Shown: in pieces, positions 1 to 64,000 of the stretch
How positions within the stretch are numbered: position 1 is the first letter of the stretch
Layout of the letters: each line of letters begins with the position of its first letter
Assembly (NCBI GenBank): GCA_965248265.1
Contig: CBDFJF010000002.1
Location: forward strand, 224,001-288,000
DNA from: Candidatus Latescibacterota bacterium
GTDB taxonomy: Bacteria > Latescibacterota > UBA2968 > UBA8231
Direction of reading: 5' to 3'
DNA length: 64,000 nt
The notes under the pieces: model-generated
The model's database searches: none
Seen by the model: the letters and a program-made list of their open reading frames with translations, nothing else
Told to the model about the DNA's origin: nothing
Translations under genes and position numbers: made by a program

Positions 1-1518
1 GGAGGGCACACCAACAGCGCAGCGGGGCAATTCAGCTTTGCTGCAGGCAGGCGGGCGAAGGCCAACCACGACGGCGCCTTTGTGTGGGGTGATCAGACGG
101 ATGGGGATTTCACTTCTACCGCCGTAGATCAGTTTCTGATACGAGCCGGTGGCGGGGTCGGCATCGGTACGACGAGTCCGCAGCGAAATTTGGAAGTAGT
201 ATCAGACAATGAATCTAATGGTATTCGTATACGCTCACAGAATACCAGCGGTCGCCCAGTGCTGGATTTTCTTCACGGTGCAGGTGCTGCTGGAACTGGC
301 GCTGTCGTCAACGGCAGCGTACTTGGAATCATAGATTTTGGGGGGCATGATGGTATTAGCCTCGTTTCAGCCGCAGCTCGTATCCGGGCTTTGGCCGCCA
401 CTAACTGGAACGCCAGTAACCATGACGTCAACCTTGTATTTCAAACAACACAAGGCACCTCAAACACTGAAAAAATGCGGATCACAGCCAGTGGCAACGT
501 CGGCATCGGCACCACAAACGCAACTCACAAGCTGAGTTTCGCCAACGTGACTGGATCGAAGATTGATCTGTTTGACGATACCACAACGCCTCCAAACTAC
601 GGTTTCGGTGTAGAAGCTTCAGAGCTAAGAATAGCTACGGCAAACTCCACGACTTTTTACTCTGGAGGTTATGGTGGCACACAAAGGATGGTGATCGATG
701 GAAGCGGCAACGTCGGCATAGGCGCCACGCCTACAGCTCGACTCCATGTGCAGGAAACAGCCAACCCAGCAGCTCTTTTTAATCGTTCATCATCCGATGG
801 TGTCATTATTTCCATTCGCCAGGACGGCACCGAAGAGGGCACGATCTCCGTATCCGGCACTACCATCTCTTACAATGCCTTCACCGGCTCTCACTACGGC
901 TGGACCGATCAATCGATTGAAACCGCCACCCTCGTCACCCTGACAGGGGACAACCGCCGTCTGCAAAACAACCCGGACTCCGAAATCATCTACGGGGTCA
1001 CCCCGTCAGCCGTCCCCAACGATCCGAAGATCCTGGGAGCCTATCTCAGCCTGCAGGAATCCACTGACCCCGCTGGCCCCGATAACCCCCATTTGGTTAT
1101 GGCCGTAGGCAATGGCGAGATGTGGGTGGTCGATGACGGCCAGGACGTTGAGATCGGTGACCATCTGATCTCCTCTGAGGTCGCAGGTCACGCCATGCGG
1201 GATACCGGTGAGTTTCCGGTCAGCCACATCGTGGCTATTGCTGTCGAGCCTGTAAACTGGAACGTGGTCGAGGAATCGGTCGATGGCCGCAAGCACCGGC
1301 GGATTTCGGTGCTGTTCGAGCGTTTTGCGATGAATCACGCAGTGCAGACAGCGGCAGAATCTGCGGAGTTGACTCTGGTGAAGGCCGAGTTGTCGGAACT
1401 GCGATCCGAGAAAGAGACATTGGCTCGGAGTAACGATGAGTTGCGAACACAGTTGGACGCACTGACCGCTGTCGTGCAAAGGCTGGAGGAGTCACAGCTA
1501 AAGATGGCGGCGAGGTGA
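1..1518 (+). CDS. Tail-fibre-like mosaic protein 1, 5'-truncated by window edge; GNVGIG modules, FTGSH-type C-terminal domain, coiled coil
   Basis: Frame is open from base 1 (GGHTNSAAGQFSFAAGRRAKANHDGAFVW), matching the equivalent segment of 3606..7625. Three GxVGIG repeats; C-terminal ELSELRSEKE coiled coil shared with paralog 2. Confidence 0.85.
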   Translation, partial: GGHTNSAAGQFSFAAGRRAKANHDGAFVWGDQTDGDFTSTAVDQFLIRAGGGVGIGTTSPQRNLEVVSDNESNGIRIRSQNTSGRPVLDFLHGAGAAGTGAVVNGSVLGIIDFGGHDGISLVSAAARIRALAATNWNASNHDVNLVFQTTQGTSNTEKMRITASGNVGIGTTNATHKLSFANVTGSKIDLFDDTTTPPNYGFGVEASELRIATANSTTFYSGGYGGTQRMVIDGSGNVGIGATPTARLHVQETANPAALFNRSSSDGVIISIRQDGTEEGTISVSGTTISYNAFTGSHYGWTDQSIETATLVTLTGDNRRLQNNPDSEIIYGVTPSAVPNDPKILGAYLSLQESTDPAGPDNPHLVMAVGNGEMWVVDDGQDVEIGDHLISSEVAGHAMRDTGEFPVSHIVAIAVEPVNWNVVEESVDGRKHRRISVLFERFAMNHAVQTAAESAELTLVKAELSELRSEKETLARSNDELRTQLDALTAVVQRLEESQLKMAAR

Positions 1519-1550
1519 ACCCGATTCGCGAATAGGTCGGTAGGGGAGGG
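1512..1550. repeat. Conserved downstream flank motif, copy 1
   Basis: GAGGTGAACCCGATTCGC is identical at 1512-1529 and 7708-7725; similarity continues to GGGAGGG. Confidence 0.75.
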
Positions 1551-2060
1551 AGTACACAGCACCCACGGTAGGGCTGAACCTCTGCTCCTCAGCCTATGAC
1601 ATGGGAAAATCCAAGATCGGGTCGCACCGCATGCTTATCCTGGCTGCATGTCGGCCCACAATATCGCTCAAGCGGTCACACCGGACTTGCGCCCTCTCTA
1701 TTACCTGCGCATCGCCAGAGGCCACCAGAACCGCCCTACACGACCAGAGGACGTTATCGGCTATGTCGCCTGGAATCGGAAGGCATGGCCGTTCAGATAC
1801 ACGACAGCCATTGAGTGGAGCGCTGACGAGGTGACGCGGGAAATCATCGAGCTTGAGCGACAGATGATGGAGCCGCGCCAATACAAGAGTTTTGAGCCGT
1901 TCCCGTGATCTACTACCTCCACTTCCACACCAGTCCCCGGGAGGTCCAGGAGGACGAAGTGCGAGTTCATCATCAACAAAATCAACAACTGGGCGAATCC
2001 TGAGATGCAGGAGGACAGGTCGGAACAGTTGCTGAAGGGCGAGCAGGTTGCCATGCGTTG

Positions 2061-2777
2061 TCAGTGAGGTTCGACGGACCGTTCAAGCAACTCCTGAAGC
2101 GGTTCGGGAAAGCTCGTGTAAATCGCTACGGGCACGTCCGGCCACATCCAGTTGTGCGGACGATGGATGTATTTCGGAATGTACGCGATATTCGCACCCA
2201 CCCGGTGCCGGTCGGCAGTTGTGTTGGCGGCGCTGCGGTGCCAGAGAAAGCCGTTCCAGATCAGAAGTGATCCGGCCGGGCCGTCGGCCGTGACCTCGCG
2301 GGTGGGGTCCGGCTCGACCGTGGGGCGCTTGCCCCATCGATGGCTGCCCGGCACGACCCGCGTGCCGCCGTTTTCTGCCGTGAAATCCGTGAGCATCCAC
2401 ATGGTTTGGAGGAACATGGGCCAGGGGGGATAGGGTTCAGGGACAGGGGGCCAGTCCGAATGAAGTTCGCCGTCCGCCGCTCCGGGCTTCACCCACTTGA
2501 TGCAGACACTGTTGGCCAGAAAAAACGGCCAGCCGAAGAAGTGCTTCCCGATCTCCAACACGACCGGATGGGCACAGAGGGGCGCCAGTTCGGGCATCTG
2601 GATCAGTGCCCCTTCCAGATTACCGTACCCGTTCTTTTCATTGACCTTTCCGATCTTATCGGTCATCAGTTGCCGGGCCCGGGACTCGAAGCGAGCGGCC
2701 TCCACCGCGTCCACAAGGCCTTCCACCACGCAGTAGCCCTGCTCTTCGATCCGTCTGCATGCCGTTTGGGTATCCAT
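2061..2777 (-). CDS. Phytanoyl-CoA dioxygenase (PhyH) family protein
   Basis: LHSD iron motif, ENGGTRVVPGSH, LWHRSAAN..R. Confidence 0.9.
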   Translation of the reverse strand: MDTQTACRRIEEQGYCVVEGLVDAVEAARFESRARQLMTDKIGKVNEKNGYGNLEGALIQMPELAPLCAHPVVLEIGKHFFGWPFFLANSVCIKWVKPGAADGELHSDWPPVPEPYPPWPMFLQTMWMLTDFTAENGGTRVVPGSHRWGKRPTVEPDPTREVTADGPAGSLLIWNGFLWHRSAANTTADRHRVGANIAYIPKYIHRPHNWMWPDVPVAIYTSFPEPLQELLERSVEPH

Positions 2778-2992
2778 GGTTTGTCGGTCTCAAGGGATGG
2801 GGCGAGTTTCCCGCCGCGTTGGGGGTGCACCAGTAGCACCTTAGAAGGAGCCCCTACGGTGGATTTAGTACTTGTTCCAACTGGTCTGCAAGGATGATCG
2901 TATCTGTCGTACAAGTGCCGGGCAGCAGCACGAGAGCTATGTGGCTACTACGAACATGACACCTCCTCTTGGGGCAATGGGTGCAGCACGTC

Positions 2993-3165
2993 CCTACCCA
3001 AATGCCCTGCTCGTAAGGAACTTCCGCTGCTCCTTCTCGCTTCTCTGCAAGAAACACGATCCGCATTGCCTACGAGCGGCTGAACCATCCAACCGTTAGC
3101 TGATCGATAGCATCTACTTCAGTCTGAGATAGACGCACTGTAACCACCACTTCCTGTTTCGCCAT
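2993..3165 (-). pseudogene. Disrupted ribbon-helix-helix (CopG-like) gene
   Basis: MAKQEVVVTVRLSQTEVDAIDQL...SRS*AMRIV; TAG at 3070-3072 falls where SRS(E)AMR is expected. A plausible C-terminus FLQRSEKEQRKFLTSRAFG* lies in a shifted frame. Confidence 0.45.
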
Positions 3166-3386
3166 AGGATAAACTCGCGTGTCTGGTAGCCCAAGCCCAA
3201 AAAGGGGATGGCATCTACTCCCGACAGAACAAACGCCGTATGATGAGTTCCAGGTGCGGCAATTACTCACCAACGGACAGCTTATGGGGGTAGAAGTGGG
3301 GGTATTTCCAATAGACATTTCATAAAATGATCTGCGCCGCAATGGGTTACGGCGGACATGCGGTGGACGCCGCCTCCACCATATTG

Positions 3387-3430
3387 AAAAGGGCGCAACT
3401 CTCTGACTTTGGGGGTTGCGCCTTTTCTTG
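3387..3430 (+). terminator. Intrinsic terminator-like hairpin
   Basis: AAAAGGGCGCAACTC...GGGTTGCGCCTTTT followed by a T-rich tail; conserved at 9254-9294. Confidence 0.7.
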
Positions 3431-3543
3431 TTCTGGGTCGCATGGTGGGCACTGTGTCAGTGCCCGTTCTACGGTACAGAATCATTGTGGCTAAAGCATG
3501 GGAATACAAACTCCCAATAACGGCCAAGAACGAGTAAAAATCG

Positions 3544-3600
3544 TCGGAAAGAGGTTTGACAAGACTTATACTGAGTAGAATGAATCCCACTCAGGAGACT
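3544..3600 (+). promoter_or_regulatory. Putative promoter (-10 TATACT), CTGAGT-N12-ACTCAG inverted repeat and AGGAG RBS
   Basis: TATACT at 3567-3572, inverted repeat 3571-3594, RBS just upstream of ATG 3606; conserved in copy 2. Confidence 0.5.
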
Positions 3601-3605
3601 TTCTG

Positions 3606-6600
3606 ATGAAACGGCTGTTACTACTCGCATCATTGTGGCTCGCTGCCCTTTCGACCGTACAGGCCCAGGAGACGGTACCTAAGACGATCGCCTATATGGG
3701 CTACCTAACGGACGCCTCAGGGGACGTTGTCGATGATGGCGACCACACGATCACCTTTCGCCTTTATGAGCAGGCAGCAGGGGGTGTCGTGGTATGGGAG
3801 ACGAGCCGTACGGTGACGACGGGCGACGGGCTCTTCAGTGTGGTGCTGGGCGAGATCGCGTCCCTGGAAGCCGTGTCGTTTGACCGGCCCTATTACCTGG
3901 GCATTTCGATCGGCGCTGGCGATGAGCTGGCCCCACGCATACCCCTGGTAGCCTCTGCCTACAGCCTTCATGCCAAGAGTGTCGAAGCGGGTGCCGTGGG
4001 TACGGAGCAGCTTGCCGATGACTCGGTGACCGGCGCCAAGGTAGCGGATGCCGCAGTAGGCACGGCGCAGTTAGCCGACGGCTCTGTGACCGCGGACAAG
4101 GTTGCGGATGCAGCGATCACGAGCGACGAGCTGGCGGCTGACGCGGTGACGGCAGTCAAGATCGCCTCGGGTGCCGTGGTCACGAGCGTGAACAATGTCA
4201 CCGGTGGGGTCACGGTCACGGGTGGCGACAACGTATCCGTGGCCACCAATGGCAGCATCGTGACTATTACGGCCACAGGCTCAGAGCTGGCCGATGATTC
4301 CGTGACTTCGGCCAAGATCGCCGCCGACGCGGTAACGGCGGCACAAATCGCGGCTGATGCGGTGGGCAATTCCGAACTGGCAGATGTCGCTGTGTCCACC
4401 GCCAAGCTCCAGGATGCCTCCGTGACGGCAGCGAAGCTGGCCACGGACACAGCGGTGCTGAGCCTGAACGAGGCCACCAACGACGTAACACTGGTCGAGG
4501 GTGCCAACATCGACATCGTTCGCGTGGGACAGAACATCACGATCTCGACGACGGGTGGTAATGAGGTCGGTACGGGCGACATCGCGGATAACTCGATCAC
4601 GAGTGCGAAGATCATCGACAGCGCGATCGCGGAGGCGGATCTGGGTGCCGATGCCGTAACGAGTGCCAAGATCGCCGATGGCACCATCGCCGCTGCAGAC
4701 ATAGCGGGTGGCGCTGTCGGCAGTGCGGAACTGGCCGCTGACGCCGTCACTTCGGCGAAGATTGGTGATGGCACCATACTGGCTGCCGACATCGCCGCTG
4801 CTCAGGTAGTCACCAGCGTCAACAGCCTGGAAGACGCCGTCACTCTGGCAGCGGGGTCCAACATTACCATCACCCCAGCCGGTAACACGCTTACCATCGA
4901 CGCCACGGCTGGGGGTGACATTACCGGCGTAACGGCGGGTACGGGCCTTGCCAATGGCGGCACCACCGGTGATGTAACCCTCGATATCGCTGCAGGCGGA
5001 GTCGGTACCACGGAACTGGCCGCAACTGCGGTCACGACAGCCAAGATCGCCGCTGATGCGGTCACCTCGGCTGAGATTGCCAATGCGACGATAGTGGCCG
5101 GTGATGTGGCCGCAGGGGCCGTGGTCAAGACGGTGAACAGCCTCACGGACGCAGTGACCCTGGCTGCGGGTACCAACATGGCGATTACTCCGTCAGGCAA
5201 CACCCTGACCTTTGCCGCTACTGACACAGATACCGACACCCAGAACACCCTCGACGGAGCTTACGACGAAGGTGGAGCAGGAGTTGGCCGTACCATCACG
5301 GCAGACAATGGTGCGGTTGATATCGCCGGGACCGATGGACTGCAGGTCACAAACGGCAGCGTGCTCTTTACTGGCGCCAGCGGCACTACTCCGACCAGCG
5401 GTGCAGGCACACGCATGATGTGGATACCGGCGAAGAAAGCCTTCCGGGCAGGCATCATTGCCGGAACGCAATGGGATGACGCCAACATCGGCGATGAGTC
5501 CACGGTCACTGGTGGAGGTGACAACATCGCCTCGGGACAGCGGTCTGTTGTCAGCGGCGGGGTTACGAACACGGCGAGCGGTATTACATCCACCGTCGGC
5601 GGCGGCCAACTCAATACGGCCACAGCGCTAAATGCGACGGTTGCGGGTGGAACCTTCAACGATGCGACCTTCGGCGCCGCCACCGTCGGAGGTGGCTCCA
5701 GCAATACCGCCTCTACAGTTGGGTCCACGGTCTCAGGAGGCAGCGGCAATACCGCAAATGGGAACACCGCCACCGTCGGCGGAGGCAATGCCAACACCGC
5801 GAGCGGTCAAGACGCCGTTGTAGCCGGCGGTAGCAACAATGTGGCCAGTGGAGATCGCTCCATGATCCCAGGCGGCCTTCAAAACACCGCCGCGGGGCTC
5901 TACAGCTTCGCCGGAGGTCGGCGCGCCAAAGCCAACCACACAGGGGCCTTTGTCTGGGCTGATCAGACGGACGCCGACTTCGCATCGACGGCGGTTGATC
6001 AATTCCTGATTCGCGCGTCTGGTGGAGTCGGCATCGGCACGACTACTCCGGGTGCCCGATTAGAGAGCAATGATGCGGCGGGTCTTCCCGCTACCTCTGG
6101 ATCTACTCAGACCGGATCCATGATTCGGGCGCGTAGCGGAAACGGAGTGGTAGATATTGGGATCAATACCAATGGTGATGGCTGGATTCAAAACTCCGAC
6201 GCCACCAATCTCGGTATCAACTACAACCTTCTGCTTAACCCAAACGGCGGCAACGTCGGCATCGGCACGACGAGTCCGAGCGTTCCGTTACATGTCGATC
6301 TCCCGGGAGCTGGTCATGAGGTTCGTATAGACAAGGATGTTGACTGGGTCGGCAGTGGTTGGACACATCTTCGTCTTAGCGACGCTACGACCCCGAACAA
6401 AATGCTCCGTATTGGGTATAGCGCTGTAGGTGATTTTGCTGTGCTACAGAGCCAAGAAGCTGGTGTAGGTTTCAAACCATTGACTCTGAATCCGAATGGC
6501 GGCGATGTCGGAATCGGCACGACGAGTCCGAGCGGTAAATTTCACGTCAACCTGGCCACAAATGAAACGGCACTGCTGGGCACTTCGTCAGCATCCGGGA

Positions 6601-7625
6601 TATGGGGCGTGAACGGAGGACTACTGAGCCAGTCAAGTATTTTCCAGATCGTCAGCACGGCTGCGAACCCGATGATTTTCTACACCGGGGGGACCTACAA
6701 CACTATGACAGCTGGCACAGAGAGGATGATAATAGAGAGCAGCGGCAACGTCGGCATCGGCACGACGACTCCAGGTTCTATCCTGGAGGTGAAACCGGCG
6801 GCAAATGGCGGCGTTCACGTCGTGAATTCCGGTCTGGCAAATGGGGAATACACGAGGCTCGCACTGGGAAAAAGCCCTGGAAATAATGAAGCCTTTTTCC
6901 TAATCGGAACCTACCATGCTACCGATGCAAGTCGAAAGCTCACGATCGGAACCAGTGAAAGTTGGGGAGGCACCGAGAATCTGGTTTTGACGGGTGAGGG
7001 CAAAGTCGGGATCGGCGCGACTAGCCCCACGGAAAAGCTGACAGTCGCAGGTCATGTCGCGCCCGCTACAGATGGCGTCTACACAAGCGGCACCTCCGGG
7101 CTCAAGTGGAGCGCTGTCTGGGCAACGAATGGCACCATACAGACCTCGGACCGCCGTCTGAAAGAGAATATCGAGGACAGTCCCTACGGGCTTGATGAAG
7201 TGATGGATATGCGTCCGGTCTCCTACACGTGGTTAGATCGAGCCGAGCAAGGTCGCAAGATCGGGTTGATCGCTCAGGAAATGCAGCCAATAGTCTCCGA
7301 AGTCGTGCAAGTGGGTGACGATGAGCGCAACACGCTCGGACTGAACTACTCCGATATAGTCCCTGTTCTGATCAAGGCCATCCAGGAGCAGCAGGAGATC
7401 ATAAAGCTACAGCGCGAGCAATTCGAGAGACACGAAGCGAACGAGCTTGCGAATGTGGAGCTGAGTCAGGTGAAGGAGGAGCTGTCGGAGCTGCGATCGG
7501 AGAAGGAGAAGCTGGCTCTGCACAATGAAGAGTTGCAAATGCAGTTGGAGGCGCTAACGGCTGCAGTGCGGAGGCTGGAAGCGATGGCGGCTGTGGAAGC
7601 GGAAATAGAGCTGGCGGCGAGATAA
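3606..7625 (+). CDS. Secreted tail-fibre-like mosaic protein 2 with peptidase S74 intramolecular chaperone
   Basis: Signal peptide MKRLLLLASLWLAALSTVQA, N-terminal VPKTIAYMGYLTD domain, ADDSVTSAKI stalk repeats, GGxxNxAxG YadA-like repeats, five GxVGIG repeats, TSDRRLKENI S74 motif, coiled coil. Confidence 0.9.
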   Translation: MKRLLLLASLWLAALSTVQAQETVPKTIAYMGYLTDASGDVVDDGDHTITFRLYEQAAGGVVVWETSRTVTTGDGLFSVVLGEIASLEAVSFDRPYYLGISIGAGDELAPRIPLVASAYSLHAKSVEAGAVGTEQLADDSVTGAKVADAAVGTAQLADGSVTADKVADAAITSDELAADAVTAVKIASGAVVTSVNNVTGGVTVTGGDNVSVATNGSIVTITATGSELADDSVTSAKIAADAVTAAQIAADAVGNSELADVAVSTAKLQDASVTAAKLATDTAVLSLNEATNDVTLVEGANIDIVRVGQNITISTTGGNEVGTGDIADNSITSAKIIDSAIAEADLGADAVTSAKIADGTIAAADIAGGAVGSAELAADAVTSAKIGDGTILAADIAAAQVVTSVNSLEDAVTLAAGSNITITPAGNTLTIDATAGGDITGVTAGTGLANGGTTGDVTLDIAAGGVGTTELAATAVTTAKIAADAVTSAEIANATIVAGDVAAGAVVKTVNSLTDAVTLAAGTNMAITPSGNTLTFAATDTDTDTQNTLDGAYDEGGAGVGRTITADNGAVDIAGTDGLQVTNGSVLFTGASGTTPTSGAGTRMMWIPAKKAFRAGIIAGTQWDDANIGDESTVTGGGDNIASGQRSVVSGGVTNTASGITSTVGGGQLNTATALNATVAGGTFNDATFGAATVGGGSSNTASTVGSTVSGGSGNTANGNTATVGGGNANTASGQDAVVAGGSNNVASGDRSMIPGGLQNTAAGLYSFAGGRRAKANHTGAFVWADQTDADFASTAVDQFLIRASGGVGIGTTTPGARLESNDAAGLPATSGSTQTGSMIRARSGNGVVDIGINTNGDGWIQNSDATNLGINYNLLLNPNGGNVGIGTTSPSVPLHVDLPGAGHEVRIDKDVDWVGSGWTHLRLSDATTPNKMLRIGYSAVGDFAVLQSQEAGVGFKPLTLNPNGGDVGIGTTSPSGKFHVNLATNETALLGTSSASGIWGVNGGLLSQSSIFQIVSTAANPMIFYTGGTYNTMTAGTERMIIESSGNVGIGTTTPGSILEVKPAANGGVHVVNSGLANGEYTRLALGKSPGNNEAFFLIGTYHATDASRKLTIGTSESWGGTENLVLTGEGKVGIGATSPTEKLTVAGHVAPATDGVYTSGTSGLKWSAVWATNGTIQTSDRRLKENIEDSPYGLDEVMDMRPVSYTWLDRAEQGRKIGLIAQEMQPIVSEVVQVGDDERNTLGLNYSDIVPVLIKAIQEQQEIIKLQREQFERHEANELANVELSQVKEELSELRSEKEKLALHNEELQMQLEALTAAVRRLEAMAAVEAEIELAAR

Positions 7626-7707
7626 GGGTTTCGAGGAACAAGGACTGCGGCGCTCTCGTCCTGCTATCGCAACTCCTTGACCTACGGTTTGGTGCCCCGC
7701 CTCATGG

Positions 7708-7744
7708 GAGGTGAACCCGATTCGCCAATCGGCTGATGGGAGGG
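7708..7744. repeat. Conserved downstream flank motif, copy 2
   Basis: Matches 1512-1550. Confidence 0.75.
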
Positions 7745-7897
7745 CATATATACTCCCCCATATTTTAACCCAGAAATCTCCACCCTGGCCCTGTTGGTAG
7801 CCCTTCCGAATCTCCGTAGCCTATTGAACAATCCCGGCGGTCACAAAGACCAGCCAGGAGGGAATCTAACTGTGCTGGAGGGTGAAAGGATCAATAG

Positions 7898-8470
7898 ATG
7901 AAAGCGGCACTACTGTTATTGCTGACATTAGGGTTGAGCAGTACCGTTCATGCTCAGCCCGGCCAATGGCAGTTCACGATAAACAACAATTGGGGTTATA
8001 CGGTTGTCGATGTCCCCGCCGCCGTGGAGATACCCGAGATTTCCGGCGGCGAGGGATTATCTGATTGGAATCAGTTCAACTATCGAGGTTTGGCGCAGTT
8101 CCTATACCGCAGCTCGGAGACCGTCTCTTTCGGTCCCGAGATCGGGGTAAGCAGGCTCTACTTCTGGGAGGAGCGCTATGTCCCCATCGGCCTGAGTCCA
8201 CGCTACCGATGGGAAACGGTGTGGACTTGGTTTGCGGGAGGCTTGGTGCGGCTCGACTTAGGGGCCGCCTACTACGTCATGGCAGGCGCCAGCATCCATA
8301 CCTTCTTCAACGGGACCGGTACGACGGTCGGCATTCCCCTGGGGGTCGGCTATACTCTCGTCGTTACCGACCGCTTTAGCATCCCTCTCGAATTTCGAGT
8401 CGATATCGTCTTTGGCGATGCCGTTCCCATCGGTCTGGGCGGCGGCGTTGGCCTGCAGTTCAACCTGTGA
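7898..8470 (+). CDS. Outer-membrane beta-barrel protein
   Basis: Signal peptide, alternating hydrophobic strands, C-terminal GVGLQFNL strand. Confidence 0.7.
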   Translation: MKAALLLLLTLGLSSTVHAQPGQWQFTINNNWGYTVVDVPAAVEIPEISGGEGLSDWNQFNYRGLAQFLYRSSETVSFGPEIGVSRLYFWEERYVPIGLSPRYRWETVWTWFAGGLVRLDLGAAYYVMAGASIHTFFNGTGTTVGIPLGVGYTLVVTDRFSIPLEFRVDIVFGDAVPIGLGGGVGLQFNL

Positions 8471-8677
8471 GCACCCAGACCCTCATCCCGACGCGGCTAC
8501 GTCCGAACAAACCGCATTTGAAACGCCTGCTTTTTGAGACTAGATCGGTTTGAGGTTCAACTCCCGCAAATGGCCCCATTCCTTGCGCGAAAGACAGAAT
8601 CGATCTGTGCCTCCGCGTTGCAGAAGGCGGAGGTCGATTCTATGTTCACATTGGGAATGCTGAAAGGACAAGAGCAA

Positions 8678-8899
8678 ATGCAATCCGTGGATTTGTCGCG
8701 TGTAGTGCACGTCGACCCTGAGATCTTGGGCGGGACGCCAGTCTTCGTCGGCACTCGGGTGCCAATCAGAAGTCTTTTCGACCATCTTGAGGGTGGAGAT
8801 TCCATAGAGGACTTCCTGCGCGGTTTCCCAAGCGTGAAACGCGAGCAGGTGATCGGAATCCTGGAGGAATCTCGCCACCGCGTTCTCGCCCCGTCCTGA
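8678..8899 (+). CDS. DUF433 family antitoxin (VapB45-like)
   Basis: DPEILGGTPVFVGTRVPI...GDSIEDFLRGFP signature. Confidence 0.9.
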   Translation: MQSVDLSRVVHVDPEILGGTPVFVGTRVPIRSLFDHLEGGDSIEDFLRGFPSVKREQVIGILEESRHRVLAPS

Positions 8900-8908
8900 T
8901 TTGAGATC

Positions 8909-9220
8909 TTGCTCGACGAAAATCTGGATTGGCGACTTCAAGACAGCCTACCAGACCACCAAGTCGACTCCGTCGCTCGTCTTGGTTGGGCGGGTATCAA
9001 GAACGGAGAACTGTTGGAGCGAGCTCAAGATCGATTCGACGTTCTGATCACGATGGACAGCAACTTGCCCTGGCAGCAAAATCTCGAACGTTTCGACCTC
9101 TCAGTGATCGCTCTACGAGCTACATCGAACCGATTGTCGGATACTCGGCCACTCATGGAGCAGGTCACAGTTATTCTCCCCACACTCAAGGCTGGAAGGC
9201 TTGTTGTCGTGGCGACGTAG
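8909..9220 (+). CDS. DUF5615 PIN-like toxin (VapC45-like)
   Basis: LLDENL...GWAGIKNGELL...LITMDSNL, directly after DUF433; start codon uncertain (TTG). Confidence 0.85.
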   Translation: MLDENLDWRLQDSLPDHQVDSVARLGWAGIKNGELLERAQDRFDVLITMDSNLPWQQNLERFDLSVIALRATSNRLSDTRPLMEQVTVILPTLKAGRLVVVAT

Positions 9221-9234
9221 CTACGTGACTATGT

Positions 9235-9460
9235 GAGTCCCGCCGGCTTATTGAAAAGCGCAACTCTCTGATTTCGGGGGTTGCGCTTCTTTTTGTTCTG
9301 AGTCGCGTGGGCCGGCACAGACACAGAACCCGCTACGGTACCGATGATTTACGAGCCTGCTTGCAGACACCCTATAGCCAAGAACGAGCAAAAATCATCG
9401 AAAAGAGGTTTCACAAGACTTATACTGAGTAGAATGAATCTCACTCAGGAGACTTTGTTG
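9235..9460 (+). repeat. Duplicated fibre-gene leader, copy 2
   Basis: GAGTCCCGCCGGCT, then the same hairpin, TATACT, inverted repeat and RBS as 3368-3605. Confidence 0.8.
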
Positions 9461-12400
9461 ATGAAACGCCTATTACTACTCGCGTCACTGTGGCTCGCTG
9501 CCCTTCCGACCGTACAGGCACAGGGGACGGTACCCAAGACGATCGCCTACATGGGGTTCCTGACGGACTCGTCAGGGGAGGTTGTCGGTGATGGTGACCA
9601 CGCGATCACCTTTCGCCTCTATGAGCAGGCAGTTGGGGGTGTCGCGGTATGGGAGACGACCCGCACGCTGACGACGAGCAGCGGGCAATTCAGCGTGGTG
9701 CTGGGCGAGATCGCGTCCCTGGAAGCGGTGCCGTTTGACCGACCCTATCTCCTTGGCATCTCGATTGGAGGTGGTGATGAACTGGCCCCGCGCATTGCCC
9801 TGGTGGCCGCGCCCTACAGCCTGCATGCCAAGTCCGTCGAAGATGGCTCTGTGCTGGCGGTGGATGTGGCCGATGGTCAGGTAGTGAAGAGCCTCAACGG
9901 CGCGCAGGACGAAGTCACCCTGGTAGAGGGTGCCAACATCACGATTGAGCAGGCCGGTCAGAATATCACCATCTCCGCCAGTGGGGGGAGTGAGGTTGGC
10001 GTGGGTGATCTGGCGGATAATTCGGTGACTGGCGCCAAGATCGTCGACGCCTCCATTACGGCCAGTGATCTAGCGAATGATGCTGTTACCGCAGCCAAGA
10101 TTGCATCCGGAGCGGCTGTGACGAGCGTGAATGCAGCAACCGATGGTGTCACCATTGAAGGTGGCGGCGACGTGACTGTGGCCACCGTGGGTAACACAGT
10201 GACGATCTCGGCTACGGGTGGGGATCTGGCGGATGATGCGGTGACCTCGGCGAAGATCGCTGATGGTACGGTCGCGACAGTAGATCTGGCCGACGACGCG
10301 GTGACCGCTACGCAGATTGCCGCTGACGCTGTAGCTACTGCCGAAATCCAGGATGCAGCAGTGACGGGTGCCAAGCTGGCGACGGGCAGTGCGGTGTTGA
10401 GCCTCAACGATGCCACCGACGCTGTAAACCTGGTACCGGGAGCCAACGTCACCATCGATCGCGCTGGTCCTAACATTACCATCGGCACCACAGGGGGTAA
10501 TGAGGTAGGCACCGGCGACATAGCGGACAATTCAATAACGAGCGCTAAGATCCTGGACAGTGCCGTTTCCGAGGCCGACCTGGCCACCGATGCGGTAACA
10601 AGTGCCAAGATCGTCGATGGCACGATCGTGGCTGCAGACCTAGCCGCTGGCGCTGTGACGACGACACAGATCGCTGACGCCACGATCACGGCGACCGATC
10701 TGGCGACTGATTCGGTGGACGCCGACGAAATCGCGGTTGATGCTGTAGGCAGCGCGGAGCTGGGTGCTAACGCCGTCACTTCGGCAGAGATTGGTGATGG
10801 CACCATACTGGCTGCCGACATAGCCGTCGGTCAGGTAGTCACCAGCGTCAACAACCTGGAAGACGCCATTACCCTGGCGGCAGGATCCAATATCAACATC
10901 ACCCCGGCCGGTAACACGCTACCATCGACGCCACAGCTGGGGGTGATATTACGGGGGTAACGGCGGGCACGGGCCTTGCCAATGGCGGCACCACCGGTGA
11001 TGTAACCCTCGATATCGCTGCGGGCGGAGTTGGCTCCACGGAGCTGGCCGCGGGTGCGGTCACGACGGCCAAGATCGCCGCTAATGCGGTCACCTCGGCC
11101 GAGATTGCCAATGCTACCATCGCGGCCGGTGATGTGGCCGCAGGGGCCGTGGTCTTGACGGTGAACAGCCTCACCGATGCCGTGACCCTGGATGCTGGTA
11201 CCAACATGGCCATCGCACCTTCGGGCAACACCCTGACCTTTAATGCCACCGACACAGATACGGACACTCAGAACACCCTCGACCAGGCCTACGACGAAGG
11301 TGGAGCGGGAGTTGGCCGTACCATCACGGCTGACAATGGAGCCGTCGATATCGCGGGAGCTGGGGGACTGACCGTGAATGGTAGTGTCGGCATCGGCACG
11401 ACGAGCCCATCTCATCCATTGCATGTGGTGGGAGGTGACGCATACATACCCTATCCGGGTGCCGGTTCGACGGATGGATTCAGGCTGGCACTCGGAAACT
11501 ACGATGGATACATCTGGCGGAATCAGACAGGGGTATTCACAAACGCCATGGTTCTGTCTACCAACTATGCCTTGACTGATGGTGGAGTCGACACAGTACC
11601 GAACGTTGGAGCCGCGACGACGGCTATCTCGCTGGACGATGGGGCGATCAATTTCATGACAGGCGCCATCAATACAGCGCCTTCGACGAGAATGACAGTT
11701 GAAATCGACGGTGATATCGGCATCGGCACGGTGACACCGGCAGCCAACTTAGAGGTAAACGGGGATGTCAGTAGCAATGAGATAGGTACTTTGGTCGCCG
11801 GATCTGCCTCCACGGGCTTCGGGACGGATTACCCATTTCTGGCACTGATAAACGATAACACAACGGCCAACAACTATGCTAGAATCGATTGGCGGGATGC
11901 AGACAATGTAGTCAGCGTCGCAAGTGTCGCCGGCGTGTTCACAGACCACACGAACGACTACGGTGATCTGGCTTTCATAACCCGGAGTGCCGGCGGCTTT
12001 TCCGAGAAGATGCGGATCCTCGGCAACGGCAACGTCGGCATCGGCACGACACCGCCAGGCACTCTCCTGCATCTCGACAAAGGTGGCCACGGGGAGGCAA
12101 TACGCTTAACCAACAGCGGCTTCGGGGACAACAGTATCAGCACCTTCGGAGATGGTTCGGGCCCCGGCCTCTTCCTCGGCGCCAATGCCTATCTCGATGC
12201 TGCCACTGCCGTGCAGCGGCACAACGCGGGCCAGCCGGCCTGGGACCTATCGTTGAACGCAAGCGGTGGCGATAGATTCGCCGTCAGCCGAACCAATGCT
12301 GGCGGCACTCGAACTGAGCATCTGCATATCAATAGCAGTGGCAACGTCGGCATCGGTACGTCAACTCCAGGCGCGCTCCTTCACCTGTCCAAGGGGCACG

Positions 12401-13461
12401 GGGAGGCAATACGTATGACCAACAGCGGCTTCGGAGACAACGCCATCAGTAACTTCGGTGACGGTTCGGGTGTCGGGATGTTCCTCGGCGCCAATGTCTA
12501 TCTGGATGCTGGGACGGCCAGACAGAGATACAACGCCGGTCAGGCAGGATGGGATGTCACGCTAAATGCCAGTGGCGATTATTTCCGCATCAGCCGGACA
12601 GATGCTGGTGGAACTACGACAGATCATTTCCGTATCGATAACGCTGGCCAATTCGGAATCGGCACAAACACCCCATCTCATCAATTACATGTAGTAGGAG
12701 GTGACGTATACCTCCCCTATCCGGGTGCCGGTTCGACGGATGGCTTCAGAATGAATCTGGGAAACTTCGATGGTTACATCTGGAGAAACCAAACCGGCGC
12801 GTATTCGAACAGGCTGGTCATATCAACCAACTATGAACTCAACGACGCGGGAGCCGACCTGATACCTAACGCGGGAGCATCGACGTCGGCAATTGCGCTA
12901 TCAGGCATAATCGAGTTTCAGACAGGTGCTATCAATACGGCGCCCTCAACCAGGATGACGATTGCCACTAGCGGGGAAATCGGCGTCGGCCGGGCACCAA
13001 CAGCCAATGCCTTCGAAGTCGAGGGCGCTGCCTCTAAAACAGCAGCCGGTGACTGGCTCGCCAACTCCGACCGCCGGTTGAAAACCGATGTCCAGGAAAT
13101 TGATAACGCCCTGGCCACGGTTCGCAAACTCCGACCGGTTAAATTTCGCTACAGCGAAGAGTTTCAGGAAGGTCACCCTTCCGTCGGCAACCGCGTTTAC
13201 TACAACTTCATAGCCCAGGAGTATCAGGAGATCTTTCCCGAAAGCGTCCAGGATGACGGCACTGGATATCTCCAGGTAGAAACGTATAGCGTTCGGCCTC
13301 ATCTGGTAGGCGCTGTGCAAGAACTCGATGCGCAGATACAGTCCATGACTCTGGAGAACGAGGCTCTAAAGAGGCAGAATGATGAGCTGAAGGCACAAAT
13401 GGCCTCTCTATCATCGACCATACAACGTCTCGAGAGAATGGTCAGTACAACCAACCGATAG
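9461..13461 (+). pseudogene. Secreted tail-fibre-like mosaic protein 3 (S74 chaperone), split by a 1-nt deletion near 10920
   Basis: ORFs 9461..10960 and ..13461 together align to paralog 2. ACGCTACC here versus ACGCTTACC at about 4887-4895; NSDRRLKTDV S74 motif. May be a sequencing error. Confidence 0.85.
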
Positions 13462-13502
13462 ACAACCGGCGTACCGATCGGGGCCAGGCCACAAACCGAG
13501 CT

Positions 13503-14591
13503 TCAGGCAAGCGGCCGTGGGTACGAGGTTAGCTTTACCAGCCCCTGACCGGTGAAGTGGTAGTTTTCCTCTATCCGGATTCCCGCTTTCATCTCTTCAG
13601 AATACAACCCCGGCTCCATGGTGAAAACATCCCCTACCTCGAAAGTGGCCTCGTAGTTGGGATTGAGCTCGGGTGGCTCGTGCGGTAACAGGCCTATGCC
13701 GTGGCCCAGGTGGTGCGTCATGCCCTCGTAACCGGCCTGTTTGAAGATCTCGTCGGCGATCCGGTATACGTCGCTCGCCTTGACCCCCGGTTTTACCGCA
13801 TTTTCCAGCTCTGGGAAGACACCGTCGATGGTCTCCCACGCCTTCAGTTGAACCTGCGTCGGTTTTCCGTCGACGGCGAAGCTGCGGCAATTGTCGGCAT
13901 GATAACCGTGCAGGCTGGGACCTGAATCCAGGATGTAGAGCTCACCGGCTTGCATTGCCCGCCGGCGTGCTTTCCCTCCCCAGTCGTTGGCCCGGAAGTC
14001 GTTGCCGAAATGCTCCAGATCCTCCCCCGCTTTCACGGTGGCCTCGCGACGGATATGGGCCAACACCTCGACCTCATCCGCGCCCGGATCTATCGCGTCT
14101 CTCGCAGCATCGTACATCGTTTCGGTAATGCCGATGGCGCCGCGAATCGATTCGACTTCGTCTGCGTGTTTGCTCTTGCGCAGCCGCAAAATGAACGGCG
14201 TTATGTCGCGGGCATCGCTTCCGGCCAGGGCACAGATGCAGCCGATTCCACCTCCCACATCCGCACCCAACGATCCGATGCCGGCGATGCTAGGGGCCAG
14301 CTTTTCCGCCACCGTTTCGTACTGTCGATTGTGCATCGTGGCCAGGTACGCAGTCTCGTACGGGATGACCTTGTCGGCGGCCACCTCCGCGTCCTCAATG
14401 GCAGCGACGAGGGTGGCTTCACCGCTGGCGCCAATGAAAGCTGCGGCGGCGTGATGCCGGTCGTGCAGCCAACCAGTGAAATAATAGACGTATTCGCGAC
14501 GTGAAATGATGGCGCCATCCAGCTCGTTCTCCCTCAAGGTCTCGAGCAGACGCTGCTGTCGGGCGCGACATCCCTCCACGGTCAATTTCAT
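13503..14591 (-). CDS. Xaa-Pro aminopeptidase (M24) family
   Basis: HHLGHGIGLLPHE, TMEPGLY, GIRIEE. Confidence 0.9.
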   Translation of the reverse strand: MKLTVEGCRARQQRLLETLRENELDGAIISRREYVYYFTGWLHDRHHAAAAFIGASGEATLVAAIEDAEVAADKVIPYETAYLATMHNRQYETVAEKLAPSIAGIGSLGADVGGGIGCICALAGSDARDITPFILRLRKSKHADEVESIRGAIGITETMYDAARDAIDPGADEVEVLAHIRREATVKAGEDLEHFGNDFRANDWGGKARRRAMQAGELYILDSGPSLHGYHADNCRSFAVDGKPTQVQLKAWETIDGVFPELENAVKPGVKASDVYRIADEIFKQAGYEGMTHHLGHGIGLLPHEPPELNPNYEATFEVGDVFTMEPGLYSEEMKAGIRIEENYHFTGQGLVKLTSYPRPLA

Positions 14592-14716
14592 TCTTCTTCC
14601 CTTTCGTTGTTTGAGCTACTGGCGACGGTATGCGGCCGCCATCCCCGATCGCAACAGAGCCGCCAGGCAAACATCGTTGGACAGGACGTTCTCGACCAGA
14701 GTGACGCCCTCAGTCT

Positions 14717-15898
14717 TCAAAGAGGTGACGACATCGGTTTGCGGCTCATCCGCCATTCGATGGCCAACACGAGGATCAGGCCGACGAAGAAGGCTGGTAT
14801 GATGTAAAACCCGGCTCTCAGGTCCACCCGATCTCCGATGATCCCCATCATCCAGGGTGTGAGGCCGAAACCGGCCACACCGACGACGGCGAGCATGACC
14901 ATGAGTATGGTGACATTCGCATTCAGCCTGTCGGCCGCCGCGGCGAGAATGGTCGGCCAGAAGCAGGCCGTGGCGATTCCCGCAAGCACCAGCAACGAGT
15001 AGAAGCCGGTCAGGCTGGTGGCCAACGGGACCAACCCGGTCACTACTACTCCGAGCACGGCCGAGCTCATCATCAGTGCGTTCAGACTCATGGCCTGTGA
15101 CAGCCTGGCGGCAAGCAGGCGGCCGGCGGCCATGGCGCCGGCGAAGATGACGACCGCGATGGCGCCCGCCCGCGGCACCTCATCGAGATAGGTGGCCACA
15201 TAGCTCCGGCTCCAGAACATGAACGCTGATTCGACACCGCCACCCAGAAATATGGCAGCGGCAAACAGCCAGAAGCCCCGTAGCGCGACGACATGGCCGA
15301 TCAGATTCCAGGGAGTGCTGTTCTGCTGCGCCGCGGGGGGAAATCGCGAGGCGTTGAAGAACAGCCCCATGGCGAGAGTGAGGGCAGCGGCGATGCGGAA
15401 TATGAACCGCCACGAGTACCCGAGGGTCAGGAGCTCGCCGAACAGCAGCGCCGACACCATGACGCCGATGGAAAAGAAGGCATTGGTGATGTTCAGGTAC
15501 TTCCCCGAGTCCTTCGGATGGAGATCCGCGACCAGTGGATTGATTATCGCTTCCGTCAACCCTCCGCCCATGCCCATGACCATCAGCGAGACGATCAACA
15601 TCGGGTAATTGTCCGAGTAGCTCGCCATCAACGCCCCGGCAGCGATCAGGTATTGCCCCGAGACCACCATTGGCTTCTTGCCCCAACGGTGCACCAGGAT
15701 GCCCGCCAGCATTAGCATGGCGAGGATGAGGACGCTCCTCACGGTCTCCGCGCCACCCCCTTCCGAGAGAGAGGTATTGAGGGTTTTTGAGATCTCGGGA
15801 AGACAAATGGGTGTGACCACATTGCTGGCGGCGAATACCATGAATGCGCCCCAGGAGGCCACGTCGAGTCTGGTCAGTCGGTTGTTTGGCGAGATCAC
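14717..15898 (-). CDS. MFS transporter
   Basis: About 12 hydrophobic segments; GILVHRWGKK loop motif. Confidence 0.9.
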   Translation of the reverse strand: MISPNNRLTRLDVASWGAFMVFAASNVVTPICLPEISKTLNTSLSEGGGAETVRSVLILAMLMLAGILVHRWGKKPMVVSGQYLIAAGALMASYSDNYPMLIVSLMVMGMGGGLTEAIINPLVADLHPKDSGKYLNITNAFFSIGVMVSALLFGELLTLGYSWRFIFRIAAALTLAMGLFFNASRFPPAAQQNSTPWNLIGHVVALRGFWLFAAAIFLGGGVESAFMFWSRSYVATYLDEVPRAGAIAVVIFAGAMAAGRLLAARLSQAMSLNALMMSSAVLGVVVTGLVPLATSLTGFYSLLVLAGIATACFWPTILAAAADRLNANVTILMVMLAVVGVAGFGLTPWMMGIIGDRVDLRAGFYIIPAFFVGLILVLAIEWRMSRKPMSSPL

Positions 15899-16030
15899 TG
15901 GTCCTCACGGGCACACAGAATCCAGTTTGGTGGCTATCACTACCTTGTTCATTTTCTGCGTCGGAGTATAACCTAAGACCATACGCTGTGAGTTGATGAG
16001 TCGTTCACCCAACCTTCAGGAGGCAAGCCC

Positions 16031-16876
16031 ATGGCTCTACCCCTGCGCAATCTCGGATCCACAGGAGAGAAGGTCACCGCTCTCGGATTGGGAGGCGTCC
16101 GCTGGAGTGGCAGCGAGACTGATGCGGAAGCGATCGAGGTGGTGCATCGCGCCATCGATCTGGGCATCACCTATTTCGACACCGCCAGCAGCTACGGGGA
16201 GAGCGAACGCCGTCTCGGTCTGGCGCTGAACGAGCGCGACCGAAACCAACTCTTCCTGGCCACCAAGTGCATCGAGCGTTCAGGAGATGAGGTGAAGCGG
16301 GAGATCGCTCAAAGTTTCGAGCGCCTCGGTGTGGACGTCATCGACCTCATCCAGCTGCACGAACTCGACAGGGAGCAAACCCTGGACAGGGTTCTGGGGG
16401 CTGATGGGGCCCTGCGCGTGATCGAGGAATACCGCGAGTCCGGCAAGATTCGCTTCGTCGGCCTCACCGGACACACGCACCCGGCGCAGTTCCCCCTCCA
16501 TATCGCCGCGCACGGATTCGACACGGTTCTCAACCCGTTGGGAGTGGTAAACCGGGTCTGGAACGACTTCTCTGAGACGATTCCGGCAGCGCGGGAGCGC
16601 GGAACGGGCATCATCGCCATGAAGGTCATGGCCTACGACCAGGGTCCAACACAGCGCCGGGCGCAGTTCGTCCACTACAGCATGGGCCTGGACATCGACG
16701 TCGCTGTCATTGGAATGGACACAGTGGCGCAAGTGGAGGAGAACGTCCGTATCGCTGAGAGCTTTCGACCTCTGTCCGCGCAGGAAGAGCAAGAGGTCGT
16801 CGACATTGGATTGGAGATGGCGGCTGCGGGCAACAAGGCCTTGTTCTGGCTGCCGGAACAGCGCCGGGCCTCGTGA
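16031..16876 (+). CDS. Aldo/keto reductase
   Basis: GITYFDTASSYG, LATK, IDLIQLH. Confidence 0.9.
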   Translation: MALPLRNLGSTGEKVTALGLGGVRWSGSETDAEAIEVVHRAIDLGITYFDTASSYGESERRLGLALNERDRNQLFLATKCIERSGDEVKREIAQSFERLGVDVIDLIQLHELDREQTLDRVLGADGALRVIEEYRESGKIRFVGLTGHTHPAQFPLHIAAHGFDTVLNPLGVVNRVWNDFSETIPAARERGTGIIAMKVMAYDQGPTQRRAQFVHYSMGLDIDVAVIGMDTVAQVEENVRIAESFRPLSAQEEQEVVDIGLEMAAAGNKALFWLPEQRRAS

Positions 16877-17865
16877 CTATGGAACGGTTGTCATTCGCAG
16901 TCGTCGGCTACGGCGGCATCGCCGAGTTCCACGCCGAGGCCCTCAAGCAGATCGAGGGTGTCGAGTTGCGCACGCTGATGGGGCGACGAGCCGAGCCGGC
17001 CAAGGCCTTCGCTGATCGTCACGGCTTTGGTCGAACGACTACATCTCTCGAAGAGGCACTTGCCGACGACGATCTCGACGCCGTCGTGCTCACGTCCCCC
17101 AGCGAGTTGCACGTGGAGCAGGCGTTGACCTGTCTGGAGGCCGGCAAGCACGTCCTGGTGGAGATTCCGCTGGCGGTTTCACTGGCCGGGGCGCAGCGGG
17201 TGGCCGAGCGTGCGCGGCAGGTGGGCCGGCAAGTCATGGTCGCCCACACCCGACGCTTCGATGAGATCGGACAATTCGTCAAGCAGTTCATCGAATCTGG
17301 TGAAACGGGACACGTTTACCAGCATCAGTCGTACAGTTTCTGGTTCCGTCATCAGAACGTGGGCTGGACCGGTTACCAGCGCAGCTGGGTGGACGACGTC
17401 GTCTTCCACCACGGCTGTCACCTCGTCGACTTCTCGCTGTGGACGATCGGTTCTCCCGTGCGCCGCGCTCGCGGCGAAATCGCCCCCAAGCATGCTGTCA
17501 ACGACACTTCGATGGATGTGAGCCTGCTGATCCGCTACGAGAACGAGACGATGGCGACGATCAGTCTGTCTTACAACGCAGTCCAGAGCGCCACTGGCAA
17601 TCGCTACCTGTGCGAGAAGGGTGTGCTGGAGATCGAAGGGAAGCGGGTGAGTTTTGCCGGCGACACGGTGTTCGAGACGTCGAAGAAACCCGAGTCGGGT
17701 GTTCTTGTGCAGAACCAGGAATTCATCACAGCGATCCGCGAGCGCCGCACCCCTTCGTGCGACGCCGAAGAAGGTGTTCGCGCCCTGGCGCCTCTACAGG
17801 CTGCCTACGACCAGATGCTGGAGATGGAGGGCGCCCAGAAGTATCGGCGGCCGTGGGACGACTGA
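16873..17865 (+). CDS. Gfo/Idh/MocA oxidoreductase
   Basis: VVGYGGIA Rossmann motif, GKHVLVEIP. Confidence 0.9.
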   Translation: MTMERLSFAVVGYGGIAEFHAEALKQIEGVELRTLMGRRAEPAKAFADRHGFGRTTTSLEEALADDDLDAVVLTSPSELHVEQALTCLEAGKHVLVEIPLAVSLAGAQRVAERARQVGRQVMVAHTRRFDEIGQFVKQFIESGETGHVYQHQSYSFWFRHQNVGWTGYQRSWVDDVVFHHGCHLVDFSLWTIGSPVRRARGEIAPKHAVNDTSMDVSLLIRYENETMATISLSYNAVQSATGNRYLCEKGVLEIEGKRVSFAGDTVFETSKKPESGVLVQNQEFITAIRERRTPSCDAEEGVRALAPLQAAYDQMLEMEGAQKYRRPWDD

Positions 17866-17886
17866 GGACACGGGTGAAACTTTACT

Positions 17887-18315
17887 TCAGGCTGTTGCTG
17901 CTTTGGCTGAGCGTCGGCCCCGAGGGTGATCCTCGCGCCACTGCACGATCGACAGTACGTCAGCTTCTGAGAGGATTATCGGGTGAGTCGGGCTCTCCTG
18001 TTGGCCGACGTCGAGTCCGCTGCTCCGCATCGCCTGGATGGTCTTTTGCACGGACCTCTCGCCAACGCCGATCTCCGCTGCCAGGGTAGACACCGTCTTG
18101 ACGTCGCCCATGACCACCACAAGCGAAGGGTCGCTTTCGATCTGTTCGAGCCGAACGTGGTGACTCGCACTGTCGATCTCGATACCGACAATTCTGCCGT
18201 CTTCATCGTACCGCAGCAGGAAACCGGGGGCGACCTCCTCATTGTCGACACTCGGGAAATCGTCGACGAAATCGATATCGAGCTTGTCGACTTCCGGAAA
18301 GTATTTGATTCGCAT
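17887..18315 (-). CDS. DUF2283 family protein with C-terminal HTH-like extension
   Basis: MRIKYFPEVDKLDIDF...LRYDEDGRIVGIEI; TVSTLAAEIGVGERSVQKTI helix-turn-helix. Confidence 0.75.
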   Translation of the reverse strand: MRIKYFPEVDKLDIDFVDDFPSVDNEEVAPGFLLRYDEDGRIVGIEIDSASHHVRLEQIESDPSLVVVMGDVKTVSTLAAEIGVGERSVQKTIQAMRSSGLDVGQQESPTHPIILSEADVLSIVQWREDHPRGRRSAKAATA

Positions 18316-18325
18316 CGGTGCCTTC

Positions 18326-18355
18326 CTACGGCCTGAAGTACCTGTGAGTCTTCAT
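18326..18355 (-). pseudogene. Nine-codon remnant MKTHRYFRP, possibly an internally deleted toxin gene
   Basis: ATG..TAG mini-ORF 10 nt upstream of DUF2283; resembles the fused termini of the usual partner gene (from recollection). Confidence 0.35.
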
Positions 18356-18868
18356 CTATAAGATACGCATATGCGAACTTAAAACAAGCGGGCCGGTAAG
18401 GGGAGATCTGCCTTGTGGCAAGAAGGGTGCCAAGGCTGTCTCGGGAGGCATGGCAGGGACGCGCAGCCATATCATGTGAAGGAATGGTGACGCGGTTGGG
18501 GATGAATCCACACAGAAAAACGAAACGAAGTCCATGAGGCGACGCCTTCCGGTTAACTCAACTCTCGGGAAGGTAGCCCTCTTGAAAATCGATCCCCGCC
18601 TGTGCGTCTCTCAGCCACTAGGCGAGCCGGTTCAGTCAGGAGTCACAGGGAATAAGCAGTCCCTTACACGAGATAAGCATCTTCTTGCGAGTCTTCGCCG
18701 AATAAGACATACTCAGCCAGATCGAAATTGACGACCTGTTGGCCGCAACCGAACCTTGAGTCACACTCGCCTGACATCTTCTGGGAACCTGCTGATGGAT
18801 GGCCCTTGGCCTCTCACCATGGAGCCTGATCATATGTATGACACCAAGATATCCGACAGCTGGCAGCC

Positions 18869-21745
18869 ATGAACGATAGATTGGAAGCGGCACAGCCGTA
18901 CGACGGGTCTCGTATCACCAGGCTGACCGAAGTCCCGCCTTCATACAACCTCTCCCATGCCGAGGATGGCATGATCGGCCCGCCGCCGTACGAGTTCAAC
19001 GGCGTGACGATGCGGTTCTTTCCGCTGCGCGCCAAGCTGAGCCGCCTGCAAAGCTTCTGCGACAGGTACCTGAACCTCATGCCCCCGGAGATTGCCGAGT
19101 TTCGCCCCTCCCTCCCGTACGTGTTTCTACAGCTGATCAACTACGGCGAGATGACCGGTCAGATGCAGCGCGGCGGCTGGGTCTCTCAGAACGAGCTCGT
19201 GTTCTCGATCTTCCTCGACTGGTTCCGGCTCGACAACGGCAAGTACGTCTTCGAGCGGACGGCCGCCGTTGCGCCGTTTATCCTCGTCGACCAGGTGGCA
19301 TCGCAGGCCACGGGCAGGGAGATCTTCGGTTGGCCCAAGACCCAGGGCTGGCTCGGCGAGTTCGATGTTCACGGTCACTCACCCGCTCAGCGGCGGCATC
19401 CCCTGATCCGGGTCAAGTCGAATGTGTTCCCGCAGGTCTTCGAGGGCAGCCGCATGGAGAAGGAGGTGATCCTCGAGATAGATTACGACGAGCCACCGAA
19501 CCTGACACAGTGGCCGCCAAATCGCTGGAGTCCGTTCAACCCGTTTGTCGCCGTCTCCGAGGCGATTCTCAACGGTGCCGCAATCTGGGACCGGTTCGTG
19601 GGCTTGGCGGCGGGCGCCTCGATGGGCGGGTTGATGCAGAATCTGGATTCCATCCCCGCCAGGCTCTCACAGTTGTTCGAGAGCTTTCGATCCCTGTCGC
19701 CCCCGACTGCAAACACCGTGAACCTGAAACAGTTCCGGGATGGCTATTTCCCGGATGCCGTCTGCTACCAGGCCATCGTCAACAGCCAGCTGCAGCTCGT
19801 CGACTTCAACGCCGGTGGCATGCTCGGCGACGAGAACCTGCTTCGGGGAGACCCCAGTGCCGGCTTCCAGATTCGCATTCACGACTACCCCACACTGCCG
19901 GTTCTGAACACCCTGGGCATCGAGGCCGATGCGGTCGAGTATGGAGCGCCCGAGGTCGCGGTGCTGAAGCCGGACTTTCCGTTCTGGGCCGACGTCAACA
20001 TGCGTTACGTGGCGGGTGAGAACGTATGCTGGCGTACCCGGCATTTCACCGGGTGGTGGTCGAAACCGAATGGAGAGTTGGACTACAAAGAAAACCCCAA
20101 GGAGAGGCCCGAAGACATATTTTCCTACAACACCGCTCGAGGCGCGGCCGCGATCTCCCTGCCCGGGCCGTTTCGCTTCCCGAACGCGACCGTCCTCGTG
20201 CTGCCACTGCTGGCCAGCAAGGAGAAGATGTCGGAATTCGTCGACAAATACCTCAACGACGCAGAAGAGGAGCTGCGCTTCGAGGTGTTCGGCACCTACG
20301 TCTATCTTCTGATCTGGACCTACGACGGGGTGTGGTCCAAAACCGATGATATCGGCAAGTGGGCGACGCGAGAGATCCGGTTCTCGATCCCGGTTAAGCG
20401 TTACAAGAAAGTGGGCGAAAACTGGGTTCTGGCCAGCGCGGGCATGGTTTCTCCCTTCGCCTACAACGACGGAGAGATTGCCACGACGATCGGCCGAGAG
20501 CAGTACGGATGGCCGACCGTACAGAGCGTCATCCGCTCGCAAGGAGATGGTGCCCTAGAGTTGGGCGGAGCAGGTCAGCACGGTCGGGACCACCAAACCC
20601 TTATGCAGCTCGAGGTGCCGACTCTTTCGTCTCTGACGATGGGTCAGGAGATGCGGCTCAGCCGGCTCATGGATATCGTACAAGGCGATTTGCCTCTCGC
20701 CGAGGAAAGCGACAAGTGGAGCGCTGTGACCGAGTCGTGGGGCCGCGAGTTGAAGAAGGAACTTGAACGCAAGCAGCAGGCTCTCGAAGGCGAGGCCCTG
20801 GACCGACTTCGCAAGCTGCTGACTCTGGGGCTGGAGCCGCTGGCGCACAAGACCCCGATCAACGAGTTCTCACTGAAGCAGTTCAGGGACGCTGAGGAGC
20901 CCGACAAGGCCTGCTTCCAGTCGATCGTTCAGACCCCATTCGTGATCGAGAGATTACACGATCTGCGCGAGATAGAGTCCCAGATGCACGTCCACCTCTA
21001 CCGGTCAGAGAGCCAGCCGATCATGCAGAAGCTGTGGCTGAGTCACAAGCTGTGTGACTCAGCCGATGGCGTCGTCTACAGCCTGGAGCCAATCCGACCC
21101 TTCGTGATGCGGCTAGACCTCAGGGTGGACGAAGGCATCGATATCTGGGCCAAGACGGTCGGCCGAAAAAACCTGGTGCCGGAGGGAGCGCCAACTGAAC
21201 CCCCGCCCGCTAGCTATTTTGACGATGAGCACGAAGGGATAAATGTGGGTCTCGGAGCCCTGCAGGGTCTCGTCCCACCAGAGCCGGTCATGGAACACTG
21301 GGGTGATTTGTCGGACAGCCAGGACAGCAAGGCTTGCCAGGTTGCCGGTCACGCCAAGGATTGGGCGTCCAATACGCGAGAGCGCCTGTCGGTAGAGGGA
21401 GCCAGGGACGCCATGGAGCCCCATCCGGGAACCGAGGACGCCGCGTTAGATGCAGCCAAGTACGTGGAGCCGCAAATGGCAATCGAGTGCATTCTCAGCG
21501 CCGAGTGGGGTCACACCGACCGCGGAACGACCTCGCGACGCACTCTCCGCAGCGATCTCGAAGGGGACCCCTATCCCGCCAGACAGAAGCCCTGCTTCTG
21601 CGTGCGACGAGACTCCGTCGGGAAGTCGTGTGCCAAAGAGCTGTTCGGTAAGCGGGCCAAAAACGACAACGCCTACAGGCTGTCCGCTGCCGAACTTGGC
21701 TGGTACCCGGGTGAGGAACCTCCCGCAAGTACCCCTGCTTCCTGA
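18869..21745 (+). CDS. Tandem acetoacetate-decarboxylase-like domain protein
   Basis: Two repeats, GREIFGWPK...LKQFRD and GREQYGWPT...LKQFRD. Confidence 0.7.
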   Translation: MNDRLEAAQPYDGSRITRLTEVPPSYNLSHAEDGMIGPPPYEFNGVTMRFFPLRAKLSRLQSFCDRYLNLMPPEIAEFRPSLPYVFLQLINYGEMTGQMQRGGWVSQNELVFSIFLDWFRLDNGKYVFERTAAVAPFILVDQVASQATGREIFGWPKTQGWLGEFDVHGHSPAQRRHPLIRVKSNVFPQVFEGSRMEKEVILEIDYDEPPNLTQWPPNRWSPFNPFVAVSEAILNGAAIWDRFVGLAAGASMGGLMQNLDSIPARLSQLFESFRSLSPPTANTVNLKQFRDGYFPDAVCYQAIVNSQLQLVDFNAGGMLGDENLLRGDPSAGFQIRIHDYPTLPVLNTLGIEADAVEYGAPEVAVLKPDFPFWADVNMRYVAGENVCWRTRHFTGWWSKPNGELDYKENPKERPEDIFSYNTARGAAAISLPGPFRFPNATVLVLPLLASKEKMSEFVDKYLNDAEEELRFEVFGTYVYLLIWTYDGVWSKTDDIGKWATREIRFSIPVKRYKKVGENWVLASAGMVSPFAYNDGEIATTIGREQYGWPTVQSVIRSQGDGALELGGAGQHGRDHQTLMQLEVPTLSSLTMGQEMRLSRLMDIVQGDLPLAEESDKWSAVTESWGRELKKELERKQQALEGEALDRLRKLLTLGLEPLAHKTPINEFSLKQFRDAEEPDKACFQSIVQTPFVIERLHDLREIESQMHVHLYRSESQPIMQKLWLSHKLCDSADGVVYSLEPIRPFVMRLDLRVDEGIDIWAKTVGRKNLVPEGAPTEPPPASYFDDEHEGINVGLGALQGLVPPEPVMEHWGDLSDSQDSKACQVAGHAKDWASNTRERLSVEGARDAMEPHPGTEDAALDAAKYVEPQMAIECILSAEWGHTDRGTTSRRTLRSDLEGDPYPARQKPCFCVRRDSVGKSCAKELFGKRAKNDNAYRLSAAELGWYPGEEPPASTPAS

Positions 21746-21872
21746 GCACGACCAGTGCCGGCCCTATGAGGCGCTGCCGGACATGCCGTAGATGCGAACG
21801 GAAGTGATCTTGCCATCCTTCAGTTGGCACATGTGCACTTTGGCTTCCGAACCATCATAGGAGCACTCCTTA

Positions 21873-23243
21873 ATGCCAGCAATCAAAATCATGTGCCTCG
21901 GTGGGGGCAGTCTCTACTTTCGCCAGGTACTGGGCAACTTCGTGCTCGAAGAGGAACTGGCCGGATCGGACATCGTCCTCTACGACATCGATGCCGAAAA
22001 GGCTGAGCTCATGGCCGGGTTGGGTCGCCGCCTCAATGAAATGGCCGGAGGCAGCCTCAACATCACCTCCACCGGCGATCCGGACGAGGCCGTCGATGGC
22101 GCCGACTATGCCCTTTCCTCTATCGGCGGCAGTGGCGCCGAGATCGTGCGCGGCGTGCATGGCTCGTACTACCACAGCGCCGATTTGCATATCTGTGCCA
22201 AATACGGGATTCAGCTGGCCATCGGTGACACGGCAGGGCCGGCCGGCATGATGATGGGGCTGCGTTCGATCCCCGCTCACATCGACATCTGCCGGCGCAT
22301 GGAGAAGCGCTGCCCGGATGTCGTGTTCCTGAACCACTCAAATCCCATGGCGACGATCATGCGAGCGCTGCACAAGTACTCGGGCATCAAGTCGTACGGC
22401 TTGTGTCACGGTGTGCAGCATGGCATCGGCGCGGCGGCGAAATTGCTCGAGCTGCCAGCGGCAGAGCTGGAATGCAGATGGATTGGCACCAATCATTACT
22501 ACTGGTTCACGAGCGTCAACCATCGTGGCCGGGACGTGTTGCCTGAGCTCGTGAGGCGCACCCACGAATGCGAGCCTCCCGTGGACCATGCCATGACCGC
22601 GGCCTTGTCCGACGTGTATGGACACCGCATCGTGTACCCGGACGACGGTCACATCCTTGAATTCTACCCATTCGCCACTCACGTCGGTGTGAGGGAGGAA
22701 CTCCCTTACAACATGGCCGATTCGGCACGGCGTCACGGCTTCGATGCGTCTGATCCGATGCCGGTGAAACAGGAGCCGACCCCCGAGTTGCGATCCTCGT
22801 TTCTGGCAGACTATCAGAAGCTTCTGGACGAGACCCAGCTGCCGGAAGTGAAGGAGGATTCGCGCTCTGGTGAAGGTCCCGCGCAGATCATCACGGCGAT
22901 GGCTACCGGTCAGCGGATGATCTGTATCGTTAACACCGCGAACGACGGTGCGATTCCCAACCTGCCAATGACCGCCGAGGTAGAGGTCGAGGCGATCACC
23001 GAGACCCGTGGCGTCCGTGCCCTTGTCATGGGAGTGGCACCCATGGTTCTGAGGGGGATTCTCGAAAAACGATTTGTCTGGCAGGAACTGGTCGCCGACG
23101 CCGCCGTACATGGAGATCGCAGCAAGGCCATGCAGGCCATGATGGTCGATGAAATGGCGATCGAACCGGCCAGAGCAGAAGCCCTGCTCGGTGAACTGCT
23201 GCTGGCCTCGCGGGACTTGCTGCCGAAGCAGTTCTTCAACTGA
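21873..23243 (+). CDS. Family 4 glycoside hydrolase (NAD-dependent)
   Basis: GGGS, LYDID, GDTAGPAG, HSNP, GLCHG. Confidence 0.9.
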   Translation: MPAIKIMCLGGGSLYFRQVLGNFVLEEELAGSDIVLYDIDAEKAELMAGLGRRLNEMAGGSLNITSTGDPDEAVDGADYALSSIGGSGAEIVRGVHGSYYHSADLHICAKYGIQLAIGDTAGPAGMMMGLRSIPAHIDICRRMEKRCPDVVFLNHSNPMATIMRALHKYSGIKSYGLCHGVQHGIGAAAKLLELPAAELECRWIGTNHYYWFTSVNHRGRDVLPELVRRTHECEPPVDHAMTAALSDVYGHRIVYPDDGHILEFYPFATHVGVREELPYNMADSARRHGFDASDPMPVKQEPTPELRSSFLADYQKLLDETQLPEVKEDSRSGEGPAQIITAMATGQRMICIVNTANDGAIPNLPMTAEVEVEAITETRGVRALVMGVAPMVLRGILEKRFVWQELVADAAVHGDRSKAMQAMMVDEMAIEPARAEALLGELLLASRDLLPKQFFN

Positions 23244-23247
23244 TACG

Positions 23248-24309
23248 TCAGGCGTAGACCGACTGAATCATGGCGTTGATATAGCCGAAGCAGTAGGCAT
23301 GCGACTGGTGAGTGCCGCCGGGATCGTCGGCGCAGTGTGGAACGTGGTCGGGATCGATGCCGTAACAGTAGTCGACGTCTTTGAGGGCTCTCAAGACGCG
23401 GACGAAGTCCATGTCTCCCTCATCAGGCAGAGCTTCGCGGAAGCTGTAGCGCTTGCCGATGATGTTGCGGTAGTGAACGAGGAAAATGGTATCGCGACTG
23501 CCGAAATACTCGATAAACGGGTAGATCTCCGTGGCTGGATCTTCGAGCATTTCGCCGATCGAGCCGACGCAGAAATTCCAGCCGTGATAAAGACTGCGTT
23601 GAATCTCGATAAAGCGCTTCATGCCCTCAAAGTCGTTGAGGACTTTGTCCACGCCCTTATAGCCGGGAGGCGTGGGCGGGTCTTCCTGGGAATTGCCCAG
23701 TCGCACCTTGAACTCCTCTGCCACCGGAATCATGCGCTCCAGCAGGTACTCAATTCGCTCCCAGTGCATTTCTGCCGTAACCCGTCCGGCATCGGTCAGC
23801 GTCGCCTGGTCCTCATCGGAGATTTTGTCCAGGCGGAGGGCGGTGTGGAAATTGGCTCCACGACCCTCTTCCTGTTCCGTGCGGTCGATGTTCAGGATGC
23901 ATGTGTTGTACCGCAGAGAGTCGATGCCGGCGCGTGAAGCGGTTCGGATCATCTCGCACACCAGATCGATTTCCCGATCACGCTCCGGGCTCTTGCCGTA
24001 GTAGATGATGTTGGGAAATTGCTCGTAGATCGGTATGGAACTCATGTCCAGCGTCAGACCGAAGGCTTCGAAGCGTTCTCTCACCCGCAGCAAGTCGTCG
24101 AGATCCCAACCGCGGTCAGGGTGGAACGGAAAAACGCCACCCTTGTGACGCACACCGCACCGCTGCAAGAAGCGCAAATCAGAATCAGTGGTTCCAAAAT
24201 TCTGGGTCCGGACGTACATGCGCGCGCCATTCGTGGATGGTGTTGAGCTACGTCCGGCGGCAGATCCTGCGGCCTCACCATCCGCGAGACCCTTTTCGAA
24301 TTCCTTCAT
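23248..24309 (-). CDS. Mannonate dehydratase-like (UxuA family)
   Basis: IPVAEEFKVRL..QEDPP, NFCVGS, DEGDMD, PDHVP. Confidence 0.8.
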   Translation of the reverse strand: MKEFEKGLADGEAAGSAAGRSSTPSTNGARMYVRTQNFGTTDSDLRFLQRCGVRHKGGVFPFHPDRGWDLDDLLRVRERFEAFGLTLDMSSIPIYEQFPNIIYYGKSPERDREIDLVCEMIRTASRAGIDSLRYNTCILNIDRTEQEEGRGANFHTALRLDKISDEDQATLTDAGRVTAEMHWERIEYLLERMIPVAEEFKVRLGNSQEDPPTPPGYKGVDKVLNDFEGMKRFIEIQRSLYHGWNFCVGSIGEMLEDPATEIYPFIEYFGSRDTIFLVHYRNIIGKRYSFREALPDEGDMDFVRVLRALKDVDYCYGIDPDHVPHCADDPGGTHQSHAYCFGYINAMIQSVYA

Positions 24310-24355
24310 GCGATTCCCTAGTCTCTCGTCATTTGTGTCTATCCGTCATTTGTGT

Positions 24356-25357
24356 TTATTCCAGGTTCGACCAGTCGAAGATAACTCCGATGGTTTCCGC
24401 TCGGTTCTCCAGCAGGTTGGCGTAGACCTCAGGCGCCTCTGACGGCGAGTGACGCGAGGTGATCAAGTCGTCGGTGCGCATCTGGCCGCGTTCGAGGTAG
24501 GTGTGGAACAGCCGCGTCTGTCGCACGCTGGACCAGTCTTCAAGATGAGGCGCGAGTTTTTCATTGTGCGTTCCGCGGATGTTGACCTGCCGCGTCAGGA
24601 CGTCGGCCGTCAATATCTGTTTGCTAGGATGCGGTGAATCGCCGGTGAGCATGAGCGTTCCGAACTGGCGTGCCAAGCGCAGCCCCATGGGCAGCACGGA
24701 GTAGTGTCCGGTCGCGTCAAAGACAACGTCAGCAAGGACACCGTCGGTGTGGCTTTCGACGAAGGCTCCGGCATCGGCGGCGCTACCGGCGAAGGTCCGC
24801 GTGGCGCCGTGGGCGAGTGCGACTTCCAGCCGGCTGTCGATCGTGTCAATGACGATCACTTCGCTGGCACCCATCAGGCGACAGTACTGAGTCAGGAGTT
24901 GGCCAAGCGGGCCGGCTCCGATGATGACGATGAGGGCGCCCATGTCGAGCTCGGCGCGGCGAACACTGGTCTGCGTGATGGTCGCCAGCTTTGACCAGGA
25001 GGCCGCTTCGTCGCTCACCCCATCCGGTATCTTGACTGCCCCACCCAAAACGGCCGCGTATTGACGGTGATTGCTGGTAGTGAAAACGCGATCTCCGATG
25101 TCGAATCCTTCTGTACCCTTCCCGAGTTCCACGACGGTACCCACATTGCTGTAGCCCAGGTAAAACGGGTACTTGACCCAACCTTGCCAGTGGCTTCCAT
25201 CATCCATCTCGCTGCGATAGCAGATGGTCTCCGTTCCAGTGCTGATCAGGCTCAGACGTGTCTGTACCAGAAGGCCACCCACGGGAGCTTCCGGTGCTGG
25301 CTCGGCTTTCAGTTCCACCTGCTGCTTACCCGTCAGGACGATGTTGGCTGATTCCAT
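24356..25357 (-). CDS. Medium-chain (zinc-binding family) dehydrogenase
   Basis: SLISTGTE, LGYSNVG, IIGAGPLG, DVVFDATG. Confidence 0.85.
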   Translation of the reverse strand: MESANIVLTGKQQVELKAEPAPEAPVGGLLVQTRLSLISTGTETICYRSEMDDGSHWQGWVKYPFYLGYSNVGTVVELGKGTEGFDIGDRVFTTSNHRQYAAVLGGAVKIPDGVSDEAASWSKLATITQTSVRRAELDMGALIVIIGAGPLGQLLTQYCRLMGASEVIVIDTIDSRLEVALAHGATRTFAGSAADAGAFVESHTDGVLADVVFDATGHYSVLPMGLRLARQFGTLMLTGDSPHPSKQILTADVLTRQVNIRGTHNEKLAPHLEDWSSVRQTRLFHTYLERGQMRTDDLITSRHSPSEAPEVYANLLENRAETIGVIFDWSNLE

Positions 25358-25369
25358 GGTGACTCCGTG

Positions 25370-25494
25370 GGGATGGCGAATTGCGTCGCTGATGGCTTCC
25401 GCTCGAAGGAGACGCTCTCCGTAGTTCTACGGATATCGCTCCGCCCTGAATCTCGGTATACTATAGCGACCCTTGGGATGGCGAATCGCGTCGC
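25370..25494. repeat. 20-bp direct repeat pair in a divergent intergenic region
   Basis: GGGATGGCGAAT(T/C)GCGTCGC at 25370-25389 and 25475-25494. Confidence 0.6.
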
Positions 25495-25564
25495 GCGATC
25501 TCACTTGAGTTGCGAAGGCGACAGGCATGATGACCCCAGCACAGCGACATCGAGGCCAGCGCCG

Positions 25565-25948
25565 GTGGCAGTGATACTGGTAGTAGATGATTCCCCCATG
25601 ATTCTGAAGGCGGCGAAGGCGCTGCTGAGCAGAAAGGGACACGAAGTGCGTGTCGTCGGCGTCATCAAGAGTGCCCTCATCCGGATTGAGGGGGAGCCGT
25701 TCGACCTCATCATAATGGATCTAAATCTGCCCGACCTGCGAGGCGATGACGCCATTGAGATAATCCGCAGACAAATGAAAGTCGATGTGCCGATCATCGT
25801 TCTGTCGGGAGAAATCAAAACTGAAGTCATGGTGAGACTGAAGGCACTGGGCATCTCTGCCTTCGTGGCCAAGTCGGCCGACTTTATCAGCAGGCTCAGC
25901 GAAGAGGTAGACAAGGTCCTCTCCCCGCAACCGAGCATCGACAGCTGA
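25565..25948 (+). CDS. Single-domain response regulator receiver
   Basis: ILVVDD, DLIIMDLNLP, IIVLS, FVAK; GTG start inferred. Confidence 0.85.
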   Translation: MAVILVVDDSPMILKAAKALLSRKGHEVRVVGVIKSALIRIEGEPFDLIIMDLNLPDLRGDDAIEIIRRQMKVDVPIIVLSGEIKTEVMVRLKALGISAFVAKSADFISRLSEEVDKVLSPQPSIDS

Positions 25949-25951
25949 ACG

Positions 25952-27718
25952 TCAGGCTTGCTGTACCATTCGCCGCCGAGCCCTTGCTACGGCGCGTTGC
26001 GATGACTCATCGACCGTAAACATCTCTAGTTCATCAAAATCTTCCGATTGCTCCGGTCTGATGGCTACGTCCGTGTACTCACTCTTTAACGGATCCCTCT
26101 CCACACGCTTTTGGATGCGATAATATTTCCAATACAGTTTTGCAAAGCGTCCAAGTTTGTAAATCAGTTCCCATGCGTAGCGAGGATAGAAGGAAAACAC
26201 GCTCTCCAGTGGCATGCCCGGACGCCTTTCGGTACGGTGTTTGCAGCGTACAAGACCACCCTGCAGAGGATGCAGAGCCTCGATGATCTGGCAACCATAA
26301 AACCAACTGGCCCAGTTGGTGATCCTGTCGGCTTTCGTACCCATGGCCACCGTGCGCCGCATCAAGGTCTCGACATGCTCGTCGGTGTAGTAGGTATCCC
26401 AAGCCAATTGGTAGGTTTCAAAAAACTCCTTGCGAGACATGTTGGGATGATCGGTACAGACATGCTCTAAATCATACTTGTTCAAGTCCGGATCCATCGA
26501 AACGCCCTTGGCATCCAACACCTGATGGTCTTCGGAGCCAGGCAAAGGGGTAAGGCAGAAGAATTCAAGGATATCGATGGGCAACTCGCGCTTCAGTATT
26601 TCGATATCCCGCAGGACCCGCTCCTGGGTATCGCCGGGGAAGCCGACGATATAGCCGCAAAAGACCGTCACCTGAGACCGCTTCCAAGCCTGGAGCATGG
26701 CGCGATATTCGGTGATCTTGTTCTGCCCCTTTTTGGCCGCTTTCAGGTTGTCCGGATTGATGTTTTCCAATCCAATGAAAGCCCGGTTTACGCCGGCGCG
26801 TCTCGCCTTTTCAATAAAATTTGGAATCTTGTGGCAGAGCGTATCTACTTGAATGATCAACTTTACTCCGATGCCGGTTTCCTCGCACACCTCGATAATG
26901 CGATCGAAGATCGCCTCCCAGTTCTTGTTGCGGGCAAAGTTGTCGTCAGTGATGAAAAAACGAATAACGCCCTGGGCGAGGTTTTCTCTGAGAATCTTTT
27001 CAATGTCGTCGGCGGTGCGATAGCGTGACTTGCGACCCTGCACATTGATGATGGTGCAAAAGCTGCACTGAAACGGACAACCCCTTCCACTATCAAAACT
27101 GCTGCGCGCACTCCGCGTCCGCTTGATTCTTTGCCTGGACAAGAATGGGATCGGGACCTCCTCCAATCCCGGTAAATCGTCGGCATAATCGTAATAAGAT
27201 TTCAAGCGGTCTTGGTAGGCGTCTTTTAGAACCTCTCCGAGCCGGCCTTCGGCCTCACCTGTGAAAATGGAGACGCCCAGATCCATTGCACGCTGAATTT
27301 CGGGCCGTACCCCAGGCAACATGGTCTGACACCCACTTACGTGGAAACCGCCGATACAAACCTGCACGCCGCCCGCCCGGAGGGTGCGGGCGATATCCAT
27401 GGCTCTTGGATATTGGTTCGATTGCACGCCGACAAGGGCTACCAAACCATTACCGCCAGCTTGTCCAATCGTGCGAATTATTTCTTCGGGTTTAACACGG
27501 GTGTTTAGTTCGTCGATGGGGTGCAGGACGAGCTCGACATCGTCTCCCAGAAGATTCTGGTCAATGAGGTCGAGGGCGATCCCGTTTAACGCCGCCAAGC
27601 TGTTGGAGGGAATTTCCGACCGGAGCCACTGGACGATGTAGCCCTCGTCATCGTAGGTAGACGGTTTGACCATGTAAAAGTGCATGGTCTGAGGCGCCGC
27701 CTTGGTTTGTAACCTCAT
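25952..27718 (-). CDS. B12-binding radical SAM protein
   Basis: GGFHVSG, GRGCPFQCSFC, FITDDNF, FIGLE. Confidence 0.9.
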   Translation of the reverse strand: MRLQTKAAPQTMHFYMVKPSTYDDEGYIVQWLRSEIPSNSLAALNGIALDLIDQNLLGDDVELVLHPIDELNTRVKPEEIIRTIGQAGGNGLVALVGVQSNQYPRAMDIARTLRAGGVQVCIGGFHVSGCQTMLPGVRPEIQRAMDLGVSIFTGEAEGRLGEVLKDAYQDRLKSYYDYADDLPGLEEVPIPFLSRQRIKRTRSARSSFDSGRGCPFQCSFCTIINVQGRKSRYRTADDIEKILRENLAQGVIRFFITDDNFARNKNWEAIFDRIIEVCEETGIGVKLIIQVDTLCHKIPNFIEKARRAGVNRAFIGLENINPDNLKAAKKGQNKITEYRAMLQAWKRSQVTVFCGYIVGFPGDTQERVLRDIEILKRELPIDILEFFCLTPLPGSEDHQVLDAKGVSMDPDLNKYDLEHVCTDHPNMSRKEFFETYQLAWDTYYTDEHVETLMRRTVAMGTKADRITNWASWFYGCQIIEALHPLQGGLVRCKHRTERRPGMPLESVFSFYPRYAWELIYKLGRFAKLYWKYYRIQKRVERDPLKSEYTDVAIRPEQSEDFDELEMFTVDESSQRAVARARRRMVQQA

Positions 27719-27888
27719 GGTTGAGACTTCCTGATGGGGGAGGAAAGCCAAAACACGAGAATGGAAGACGCCGACAAGGCGCGGCGCGACCAAGTGCTCC
27801 CGATCGTCAATCTAATGCAGATCTCTCCAGGAACCTATATTGTCCGCCCAGTTATTTCAGTCTTAACCTATTGAGGAGGAGGAGTACG

Positions 27889-28914
27889 ATGCCTGTCTGT
27901 CTCGGGGCTTTTTCGCACTGCGAGGCCGCCTTAGGGGAGCATTCCCACCTGCGCTATCTTGCCCAGTTGGGAGTGGAGAAGGTGATCATGGCCGGTCACG
28001 ATCCAAACCTCAATCCGGGCGGCAAGGCCGGGGGGGACAAACCGGGTCTGGTATGGGACTACCTCAAACTCGTGGCCCTGGTCAACGACGTACAGGAAAT
28101 GGGCATGGAGCTGGGCGGTATAGAGATTGCCGGCCAGGCACAGTCCTTTGCCATGGAACATGTCTGGCTCGGCGGCCCCCTGCGGGACCAGCAGCTCGAT
28201 ACTATGGCCACCAACATCCGCCTCGCGGGCAAGGCTGGAATCACCCTCATCGCCTACCACTGGATGTGCAATCCACAGACCATGACCCCGGCATCCTGGC
28301 GTCATTCAAACGCGGTGCCCTGCCGCGGCGGATCGCTCACGTCCGCACTCGATATGGACCGGTTGGAGCCGATGCCGCTCTTGCGCGAGCGCGAATTCAG
28401 CCGCGAAGAGATGTGGGACAATTACCAATACTTTGCCCGAAAAATCGTGCCGGTGTGCGAAGAGGCGGGCGTGCGTATGGCCATTCACCCGGATGATCCG
28501 CCGGTGGAGAGCATGGGCGGCATGCCGCGGCTGTTCCACAACCTCGAAGGACACGTACGGGCTTTGGAGATCGGCAACAGTCCAATGTGGGGGATCAATC
28601 TGTGCCTGGGAAACTGGCAGGCCATGGGTATCGACCTCGACGAGGTGATCACGACCCTCGGCGGCGACAAGATCTTTCAGGGTCACGTGCAGGCGATCAA
28701 TGGTACTGTTCCAAGATTTGAAGAGACCTTCGTCGATCTCGGAGACTGCGACTTCCTTGCCGTTATCCGCTCGTTGAACCGGGCCGGCTGCAACGCCCAC
28801 CTGGCGCCGATACACTCGCCACGGGTCAGCGGCGATGAAGGGGGTCGCCAGGTCAACGCCTTTGATCTGGGTTATTTGCGCGCGTTGATTCAGACGGCTG
28901 CCAGAGAGGGCTAA
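27889..28914 (+). CDS. Mannonate dehydratase-like (UxuA family)
   Basis: VPVCEEAGVRMAIHPDDPP, GINLCLG; strong GGAGG RBS. Confidence 0.85.
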   Translation: MPVCLGAFSHCEAALGEHSHLRYLAQLGVEKVIMAGHDPNLNPGGKAGGDKPGLVWDYLKLVALVNDVQEMGMELGGIEIAGQAQSFAMEHVWLGGPLRDQQLDTMATNIRLAGKAGITLIAYHWMCNPQTMTPASWRHSNAVPCRGGSLTSALDMDRLEPMPLLREREFSREEMWDNYQYFARKIVPVCEEAGVRMAIHPDDPPVESMGGMPRLFHNLEGHVRALEIGNSPMWGINLCLGNWQAMGIDLDEVITTLGGDKIFQGHVQAINGTVPRFEETFVDLGDCDFLAVIRSLNRAGCNAHLAPIHSPRVSGDEGGRQVNAFDLGYLRALIQTAAREG

Positions 28915-28939
28915 CCGAGCTACTCAGGAGACACAACGC

Positions 28940-29215
28940 ATGGCGACCACAAGACACCCATACAGGGTTGGCATCATCGGCGTCGGACGCAAAGGTACAC
29001 AACACGCCCAGGCCTTCGCCGAGAACGGGCGCGCCGTGCTGGAGCTAGCCATTGCCCTGCGCGAGTCAGAACGCCGTGGCCTCACGCCCGTGAAGGTGCC
29101 GCTTGCCGACCGCAGCCTGCAGATATTGCCAGCTGCCAGCCGCATGTACTGGAAGAAGGAGGTCCATGGCGAGGAGTGGTACGCCGAACAGATGGCGAGC
29201 CAGAAGCGCGATTAG
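28940..29215 (+). pseudogene. Internally deleted Gfo/Idh/MocA oxidoreductase
   Basis: N-terminal YRVGIIGVGRKGTQHA joined in frame to C-terminal ENGRAVLELAIALRESERRG; only 91 aa. Confidence 0.7.
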
Positions 29216-29224
29216 GAGCGGCTT

Positions 29225-30181
29225 CTACTGCGGCACGGTCAGTCGCGACATTGCTGAAGCAGGCACGGCCGTCCGAAACAGTCTTTCCGCCAGGCTGCGG
29301 CCGTTTCCTGGAACCGGGTGATCTGTCGTCGTTACCCCGTTCATCTGCAGAATGGACTGCGAGATTTCCGCGACACACCCAATGGTCTGCCGAGAGAGAG
29401 TGGAGAGACGGAGCGGCTTCCGCTTTGCCGTTGGGGAATACCTCTGCGAGTCGGAGGGGATGTAGCCATGGTTGTGGAGCGGTTTCCCCAGGAACTGGCC
29501 GACGATTCTCTGCATCTTGCCGACCGCCTCTTCGGACAGGTCCGGATCATCGATGCCGCTGGAGATGATGCCGATCCGTGTGTCACCATTCACCTGGAGA
29601 ACCGTCTTGATCAGTCCGTAGGCATCAACCATGTCGTTCCTACGCCAGGGTGTAACGACGACGACATCACGACTGGCTCTGATGACAGCTCTCGCGTGGC
29701 TGCTGAGCGCAGGACTGACGATGGCGAGGACGATATCGGCTTCCTCTTCCGCGGTCGTGAACCATCTCGCTAGTGAAGCCCGTTTGGTCGGGTCGAGATC
29801 GTCGAGGCCCGAGACGTCCACGTCGATGGTGACCAGCCTGATACCGTCAGCGCATTCGGCGGTGGGAGGCTCGTTACCACTTCCCGCGATGACGCCAAGG
29901 ATGGAGCCGTGCGCGGTGCCACTCGTGCGCATCCACAACCGCGGGTGGCTGAAATCGGCATCGAGGAGAAGCACTCGCTTGCCGCGCCTGGCAAACGCCA
30001 GGGCCAGGTTGAGAGTCAGCGATCCACGCTCTCTCACCTTGCCGTCGGCGGCAATGCAGATGACGGGTGGAGGAGCCGGAACATCGTTGCGAAAACCGGT
30101 CTCAGCGTTCGTGGCCGCGGGCGAGAGGAACAGGTGAGAGAAATCCTCCAGCCCTCGTCCCAGTCTGCGATCTCGTACCAT
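29225..30181 (-). CDS. MinD/FlhG-like protein with degenerate Walker A and N-terminal LGRGL motif
   Basis: LNLALAFARRGKRVLLLDADF, DAYGLIK, GYIPSD; no GKGGVGK. Confidence 0.75.
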   Translation of the reverse strand: MVRDRRLGRGLEDFSHLFLSPAATNAETGFRNDVPAPPPVICIAADGKVRERGSLTLNLALAFARRGKRVLLLDADFSHPRLWMRTSGTAHGSILGVIAGSGNEPPTAECADGIRLVTIDVDVSGLDDLDPTKRASLARWFTTAEEEADIVLAIVSPALSSHARAVIRASRDVVVVTPWRRNDMVDAYGLIKTVLQVNGDTRIGIISSGIDDPDLSEEAVGKMQRIVGQFLGKPLHNHGYIPSDSQRYSPTAKRKPLRLSTLSRQTIGCVAEISQSILQMNGVTTTDHPVPGNGRSLAERLFRTAVPASAMSRLTVPQ

Positions 30182-30189
30182 GGCGATCG

Positions 30190-31260
30190 TCAGTGGCCGA
30201 AAACCGTCACCAGGGAATTCCCCACGCCAATATCGTCGGTTGTCACCGCATCATTGCCGGGATCGGTTATCCATTTTCCGTCGACGATGAACTTGTATTC
30301 GTGTGTCCCCGACTCGAGGTGGAGGGAGCCCTGCCAGGTTTCGTGGTCGTGACGCTGCAGCATCACATCCTCCACGGGCTGCCAGTTGCTGAAGTCGCCG
30401 GCGATCTGCACCACTGTCGCTGCGGCGTCGCAATAGGTAAAGAGGATCTCGTTGCCAATCTGCCTGGGGCCCAGCCGGCGGGTTGTGCGGATGACATCCG
30501 ATTTCGTCTCTTCCGCGACGACCTCGGCCGCCAGGTGCATGTAATCTTCCGCCCCCGCGCTCTGCTTCCTGTATTCCTGAATGGGCAAGCCGAATCCGGC
30601 GGCCTCTCTCAATTTCACGGTGGCACGGATCACGGTGCTGTACCTGTTTTCCCCGAAGTGCTGGTCGATGTTCGTCAGAACCTCGCGGGCAAACAGGGTG
30701 TGTGCATCACAGATGGTGGCCAGTGCCCGCGACCTGATCTCATGTTCGTACTGGACCTTCAGGATTTCGATCATCTCGAGCAGCCGCGCGACCCCCTGTA
30801 AAGCGAAGACGCTCATGTCGATGGGTATGAGCGCCTCCGAACATGCTCTGAGCGCGTTGAAGGTGAGAAAACCCAGGCTGGGTGGGCAGTCGACGACGAC
30901 GTAGTCGTACTCCCGCTGCAGGTTCAGCAGAGCGCCGAGGAGGACGCTCTCGCGCTCCATCCTTCCTGCCAGCTGCTGCTCTACAGCACTGAGGACTAAC
31001 TGCGAGGGGGCGAGGTCGAGGCGGTCGCCGATTTTCACGATCACGTCGTCGAGACCTCGTCCATCCTCGACGAAGATGTCGTATATGCTGCTCTCCAGAT
31101 CCTCGACTTTCACATTCAAACCGATCGAGGCATGCGACTGAGGATCCAGATCGATCAGCAACACTTTTCTGTTGCTCGAGGCGAGGCTGGCTGAGAGGTT
31201 GATCGCGGTTGTCGTCTTGCCACAACCGCCCTTCTGATTGGCGATGGCTATCGTGCGCAT
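30190..31260 (-). CDS. ParA/Soj-family ATPase fused to a CBM48 (AMPK-beta-like) glycogen-binding domain
   Basis: ANQKGGCGKTT, IDLDPQ, DCPPSLG; C-terminal VQIAGDFSNW...HEYKFIVDGKWITDP. Confidence 0.9.
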   Translation of the reverse strand: MRTIAIANQKGGCGKTTTAINLSASLASSNRKVLLIDLDPQSHASIGLNVKVEDLESSIYDIFVEDGRGLDDVIVKIGDRLDLAPSQLVLSAVEQQLAGRMERESVLLGALLNLQREYDYVVVDCPPSLGFLTFNALRACSEALIPIDMSVFALQGVARLLEMIEILKVQYEHEIRSRALATICDAHTLFAREVLTNIDQHFGENRYSTVIRATVKLREAAGFGLPIQEYRKQSAGAEDYMHLAAEVVAEETKSDVIRTTRRLGPRQIGNEILFTYCDAAATVVQIAGDFSNWQPVEDVMLQRHDHETWQGSLHLESGTHEYKFIVDGKWITDPGNDAVTTDDIGVGNSLVTVFGH

Positions 31261-31505
31261 GATTCCGCTCCCTTGTTCTGGCGATCCGCAACGCCGGTAG
31301 AAATCGACGCTGCAGATGCATCGACGCAGTTTTTCCAGACGAATGTCTGGCTGGTACGGAAACCGGGGAGGGCAATACGGGGAATGCGAACAGCAAAGGG
31401 GGATTTGGTGTTCCTACAAAAATACTGGTGTTCGGTTTGGGTCGCTACTGGTTTCTTTCTCGGCTCGCCAGGTCAAGGTCTTCGGCGATCCGAAACAGAA
31501 CCCCA

Positions 31506-32495
31506 TCAGGATTTACCGAATGTCTGCTCTACCACATGGCAACGGACGGTATGGCCGGGAACAGGCTCGATTTCCATAGGAGACTCCGTCTTGCAGATGT
31601 CGATGCATTCGGGGCACCGGGTATGGAAGCGGCAGCCCGAGGGTGGATCGATCGGACTGGGAACATCGCCCTTGAGGATGATCCGTTTGCGCTTCGATGT
31701 CGTGTCCTCCATGGGAACCGCGGAAAGCAGGGCCTTGGTGTAGGGATGGAGGGCATTCTTGTAGATCTCATCACTGGCGGCAGTCTCAACGATCTCGCCG
31801 AGGTACATGACGGCGACCCGATCACTGATGTACTCGACGACCGAGAGATCGTGAGCGATGAAGAGGTAGGACAGGTTGTGCTCCTCCCGCAGTTTCACCA
31901 GCAGATTGATGATCTGCGCCTGAATGGAAACGTCGAGTGCCGAGACGGCTTCATCACACACGATGAAGGCCGGATCGAGGGCGAGGGCGCGGGCAATTCC
32001 GATCCGTTGGCGCTGACCACCGGAAAACTCATGGGCGTAGCGATGGATGTGGTTGGGGGAGAGCCCGACGATCTCCAACAGTTCCTTGACTCTCTCCTCC
32101 GAATCCTTGCGCGTTCCCATCTTGTGGACGACCAGGCCCTCGCCGACGATGGCGCCTACCGTCATCCGCGGATTCAGCGAGCCGTAGGGGTCCTGAAAGA
32201 TGATCTGCATGCGTTTGCGGATGTCCCGCAGTTCCTGTCCAGCCAGGGACAGGACATCGATGCCTTCGAACCGAACGTCGCCTGAAGTGGGTTCGATGAT
32301 GCGCAGTACGGTGCGTCCCGCTGTGGTCTTGCCGCAGCCACTCTCGCCGACCAGGCCAAGGGTTTCGCCTTTGTCGATGTGGAATGAAACGTCGTCGACG
32401 GCCTGGACTTGTGCCGCGACGCGAGAGAAGACTCCCTTGCGGATCGGGAAGTACTTTTTGAGATTCTCCACTCTCAGCAGGGGTTCGTTACTCAT
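31506..32495 (-). CDS. oppF: Oligo/dipeptide ABC transporter ATPase
   Basis: [28 protein letters not shown]. Confidence 0.92.
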
Positions 32496-33450
32496 AGAGC
32501 ACGCATGATACCCAGTGGCCGGGTTTGACTTCTAGAAGCTCGGGTTCAACGGCGCTGCAGTTTTCTTTCACCTGATCGCAACGGGGATGGAACTTGCATC
32601 CACTGGGAAAATACAAAGGATTCGGAACCGACCCCGGAATCACCGCCAGCGCATCCTCAGGGTTCATTCCGAGTTTCGGGCGCGACCGGAAGAGGCCCTG
32701 CGAATAGGGATGCATCGGATTGCCGAACAGCTCGCCGGTTTCGGCGTATTCGACAATCTTCCCAGCGTACATCACCACGACTTCGTCAGCCGTTTCCGCG
32801 ATTACACCCAGATCATGAGTAATCATCAGGATCGACATGCCGAATTCACTCTGCAGCTCCTTCAGCAGATCGAGGATCTGCGCCTGGATGGTGACGTCGA
32901 GTGCCGTCGTCGGCTCGTCTGCAATCAACAGCGCAGGGTTACAGGCCAGGGCCATGGCGATCATGACCCGCTGTCGCATGCCGCCAGACATCTGGTGGGG
33001 GTATTCGTCGATTCGCTGTTCGGGGGAAGGGATGCCGACCTTCTGCAGCAACTCAATGGTACGTTGGCGGGCCTCGCCCTTCGTGGTTTTTTCGTGAAGG
33101 ATGATGGCTTCCCCGATCTGGTTGCCGACCGTGAAGACGGGGTTCAGCGATGTCATCGGCTCCTGAAAAATCATGGAAATGCGATTGCCGCGGATTGCCC
33201 GCATGTCCGCTTCCGACAGGGTACTCAGATCGTTCCCATCGAACAGGACCTGGCCCTCGACGATCTTGCCAGGGTCGGGAATAAGACGGAGAATGGAGAG
33301 CGCGGTTATCGACTTGCCGCAGCCCGACTCACCGACCACCCCCAGGGTCTTGCCGTGGGGAATCCGGTAGGTAACCCCGTCGACGGCGCGCACGACTCCG
33401 GCTTCGGTGAAGAAGTGTGTCTTCAGGCCCTGCAGTTCCAGGAGATACAC
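32488..33450 (-). CDS. oppD: Oligo/dipeptide ABC transporter ATPase
   Basis: [30 protein letters not shown]. Confidence 0.92.
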
Positions 33451-33508
33451 AGCCGCGTCTACCTTATTATATCCCTATGCATTATCACACCAAGATAAGG
33501 TCAGCATC

Positions 33509-35545
33509 ATGAAGATCCGCTGGATTCCCATATTCGCTGTCGCCGTATTTCTGGACAGCGCCATGCTGTCGGGGGATGAAGACAAGGGCAAGGCGCCGAA
33601 GCATCCGCCTCACTGGCTGGCGCTGTGGACAGGCTCCAATCCGACGAGTTTCAACCCGCTCACGACACGGGATGCGAACGCATCCAGAATCAAGGCCCAC
33701 ATCTTTGAGTCCCTCCTGGTGATTGATCTGCAGGCCTGGGATCCGGATCTCAAAACCTACGGCAAGCGGGGTTTCCTGGCTTCAATGTGGGAGGTCTCCG
33801 AGAACACGATTGAGAAGGGCGAAGACATCGACTGGGAACTGGTGGACTCGATGAAAGACGGAAAGCCCTGCAAGGCCTACAAAGAAGTGAAGACGGAAAA
33901 GGACCAAGACAGCTACACAATCACGTTCCAGCTGCGGAAGAATGTCAAGTTTTCCGACGGCGAGCCCATGGACGCCGATGACGTCGTTTTCTCCTGGCGC
34001 ACGCGATGGAACCCCTTCGTCGATAACCCTCACCTGAAGGCCTACATGACCGACGTCAACGAAAAAGTCGGATTCAACGGCCTCGAGAAAATCGATCAGT
34101 ACACTGTAAAGTTCCACATGAAGAACCTGCACTTCGATGCACTCGGCAATTCGGCGATCGCCGTAATGCCTGAGCACATCTACGGGACCTACGGCGCCGA
34201 CGGCGAAGGCTTCAAGAAGGGTGACAAGATTCCCAACTGGACCGGGGTGTCGGTCGATGAGGATGTCGATTGGGTGCGCTGCGACCATGGTCACATTCTC
34301 GCCGAGGAGAAGGAAGCAGGCGGCGGCGAGAAGACCTGGGTCAAGGTGAAGGGTCCGAGGCAGACGAAGCGCGACGAGATTCTCAAGGGGTTCGCCGATG
34401 CCTTCAACACCCATGCACGCAATCTCAAACCGCTGGGAAGCGGTCCCTACACTCTGGAGGAGTACGTCAGGAACGAGAAGATCGTCCTGGCGCGCGACCC
34501 GAATTACTGGAATGCGGAGGAGGCTCGGGAGCGCGGCGACTACCGGATTCAGAAAAAGCTGTACCGAATCATCGAGGACCGGGGACAGATGTTCCAATCG
34601 GCCCTTGCCGGCGAGCTCGACACGATCGGCATGGACGCCGAGCAGTGGGACGAGAAAACATCCGATCCGGAGTTCAAGGATCGCTTCGCTAAGTTCCGCT
34701 ATTACAGCGCCAGCTACGGATACGTGGGCTGGAACATGCGGCACAAACTCAAGGATTCCGATACGGGAACGCGGATACTGCACCAACGCGATGTCCGAGT
34801 AGCCCTCACCTACATGACCAACCGACCCCGGATGCTCGAGGAGATCTCGCGCGGACACGGAAAAATCGTGACCGGACCTTTCTACTTCGAGCTGGGGGCC
34901 AATGATGCCAATCTCAGGCCGCGCCCTTTTGATATTGAGCGAGCCGTCGCCAAGCTGGAGAAGGCGGGGTGGATGCTGAACGACGAGACCGGCATCCGGG
35001 AGAAGGAAGTGCTCTGCCAGGAAGAAGACGGCACGGAATACATGCAGACGATTCCTCTTTCCATCCGGCTGATGGTTCCGAGTTCCGGTGGTGCGACTGG
35101 GGTAGCCATGCGTCGTGCTACCATGATGAAGGAGGACTTCAAGAAGGGCGGCGTCGAGCTGATCGTCGAATCGGTGGAGTGGACGGTTTTCACCGATCGC
35201 CTCGACAAGCAGGATTTCCAGGGATGTATGCTCGGATGGCGTCTCGGCCTCGAACCTGATCCCTACCAGATCTGGCATTCGTCGCAAACGGGAAAATCCG
35301 GATCCAACTTCGTGAATTTCGTCGACGAAGAGGTGGATGACTGGATCGTTGAAGGGCGCCGCACCATGGACCCCGTCAAGCGGGCGGAGATCTTCCGCAA
35401 GATTCACCGACGCATCTATCGGGAGCAGCCCTACACTTTCATGTTCACCGGAGAGGCGCTGACGGGAATCCACAAACGCATCCGGAACGTGAAGGCCTAT
35501 CCGGTGGCAGGCGTCGATCAGAACGAGTGGTTCATCGACTGGTAG
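33509..35545 (+). CDS. Peptide ABC transporter substrate-binding protein (family 5) with insertions
   Basis: Signal peptide, FQLRKNVKFSDGEP, GSGPY, DPYQIWHSSQ. Confidence 0.88.
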   Translation: MKIRWIPIFAVAVFLDSAMLSGDEDKGKAPKHPPHWLALWTGSNPTSFNPLTTRDANASRIKAHIFESLLVIDLQAWDPDLKTYGKRGFLASMWEVSENTIEKGEDIDWELVDSMKDGKPCKAYKEVKTEKDQDSYTITFQLRKNVKFSDGEPMDADDVVFSWRTRWNPFVDNPHLKAYMTDVNEKVGFNGLEKIDQYTVKFHMKNLHFDALGNSAIAVMPEHIYGTYGADGEGFKKGDKIPNWTGVSVDEDVDWVRCDHGHILAEEKEAGGGEKTWVKVKGPRQTKRDEILKGFADAFNTHARNLKPLGSGPYTLEEYVRNEKIVLARDPNYWNAEEARERGDYRIQKKLYRIIEDRGQMFQSALAGELDTIGMDAEQWDEKTSDPEFKDRFAKFRYYSASYGYVGWNMRHKLKDSDTGTRILHQRDVRVALTYMTNRPRMLEEISRGHGKIVTGPFYFELGANDANLRPRPFDIERAVAKLEKAGWMLNDETGIREKEVLCQEEDGTEYMQTIPLSIRLMVPSSGGATGVAMRRATMMKEDFKKGGVELIVESVEWTVFTDRLDKQDFQGCMLGWRLGLEPDPYQIWHSSQTGKSGSNFVNFVDEEVDDWIVEGRRTMDPVKRAEIFRKIHRRIYREQPYTFMFTGEALTGIHKRIRNVKAYPVAGVDQNEWFIDW

Positions 35546-35551
35546 ATATCG

Positions 35552-36568
35552 TTGGTAACCTATATCATCCGGCGCGTCCTCTTTCTGATCCCGACCCTGA
35601 TCGGGATCACCATGCTCGGCTATTGCATCATGCGAGTCGCGCCCGGCAGTCCGGTGCAGCAGTCCGCCATGGATGACTTCGGCGGGATCGAGGGCACGGC
35701 GGCGGAGGCTCAGCGGGAAGCGCAGCAACGCAAGATCGAGGAGTTCCATCTCGACAAACACCCCGTCGTCGGCTATCTCCACTGGGCCAACGACGTCTTA
35801 CGCGGCGACATGGGGCGGTCGCTGATCGGCGAGCGCGAGCCGGTGGCGGACAAGATGTGGAGCGGGCTGCGCGTCACGATTCCCCTCAACGTCATCGCTA
35901 TCATCATCAGCTACATGGTGTCGATTCCGCTGGGGATCTACGCAGCGGTCCGGCACAACGACATCTTCGATCGTGTTTCCGCGATAGCGCTGTTCTTCCT
36001 CTATTCTATCCCAAGTCTGGTGGTCTGTTACATAGCGCTCTGGGTATTTGCCTATGGCCAGCCATTCGATTTTATGCCAAGTCGGGGTTTGTACGGCGAT
36101 GAGTGGTCAACCATGGGACTCTTCGCCCGGCTCGCCACCTACGGCCATCACGCCGCGCTGCCCATTTTTGCCATGACCATCGGGTCATTCACCGTGATGT
36201 CGCGCTTCATGCGCACGGCGATGCTGGAGGTCATCCGGCAGGATTATATCCGGACCGCCCGCGCGAAGGGTCTTAGTGAGAGCGTCGTCATTCTCAAGCA
36301 CGCTCTGCGCAACGGCGTGCTGCCGGTCATCACGATCATGGCGGGGCTGGTTCCCGGCCTGATCGGAGGATCCGTGATCCTGGAGACCATATTCGGATTG
36401 CCGGGAATCGGCAGGATTGGATTCGCGGCGGTGCTGGAGCGGGACTACACCATGGTGATGGGGACATTCCTCGTAAGCGGCTCACTCACTCTGATCAGCC
36501 TGCTGATCGTCGACATCGCCTACGTCCTGGTGGATCCCCGAATCTCTTTCGAATCAAGGGCGCGCTGA
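35552..36568 (+). CDS. oppB: Peptide ABC transporter permease
   Basis: YIIRR, DYIRTARAKGL, HALRN, DPRI. Confidence 0.9.
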   Translation: MVTYIIRRVLFLIPTLIGITMLGYCIMRVAPGSPVQQSAMDDFGGIEGTAAEAQREAQQRKIEEFHLDKHPVVGYLHWANDVLRGDMGRSLIGEREPVADKMWSGLRVTIPLNVIAIIISYMVSIPLGIYAAVRHNDIFDRVSAIALFFLYSIPSLVVCYIALWVFAYGQPFDFMPSRGLYGDEWSTMGLFARLATYGHHAALPIFAMTIGSFTVMSRFMRTAMLEVIRQDYIRTARAKGLSESVVILKHALRNGVLPVITIMAGLVPGLIGGSVILETIFGLPGIGRIGFAAVLERDYTMVMGTFLVSGSLTLISLLIVDIAYVLVDPRISFESRAR

Positions 36569-36569
36569 C

Positions 36570-38252
36570 ATGGCCGACGAGTTCAGAGAGGAGCAGGCAA
36601 GCCCTCCATATTGGGAACGAGTCTGGGCTTCGTTCTGGCGCTTCCGGACGAACCGGATCTCAACCCGTGTCGTCTACGCCATGTTCGCTATCGGCGTACT
36701 GGCCCCCCTGCTCGCCAACGGATTCCCCCTGGCCATGAGCCTACCCGTGGCGCTGCCGACGCTGGAGGACCAGAAGACCGCGATGTTTCGGGAACGCAAC
36801 AAGGCGCTCGAAGCGGAGCGCAGTGCGGCCCTGGACTCCGTCGACGAAGGAGAACCTGACGCTTTCGAACGACTGGAGCGCGCCGAGGATGCTCTGAAAG
36901 CCGCCAAACCCGATTTCGACAACAACGTCTGGCCTGATGAAAGGGCGAAGATTCTACAGGCATCGGAAACGACGCTCAGTTTTCCCGTCATGATCGATCT
37001 GTGCCGGCCACAGCGGGAATCGGCCATCCTCGACTATGTCTACAACGGGTTCCTCCTCGGCTTCCTCATATGTATCGTGCCGATTCTGATCTGGCGCTTC
37101 TCCAGGGGTCCGATCGGATTCAGGCGCACGGTCCAGATGATGCTGGTGATGGAGGCGGTTGGTGCCATCGTCATCTTCATCGGAGCGGGGCAGACCAGTT
37201 CGACCTTCGTTGACTACTACCAGATCTCCAGGTTATCGGAGGACGAGAACGTCGGATGGGTGCTGTGGCCTCCAATACCTTACAGCTACTACGGGAACCC
37301 CAAGGGGCACATCCTTTTGCCCCCGCCGTACCTGGCTGATCCGGAAACCTACCTTGAGCGTGCCCAGGCGGCGCGTCTTGCAAAGGCAGATGCCGAGACG
37401 CAGGTTGCCGAACTCTCCCTGGAACTCGAACGCCTGCGGCCGGTCGGTGCGCCTGCGGCGATTGCTCAAGCGGTGGCAGACCTGAGTGACGCGGAAAAGC
37501 GGGTCGTGGATGAGGGCGACAACATCCGCAGTGCTGAGAACGTGGCAAAACGAGAACAGTTTGCGCTGGAGGTGGATGCCCACCTGATCGGCGCTGACGC
37601 GAATGGCCGCGACGTGCTGTCACGCCTTATCCACGGGACCCGGATCGCGCTTTCGATCGGCTTCATCGCCGTGACTATTGCGAATCTCATTGGGATCACT
37701 CTCGGTGCCTGCATGGGCTACTTCGGTGGAATCTTCGATTTTTTGGGAATGCGCCTGCTCGAGCTGATGATGGGCGTCCCCACCTTCTTCCTCATGCTCA
37801 CGATCATCGCGCTGTGGCCTGACGTGGGCATCTGGGGAATGATGTTCGTTATCGGCCTGACGTCCTGGCCGGGGAGTGCCCGCCTGATCCGGGGCGAATT
37901 TCTGCGCCTTCGGCAGTTGGACTACGTGAGCGCCGCCGTCGCCCTTGGAAGTCGGCCAAGCCGGATCATGTTCCGCCATCTTCTGCCCAACGCTCTGGCG
38001 CCAATCATGGTCTCCGTGCCCTTCGGAGTTGTCGGTGCGATTCTGGCAGAATCGGGACTGTCGTTTCTGGGAATCGGATTGCGCCCCCCGGTGGCGTCAT
38101 GGGGCGAGATCCTCTCTGAAGGACGGGCGTTCTTTCCCGATAGTTCGTGGTTGATCTGGTTTCCGTCGCTGGCAATCTTCGTGACCGTGACCTGCTACAC
38201 TCTGGTGGGCCAGGGGTTCCGAGATGCAACCGATCCACGGCTGAATTCCTAG
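36570..38252 (+). CDS. oppC: Peptide ABC transporter permease with large helical insertions
   Basis: HLIGADANGRDVLSRLIHG, FRHLLPN, SFLGIG. Confidence 0.88.
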   Translation: MADEFREEQASPPYWERVWASFWRFRTNRISTRVVYAMFAIGVLAPLLANGFPLAMSLPVALPTLEDQKTAMFRERNKALEAERSAALDSVDEGEPDAFERLERAEDALKAAKPDFDNNVWPDERAKILQASETTLSFPVMIDLCRPQRESAILDYVYNGFLLGFLICIVPILIWRFSRGPIGFRRTVQMMLVMEAVGAIVIFIGAGQTSSTFVDYYQISRLSEDENVGWVLWPPIPYSYYGNPKGHILLPPPYLADPETYLERAQAARLAKADAETQVAELSLELERLRPVGAPAAIAQAVADLSDAEKRVVDEGDNIRSAENVAKREQFALEVDAHLIGADANGRDVLSRLIHGTRIALSIGFIAVTIANLIGITLGACMGYFGGIFDFLGMRLLELMMGVPTFFLMLTIIALWPDVGIWGMMFVIGLTSWPGSARLIRGEFLRLRQLDYVSAAVALGSRPSRIMFRHLLPNALAPIMVSVPFGVVGAILAESGLSFLGIGLRPPVASWGEILSEGRAFFPDSSWLIWFPSLAIFVTVTCYTLVGQGFRDATDPRLNS

Positions 38253-38986
38253 TGACTGAAGCGCAACTACACAAGTGCTGTCAGGAGATACTGACCGACG
38301 GGTTCTGCATCCTCCGCGATCTCCTTCAGGTAACCGTCATTGACGAGTGCGCCAGGGCTTTCGAGCCGATCCTCGAAGCGCACATGGATGAAATCCGCGA
38401 GAAGCCGAATCGCGGGCCGAACCGGCATTTCATCAAATGCCCCTTCGAGCCACCCTTTTCCAATCCCGTGCTCTACGAAAACGAGACGGTGCTATCGATC
38501 GTCGACCAACTGCTCGGCGAGGACGCGGCCATCGGCAGTTACGCCACGGACACGCCCCTGCAGGGCTCCGTTCATCAGGATTTTCACGGCGACGTGGCGG
38601 CGCTGTTCCCGGAGACCGGTCTGGTAACGCCGCCCTATATCCTGGCGTTCAACTTTGCTTTGGTTGACGTGACTTTTGAAAACGGTCCCTTCGAAACAGC
38701 GAGAGGAAGTCATCGGTTTACACGCGAAGAAGGGTTGCGCAAGGTCAAGAGCGGTGAGTTGGCGCTGGAGCCCCTGTTGCTGAACCGGGGTGATGCCCTG
38801 GTGCGAGATCCGCGTCATATCCATCGGGGCACACCAAACAACTCTCCGACGCCAAGGCCGGTGGCCGTGATCGGCTACGTCAAGGGATGGTACCGATTCG
38901 ACAAGATGTCGACAATATCGAAGGAGGAACAGGAGAAACTATCCGAGCGGGGAAGGCAATTATTGCGGTTCGCGCCGCAGGAATAA
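38252..38986 (+). CDS. PhyH family dioxygenase
   Basis: QDFHGD, ENGPFE..GSH, HRGTPN..RP. Confidence 0.88.
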   Translation: MTEAQLHKCCQEILTDGFCILRDLLQVTVIDECARAFEPILEAHMDEIREKPNRGPNRHFIKCPFEPPFSNPVLYENETVLSIVDQLLGEDAAIGSYATDTPLQGSVHQDFHGDVAALFPETGLVTPPYILAFNFALVDVTFENGPFETARGSHRFTREEGLRKVKSGELALEPLLLNRGDALVRDPRHIHRGTPNNSPTPRPVAVIGYVKGWYRFDKMSTISKEEQEKLSERGRQLLRFAPQE

Positions 38987-39009
38987 GAGCGCGCAATGCC
39001 CTTAACGCG

Positions 39010-39810
39010 TCACCCCATGGCCACGCCACCATCCACATTGATGGCCTGACCAGTGATGTTGCGGGCCTCTTCCGAGGCCAGGAAAGCCACTAGATTGCCG
39101 ACATCTTCCGGAGATTGCTCGCGCTGCAGTGGCGTTACATTGCGCACGTATTGCTCGAAGGCGGCGCGGGGTTCCAGTTCGGCGAAGGCAGCTTCCGTTT
39201 TCGCCAGCTCCGGTGCGAGGCTCTTCCAGAAAGGTGTCCACAGCATGCCAGGGCAAACGGCGTTGACGTTGATGTTGTGGCCCCCCAGATCCTTGGCCAG
39301 CAATCGGGTCAGGCTCAGCAACGCGTTCTTGGCTGCGGCGTAGGCCGGCAGAAACACCGGATCACGCTTGGCGGCGATGGATGAGATGTTGATGATCTTG
39401 CCGTACTTTCGCTCCTTCATGTGGTCGACGACGGCCCGGCACAGCATGAACGGTCCCTTGACGTTGATGTCGTAGTTGTCGTCCCAGGTGGATATCGAAT
39501 GGTCGGTAACGGCGCCGCCGACGTGGGTGCCGAAGTGTCCGGCGTTGTTGACGACGATGTCGACGCGGCCAAAGGTGTCTATCGTCTGAGCCACCAGGTC
39601 ATCGCAGGACGAGGCATCGGTAACATCGGTGCGCACGACGAGACCGCGCCGGCCCGTCTTTTCCGCTTCGTCGACGACCTTTTGCGCGTTCTCGGTATTG
39701 ATATCCGAGACGACGATGTCCGCCCCCTCCCGGGTCAGGCACCGGCAGATGCCGCTGCCGATGCCGCCGCCACCGCCCGTGACGATGGCAATACTATCCT
39801 TTAATCGCAT
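39010..39810 (-). CDS. Short-chain dehydrogenase/reductase
   Basis: TGGGGGIG, NNAG, YAAAK. Confidence 0.92.
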   Translation of the reverse strand: MRLKDSIAIVTGGGGGIGSGICRCLTREGADIVVSDINTENAQKVVDEAEKTGRRGLVVRTDVTDASSCDDLVAQTIDTFGRVDIVVNNAGHFGTHVGGAVTDHSISTWDDNYDINVKGPFMLCRAVVDHMKERKYGKIINISSIAAKRDPVFLPAYAAAKNALLSLTRLLAKDLGGHNINVNAVCPGMLWTPFWKSLAPELAKTEAAFAELEPRAAFEQYVRNVTPLQREQSPEDVGNLVAFLASEEARNITGQAINVDGGVAMG

Positions 39811-40010
39811 GGTCTACGCTCCTTGATCGGCGTTAGTATCCCGACGCCGGTGGCTTCGTCCAGTTCTTCCACACTAGCCAGAACCGGATTCACCTTCGGG
39901 TATTGCGCTACAATGCGCAAGTCCTTGACCCTCCGGAGGGTTGGCTTGAAGCTTCGTTGGCAGATGCACGTGTCGACGATGAGAGTCGGGCGAAGGAACA
40001 GGAGGATGTC

Positions 40011-42410
40011 GTGAAAGAAATGTTGCTGGTAGTGATGAGCACAGCTGTTTTCGGCGCGGCCGTGTGTCATGCTCAGATCATCGAGACCATTGCCGGAGGG
40101 TACATCGTCGATGGCGGACCAGCGGCGGAAGCGAACTTTCTCGAGCTCAACGCCGTTCACGGCGACGGAAGCGGCAATCTCTACCTCGCCGATGCTAACC
40201 GGATCCGCCGCATCGATGCCACCACGGGCGACATCACCACACTGGCCGGCAACGAAAATGTGGGTTACTCCGGCGATGGCGGGCCGGCTACGGAGGCCAG
40301 GATTTCGTTGCCTATTGCTGTGACAACGGATCCTGAAGGAAACGTCCTCTTTGCCGACTTGAACAACAACCGAATTCGCCGTATCGATGTGCACACGGGC
40401 ACCATCGAGACTCTTGCCGGCACAGGAACTGAGGGTTTTTCTGGTGATGGTGGACCAGCCATCGCTGCGGCGCTGGCTCGACCTCGCGCGGTAGTGGTGG
40501 ATGGGAGCGGCACTGTGTACCTGGCGGGCGAAAGTCTGAGAGTCCGCAGAATCGACGCAACGTCTGGGGTAATCAGCACCTACGCTGGTACGGGTTCCTT
40601 GACGCCTGACTATGAGGGTGGCGAGGGTGGGCCCGCTATCGAGGCCGATCTGGGTGTGATTCGGGCAATGGCGCTGGCCGCTGACGGGACGCTTTACTTC
40701 GACCTCAATCGTCGTGTCGTCGCCAAGATTGATCCCATCACAGGGACACTGTCCCGGATCGCCGGACAACACCAGCACACCAACTTAGACTCCGGAGATG
40801 GGGGTCCAGCGCTAGACGCGAAGCTGACCGCAGTCAATGCTCTGGCTGTGGACACGTCCGGGGATCTTTACGTGGCTACCAACTACCGAGTCCGTAAGGT
40901 CGACACCGAGACCGGTGTGATATCAACCATCGCAGGCGCCGGTTACGGCCCGTTCTCCGGCGACGGAGGTGCAGCCGTAGATGCCTACTTGAGCGATCCG
41001 GCTGGCCTCTGGGTCGACGCCGACGGCAACATCCTCGTGGCCGACCAGGGCAATCATCGCCTGCGACGTATCGAAGAGACGAGCGGGGTCATCACCACTG
41101 TAGCTGGCGGCCATGTCGGCGACGGCCGGACAGCCCTGGAGGCTTCGTTCTCCGGTGCGTTTTCCGTGGCGCCGAATGGCGACATCCTCATCGCCGACGA
41201 CATGAATTACCGAGTGCGCCGGATCGACGCGGAGAGTGGGCACATCTCGACCGTCGCAGGAACGGGAATCCAGCGGGAGACTTCTGGGTTGATCTCATCA
41301 GGTCCGGCTCGAGATGTGCGGTTGTGGCGCCCGCAGGACGTGGTCACGGACTCTCACGGCACCATCTATATCACAGACGGGCTCCAGGTACTGAGGCTGG
41401 ATCCGCAGACTGGTCAGCTGGCCGCGTTTGCGGGTAACGGACAACTGGGGGCCTATGGGGGTGACGGTAAGGCCGCCCTGGAGATCGCGATGGTTCCGAG
41501 CGCGATCGCCGCCGGACCACTCGGAGATCTTTACGTCTCCGGCCATAGCGTGGTGTCGCTCGATTGGGGTCGAGTCCTCAAAGTGGATGCTGCTACCGGC
41601 ATCATCTCGACAGTTGCCGGCGGCGACTCGTCAGGGTTCTCGGGCGATGGTGGTCCAGCCGTCGAGGCGCGGTTGCGCCCACCAAGAGATTTGTTGGTCA
41701 CTGGTGACGGCGACCTGTACATCGCCGATGGCAGCCGGGTTCGTTATGTGGACGGGGCTTCGGGACGGATTACGACGATCGCGGGCAATGGCGACTCAGA
41801 CTATCACGGCGATGGCGGTCCGGCAATCGAGGCCGGTCTCGAGGAGATCAGTGCGATGGCCTTGGACGATGGCGGGAACCTGTTTCTGTTTTCGGGTGTG
41901 AGGGTCCGCAAGGTCGACGCAAACACCGGTATCATCACCACCGTCGCCGGCAACGGGCAGCCCGGTGACTCCGGTGACGGGGGATCGGCCCTGGAAGCAA
42001 GCCTGTTTCCAGGCTCCCTCGGTGTGGACCGCAGCGGCGGGTTGCTGATCGGTGGATTGGGGCGTATCCGGCGGGTGGCCGAGGTTGCCACCGCCGTTGT
42101 CAACATGGAGTCAGTCTCGCAACGACCCCTGCGTGCTGCTCTCCACCAGAATTACCCCAACCCATTCAACTCGGGAACCAACATCCCTATTGATTTGCCG
42201 CGGTCGCAGAAGATCGAACTGCGGGTATACAATACGGCTGGTCAACGAGTAGCTACGCTGGCGTCAGGGCATCACACAACGGGTAACCACTCGTTGTACT
42301 GGGATGGACGCGATGATGAAGGGAGGGACCTGGCATCAGGCGTGTACCTCTATAGACTCATCACCGGCAGGGGGCAGGTACAAACACGAAAGTTTGTGCT
42401 CGTGCGGTAG
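40011..42410 (+). CDS. Secreted NHL-repeat beta-propeller protein with FlgD-Ig/C-terminal sorting domain
   Basis: Many GDGGPA/RIRRID repeats; LHQNYPNPFN...WDGRD...SGVYLY. Confidence 0.88.
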   Translation: MKEMLLVVMSTAVFGAAVCHAQIIETIAGGYIVDGGPAAEANFLELNAVHGDGSGNLYLADANRIRRIDATTGDITTLAGNENVGYSGDGGPATEARISLPIAVTTDPEGNVLFADLNNNRIRRIDVHTGTIETLAGTGTEGFSGDGGPAIAAALARPRAVVVDGSGTVYLAGESLRVRRIDATSGVISTYAGTGSLTPDYEGGEGGPAIEADLGVIRAMALAADGTLYFDLNRRVVAKIDPITGTLSRIAGQHQHTNLDSGDGGPALDAKLTAVNALAVDTSGDLYVATNYRVRKVDTETGVISTIAGAGYGPFSGDGGAAVDAYLSDPAGLWVDADGNILVADQGNHRLRRIEETSGVITTVAGGHVGDGRTALEASFSGAFSVAPNGDILIADDMNYRVRRIDAESGHISTVAGTGIQRETSGLISSGPARDVRLWRPQDVVTDSHGTIYITDGLQVLRLDPQTGQLAAFAGNGQLGAYGGDGKAALEIAMVPSAIAAGPLGDLYVSGHSVVSLDWGRVLKVDAATGIISTVAGGDSSGFSGDGGPAVEARLRPPRDLLVTGDGDLYIADGSRVRYVDGASGRITTIAGNGDSDYHGDGGPAIEAGLEEISAMALDDGGNLFLFSGVRVRKVDANTGIITTVAGNGQPGDSGDGGSALEASLFPGSLGVDRSGGLLIGGLGRIRRVAEVATAVVNMESVSQRPLRAALHQNYPNPFNSGTNIPIDLPRSQKIELRVYNTAGQRVATLASGHHTTGNHSLYWDGRDDEGRDLASGVYLYRLITGRGQVQTRKFVLVR

Positions 42411-42440
42411 TCCTCGAGCACTCTCCAATGTTCCAATTTG

Positions 42441-42932
42441 TCATTTGAGTTCGTAATCGCCTTCCCACTCGTAGGTCAGACCCTCCGCGGTAATACGCCC
42501 CGAGTAGGTACCGCTGCCGCTGGCGCCCGAGAACATCCCGGTTCCCCCGGTGAACTTCCATGTGCCTTCGAACGTGGTGTGCGGTGTGCCTTCGCTGTCG
42601 ATTACAGTGGTTGTCGTCCCCTCGTAAACCGCGAAGGCGAGGTCTCCATTGGCGTGAGTGACCTTCCTGTGTCCCCAATGCTCTCCCGAGCCGGCCGTGT
42701 AGTCTGAAACATTAATGTGCTGGACACGTGAGTTGTCGAAGTTGGGGTCATCGCTGCTATCGAGGTAGAGTGCGTTAGTCATGGTGATCTCGTGAGCCGG
42801 GTGGTCGCCGGGGAACATCTTGGTCTCGGCAGCGATTCCGATACCCACACCAGTGGCGCTGACTTTTTTGGCGTTTGCCTCGCCAACAAGGACGACCAAA
42901 CACATTGCCGCGACTACAGTAAATCTCAACAT
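42441..42932 (-). CDS. Secreted hypothetical beta-rich protein
   Basis: Signal peptide; GTWKFTGGTGMFSGASGSG motif. Confidence 0.65.
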   Translation of the reverse strand: MLRFTVVAAMCLVVLVGEANAKKVSATGVGIGIAAETKMFPGDHPAHEITMTNALYLDSSDDPNFDNSRVQHINVSDYTAGSGEHWGHRKVTHANGDLAFAVYEGTTTTVIDSEGTPHTTFEGTWKFTGGTGMFSGASGSGTYSGRITAEGLTYEWEGDYELK

Positions 42933-43027
42933 GGGAACCTCCTCGGGGCGGTAGGTGAGCGAAGTGGCGGGATCATACACATGGATTGGCTGGCCATCAA
43001 GACGTGGTGGAGGTTAGTTTTCGGCGC

Positions 43028-43981
43028 ATGATGGACTATCACACTCTTGGGCGCACAGGATTGCGGGTGTCATCGCTTGGTCTGGGCACCGTCGAGCTGG
43101 GGAGAGACTACGGTATCGAGGCACCGGGTCACTTCGGTCAACCCGCCGCGGCAGACGCCATTCGCCTGGTACACGCGGCTCTCGATGCCGGCATCAATTA
43201 TGTCGACACTGCGCGGGCGTACGGCGAGAGCGAGAAGGTGTTGGGCACGGCTCTGGATGGTCGGCGAGATCAGGTGGTGTTGGCGACGAAGGCCTTTACC
43301 CGTGATCCTGACGGCAATGCCCTAGCGGGGGACGCATTGCGACGCCATCTGTGCGATGAACTCAACACCAGCCTGGAGCTGCTGAAGACAGATTACCTCG
43401 ACCTGTGGCAGCTACACAATCTGGATGCCAATGTGCTGGACCAGATCGATGTGGTGGCTGAGGTGTTTGGCGAGGCGCAGCAGACCGGCAAGGTGCGCTG
43501 GACCGGGGCTTCTGGCTACGGCACCGAGTACCCGTTTCTGGCGCTGGAAACAGATGTCTTCGATGTGCTGCAGGTGCCCTACTCCGTGTTAGATCAACGC
43601 CTCAACGACGAGGTCATTCCCATGGCGGAGCAAAAGGGCGTGGGAATTGTTTCGCGCTCGATTCTGCTCAAGGGAGCACTGACTCCCAAGGCAGACCACT
43701 TGCCTGATCGACTCGAGACACTACGATCTCATTCACGCCGTTTCCGCGATCTGGTAGAGGCCTCCGAACTGGAGTTGACACCGGTACAGGTCGCTATCGC
43801 TTTCGGTCTGGCTCATCCGAAGATATCCACGGTGCTCGTAGGGGTCCGTACTGAGCAAGAACTGGGGGAAAACCTGAAGGCTGCAGAATGCTCCCTTGCA
43901 GAGGATTTGCTTGCGTCTCTTCGTGAGTTGCGCCTGAATGATCCGGACCTGCTAAATCCGGGTACCTGGGGAATTCCCTGA
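43028..43981 (+). CDS. Aldo/keto reductase
   Basis: GINYVDTARAYG, LATK, YLDLWQLH. Confidence 0.9.
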   Translation: MMDYHTLGRTGLRVSSLGLGTVELGRDYGIEAPGHFGQPAAADAIRLVHAALDAGINYVDTARAYGESEKVLGTALDGRRDQVVLATKAFTRDPDGNALAGDALRRHLCDELNTSLELLKTDYLDLWQLHNLDANVLDQIDVVAEVFGEAQQTGKVRWTGASGYGTEYPFLALETDVFDVLQVPYSVLDQRLNDEVIPMAEQKGVGIVSRSILLKGALTPKADHLPDRLETLRSHSRRFRDLVEASELELTPVQVAIAFGLAHPKISTVLVGVRTEQELGENLKAAECSLAEDLLASLRELRLNDPDLLNPGTWGIP

Positions 43982-44917
43982 GCAACAGCCAAACATCGCA
44001 AAGTCATAGGCCGAACGGGCAATCTGCGCGATCACCTGCGCCGACTCCGGTGCCCCGATGAAATCGCTGGCCGAGACGGCCTTGACGAAAACGGCCACGA
44101 TGGCGTGACCGCCACTCGGTAGTGTGACGATTCCCACATCATTGGCGCAGGCTCTGGGAATGGTGCCGGTCTTGTGTGCGACGGTAATTCCAGGCGGTAG
44201 CAGCCCGCGCATCCGGTCCTGGCCCGTGTCGCATCGTTCCATGATGTCGAGGAGAACCTTGGTGCTGGACGGGCTCACCAGCTCTCCTCCCAGCAGCTGC
44301 TGCAGCAGATCCACCATCGCTTCGGGAGTCGAGGTGTCTCTGGGATCAATCAAGAACCGATCGGCCGGCTCGTCGTCAGGATCCTTTTCAAACACGCTTT
44401 CCTGGTTTTCACACAGAAAATCGTACGACCATTGTCCGTCTGGAACTCGATCGGTCACGCCGAAGGCATCGGTGAGCAACAGCTTGGCGGGGCGGTCGAT
44501 GCGCATGCCGTGGATGCCCCTGGCATGCAGGTAATCATTCATGGCCTGCTGCCCACCGGCGAGTTCGAGCATCTTGTCGGTGGCGGTGTTGTCGCTGATC
44601 GTCATCGCCAGGTTGATCAGGTTGTGCACGGACATGGCCAGCCCCGGATGGTGCAGGTGTTTCCTGAGCAGGCCACTGCCGGGACTGAGTTCGTCCTGAT
44701 CGATGGCGATCATGTCGTCGAGTCCGATCGCGCCGTCGTCGACCAGACTCAGGAGCCTGGCCGCCATGGCGATTTTGTAGGTACTGGCCATCGGAAATCC
44801 CTGTCCCTGGTTGAGGATCAGGCGTTGCCCGGAGCGTGGATGCAGGAACCCGAATCCAACCACGGCGCCGGAGGTGTCGGCGATGCGGGTGACTTCCTCA
44901 GCAAGCTGGGTAGTCAT
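43952..44917 (-). CDS. Class A beta-lactamase-like serine hydrolase, no signal peptide
   Basis: ASTYK, SDN, HKTG, NDVGIV. Confidence 0.85.
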   Translation of the reverse strand: MTTQLAEEVTRIADTSGAVVGFGFLHPRSGQRLILNQGQGFPMASTYKIAMAARLLSLVDDGAIGLDDMIAIDQDELSPGSGLLRKHLHHPGLAMSVHNLINLAMTISDNTATDKMLELAGGQQAMNDYLHARGIHGMRIDRPAKLLLTDAFGVTDRVPDGQWSYDFLCENQESVFEKDPDDEPADRFLIDPRDTSTPEAMVDLLQQLLGGELVSPSSTKVLLDIMERCDTGQDRMRGLLPPGITVAHKTGTIPRACANDVGIVTLPSGGHAIVAVFVKAVSASDFIGAPESAQVIAQIARSAYDFAMFGCCSGNSPGTRI

Positions 44918-45954
44918 GCTGCTGCCGCCACCGTGCGAAAGGCTTCGACGGTATAGTCGACGTCGTCGCGAGTCAGGTGGCGGTGAAGGACGAGTCTCAA
45001 GTCGTTCGGGGGCCGCTTGATTACCAACACACCCTGCGCCTGCACCCGCTCACTCAGTTCCTCGCTCGACCAGCCCAGCTCGGTTGCCTGGACCATGACG
45101 AAGTTGGTCGGATTCGGCGGCTGGCGCGGAGTGATGCCGTTGATGGTCTGCAATCCTTCGCACAACAGGCGTGCGTGCTCGTGATCCTCTGCGAGCCGGT
45201 CGACCATCTTTTCCAGAGCAATGATCCCAGCGGAGGCGATGGTGCCAGCCTGGCGCATGGTTCCACCGATGCCGCTGCGCAGTTTGCGGGCATCTGCGAT
45301 GAAATCAGCGCCTCCGCACAAAAGCGAGCCCACGGGTGCGCTCAGTCCTTTGGAGACGCAGAACATGACGGAGTCGACGTGCAGGGCGTAGTCGCTGGCG
45401 TCGACGCCAAGGGCAACGCAGGAATTGAAGAGGCGCGCCCCGTCCATGTGAATCTTGAGGCCGTGACCACGTGCAGCGGTCGTCGCCGCCTCAACCTCGT
45501 CGAGCTGCCAGGCGTAGCCGCCGCTGAAGTTGTGGCTGTTCTCGATGAACAGCAGGCTCGGGTTACCGTCTTGATCTCGAACGGACTTCACGAGTTCAGC
45601 AAGTAAGTCCTGGTCAATGACGCCGAATGGGGTGGCAAAGGTAGACGGTGTGACCCCGCCGGTGGTGTGAAACGGCTGGCGTCCCATCACGTGGGCGCGC
45701 TCGTGGCAGAAGAAGGTGTCCCCCGGTTCGGTATGGAGGAGCAGCGCCAAGCCGTTGGCCATCGATCCTGTTGGCAGCAGCAATGCGGCTTCCATGCCCA
45801 GTTTTTCGGCGGCCAGATCCTGCAGGCGGTTGACGGTCGGATCCTCGCCGAAGGCGTCGTCGCCGACTTCCGCCACCTTCATGGCCTCACGCATTTCATC
45901 CGTCGGACGTGTGATGGTGTCGCTCCTCAGGTCTACGGTGCGCGGTGCCATCAC
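44914..45954 (-). CDS. ltaE: Low-specificity threonine aldolase family (PLP)
   Basis: DLRSDTIT, GEDPTV, HMDGAR, SKGLSAPVGS. Confidence 0.85.
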   Translation of the reverse strand: MMAPRTVDLRSDTITRPTDEMREAMKVAEVGDDAFGEDPTVNRLQDLAAEKLGMEAALLLPTGSMANGLALLLHTEPGDTFFCHERAHVMGRQPFHTTGGVTPSTFATPFGVIDQDLLAELVKSVRDQDGNPSLLFIENSHNFSGGYAWQLDEVEAATTAARGHGLKIHMDGARLFNSCVALGVDASDYALHVDSVMFCVSKGLSAPVGSLLCGGADFIADARKLRSGIGGTMRQAGTIASAGIIALEKMVDRLAEDHEHARLLCEGLQTINGITPRQPPNPTNFVMVQATELGWSSEELSERVQAQGVLVIKRPPNDLRLVLHRHLTRDDVDYTVEAFRTVAAAA

Positions 45955-46892
45955 TCCTCCTCTTCCTCCGTCACGTTTTCGGGAGAAAAGGCGGCTGCCG
46001 CCATGCGCGTGACGCGAGCGATGGCGAGGGACCCCAGCTCGGCGTTGTTACCGGGTCGCCCCAGCGCAAAACCTGCGACGACCAACGGTCCGGACGGCAG
46101 GTAGACGATGCCGACATTCCCCTTGATGATGCCGCTCGAGCCGTACTTGTGAGCGATGGTGATATCCGGGTTGATGTAGCGAGGGATCATGCGGCGGTCG
46201 CGCCCTTCTTTGAGCATGCCGAGCATGGTCGCTGAACTCTCGGCGCTGAGCATCTGCCCCAGATGGATCTTCTTGAGCATGTCCGCCATCTCGCTGGGGG
46301 CAGCCACGTTGTTCTCGGGAGAATCAGTGTAGGAGATGCTTTCGTAGTCGTGGCCGTTGGCCTTGGCGTTTTCCTTTTGCAATACGTCGTTCGCGGGGCA
46401 CGTCGGCACATCGTCGCTCAGTCCCGCCATGCGATAGTGATAGCGCCCCATCGTCACCGAGGTCCGCGTCTGGGTATAGCCCATGTCATCGAGCATGGCG
46501 TTGACGGCTCCGTCCCCGACGGCGTCCATCAAGACGCCCATCAAAAAGTCGGTCGCCGTGTTGTCGCTGACTGTGATCATCATCCGGCAGTAATCCCGCA
46601 GTGTCAGCTCGGGCGCATCCTGCGTCGTGTCGAGTACCTGCGAGCCGCCACGGCATATATTCCCGCCTTCGAACCGGCGACGGTCGTCCAGCGACAGCTG
46701 GCCGGCCTCGGCCTGGCGGAACAGCTCCATCATCACCGTCACCTTGCAGACGCTGGCGGTGGGGAAGCGCTCGCTGTCGTGGTAGGCGTACACAGCGCCG
46801 CTGTCGAGCTCTTCGACGTGGATGCCGAAGCGTCCGTCGAATTCCTCACCGACGCGATCCATCTCCGCTTTGGGAAACACGTGCTCAGCCAT
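45951..46892 (-). CDS. Beta-lactamase-like serine hydrolase, no signal peptide
   Basis: ASVCK, SDN, HKYG. Confidence 0.85.
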   Translation of the reverse strand: MAEHVFPKAEMDRVGEEFDGRFGIHVEELDSGAVYAYHDSERFPTASVCKVTVMMELFRQAEAGQLSLDDRRRFEGGNICRGGSQVLDTTQDAPELTLRDYCRMMITVSDNTATDFLMGVLMDAVGDGAVNAMLDDMGYTQTRTSVTMGRYHYRMAGLSDDVPTCPANDVLQKENAKANGHDYESISYTDSPENNVAAPSEMADMLKKIHLGQMLSAESSATMLGMLKEGRDRRMIPRYINPDITIAHKYGSSGIIKGNVGIVYLPSGPLVVAGFALGRPGNNAELGSLAIARVTRMAAAAFSPENVTEEEEE

Positions 46893-46971
46893 AGATCACG
46901 ATCCTTTCTGTGAATACCAGAGCACAGGTCTACCGACGCGCAGCACCATGCCAATGCGAACGTCTTGCATT

Positions 46972-47769
46972 TCAGGAGACATCGGCACTGATGATGAGGT
47001 GCTCGACCCAGTCGTCGCTGTCATTGGTCAGACCGTGGGGGACGCTCGGAGGTCCGTAGACGGCATCGCCGTCCCGCACATCGATGGTTTCGTCGCCGAC
47101 GATCATCTTGGCCCGGCCTTCGGTGAAGTAGTAGACCTGCTCCATGTTGGCGTGCGAATGCGGTTTGGTTTCCAGGCCGGGCTGGAGTCGATGGATCGTC
47201 ACTTTCTTGATGCCCTCTACTGGCGCCTCGTTGTAGGACCTGCCTTCGGCACCCTTGGGGGCGAAGATGGACCACAGTAGTGCCGCGCCGTGAGAGATAT
47301 GGGGCTGGCTGTCGAGCCAGTTGCGATGGGCGATCGGCAGCTTGGAGCCGTGAGCACCATTGGCCGCAATCGCCTCCTTGTTTTTCGCCTGCCGTTCCTG
47401 CGATTCGGGCAGACCGTTGATGATGAGGTGTTCGAGCCACTCGTCGGTGTCGTTGATCATCTGATGGTGGCAGGTCGTGGGGATGCAGACGGCGTCGCCC
47501 TTCCTCACCTGGTAGATGACCTCGTCGATGTTGAGCTTGCCGTTACCGCGGGTGAAGTAATAGACTTGCTCGCGATCGAAGTGGACGTGGTTGTCGCCCG
47601 ATTTACCGGGCTGGATCTGGTGGAGGGTGAGCGCCTGGAACCCCTGCAGGACGGCCTGGTCCGGTGGTGCGTCGTCTCGCAGCCCTACCATGTGGAAGTA
47701 TGGCCATACGATGGCGGTCTCGTGGGCGATGTTGGGTACGATTCCTCTCCAATTGCGGACGGCTGCCAT
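46972..47769 (-). CDS. Bicupin protein
   Basis: Two HxH..EQVYYFTxG repeats. Confidence 0.85.
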   Translation of the reverse strand: MAAVRNWRGIVPNIAHETAIVWPYFHMVGLRDDAPPDQAVLQGFQALTLHQIQPGKSGDNHVHFDREQVYYFTRGNGKLNIDEVIYQVRKGDAVCIPTTCHHQMINDTDEWLEHLIINGLPESQERQAKNKEAIAANGAHGSKLPIAHRNWLDSQPHISHGAALLWSIFAPKGAEGRSYNEAPVEGIKKVTIHRLQPGLETKPHSHANMEQVYYFTEGRAKMIVGDETIDVRDGDAVYGPPSVPHGLTNDSDDWVEHLIISADVS

Positions 47770-47861
47770 GGTTTCTCCCTTGCTTTCTTTGAATGGTTTC
47801 GGACTCAGTGTACGGCATGAGGAGACCGGGCACCACGATTGAGCGGCGAGGTGACTTTCAA

Positions 47862-48845
47862 ATGGAATACAGGATGATCGGCAATACTGACATGAAGGTC
47901 TCCGTCATCGGGCTGGGGACCTGGCCCATGGGTGGGATCGACGGCGGTGTCATCGGCGAGAGCAAGAAGGTGCAGAAGCTAGGTTGGTCGGGCGCGGTCG
48001 ACGAAGAGTCGATGAAGACGGTGCGCAGGGCCGAGGAGTTGGGGGTCAACTTCCTGCACAGCTCCGAGGCCTACGGCGGCGGCCATGCCGAGACCGTGCT
48101 GGGTACAGCGCTAAAGGGTCGCCGCGACCGATTCATCGTGGCGACCAAGGTGCGTCCGATCATGGAGAATGGAGATGAGACCGCGGCTCGCCAGCGCATC
48201 CACGAGGCATTGGAGGGCAGCCTGCGACGGCTGCAGACCGACTACATCGACATCCACCAGCTGCACTCGTTTCCGCACAAGGACACGACGGCAGCCGTCA
48301 TGGAGGAGTACTCCAAACTCCAGCAGCAGGGGAAGGTGCGGCACGTGGCGATTTCGGCTACCGATCCCCAGCGGATTCGTGAGCTCAAGGGCCTCGGTGA
48401 CCTGGTAGCCATCATGTTCGGACAGAATTTGATGACGGCGCGCAACGACGAGGCCTTCGACCTTGCCGCGCGATTGAATATAGGGACCATAATCCTCAGC
48501 TCTCTGCATCAGGGGGTACTGGCCGGTCAGTGGTTCGGCAAGGTGCCCGACATCGGTCCGAACGACAAACGCTACGCCAATTTTACCTCGCCGGAAGCGA
48601 TCAAGGCTTTAGGAGTCCTCAAGGAGTTGGAGTTCCTGACTCAGGACGGAAAGCGCACGATGGCCCAGGCGGCGTTTCGCTATCTCATCGACATGCCCGG
48701 CGTCACCTCCATCCTCACCGGCGCACTGCGACCCGATCAGATCGAGGAGAATGTCCGTGCTCTTGAGACACCTCGGCTGACGGCAACGGAGACTGAGCGC
48801 GCTCTGGCAATTACGGCGGAGGCGACGAAGGTGTGGCAGGGGTAG
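47862..48845 (+). CDS. Aldo/keto reductase
   Basis: IGLGTWPMGG, VATK, SLRRLQTDYIDIHQLH. Confidence 0.9.
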   Translation: MEYRMIGNTDMKVSVIGLGTWPMGGIDGGVIGESKKVQKLGWSGAVDEESMKTVRRAEELGVNFLHSSEAYGGGHAETVLGTALKGRRDRFIVATKVRPIMENGDETAARQRIHEALEGSLRRLQTDYIDIHQLHSFPHKDTTAAVMEEYSKLQQQGKVRHVAISATDPQRIRELKGLGDLVAIMFGQNLMTARNDEAFDLAARLNIGTIILSSLHQGVLAGQWFGKVPDIGPNDKRYANFTSPEAIKALGVLKELEFLTQDGKRTMAQAAFRYLIDMPGVTSILTGALRPDQIEENVRALETPRLTATETERALAITAEATKVWQG

Positions 48846-48853
48846 GGAGGGAT

Positions 48854-49810
48854 CTACTCGATCGGAACCGGTCGGGAGTGGTTGACGTATAGCTCTTCGT
48901 CCGCGGGATGGATGACTTCGGAGATCTTGATCGTCGTCTTGCCGTGCGGCCCGGTGAACGGTACTCCCAAATACTTGGGTTCTTCCCCCACGAACAGGAC
49001 CACAGGTTGGTCCTTCTGAGCGTCGAGTTGTAGGACGTCACCCACCTGGGCCCGGCGGGCTTCGCCCACTGACAACTGGCCGCGACCCAGTTCCGCGCGT
49101 ACGGGCAGGTGGGTCTTTTCGAGACGGCGCTTGTTGCCACGGATCGTCTCCTCGCGGTTCTGGCGTCCCTGACGCACATAGGTCTGCTGACCCAAACGTG
49201 GCAGAATGGATTCCAGTGTGAAGAACGGGTAGCACAGGCTGATCAGGCCCGAAGCGTTTGACGAGCTGACCTCGAAGGCCAGCAGAATGACGATCTCGGA
49301 CGCCGCCGTGATCTGCATGAACTCCGGATTGGTCTCCAGCTCGATGTCGCTGATCTCCACTCTGAGGATGGGTTCCCACGTCGCCTCGAGATCTTCAATG
49401 GTGCGCTTGACGATTTTGGCGAAGATGCCCATCTCAATCTGCGACAGCTGCCGCGCGTCCACACCTGCCGACGAGCCCTTGCCTCCGAAAACGCGATCGA
49501 CGGACGAAAACACTATCGGCATGACGAAATCGAGGATGGCCTGCCCGTTGGTTGGCCCCAGGGTGAACTGATAGGAGCAACTCGGGTTCGACAGCGAATT
49601 GATGAACTCGGCATAAGTTGTCTGGTCGACGAAGGCCGTGTCCACGTCGACGACCTGACGCATGGCACCCGAGAACGTCGAGCTCAGAAGACGGGCGAAG
49701 TTGTCGTGCAGGTTTTCCAGCGTGCGCAGCTGGTCTTTGTTGACCCGCGCCGGATGCTTGAAGTCATAACTGGTGATGATGCGATTGGCGTTCATTTCGG
49801 TATTGGCCAT
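48854..49810 (-). CDS. fliM: Flagellar switch protein FliM-like, lacking the N-terminal CheY-binding peptide
   Basis: YDFKHPARVNKDQLRTLENLHDNFAR, ETNPEF, C-terminal SpoA domain. Confidence 0.85.
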   Translation of the reverse strand: MANTEMNANRIITSYDFKHPARVNKDQLRTLENLHDNFARLLSSTFSGAMRQVVDVDTAFVDQTTYAEFINSLSNPSCSYQFTLGPTNGQAILDFVMPIVFSSVDRVFGGKGSSAGVDARQLSQIEMGIFAKIVKRTIEDLEATWEPILRVEISDIELETNPEFMQITAASEIVILLAFEVSSSNASGLISLCYPFFTLESILPRLGQQTYVRQGRQNREETIRGNKRRLEKTHLPVRAELGRGQLSVGEARRAQVGDVLQLDAQKDQPVVLFVGEEPKYLGVPFTGPHGKTTIKISEVIHPADEELYVNHSRPVPIE

Positions 49811-49822
49811 GGCGTCTTTCTC

Positions 49823-51079
49823 CTAGCACATCTCATCTGCGTCGCCGCGGACTATCGTGATCTTACCCTGCTCCTCCAGCCGACGCACCTGCTGCACGAT
49901 ACGCAGCTGCACCTCCTCGACCTCCGACAGCCGCATCGGCCCCAGGGCCTCCATCTCATCTCTTACGGACTTGCGCACCTCTTCGGACATGTTGACCAGG
50001 ATCTTCTCCTTCAATACCTCCTCGGCCGCTTTGAAAGCGACGACGAGATCTTTCTGGTCTGTCTCCCGCAGAAGCAGCTGGATCTCCCGGTCTGTCAGCT
50101 TGGAGATATCGGCAAAGGTGAACATCAGATTGCGCACCGCCTCAGCTACCCCCGGATCTTGTGCATGGAACTGGTCGAGAACGTTTTTCTCCACACTCGA
50201 ACCGGTCAGATTCAGTATGTCAGCCACGACCTTGGGACCGCCAACATCCTGATTTCCCCTGAGGATGTCGGCTAGCGACGCTTCCAGGCATTCCTCGACG
50301 ACGCGGATGAGAGCCGGAGTGATGTTCTCCATCGTCGAGATGCGGTAAGTCACGTCCGACTGCATGCGCTCGGGCAGCTGGGCCAGGATGCCGGCCGCCT
50401 GGTTTGGATCGAGCTGGGACAACAGGAGGGCGATGGTCTGCGGATGCTCGTGCGAGATGAAAGGCGCCACCTGCTCCGGCGCCACATTCTTCAACAGATA
50501 AAAACCCCCACCCTCATCCCCGGGCTCGGAACGCAACAGCCACTGCCCCCGGCCCGTGCCGAAGGCTCGCTCCAGGAGAGCGCTGGCGAGGGCGGGTCCG
50601 CCGTCCTGCAGGTAGTCTCCGGCCTCGATCCGCTGACGCAGGGTCTCCAGCGCGTGCATGGCAACATGATGCTTGACCTCTGGCTCTTCGGCGACGGCGC
50701 TGGCAATCCAGCGAGCGTCGGCTTCGCGCAGGTGTTTGACAACTAGACCACCCACTTCCGCGCCCAGACCAGACATCAGGGCGGCTATCTCTTGACGAGG
50801 TGACATCCCAGCCTGCGGTCCCTCCGTCGCGTCCCCATCATCACGATGAATGATCGTGCGCACGACAGCCGCCGCGGCCTGGTCGTTTTCCCAGACAAAG
50901 GCATGCATGCTGCCGCTCTGTACACCTTGTGGATAGTGATGTCGTGACCGTGCTGACTGGGTCGACGATTCCGAAGCCGGCTCCTTCTCTTGAGCGACTT
51001 CGGCAGTTCGGGCCGGGGCCGAGGGTTTGGGTGGAATCTTGGGCCAGACGACCAGTTGGACTCTATTCTCCTGGTTCAT
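49823..51079 (-). CDS. fliG: Flagellar switch protein FliG-like with N-terminal extension
   Basis: EHPQTIAL, MFTF, GPMRLSEVEE. Confidence 0.88.
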   Translation of the reverse strand: MNQENRVQLVVWPKIPPKPSAPARTAEVAQEKEPASESSTQSARSRHHYPQGVQSGSMHAFVWENDQAAAAVVRTIIHRDDGDATEGPQAGMSPRQEIAALMSGLGAEVGGLVVKHLREADARWIASAVAEEPEVKHHVAMHALETLRQRIEAGDYLQDGGPALASALLERAFGTGRGQWLLRSEPGDEGGGFYLLKNVAPEQVAPFISHEHPQTIALLLSQLDPNQAAGILAQLPERMQSDVTYRISTMENITPALIRVVEECLEASLADILRGNQDVGGPKVVADILNLTGSSVEKNVLDQFHAQDPGVAEAVRNLMFTFADISKLTDREIQLLLRETDQKDLVVAFKAAEEVLKEKILVNMSEEVRKSVRDEMEALGPMRLSEVEEVQLRIVQQVRRLEEQGKITIVRGDADEMC

Positions 51080-51339
51080 GCCGGCACCTTTGGTGGTTCG
51101 AGAAGTCGGGTGACGCGGATGGCCATCAAATCGGTGACGACGACGATTTCGCCCTCGGCGAAGAGCCGCTGGTTGATCCGAATGTCGAAGGCTTCGCCGG
51201 CAAGCTTGAAGAAATCGATGCAGTCTCCCTTCTTCAGGCGTCGTGCCTCACCAAGGGTGATCTCCCTACGACCCAACTCCACGGTAACATCCGCATAGAC
51301 GTTGTCGACGCTGGCGCGATCGGGTTGCTGGTCAGTCAT
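51076..51339 (-). CDS. FliN/SpoA-domain protein
   Basis: VTVELGR...LAGEAFDIRIN..FAEGEIVVV. Confidence 0.8.
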   Translation of the reverse strand: MTDQQPDRASVDNVYADVTVELGRREITLGEARRLKKGDCIDFFKLAGEAFDIRINQRLFAEGEIVVVTDLMAIRVTRLLEPPKVPA

Positions 51340-51349
51340 CTCCTCCTCC

Positions 51350-51625
51350 TCACGCCGGCTCGACGATCTCGATGATGCGCACGCCAAAATTCTCACCGAT
51401 GGTCACCACTTCTGCGCGCGCAAACAACTTGCCATTCAGCATTACCTCGATGGGCTCGCCGACGGTCTTTTCCAACTCCACCAGTGACTGGTCACCCAGT
51501 TCGTGGATGTCTGCCATGGTACGGCGGGTGCGGCCGAGTTCGGCGGTGAGCATCATCGGCATCGATTCCAGCAGTTCGATGTTGTCTGCGGGGGTTGACG
51601 CTTTGGTATCCGCCTTCTTTGCCAT
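51350..51625 (-). CDS. fliN: Flagellar switch protein FliN
   Basis: AELGRT...VELEKTVGEPIEVMLNG...ENFGVRI. Confidence 0.88.
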   Translation of the reverse strand: MAKKADTKASTPADNIELLESMPMMLTAELGRTRRTMADIHELGDQSLVELEKTVGEPIEVMLNGKLFARAEVVTIGENFGVRIIEIVEPA

Positions 51626-51698
51626 TGGGTGCCTCTCTGACTTGGGTTTGTCGTCTGCCGCGTACAATCGTGTATTGAGGTGCGAGGGACAAGGAAAT

Positions 51699-52472
51699 TT
51701 ATCCAGTAGCGCCCTTACAACTCCAGACTGAACCGGTGGTGTAGGTATTGCGTTCGGAACAGAGAAACTCGGCGACCTCTGCTACTTCTTCAGGATCGGA
51801 GTAGCGTCCCAGTGGGTTGCCAGGATCGGCCAGGTGTTCGGCCGAGAATCGCGGTACCACCATGTCCGTCAGCGCTCTGCCGGGCTCGACGCCGTTGACG
51901 AAGACGCCCTGCCTGGAATAAGCATTACCCAGCGACTGGATGAGACTATAGACGGCGCCCTTGGACACGGCGTAGGGCAGCTTGTCCGGCGAGCCGAAGC
52001 GGGCGGCCGAGGTGATGGTCACGGTGCGTCCCCAGCCACCCTCCAGCATGTGCGGGATGGCGGCATGGTGGGCATGGAAGACGCCGTGCACGTTGATGGA
52101 CATGACCTTCGAAAACTGCTCGGCCGATTGCTCGTGAAAGGGCGCTTCAATTCCAAGTACCCCAGCAGCGCATGCAAGGATGTCCAGTCGTTTGAACGCG
52201 CTGACAGCGGCTTCAGCGGCGGCCACCACTTCGGCTTCGATTGTGACATCGGTGCGACAGAAGATTGCTTCTTGCCCGAGGGCTATGATGTCGTTGACCG
52301 TCTGCTGACCCTGCTCTTCCAACAGATCGGCGATGACGACATCGCGGCCCTCGGCTCCGAAGCGCAGGGCCATGGCACGGCCGAGCCCACGGGCGCCGCC
52401 GGTGACGAGGGCGGCACGGCGTTGTTTTGGCGCGGCAAAGCGGAGCTCGCGTGGATCAACCGGAGATGTCAT
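51699..52472 (-). CDS. Short-chain dehydrogenase/reductase
   Basis: TGGARGLG, YAVSK. Confidence 0.9.
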   Translation of the reverse strand: MTSPVDPRELRFAAPKQRRAALVTGGARGLGRAMALRFGAEGRDVVIADLLEEQGQQTVNDIIALGQEAIFCRTDVTIEAEVVAAAEAAVSAFKRLDILACAAGVLGIEAPFHEQSAEQFSKVMSINVHGVFHAHHAAIPHMLEGGWGRTVTITSAARFGSPDKLPYAVSKGAVYSLIQSLGNAYSRQGVFVNGVEPGRALTDMVVPRFSAEHLADPGNPLGRYSDPEEVAEVAEFLCSERNTYTTGSVWSCKGATG

Positions 52473-52521
52473 GGTGTACCGTCAGCTGGCGTGATGGTGG
52501 AAGGTCGGGTAATATAGCTCC

Positions 52522-53643
52522 ATGAAGATCGAGCGAATAGAGTCCTTCCTAATCGGCGGTGGTTACGTCGTCCGCCTCACCACCGACACAGGGTTAACCG
52601 GTGTTGGCCAGACGGCGTGCTGGGGTTATCCCGAAGCGGTGGGCCAGACCGTCGTTGCCTTCGAGCGCTACCTGATCGGCCAGGATCCGATGCGCATCGA
52701 GCATCACTGGCAGTATCTCTACCGGATGTCAGCATTCCGCGGGACGGCGCTGGCGGGCGCAGTCAGCGCCATCGACATCGCCCTGTGGGACATAAAAGGC
52801 AAACACTTCGAGGTCCCGGTGTGGGAGTTGCTGGGAGGCCGGTGTCGCGACAAGATTCGTCTGCACCTGCTCGGTCGTGCCGACAATCCCGAGTCCATGG
52901 TCGAAGCGGCTCGTAAGGCGGTCGAGGAGGGATTCACCGCATTCAAATTCGATCCCGTCAATCATATTGACACCGGCATCGATAAAATGGTAAAGACCGC
53001 GGTTGCTCTCACCGCCGCGGCACGCGAAGGCGGGGGAGCGGATCTCGACCTCATCGTCGAGGTCCACCGCAAGCTGACGCCGATGACGGCGCGCACCCTG
53101 TGCGAAGCCCTGGCGCCGTTCAATCTCTACTTCCTGGAAGATCCCATTCAGATCGACTCCATCCAGGCGCAGGCGGACATGGCCAGACGCACGCAAGTGC
53201 CGATCGGCAACGGCGAACGGCTGACGACGATCTGGGAATTTCGCGAGCTGCTGGAAGGGGGAGGTCCGCAATACGTGCGACCGGATGTCGCTCTGGCCGG
53301 GGGGCTGACTCATTGTAAGAAAATTGCCGCGATTGCTGAGAGTTATCACAGCGCCGTCGTCACCCACAATTTCCTGGGCCCCCTGATCACGGCTGCCTCC
53401 TGTCATTTGGATGCGACGATTCCGAACTTCATTACCCAGGAGTACAGCAAGGGGGATGAGTCGGAGGCCAATGCAGTCTACGCTTGTGCCCACGCTCGCG
53501 AGGGAGGTTACATCCCGCTGACCGACGCACCCGGTCTCGGTGTCGAGCTCGTCGACGAACTGATAGCGTCACGACCCTTCAAGCCGATGAACACGGGTTC
53601 GACTCCGCTGCGCGAGGATGGGTCGGTCGCCTATGCTGTGTGA
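52522..53643 (+). CDS. Mandelate racemase/galactonate dehydratase-like enolase-superfamily enzyme
   Basis: AIDIALWDIKGK, FKFD, EVH, FLEDP, GER. Confidence 0.88.
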   Translation: MKIERIESFLIGGGYVVRLTTDTGLTGVGQTACWGYPEAVGQTVVAFERYLIGQDPMRIEHHWQYLYRMSAFRGTALAGAVSAIDIALWDIKGKHFEVPVWELLGGRCRDKIRLHLLGRADNPESMVEAARKAVEEGFTAFKFDPVNHIDTGIDKMVKTAVALTAAAREGGGADLDLIVEVHRKLTPMTARTLCEALAPFNLYFLEDPIQIDSIQAQADMARRTQVPIGNGERLTTIWEFRELLEGGGPQYVRPDVALAGGLTHCKKIAAIAESYHSAVVTHNFLGPLITAASCHLDATIPNFITQEYSKGDESEANAVYACAHAREGGYIPLTDAPGLGVELVDELIASRPFKPMNTGSTPLREDGSVAYAV

Positions 53644-53652
53644 CACCCCGGT

Positions 53653-55554
53653 TCAATAGGGTGGGTGGGCGTAGGTGGGTTGATTGACGAAGCGCTGATA
53701 GCCGATCCTCAGCCGCACCGTACTGTGGGGTGGCAGGCGTACCCGGAAGTACTTCGAATCGACGCGGACGGTTTTTTCCACATCGCCATCGACGAACCCT
53801 ATTTCTGAAAAGGCATGTTCCCCGAAGGCCCCCGCCTGAACGATCACTTCTCTGGTGGCGTCAGTGCTGAGTGAGGCCAGCTGCAGGCCCAGTCGGTCCG
53901 GTGACAGTTCGTCGACCAGGGCGGACACGTCTGCTGGCAAGCCAGGCCGCCTCTTCTGGGGATCGAAGTAACGAACCGTCGCCCGCAACAGACCTCCACA
54001 GTAAACGCTCTGGGGCGCGCCCATCGCGACCTGCGTCAGTCCCTTCGTGAACACCGGGTTGGGGGCATTCTTGTGCTCGGCCTTGATCTGTTCCCTGTCC
54101 CTGGGATCGTTCTGGATGCCCTCGTACACGGTCAACGCCGAGTCGTATTCCGCAGTCAGGATCTTTTCCGGCCAATCTGGATTGTGGCCTTCGTAGTACT
54201 GGAACCGGCCCTTCTCCGTGGCACCGCTGCCCTTCTCCGAGGTGGGCGCCACGTCGTTCCAGTCGGTGCCGACATCACCCTTTCTGAGTGCGTGGACGAG
54301 CTGGCGATCCTCCTCTGACATGGAGGCGTGAAAGAGGTGGGCCAAATCCTGAAAGCGATACACCCGTGGATCGGTATGCCGGTAATGGCCCCAGCCGTGG
54401 TCGTAGCGGTTGGGGGTAACGAGCCGGCCGTCCTCCTCCTCGTAGGAGCGGCTCAACATCAATTCGATCTGCGAGCGCAACAGTTCGAGGTAGCCGTCGT
54501 CACCGGTCAGCATCTGGCAGCACTCGGCGGCAATAGTCAGCCCGTGGAACATGACATTGTAGCCCTGGTAGTGATTCCAGCCATGCATGCCGCCCCACCA
54601 CTGCCCGTTTCTGCGTTCGCCGACCACGCCGGTGGGTCCGACGTTGTCCGGCATCAGCCCGTCGTTTTCCCACATGCGTTCGATCCAGGCTTCCGTGTAG
54701 TCGAGTACCCACTTCTTGTACTTCTCCTCCCCGGTGTATAGATAGGCATTGGAAACCAGGGCGGTGGCGGCCAGGTTGTTCGGGGTGTCGGCCTGCAGGA
54801 CAATCTCATTGAACAACCTGGTGACTTCGCTCCTTCGCGGTGCGCTGTCGTACCAATCCGGTTCCAGATCATCGATGATCGGTGAAAGCGATCCGCGGAT
54901 GCCGTAGTAGCGGTACTCCTCACCGATTCCTCCCTGCAGCCACAAGGCCGCCTCCAGGGGTGTATTCTGGTGCATGGGTCCCTGGCTGGTCGGCATGGGG
55001 GAGCGAATGACCCGGTAGCGCGGGTCGTAGTTTTCGGCATTCGGGTCTTCACCGGTGTACATCGCGGCGAATTTCTCGGCCCGTGCGCGGTTCTCAGCGA
55101 TCGAAGGATCGGCGACGCCGAAATCGTAGAACGCCATGTTGCCCTCGCCCTGATGGTGCCAGTGGGGGACGCGTCGTTGGCCGGCGATGGTCGTGGCCAC
55201 GGATGCGGGCGCCATGTTGTAGTACTCGTTGTGGATCTGCGGGATAAACCAGGGATAGATCGGGTGGGGGGAGCGGTCGTCGCAGGCCCTGGTGGTTGCG
55301 TTCCATCCGTCCAGGGCCATGTGGTGGAGCTTCACATCGGCGCCGAGGGCGTAAAACAGTCCCCAATTGTAGAAGCGTTCGTAGAGGTCGTCGACGTCAT
55401 CGACGAAGTACAACACTCCACCAGGATCGGTGTAGCGCTCGAACATGAGCGCGGCCGCCTCTTCCATCACCGTGATGAGCTTGCGCTCGAGCAAAGCCCA
55501 TGACGGCGGTGCCTTGCCGGCATTGCCCGCCGTTATCGTGACGATGTCTTCCAT
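53653..55554 (-). CDS. Hypothetical protein (aromatic-rich, possibly glycosidase/lyase-like)
   Basis: 633-aa ORF with natural composition; no diagnostic motif recognised. Confidence 0.65.
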   Translation of the reverse strand: MEDIVTITAGNAGKAPPSWALLERKLITVMEEAAALMFERYTDPGGVLYFVDDVDDLYERFYNWGLFYALGADVKLHHMALDGWNATTRACDDRSPHPIYPWFIPQIHNEYYNMAPASVATTIAGQRRVPHWHHQGEGNMAFYDFGVADPSIAENRARAEKFAAMYTGEDPNAENYDPRYRVIRSPMPTSQGPMHQNTPLEAALWLQGGIGEEYRYYGIRGSLSPIIDDLEPDWYDSAPRRSEVTRLFNEIVLQADTPNNLAATALVSNAYLYTGEEKYKKWVLDYTEAWIERMWENDGLMPDNVGPTGVVGERRNGQWWGGMHGWNHYQGYNVMFHGLTIAAECCQMLTGDDGYLELLRSQIELMLSRSYEEEDGRLVTPNRYDHGWGHYRHTDPRVYRFQDLAHLFHASMSEEDRQLVHALRKGDVGTDWNDVAPTSEKGSGATEKGRFQYYEGHNPDWPEKILTAEYDSALTVYEGIQNDPRDREQIKAEHKNAPNPVFTKGLTQVAMGAPQSVYCGGLLRATVRYFDPQKRRPGLPADVSALVDELSPDRLGLQLASLSTDATREVIVQAGAFGEHAFSEIGFVDGDVEKTVRVDSKYFRVRLPPHSTVRLRIGYQRFVNQPTYAHPPY

Positions 55555-55688
55555 GATAGCACCTCTGGATTCGATAACACCTGATTCCCCCTCTCTTCTG
55601 AAACAGCCAATTGACTATGATGATGATGCAGGCGCGATTTCCGATCAAGCGCCTGCCTCACACTTTCCTAACCGGAGCAGTATCGACG

Positions 55689-56138
55689 ATGACTTTGCGA
55701 CTGATCCAGTCTGTTTCACTGTGGCTGTTGAGTATCACTGCGGCCGTGGTCGCGGCAGATCCCGCGACGCATGTCGATTCCACCAGCCGCGAGCGCGCGG
55801 CCGAGATCAAATCACTGGGATGGCGGCAGGTCGTGGAGAGTGAGGTGCCGCCTCTGCGCAATGCATTGGGCGAGCACTGGCCGATGATCATGTGGCACGG
55901 GCCCGGGTTCGGCGCCCCTGGAACCGGAGCAGATTCGCTTTCTGCTGGATCGCGGCGTCACCCAACATGTGCGGCTCGACACCGGTTACATCGAGGCTGC
56001 CACACGGCTCAAGGCCCTGAGTCGGCGCAGGTGGAGATCCCGGCCTGGGAGGATGTGCGGGTGACACTGGAGGCATCTACCGCCGGCGCGACTTATCTGG
56101 TAGAACGCTCCAGCGGTGCGGTCGTGGAAGTCGAGTAA
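55689..56138 (+). pseudogene. Frameshifted, probably internally deleted secreted protein remnant
   Basis: Signal peptide; natural-looking PLEPEQIRFLLDRGVTQHVRLD continues in another frame near 55915. Confidence 0.5.
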
Positions 56139-56165
56139 GAGATCGCAGAATCAGACGACCCGGTG

Positions 56166-56963
56166 TCAGCGCGCGCCGCACGCTTGCAGGCTTGCCTGCA
56201 TGTGTCCTCGAGTCTCGGCGGCGATGATGCAGCACTGCTCCAGCGAGTACTCCCTGGCACCGATCACCTCAAGATTGAGTGGGCCGTCGTAGCCGTTGTC
56301 GTGCAGGACGCGTACGTAACTGACGAGATCGATGTCGCCTCTGCCGTTGGCCTGATCCTCCGGGTTACCTGGACCTGTCTGTCGCCCCTTGCAGTCGCGG
56401 ATGTGGACGTGCTTGATGCGTGATATGACGGCGGCGATCGCCTCCACTGGATTTTCATTGGCGCGGTGGATGTGGGAGGGGTCCATGTCGATGCCGAAGG
56501 CCGGCGATGAGATCGCCTCCATCACCTTCAGTGTGGTCGGGGTGTTGTAGATGCTGGCACCGACGTGGGCTTTGACGCACAGGGTGACACCGTAGCGCTG
56601 GGCCATGTCGGCCAGCGATCCGAGTGAGTCGATGGATTGTCGCAGGCTGCCTTCGTCATCGGTGGTGCCGCCGGGACCGCAGTTGATGATGGGAATGCCG
56701 ATCTCGGCCGCCGCCTGAAAAGCCGATTCCATCACGGCTGGATCCTGCTTGGGCTGCTCCATGGCCAGCAGTTCGAGCTGGTACTGTTCGGCCAGCTGGC
56801 GGATCTGCGGTGCCAGTTCGCGCCAGCGGTCGAGGACCAGGTGTTCGCTCATGCTGTCGATGGCGGAGATTTCTATTCCGTCATAGCCGGCCATGACCAC
56901 GCACCGGAAGGCCGTTTCCATGTCGTAACCGCCGAACAGGACGGAGTTGGCCCCGAGTTTCAT
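56166..56963 (-). CDS. Sugar phosphate isomerase/epimerase (TIM barrel)
   Basis: GYDGIE, DMDPSH, HVHIRD, GRGDID, NLE. Confidence 0.88.
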   Translation of the reverse strand: MKLGANSVLFGGYDMETAFRCVVMAGYDGIEISAIDSMSEHLVLDRWRELAPQIRQLAEQYQLELLAMEQPKQDPAVMESAFQAAAEIGIPIINCGPGGTTDDEGSLRQSIDSLGSLADMAQRYGVTLCVKAHVGASIYNTPTTLKVMEAISSPAFGIDMDPSHIHRANENPVEAIAAVISRIKHVHIRDCKGRQTGPGNPEDQANGRGDIDLVSYVRVLHDNGYDGPLNLEVIGAREYSLEQCCIIAAETRGHMQASLQACGAR

Positions 56964-56974
56964 GATATCTCCCT

Positions 56975-57967
56975 CTAGTAATTCACGGTGACGACGGTGC
57001 CCTTGTCCCAGGACTCGATGGCCGCCTCGATGATGAGCTGAGCCCGCAGGGCGTCTTCCGCCCTGGCGTCGATCTGGTCCGGCGCAACCTGCTCGAGATT
57101 CTGCTCGATCCAGCGTGTGATGCGGCTGCCGAAGGTTTCGGGAAAGGCCATCATGCCGCCGAGGTGATCGAAGGTCTCGGTCTCTTTGGTGAAACGCGGG
57201 TAAAATTCGAGGCTCTGACAGGCCTCCCGAATGACAAAGCGGCCCTGTGAGCCGACGACTTCGCAGGTCTCGAGCCCGTAACTGCCACCGGCGTCGTAGC
57301 TGCCGGTGAGATGGCCGATGATGCCATTGGAGAACAGCATGTTAACCTGGACGTTCGACCATATGGCGCGTCCCTCTCCCTTCTTGAAAAAGGCCTGGAC
57401 CTTTTCGACGTCGCCGCAGAAGTAGCGCATGACGTCGATGGAGTGGGGGTGCAGGGCGCGCATGTGGAAGTGGGGTGAGGACTCGTTCGGGTTGTTAATC
57501 CACATGGTCATGTTGATGATGTTGAGATCGCCGAGACGGCCGGCCTCCACCCATTCCTGGGCGCGCAATGCGGCAGGGGTGAAGCGGTGATTGAGATTGA
57601 TGCCGTAGCGCAGGCCTTTGTCCCGGGCCAAGGCGACCATCTCCCGAGCCTTGGGGATTTCGTTCGAGATCGGCTTTTCCCCCAGCACCGGTATGCCGGC
57701 ACCGAGAAGGTCCATGGTCGGCTGGTAGTGGTCGCCACCGTTTTCGACGCCTGCCGTGCAGACGCTGGCGATGTCGACGTTGACTGCCGCGACCATGTCG
57801 GCGACCGTGGCAAAGGCCTCACAGTCATAGGTTGCGCTCGCTGCTTCCGCCTTCTCAGCGATGGCGTCGACGACGGCGACGATCGTGCACTCAGGATGCT
57901 CGTGGTAAATACGTGCGTGTGTGTTGCCGATGCCACCCAGGCCGACGATGGCCACATTCAAACCCAT
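56975..57967 (-). CDS. Gfo/Idh/MocA oxidoreductase
   Basis: IVGLGGIG, VLGEKP, NHRF. Confidence 0.9.
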   Translation of the reverse strand: MGLNVAIVGLGGIGNTHARIYHEHPECTIVAVVDAIAEKAEAASATYDCEAFATVADMVAAVNVDIASVCTAGVENGGDHYQPTMDLLGAGIPVLGEKPISNEIPKAREMVALARDKGLRYGINLNHRFTPAALRAQEWVEAGRLGDLNIINMTMWINNPNESSPHFHMRALHPHSIDVMRYFCGDVEKVQAFFKKGEGRAIWSNVQVNMLFSNGIIGHLTGSYDAGGSYGLETCEVVGSQGRFVIREACQSLEFYPRFTKETETFDHLGGMMAFPETFGSRITRWIEQNLEQVAPDQIDARAEDALRAQLIIEAAIESWDKGTVVTVNY

Positions 57968-57978
57968 TGATCTGTCTC

Positions 57979-59388
57979 CTATTTGCGCCCTCTGGCCTGT
58001 AGCTTGGCTGCCTCGCTGGGACCGCTGATGTGCATGGTATCGTAGGCCTGCTGCGATGTCTTGAAGGCGCCGACACCGACGTGGCCGTGCCAGTCGCCCT
58101 GGGTCAACATCGGATTCTTCAGCCCGGTCTCCGTTTCTCTTTTCGCGATCCAGCTGGTCATCCGTTTCTTCAATGCTTTAACGATGTCTGGATGGCTGTC
58201 CGCCAGATTCTCGTTCTCATCCGGATCTTCGACCAGGTTGTAGAGCTCGACCGGTGGCTTGAAGTGAAAATCCGGCTCCAGAGCGACGATGAGTTTCCAC
58301 TGAGGAGTGCGCCAGCCGTGCTTTCTCATCCAGGTGCATTCGGTGATATAGAACTCACTCTCGTGGGAGGCCACGTCGCCACGCACCATCGGCATCAGAC
58401 TCTGCCCATCGAAGCTCGTGCCGCGTGGTTTCTTGAAGCCGGCCAACTCGAAGATGGTAGGCACGAGATCCTTGTGTTGATTGTAGCCGGAGACGCGCTT
58501 GCCGGCCGGCACGACACCGGGATAGCGAATGATCAGCGGCACGTGCAGGGTGACATCATAGATGCCGTGGTGGTCGAACCAGCATTCGTGGTCGTAGAGG
58601 GTTTCGCCGTGGTCGCCGTTGAAGATGATGATGGTCTCGTCGAGGATGCCGTGGGCGCTCAAGGCGTTGAAGATGCTCTGAATGCAGGCATCCATGTAGG
58701 CGATTGCCCCGTCGTACTGGGCAATGATGTAGTCCTTATCTGTAAGGCCCGGGGGCATCCACGTGGCGAAGTAGTTGCAGAACGGCTTGAAGGACATGAC
58801 AGGCCGCATCGATTTGTTTCTGGGGTCGCACTCGTCGCCGTGGTAGAACATGCGTTCGTAGGGCGCCGGCGGCAGGTAGGGCGAATGCGGATCCATGTGT
58901 CTGAGGAATAGCAGGAAAGGCTTGTCGCCGGCCACGAGCCGGTCGAGCTCGGGAATGGCAACTCGGTTGAGGTTTTCAGCCTTCGGGCTGCGGCCCTCCG
59001 ATAGATTGCCCCAGCCAGCGTAATCGAGATAGGTGTCGAAGCCCCGAGCGGAAGGATTGCCACTGAAGCCGACGCAGGTAGAGGTGTAGCCCTGCTTGCG
59101 CAGCAGCTCGGGCAAGGTCTTGATGTCCGTCCTGAGCCCACCCTGGTGTCGCAGGGCTACTACTTGAGTGCCGAAACAATCTTTGCCGCTCAGCATGGAG
59201 GCATAGGCACTCGTCGTGGGCACATGGGCACAGTAGGTGCGTTCGAAAAGGGTGCTACCCTCAGCGAATCGATCGATGTGCGGTGAAGTCAGCCGCGGGT
59301 AGCCGTAGCAGCTCATGTGATCAGCCAGCAGGGAATCGACGGCTATGAGAAGGATGTTTGGCTTGGAGGGGGAGGTGCTTTTTGGCAT
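57979..59388 (-). CDS. Sulfatase/alkaline-phosphatase-superfamily hydrolase with non-canonical motif
   Basis: PNILLIAVDSL, DPHSPY, GDHGE, ELYNL..DP.E; PTTSAYAS in place of CxPxR. Confidence 0.88.
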   Translation of the reverse strand: MPKSTSPSKPNILLIAVDSLLADHMSCYGYPRLTSPHIDRFAEGSTLFERTYCAHVPTTSAYASMLSGKDCFGTQVVALRHQGGLRTDIKTLPELLRKQGYTSTCVGFSGNPSARGFDTYLDYAGWGNLSEGRSPKAENLNRVAIPELDRLVAGDKPFLLFLRHMDPHSPYLPPAPYERMFYHGDECDPRNKSMRPVMSFKPFCNYFATWMPPGLTDKDYIIAQYDGAIAYMDACIQSIFNALSAHGILDETIIIFNGDHGETLYDHECWFDHHGIYDVTLHVPLIIRYPGVVPAGKRVSGYNQHKDLVPTIFELAGFKKPRGTSFDGQSLMPMVRGDVASHESEFYITECTWMRKHGWRTPQWKLIVALEPDFHFKPPVELYNLVEDPDENENLADSHPDIVKALKKRMTSWIAKRETETGLKNPMLTQGDWHGHVGVGAFKTSQQAYDTMHISGPSEAAKLQARGRK

Positions 59389-59580
59389 GGAAATTCGGTG
59401 GGTAACTAAGGGTTGACCAGGATTTAGAGCCCATGGAAGCGGCTATAATATGGTCAACGACCCACGATTGAGCGAACCGCTTGGCTTCACTCGCGAGGAC
59501 AGTCGGCAATGAGGCATATTACCGCTCAGCAATCATCCATTCAGCGGGCGTCAAGGACTCCAACAGCAGGAGAGATTCGC

Positions 59581-61146
59581 ATGACCACGTCGAAGGAACT
59601 GCCCGTGCTCGAAGGGGCGCCGTATTACCATTTCACCAAGCACAGCATGTCGATTCGGGGGTCGCATTCGATCATTCCGGCACAGGCGATCGTCGTGGGC
59701 GACCAGCGCCAGCTGCTGATGGACAAACAGACCGTCGACACGACATGGAACCTCGTGCGGCGAGTCCACGAGCCGATCAAGCATCCGGCGAACCCGTTGA
59801 TTCCCGGTGGGAAGTACACGCCGGAGGGGTACCTGGCGCCGACCAATTGGGGGACAGTTGCCTACGATGCCGAGTCGGGCCGCTTCAGGCTGTGGACGCT
59901 GTTGTGGGATACGATGGCGAAATCGAAGCAGGAGCGGATCGCCGCCCAGGTCTACTGGGAATCGGAGGATGGTCTCGAGTGGACTGCGCCGCAGCTGGGC
60001 CTGTTCGAGCTGGACGGCTCGACGGCCAACAACGTCATCCAGCTGTCGGCGGAACGGAACTACAGCACGCCGTGTGTGGTGGAGGTGCCCGAGCGACTGC
60101 GTCAACAGGGGCGGTTCGTCATGCTGTACGGGGCGAACCCGGCCGAGCCGGTGCCGGGGACCGGTCACGCTATGTCGGATCGCATCGCCTGGAGCGAGGA
60201 CGGCATCCGCTGGATGGACCAGCCGCAGAACCCGGTCTTCGGCGGCCGCAACGACACCTTCGGGAACATGGTATATGACCCCGAGCGGGACGTGTTCATG
60301 CAATACCGCCGAGCCTCCGTCAACGCCCACGAGTGCCGCCGGTTTGCCTACACGGAGAGCTCTGATCTGGTGTCGTGGACGCAACCAGAGGTCATCCTCG
60401 ACGCCGATGAGCTGGACGCACCCATGCTCTACGACTTCGTCGTCAATCGCTACCATGGTATTTACCTGGGATTCCTGCATCCGCTGTACTCCGCCAATGC
60501 CGGCTACGCCAACGGTTCGCGCCTGTGGAAGGACGGCCACATCCGCAAACAGTCGAAGACGGACGTGGAGCTGTGCTGGAGCCGCGACGGCAAGCGCTGG
60601 GAACGGCACCCGGAGCGCCCCGTGTTCATTCCGAACGGGCCGTGGGCGAAGGAGACGATGTACGACTGGGGGCTCATATACGTCTGTCAGGGCATCGTCG
60701 AAAAGGACGGGCTCCTGCACATCTACTACCGCGGCGACGGCATGCTGCACCAGGACATGCCCGGGACGCTGTGTAACTTCTGCCTCGCAACTCTGCGCAT
60801 CGACGGCTTTGTGTCACTGGGCAACATCGGGTTCTCTCAGCACCCAGGTTACATGCTGACGAGGCCGATCGAATGTTCGGGCGGTGACCTGCGCATCAAC
60901 GCGCGCACTGGGCCGGACGGGTTTGTGCGGGTGGCCGTGCGCAGCGGTAGCGGTGACCAGGACGGTACCTGGCTGGAGGGCTGGAACTTCGAGGACATGG
61001 AAGCGCCCTTCAGCGGAGACAGCACCGAAGCGGCCCTGCGCTGGAAGGGAAAAAGACTGGATCAGCTACAGGGTCAGGCGGTACGGCTGCATTTCTGGTT
61101 GCAGGACGCGGAGCTGTATTCGTGGCGGTTTGGCGGCACAGCCTAG
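59581..61146 (+). CDS. Beta-propeller glycoside-hydrolase-like protein
   Basis: Asp-box-like ESEDGLEW, WSEDGIRW, ESSDLVSW, WSRDGKRW; LRIDGFVS. Confidence 0.75.
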   Translation: MTTSKELPVLEGAPYYHFTKHSMSIRGSHSIIPAQAIVVGDQRQLLMDKQTVDTTWNLVRRVHEPIKHPANPLIPGGKYTPEGYLAPTNWGTVAYDAESGRFRLWTLLWDTMAKSKQERIAAQVYWESEDGLEWTAPQLGLFELDGSTANNVIQLSAERNYSTPCVVEVPERLRQQGRFVMLYGANPAEPVPGTGHAMSDRIAWSEDGIRWMDQPQNPVFGGRNDTFGNMVYDPERDVFMQYRRASVNAHECRRFAYTESSDLVSWTQPEVILDADELDAPMLYDFVVNRYHGIYLGFLHPLYSANAGYANGSRLWKDGHIRKQSKTDVELCWSRDGKRWERHPERPVFIPNGPWAKETMYDWGLIYVCQGIVEKDGLLHIYYRGDGMLHQDMPGTLCNFCLATLRIDGFVSLGNIGFSQHPGYMLTRPIECSGGDLRINARTGPDGFVRVAVRSGSGDQDGTWLEGWNFEDMEAPFSGDSTEAALRWKGKRLDQLQGQAVRLHFWLQDAELYSWRFGGTA

Positions 61147-61169
61147 ATCACGTCAGCAAACGATCAATC

Positions 61170-62054
61170 TCAGATATACCCCGGCGAGCTGAGAAAATCC
61201 GCCTGGTCGCTCAGGCGTTCGAGCACATGATCAGGGTATATGGACATGCGCTGGCTGGGCAGGTTGTTGCGGCCGATGGCCGGCATGTAGTTGAAAAACA
61301 CGGAGCGGCGAACCGAGTCGTCCGTCACTGGGAAGGCATTGTGGGTCATGCCCTCGGTGAAGATGATGACGTCGCCGGGGGCAGCGAAGACCGGCACCGC
61401 CATCGGATTCTTGCTGGCATCACTCATGTCGTACGGGCTGGCGAAATTGGCCTTGTGGCTGCCGGGAATCGCCGCGAACGGGCCGCTCTCTATGTAGGTC
61501 ATGTCCGAGAGGATCACCACGCTTTTCGTGCTCTTGCAGGCAAAACGCTGATTGGTGTGGTCGTAGGCGTAGTAGATATCCCGGTCTACTGGATAGCCGC
61601 CGTTGTGGAGGCCGCCGCCGGGGGCGGGTCCGACTTTCTCGATGAAATATGTTGCGGAGATGAAGAAGGGTCCGCCGCCCAATGTCGTGTGGATCGATGT
61701 GAGAATCGGGTCGCGGACGATGCGGTCGAATTTGTCGGTGCCGCACAGGGCCTGATCCACCCGGCCGACGCCCCCGGTCTCGGGGTTGAGCGGCCGGTAC
61801 TCGCTGTGGTCGCCCTGCCATACCGGGTGTTGGGGATCCTCCATGGCACGGGCCAGGAAATAGCTGGCTACCCCCACTTTCTTATAAGTCTCATACTCGA
61901 TCGGGATGGCCTGGAGTTCGTCGATTCCGGCGTGGAATTCCGCGATTGCGTCCTGATGGTAGTGCTGCCTGAGAATGATATACCCCCGCAGATCAAACTC
62001 ATACTTCTGTTCGGGACTCAGCTGGAAAGCAGGGGCGGGCTCTGAGGCTGTCAT
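61170..62054 (-). CDS. PhyH family dioxygenase
   Basis: FDLRGY, LHNG, IPGSHKAN, GDVIIFTEGMTH..RRS. Confidence 0.85.
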   Translation of the reverse strand: MTASEPAPAFQLSPEQKYEFDLRGYIILRQHYHQDAIAEFHAGIDELQAIPIEYETYKKVGVASYFLARAMEDPQHPVWQGDHSEYRPLNPETGGVGRVDQALCGTDKFDRIVRDPILTSIHTTLGGGPFFISATYFIEKVGPAPGGGLHNGGYPVDRDIYYAYDHTNQRFACKSTKSVVILSDMTYIESGPFAAIPGSHKANFASPYDMSDASKNPMAVPVFAAPGDVIIFTEGMTHNAFPVTDDSVRRSVFFNYMPAIGRNNLPSQRMSIYPDHVLERLSDQADFLSSPGYI

Positions 62055-62308
62055 CGCAGTACCTATGCTCCTTTCAATGGCAGAATCCAGGTGCACCACC
62101 CGCCGATGTCATATTCCTCGACGGGTTCGAGTGCGCCACGGGCGCCTATTCTGAACATCGGCCATTGCCGTTCGGCTGGCCATTGCGCTGTTGGACCAGG
62201 GTCCCTCATGTGACGGAGCCTTTACACGCCTGAGGGATGCGCTGTACCATTCCTTCTCCCTGGTCGATCTCCGCATCAACCAAAACAGAATGCCAACAGG
62301 ATTGACAA

Positions 62309-63433
62309 ATGACCACGATTACCGGCATGCGCAGGCTGGATGAGACCATCCATCGGATGGGTGGCAGGGGCGATAACTGGCACACGACGTGGGCTGCCAA
62401 TGACAAACTCTACACCGGGATGTGTGACGGAACCGGTTTCGCCGACGTCGAAGGGCACACCGGGATGTTCTACATCAGCCGGGTGTACGCCATCAATGGC
62501 GATCCGCCGCATCATTCGTTCGAGCACCTGCCGGGTTTTCCTGACCTGACCAAGGGGCCGGGACCGGACGACCGCAACACCTACTACGGCTTCGGTCTCA
62601 TCGCCATCGATGAACATCTCTATTACTATCTAAGCACGCCCAACCACCCCTTCACCTACGAGGGAGCCCGCTTCGTCGGTTCCAAGCTGATCTACTCGCC
62701 CGACCTCGGCGAGACCTGGCTGAATCAGGATGGCTCGGCGCTGGTGTGGGAGGGGTGGGCGGAACGCAGCCGCAACAACATGGCCTTCTTCGAAGAGCCG
62801 GACGACGTGTTTTCGCTCATTACCGTGCTGCAGATGGGCAAAAATTACGAGCACAACCGCGACGGCTTCGTCTACATCTATACGCCCAACGGCAGCGTCG
62901 AAGGCAGTATGAACCAACTGGCGATGCTGCGGGTTCCCAAGGGCAGGATTCTCGATCGCTCGTCCTATGAGTACTTTGTTTCACGCAACGACGACGGCTC
63001 TGCCACCTGGAGCAGTGACATCAATGACCGCGGTGTCTCGCACACCTTTCCCTCCGGTCATGTCAACGTCAAGGTCCATCCCTACGCGTGGCAACCGGGT
63101 GTGGTGTATAACGCGCCGCTCGATGTCTACATGATGTCGAACTGGGGGATGGCGGTCAGCGACGACGGGACATGGTTCGACGGGCCGAGTTACCTGGGAT
63201 TCTGGGTGGCCGACCAGCCGTGGGGTCCGTGGCGACAGGTGCATGAAGACACGTCGTGGACGCCGGCCGGAGACGAGCTGGCCACGGCCTACCAGCCGCA
63301 GATTTCGTCGAAGTGGATCGCCGAGGACGGCAAGTCGTTCTGGATGGCCTGGACGGATTTCCAACGCGTCGGCGGTGGCAAACGGCCGTACTATGATTTC
63401 AACATCCAAAAAGTCGAGATACTTACTGAGTAA
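62309..63433 (+). CDS. DUF4185-like beta-propeller protein
   Basis: GDNWHTTWA, SPDLGETW, DGFVYIY, PWGPW. Confidence 0.65.
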   Translation: MTTITGMRRLDETIHRMGGRGDNWHTTWAANDKLYTGMCDGTGFADVEGHTGMFYISRVYAINGDPPHHSFEHLPGFPDLTKGPGPDDRNTYYGFGLIAIDEHLYYYLSTPNHPFTYEGARFVGSKLIYSPDLGETWLNQDGSALVWEGWAERSRNNMAFFEEPDDVFSLITVLQMGKNYEHNRDGFVYIYTPNGSVEGSMNQLAMLRVPKGRILDRSSYEYFVSRNDDGSATWSSDINDRGVSHTFPSGHVNVKVHPYAWQPGVVYNAPLDVYMMSNWGMAVSDDGTWFDGPSYLGFWVADQPWGPWRQVHEDTSWTPAGDELATAYQPQISSKWIAEDGKSFWMAWTDFQRVGGGKRPYYDFNIQKVEILTE

Positions 63434-63450
63434 CTGACAGGGGATTTGTA

Positions 63451-64000
63451 ATGCTGGATCTGATGAACATGGCACGAACCGGGCAGGATGGGGGCGACCT
63501 CTTCAGCCTGCTGGAAGCTCTGTACGAGCCGGCGGACATCCGCCCAACCGGTTACCCGGACGCCGTCGTCTGGCAGGGGGGCAACCACGATGGCACGGTC
63601 AACCCGATCGCGCATTCGTTGACCGACGCCTATGCCCTGCTGGGCACGGTCTCCGCGATCGACATTCTGGGCCTGCCGTGCTATTGCGTGCCGATGTGGT
63701 CGCAGTACCGGCATGACCACAACCTCGAGCCCCTGAGCTGGTTCGGCAATATGCCGGTCACTTCGATCAAGTGGTCGACGGCCGGCGACACCTACGTCAA
63801 CGACGGCAAAGGCGGCAAGGTTGTGGTGATGGGAAAGTCCGGCAATGCGCCATTGCGTACACAAGCGGGTGTTTACTGCAATGTCCGCCCGTATGGACCG
63901 ATTACCGTTGTCCGTTGCATGCCCTGCCTGCCCTATTCGCAGGACAAGGCAAAGTTCGACGTCGATGCGGAGTCGGGTTTGATCCACTCGGAGATGAACA
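63451..64000 (+). CDS. Hypothetical protein, 3'-truncated by window edge
   Basis: Open frame MLDLMNMARTGQDGGDLFSLLEALYEP... to the end of the window, after an AGGGG RBS. Confidence 0.6.
   Translation, partial: MLDLMNMARTGQDGGDLFSLLEALYEPADIRPTGYPDAVVWQGGNHDGTVNPIAHSLTDAYALLGTVSAIDILGLPCYCVPMWSQYRHDHNLEPLSWFGNMPVTSIKWSTAGDTYVNDGKGGKVVVMGKSGNAPLRTQAGVYCNVRPYGPITVVRCMPCLPYSQDKAKFDVDAESGLIHSEMN

Follow-up and report, generated by a model that had tools for sequence, protein, structure and literature searches.

A tandem array of MAT-like fibre genes in a Latescibacterota chromosome and a candidate surface clip among its relatives

Do the fibre-like genes that stand in tandem in a Latescibacterota chromosome belong to the cell or to a phage, how did their heads come to differ, and what would hold their products at the cell surface? 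The window—the whole stretch of 64,000 nt that was analysed, C2:224001-288000 of a 7.32-Mb genome that is assembled in two contigs and 92% complete—contains three such genes on the same strand. This agrees with an earlier note made from the sequence of the window, which had missed that a single-base gap interrupts the third of them. A fourth paralog lies upstream, and the array comprises four tandem genes, fibres A to D (Table 1). The reading we prefer, and hold to be probable, is that they form a chromosomal, non-phage repertoire of trimeric fibres akin to the MAT proteins of Bdellovibrio, duplicated and module-shuffled, whose display and binding at the surface we infer.

Fibre array and constant base

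A 5' cassette composed of a hairpin, a promoter-like stretch and a ribosome-site block precedes all four array genes. Matches to promoter and terminator patterns alone are at chance level, and the evidence for the cassette is its conservation in the four copies. Because the same kind of block stands ahead of each gene, we propose the array to have grown by duplication of a whole unit of terminator, promoter and gene. Unrelated passenger genes are interspersed among these units, including a DUF433 + DUF5615 pair, which we take to be toxin-antitoxin-like, and a small barrel-like protein whose homologues in four other genomes in no case adjoined fibre genes.

Genome-wide, the N-terminal domain (N-domain) of the fibres occurs in eight paralogs: the four of the array and, on the other contig, the close paralogs E, F and G and the distant H, all four surrounded by cellular genes. 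Four of the seven close paralogs are intact frames of 4-4.5 kb with intact chaperone motifs. The other three are broken as assembled, D and F by frameshifts and G by an IS481 insertion that is identical to seven other full copies. At the gap in fibre D, contigs from three of four runs of one sample carry an extra base, and paralog G matches fibre D across ~47 nt around the site; the gap may be an error or a real lesion.

All eight paralogs open with a signal-peptide-like start (judged by eye). In all seven close paralogs, signal peptide, Ig-like N-domain and repeat stalk make up a constant base of about 572-633 aa, which terminates at a GAVDIAG motif (residue 572-633), in keeping with the constant exported base and exchanged tips that had been proposed. 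Likewise, the alignment described for fibres C and D was recovered (4698-5342 with 10727-11370, 87% over 645 nt), but to call their N-terminal parts almost identical was an overstatement: the N-domains are 82% and the constant parts 71% identical, with indels.

The N-domain was modelled as a 105-aa six-strand Ig-like beta-sandwich (pLDDT 87). A fold search returned generic Ig-like matches only (best Z 7.5, none reaching 8), and a viral structure library yielded one match at E<=0.001, with a TM of 0.53. At the profile level, 62 of 64 aligned N-domain rows matched Bdello_MAT_N (NF053851) at E<=0.01, with a best value of 2.1e-10, and six of the eight genome-wide matches at E<=0.1 were these fibres; the window proteins score 20.7-22.4 bits, below the NCBIfam cut-off of 60, and cover model positions 3-77 of 162 only. 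Judged by its sequence, the domain is remotely homologous to the N-domain of Bdellovibrio MAT proteins; the likeness to MAT fibres that had first been noticed held up. Its relatives fill 23,883 clusters at 50% clustering and span many phyla. Within Latescibacterota it is present in 25 of 151 genomes, the present one having the highest copy number and most relatives zero to two copies. The host is assigned to Latescibacterota from a single marker, its PNPase having 'Candidatus Latescibacterota bacterium' as the nearest named relative, at 78%. A metagenome scan brought up 25 stalk-only loci and no close orthologue of the fibres.

Table 1 Fibre genes, their parts and the passenger genes of the array. 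Positions are those of the window unless a contig is given.
Feature	Position	Strand	Remarks
Fibre A	C2:216121-220224		Fourth array paralog, upstream of the window
Fibre B, 3' part	1..1518	+	1510 aa; 5' end outside, start at window -3014 (C2:220986)
Fibre B module junctions	~151, 493, 706	+	
Fibre B tip, non-S74 peptidase-G2/phi29-gp12-like beta-tulip domain	766..1350	+	FTGSH in 871-894 region
PhyH-family dioxygenase, passenger between B and C	2061..2777	-	Pfam E 2.7e-25
5' cassette of fibre C	3370..3605	+	Terminator-like hairpin 3388-3426 and conserved promoter/RBS block
Fibre C	3606-7625	+	Intact frame
Fibre C signal peptide	3606..3665	+	Basic start, hydrophobic core, AxA; judged by eye
Fibre C N-terminal domain	3666..3980	+	Six-strand Ig-like sandwich, remote homologue of Bdello_MAT_N
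Fibre C constant stalk	3981..5330	+	5/10-residue repeats and beta-hairpin knots; PHROG tail-fibre matches
Fibre C head	5331..7145	+	UspA1-like repeat block, then modules; junctions 6021, 6249, 6501, 6744, 6999
Fibre C peptidase S74 chaperone (SDRRLK) and coiled-coil-like C-terminal tail	7146..7625	+	Pfam E 1.3e-14
Small outer-membrane-barrel-like protein, passenger	7898..8470	+	Weak TIGR04565 match, E 0.0056
DUF433 + DUF5615 gene pair, passenger	8645..9220	+	
5' cassette of fibre D	9240..9460	+	Hairpin 9256-9288, promoter-like 9398-9426
Fibre D	9461..13461	+	One-base gap at 10919/10920; ~1333 aa when translated across it with X
Fibre D junctions	11380, 11710, 12028, 12340, 12646, 12973	+	S74 at 13066-13248

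Heads, modules and tips

Beyond the base, the heads are strings of 60-140-aa modules, each beginning at G[ND]VGIG. Those of fibres C and D are 25% identical over 513 columns, and heads compared among paralogs and relatives (rather than across strictly orthologous loci) differ as well. The abrupt change to unrelated heads that had been described holds to this extent, but the modules themselves recur in other paralogs and genera. Within the genome they reappear in new orders, module C2 matching G3 (84%), C4 matching G1 and G2 (73%) and D4 matching E6 (64%), and the tips of B and G are 71% identical. Outside it, the relative G011 has modules in common with B (B3, 59%) and F (part of it, 73%) and shares 715 nt of DNA with fibre C at 77%; in database fragments inspected by eye, the same modules are joined to other tips. 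Fibres A, B and C also contain a block of 14-15-residue Gly-rich repeats that resembles UspA1 (3pr7, E 2.6e-16), and the fibre C head gave a weak sequence match to Bd2133 (8ond, E 0.0014).

Mapping of shared DNA placed 24 of 78 block ends within 45 nt of a junction, compared with 11.0 +/- 3.0 at random (maximum 25 in 2000), an enrichment that is inflated because the conserved junction motif itself extends alignments. Copies of the blocks differ by 10-30%, and paralog G carries an exact 279-nt duplication that runs from junction to junction. The heads would have been diversified by swapping, duplicating and deleting modules at this repeated junction. We see the balance tilting slightly towards a cassette library that recombines at G[ND]VGIG and is exchanged between genera, a view that forms part of the joint reading given below. 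As a natural record, the array shows clearly how the modules of a cellular fibre are shuffled, yet it exemplifies a common architecture.

Two kinds of domain close the fibres. An S74 chaperone with SDxxxK ends A, C, D, E, F and H, and a G2-like domain ends B and G; S74, to which the earlier note had pointed, is found in two of the three window genes, the first ending in the peptidase-G2/phi29-gp12-like domain instead. S74 chaperones are known to cleave themselves. The B tip was assigned to a Peptidase_G2 cluster (Atlas 0.92), its match to Pfam PF11962 (E 0.036; 13.9-15.5 bits) lying under the cut-off of 25. Its model (pLDDT 90) matches the C-terminal fragment of phi29 gp12 (3gqh; Z 10.6, rmsd 3.1, 107 aligned, 23% identity), a fold match on a par with those to capsid decoration proteins (9ocb, Z 11.4; 8qsy, Z 10.9). 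The FTGSH motif does not vary among the ungapped rows (32 of 32) and sits where the gp12 fragment starts, and the B tip may cut itself there; phi29 gp12 loses its C-terminal chaperone, according to the accessible part of PMC9863714.

Taken together as a mechanism, the fibres would, to judge from their signal peptides, be exported via Sec; the C-terminal chaperone, S74 or G2-like, would start trimer folding and then cut itself off; the stalk would keep the head away from the cell; and the variable modules, by analogy with MAT, might bind ligands that particles, hosts or other cells expose at their surface.

A candidate clip anchor and the competing readings

The fibres themselves gave no match to a T9SS C-terminal sorting domain (TIGR04183/PF18962). 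A candidate for their attachment came from relatives, in which a gene adjoining the N-domain gene often encodes what we call the adaptor: behind its signal peptide comes a ~50-aa peptide (VIxxGG ... LxGTxGQ ... GF), then spacers and a tail that is T9SS-type (TIGR04183/PF18962, present on many adaptors), dockerin-like or a short YLPxI of Chloroflexota type. It stood beside N-domain genes in five of 14 named loci from several phyla in the discovery set, plus weak cases, and in four of eight loci of relatives, plus one weak case. Both sets served as seeds, and the seed model returned six matches in 41 related genomes, five of which were the seeds adjoining fibres. Among 20 held-out N-domain loci—two of them cut by contig ends, one with a broken gene, and some from genomes that are kin—the adjacent gene scored above 15 bits in five, with eight more recognised by eye. 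Control loci without an N-domain contained no adaptor (0/34 over 527 kb, best 7.8 bits; 0/26 over 246 kb). Across 17 peptides, the adaptor displays a period-19 repeat (z 6.9), individually significant in five of 12, all Chloroflexota or Zixibacteria-like. The search for adaptors at Bdellovibrio MAT loci (one and 61 genomes) gave no match and is uninformative.

We modelled a complex of three 132-aa N-termini and one 52-aa peptide, using the cognate pair of G011 and not the window's own. The N-terminal trimer modelled with the peptide reached a pLDDT of 89 and the partner at least 78, with a run-to-run agreement of at least 96% of contacts. ipSAE values were 0.75, 0.72 and 0.75, against 0.00 for the best control; 116 of 157 solved and two of 215 mismatched pairs attained the ipSAE mark, counts that hold only roughly for the G011 job. 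In the model, one peptide contacts the same face of all three N-domains, at residues 7-16 and 77-97. The modelled interface columns are not significantly more conserved across the family (0.59 vs 0.53, p 0.11). As a prediction, the G011 complex supports binding between peptide and N-domain.

In the family at large, a single tailed peptide of three repeats probably fastens the N-domain trimer to the envelope, a proposal for which gene linkage was observed and binding is modelled from a relative's pair. By a modest margin of belief, we also favour a joint reading: the surface partner of MAT-type fibres in many phyla would be a single secreted peptide of ~50 residues, with three pseudo-repeats that bind all three N-domains; cells would re-target the same fibre base through T9SS-type, dockerin or short Chloroflexota-type tails; the clip of the present genome would have co-diverged; and the heads would be the recombined cassette library described above.

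In this genome, the anchor partner appears to be missing, unassembled or diverged. None of the four array genes has an adaptor peptide beside it. The sole candidate, directly downstream of H (C1:1654822-1659015), is an FN3 protein of 1397 aa that has a T9SS-type tail. It had been a model seed, so its adaptor scores are circular; left out of the model it was not recovered, and taken singly it shows no significant period-19 signal (z 1.3). SprA and PorV matches above cut-off are present, as is a T9SS-like tail motif on 53 frames. Since the genome is 92% complete, the gene for an adaptor may have escaped assembly; the clip may otherwise have diverged together with the fibres, or the fibres may be released.

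Several of these findings would also suit an expansion of recent date and in partial decay, with products that leave the cell unanchored, serving as released fibres, as matrix or as decoys for phages, or that became functionless after adaptor loss. The leave-one-out search recovered no canonical adaptor anywhere in the genome; at the modelled contact strand, all close paralogs, the window fibres included, carry Met at the position that is Gln in 123 of 150 relatives; and there are the three broken paralogs and the low copy numbers of most relatives. We nonetheless consider this unlikely. The remaining four close paralogs are intact down to their chaperone motifs, the promoter cassette is conserved, and of the 26 modelled interface residues 14-15 are retained in the window N-domains, compared with 24-27 of 69 elsewhere. 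Incomplete assembly and the T9SS-tailed gene with an adaptor-like start downstream of H also speak against outright loss.

Less probable still is a role of the fibres in recognising prey or host cells, within a predatory or epibiotic life as in Bdellovibrio, rather than in general attachment. Such a role would fit an architecture and a capping-loop-like junction motif that are the same as in MAT (PMC10769870, in its accessible part) and the top copy number among the 151 genomes of the phylum, but a genome of 7.3 Mb, abundant catabolic genes around the loci and the spread of the N-domain family over many phyla speak against it.

Could the fibres instead have originated from an upstream tail relic and be the receptor-binding parts of a prophage, a tailocin or a contractile injection system? 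Matches to PHROG tail fibres were obtained for stalk, heads and chaperones, and broken tape-measure, tail-J and integrase pieces occur about 9-26 kb upstream of fibre A, a qualification to the non-phage context that had been claimed. Examination of the upstream sequence revealed no intact prophage or injection system, however: the relic is broken, lies mostly on the opposite strand and is set apart from the array by cellular and IS genes. Terminase, sheath and baseplate-J families (PF03354, PF03237, PF04984, PF04865) gave no match in the 92%-complete genome, which upholds that claim, although the terminase searches are not exhaustive, two families having also missed a podovirus-like prophage 3.2 Mb away. 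The N-domain had no match in 50,697 phage records or in PHROGs and no true match among 16 viral candidate stretches, and the genome's own prophage fibre (C2:3.46 Mb) has S74 without it. With signal peptides on all the fibres and four paralogs amid cellular genes on the other contig, the phage or injection-system reading is largely refuted and, in our estimate, highly improbable.

We give equally little credence to part of the array or its mosaic heads being an assembly artefact of repeats, for which the one-base gaps in D and F, the exact duplication in G and an exact 393-nt direct repeat upstream might be cited: contigs from four runs (one sample, possibly the source) span heads and intergenic parts in pieces of 1.1-2.5 kb with no alternative letters, copies are 10-30% different, and the same modules are found in other genera.

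Comparison with known systems

A chromosomal repertoire of MAT-like fibres, our preferred reading, has points of contact with several described systems. Phage fibres and spikes (K1F and T5 pb1 for S74; phi29 gp12 for peptidase G2) have the chaperone folds, beta-helix-like modules and PHROG matches in common with it. They differ in that export here is by signal peptide, the N-domain is absent from phage records and the context lacks virion genes; in comparison with phi29 gp12, FTGSH takes the place of the gp12-type motif. Moraxella UspA1, a trimeric autotransporter adhesin, has a similar head repeat block, whereas here there is no autotransporter barrel and the block is one exchangeable module. 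The PamT tip of the CPR Pam pilus (PMC13278184, accessible part) shares a strand-donation theme with the adaptor, and a hit at the beginning of the PamT model was obtained with one Chloroflexota adaptor (E 3.7e-6; 26.5 bits, where the cut-off is 240), but no pam genes occur here. We treat this kinship as a lead only, the match being weak, including the signal peptide and concerning one of 17 scanned proteins.

The closest counterpart is MAT of Bdellovibrio bacteriovorus, with its S74 and NS74 groups. In the accessible part of PMC10769870, these proteins likewise begin with a signal peptide and a conserved beta-rich domain, and their VGIG-x-x-x-P capping-loop-like motif is resembled by the G[ND]VGIG junctions. 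Both are long fibres forming a paralog family on a constant base with swapped tips, closed by S74 with SDxxxK or a substitute C-terminal domain; remote N-domain homology and the weak sequence match to Bd2133 add to the likeness. The differences are as marked: the N-domain here falls below the cut-off and matches the first half of the model only, the host is a Latescibacterota bacterium without known predation, the units stand in a tandem array with independent heads, internal modules are shuffled and not tips alone, and the non-S74 tips are phi29-gp12-like chaperone domains instead of the lectin/TNF sandwiches of MAT. As the family is MAT-like in its working but fails the curated MAT cut-off, we regard it as a MAT variant.

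That such fibres might be undescribed in this lineage, as the earlier note supposed, is borne out to the extent that we found no paper on them in Latescibacterota or on a MAT anchor, in a literature coverage that excludes subscription journals; the MAT supplementary homologue tables may bear on novelty. Their rarity was overrated, given the number of relatives within and beyond the phylum. Other bacteria also have such fibres according to Caulton et al. 2024 (PMC10769870), the accessible part of which states that what the N-domain binds at the surface has yet to be identified, and the accessible part of a 2026 review (PMC13689555) names none; here, a candidate anchor peptide is linked to the N-domain in relatives. 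The present analysis adds the held-out adaptor linkage, the swapped tails, the 3:1 model, shuffling at the level of modules and the G2-type tip. Now that a concrete 3:1 complex has been modelled and its interface residues named, the surface-partner question becomes testable with two small proteins and, if true, the clip would explain how a family of ~24,000 clusters gets to the cell surface and is retained there without an export tag or membrane anchor.

DNA upstream of the array and a distant prophage

Upstream of the tandem fibre array, an exact 393-nt direct repeat flanks an 18.8-kb stretch (C2:189063-207871; window -34938 to -16130), inside which fragments of tail-J, tape-measure and integrase genes are intermixed with cellular surface genes. 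We consider this stretch either a relic element or an assembly join. Elsewhere in the genome lies a podovirus-like prophage, whose terminase was sought with two families, neither of which gave a match.

Features in the Latescibacterota genome (contigs C1 and C2; negative window positions lie upstream)
Feature	Position	Remarks
Fibre-like gene start	C1:267171-267330	Ribosome site, signal peptide; stop after 37 codons
Stand-alone S74 fragment	C1:1658978-1659424 (L074)	Between fibre H and T9SS-tailed gene
IS481-family element	C1:2293654-2294970 (L073)	Within fibre G
958-aa protein	window 18869-21745	Both halves resemble acetoacetate decarboxylase; Pfam ADC matches weakly
Podovirus-like prophage	C2:3445001-3461000 (L075)	Near tRNA-Gly; major head protein, virion proteins, S74 fibre
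OmpA-domain gene; BNR-repeat gene with T9SS-type tail	L070:5075-9043 (window about -14900 to -10960)	Upstream of array, opposite strand

Fibre genes, fragments and insertions

The fibre-like gene start on C1 is a ninth, truncated fibre start. The IS481-family element within fibre G is represented elsewhere by seven full, near-identical copies and one partial copy; in the relative G011, too, an IS interrupts the fibre, and it sits in the same tip domain. Genome G021 carries an independent tandem array of three fibres (L077:8284-19343), whose stalks are short and whose UspA1-like heads are very long; after it comes a large T9SS-tailed gene whose start contains S-x-N-Y repeats.

Short N-domain proteins and adaptor tails

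N-domain proteins of only 320-390 aa were found in L096, L097, L100, L101, L082, L102, L104 and L105, encoded at a conserved site adjoining a bifunctional-nuclease-like gene. A small adaptor-dockerin gene adjoins some of them (convergent in three) and is absent beside others. The Chloroflexota adaptor is a ~100-aa protein comprising a signal peptide, the peptide itself and a YLPxI tail (L036:5170-5475, L042:5049-7549), and the Lysobacter adaptor (L024) carries an IFxNGLE tail; both tails are candidate sorting signals.
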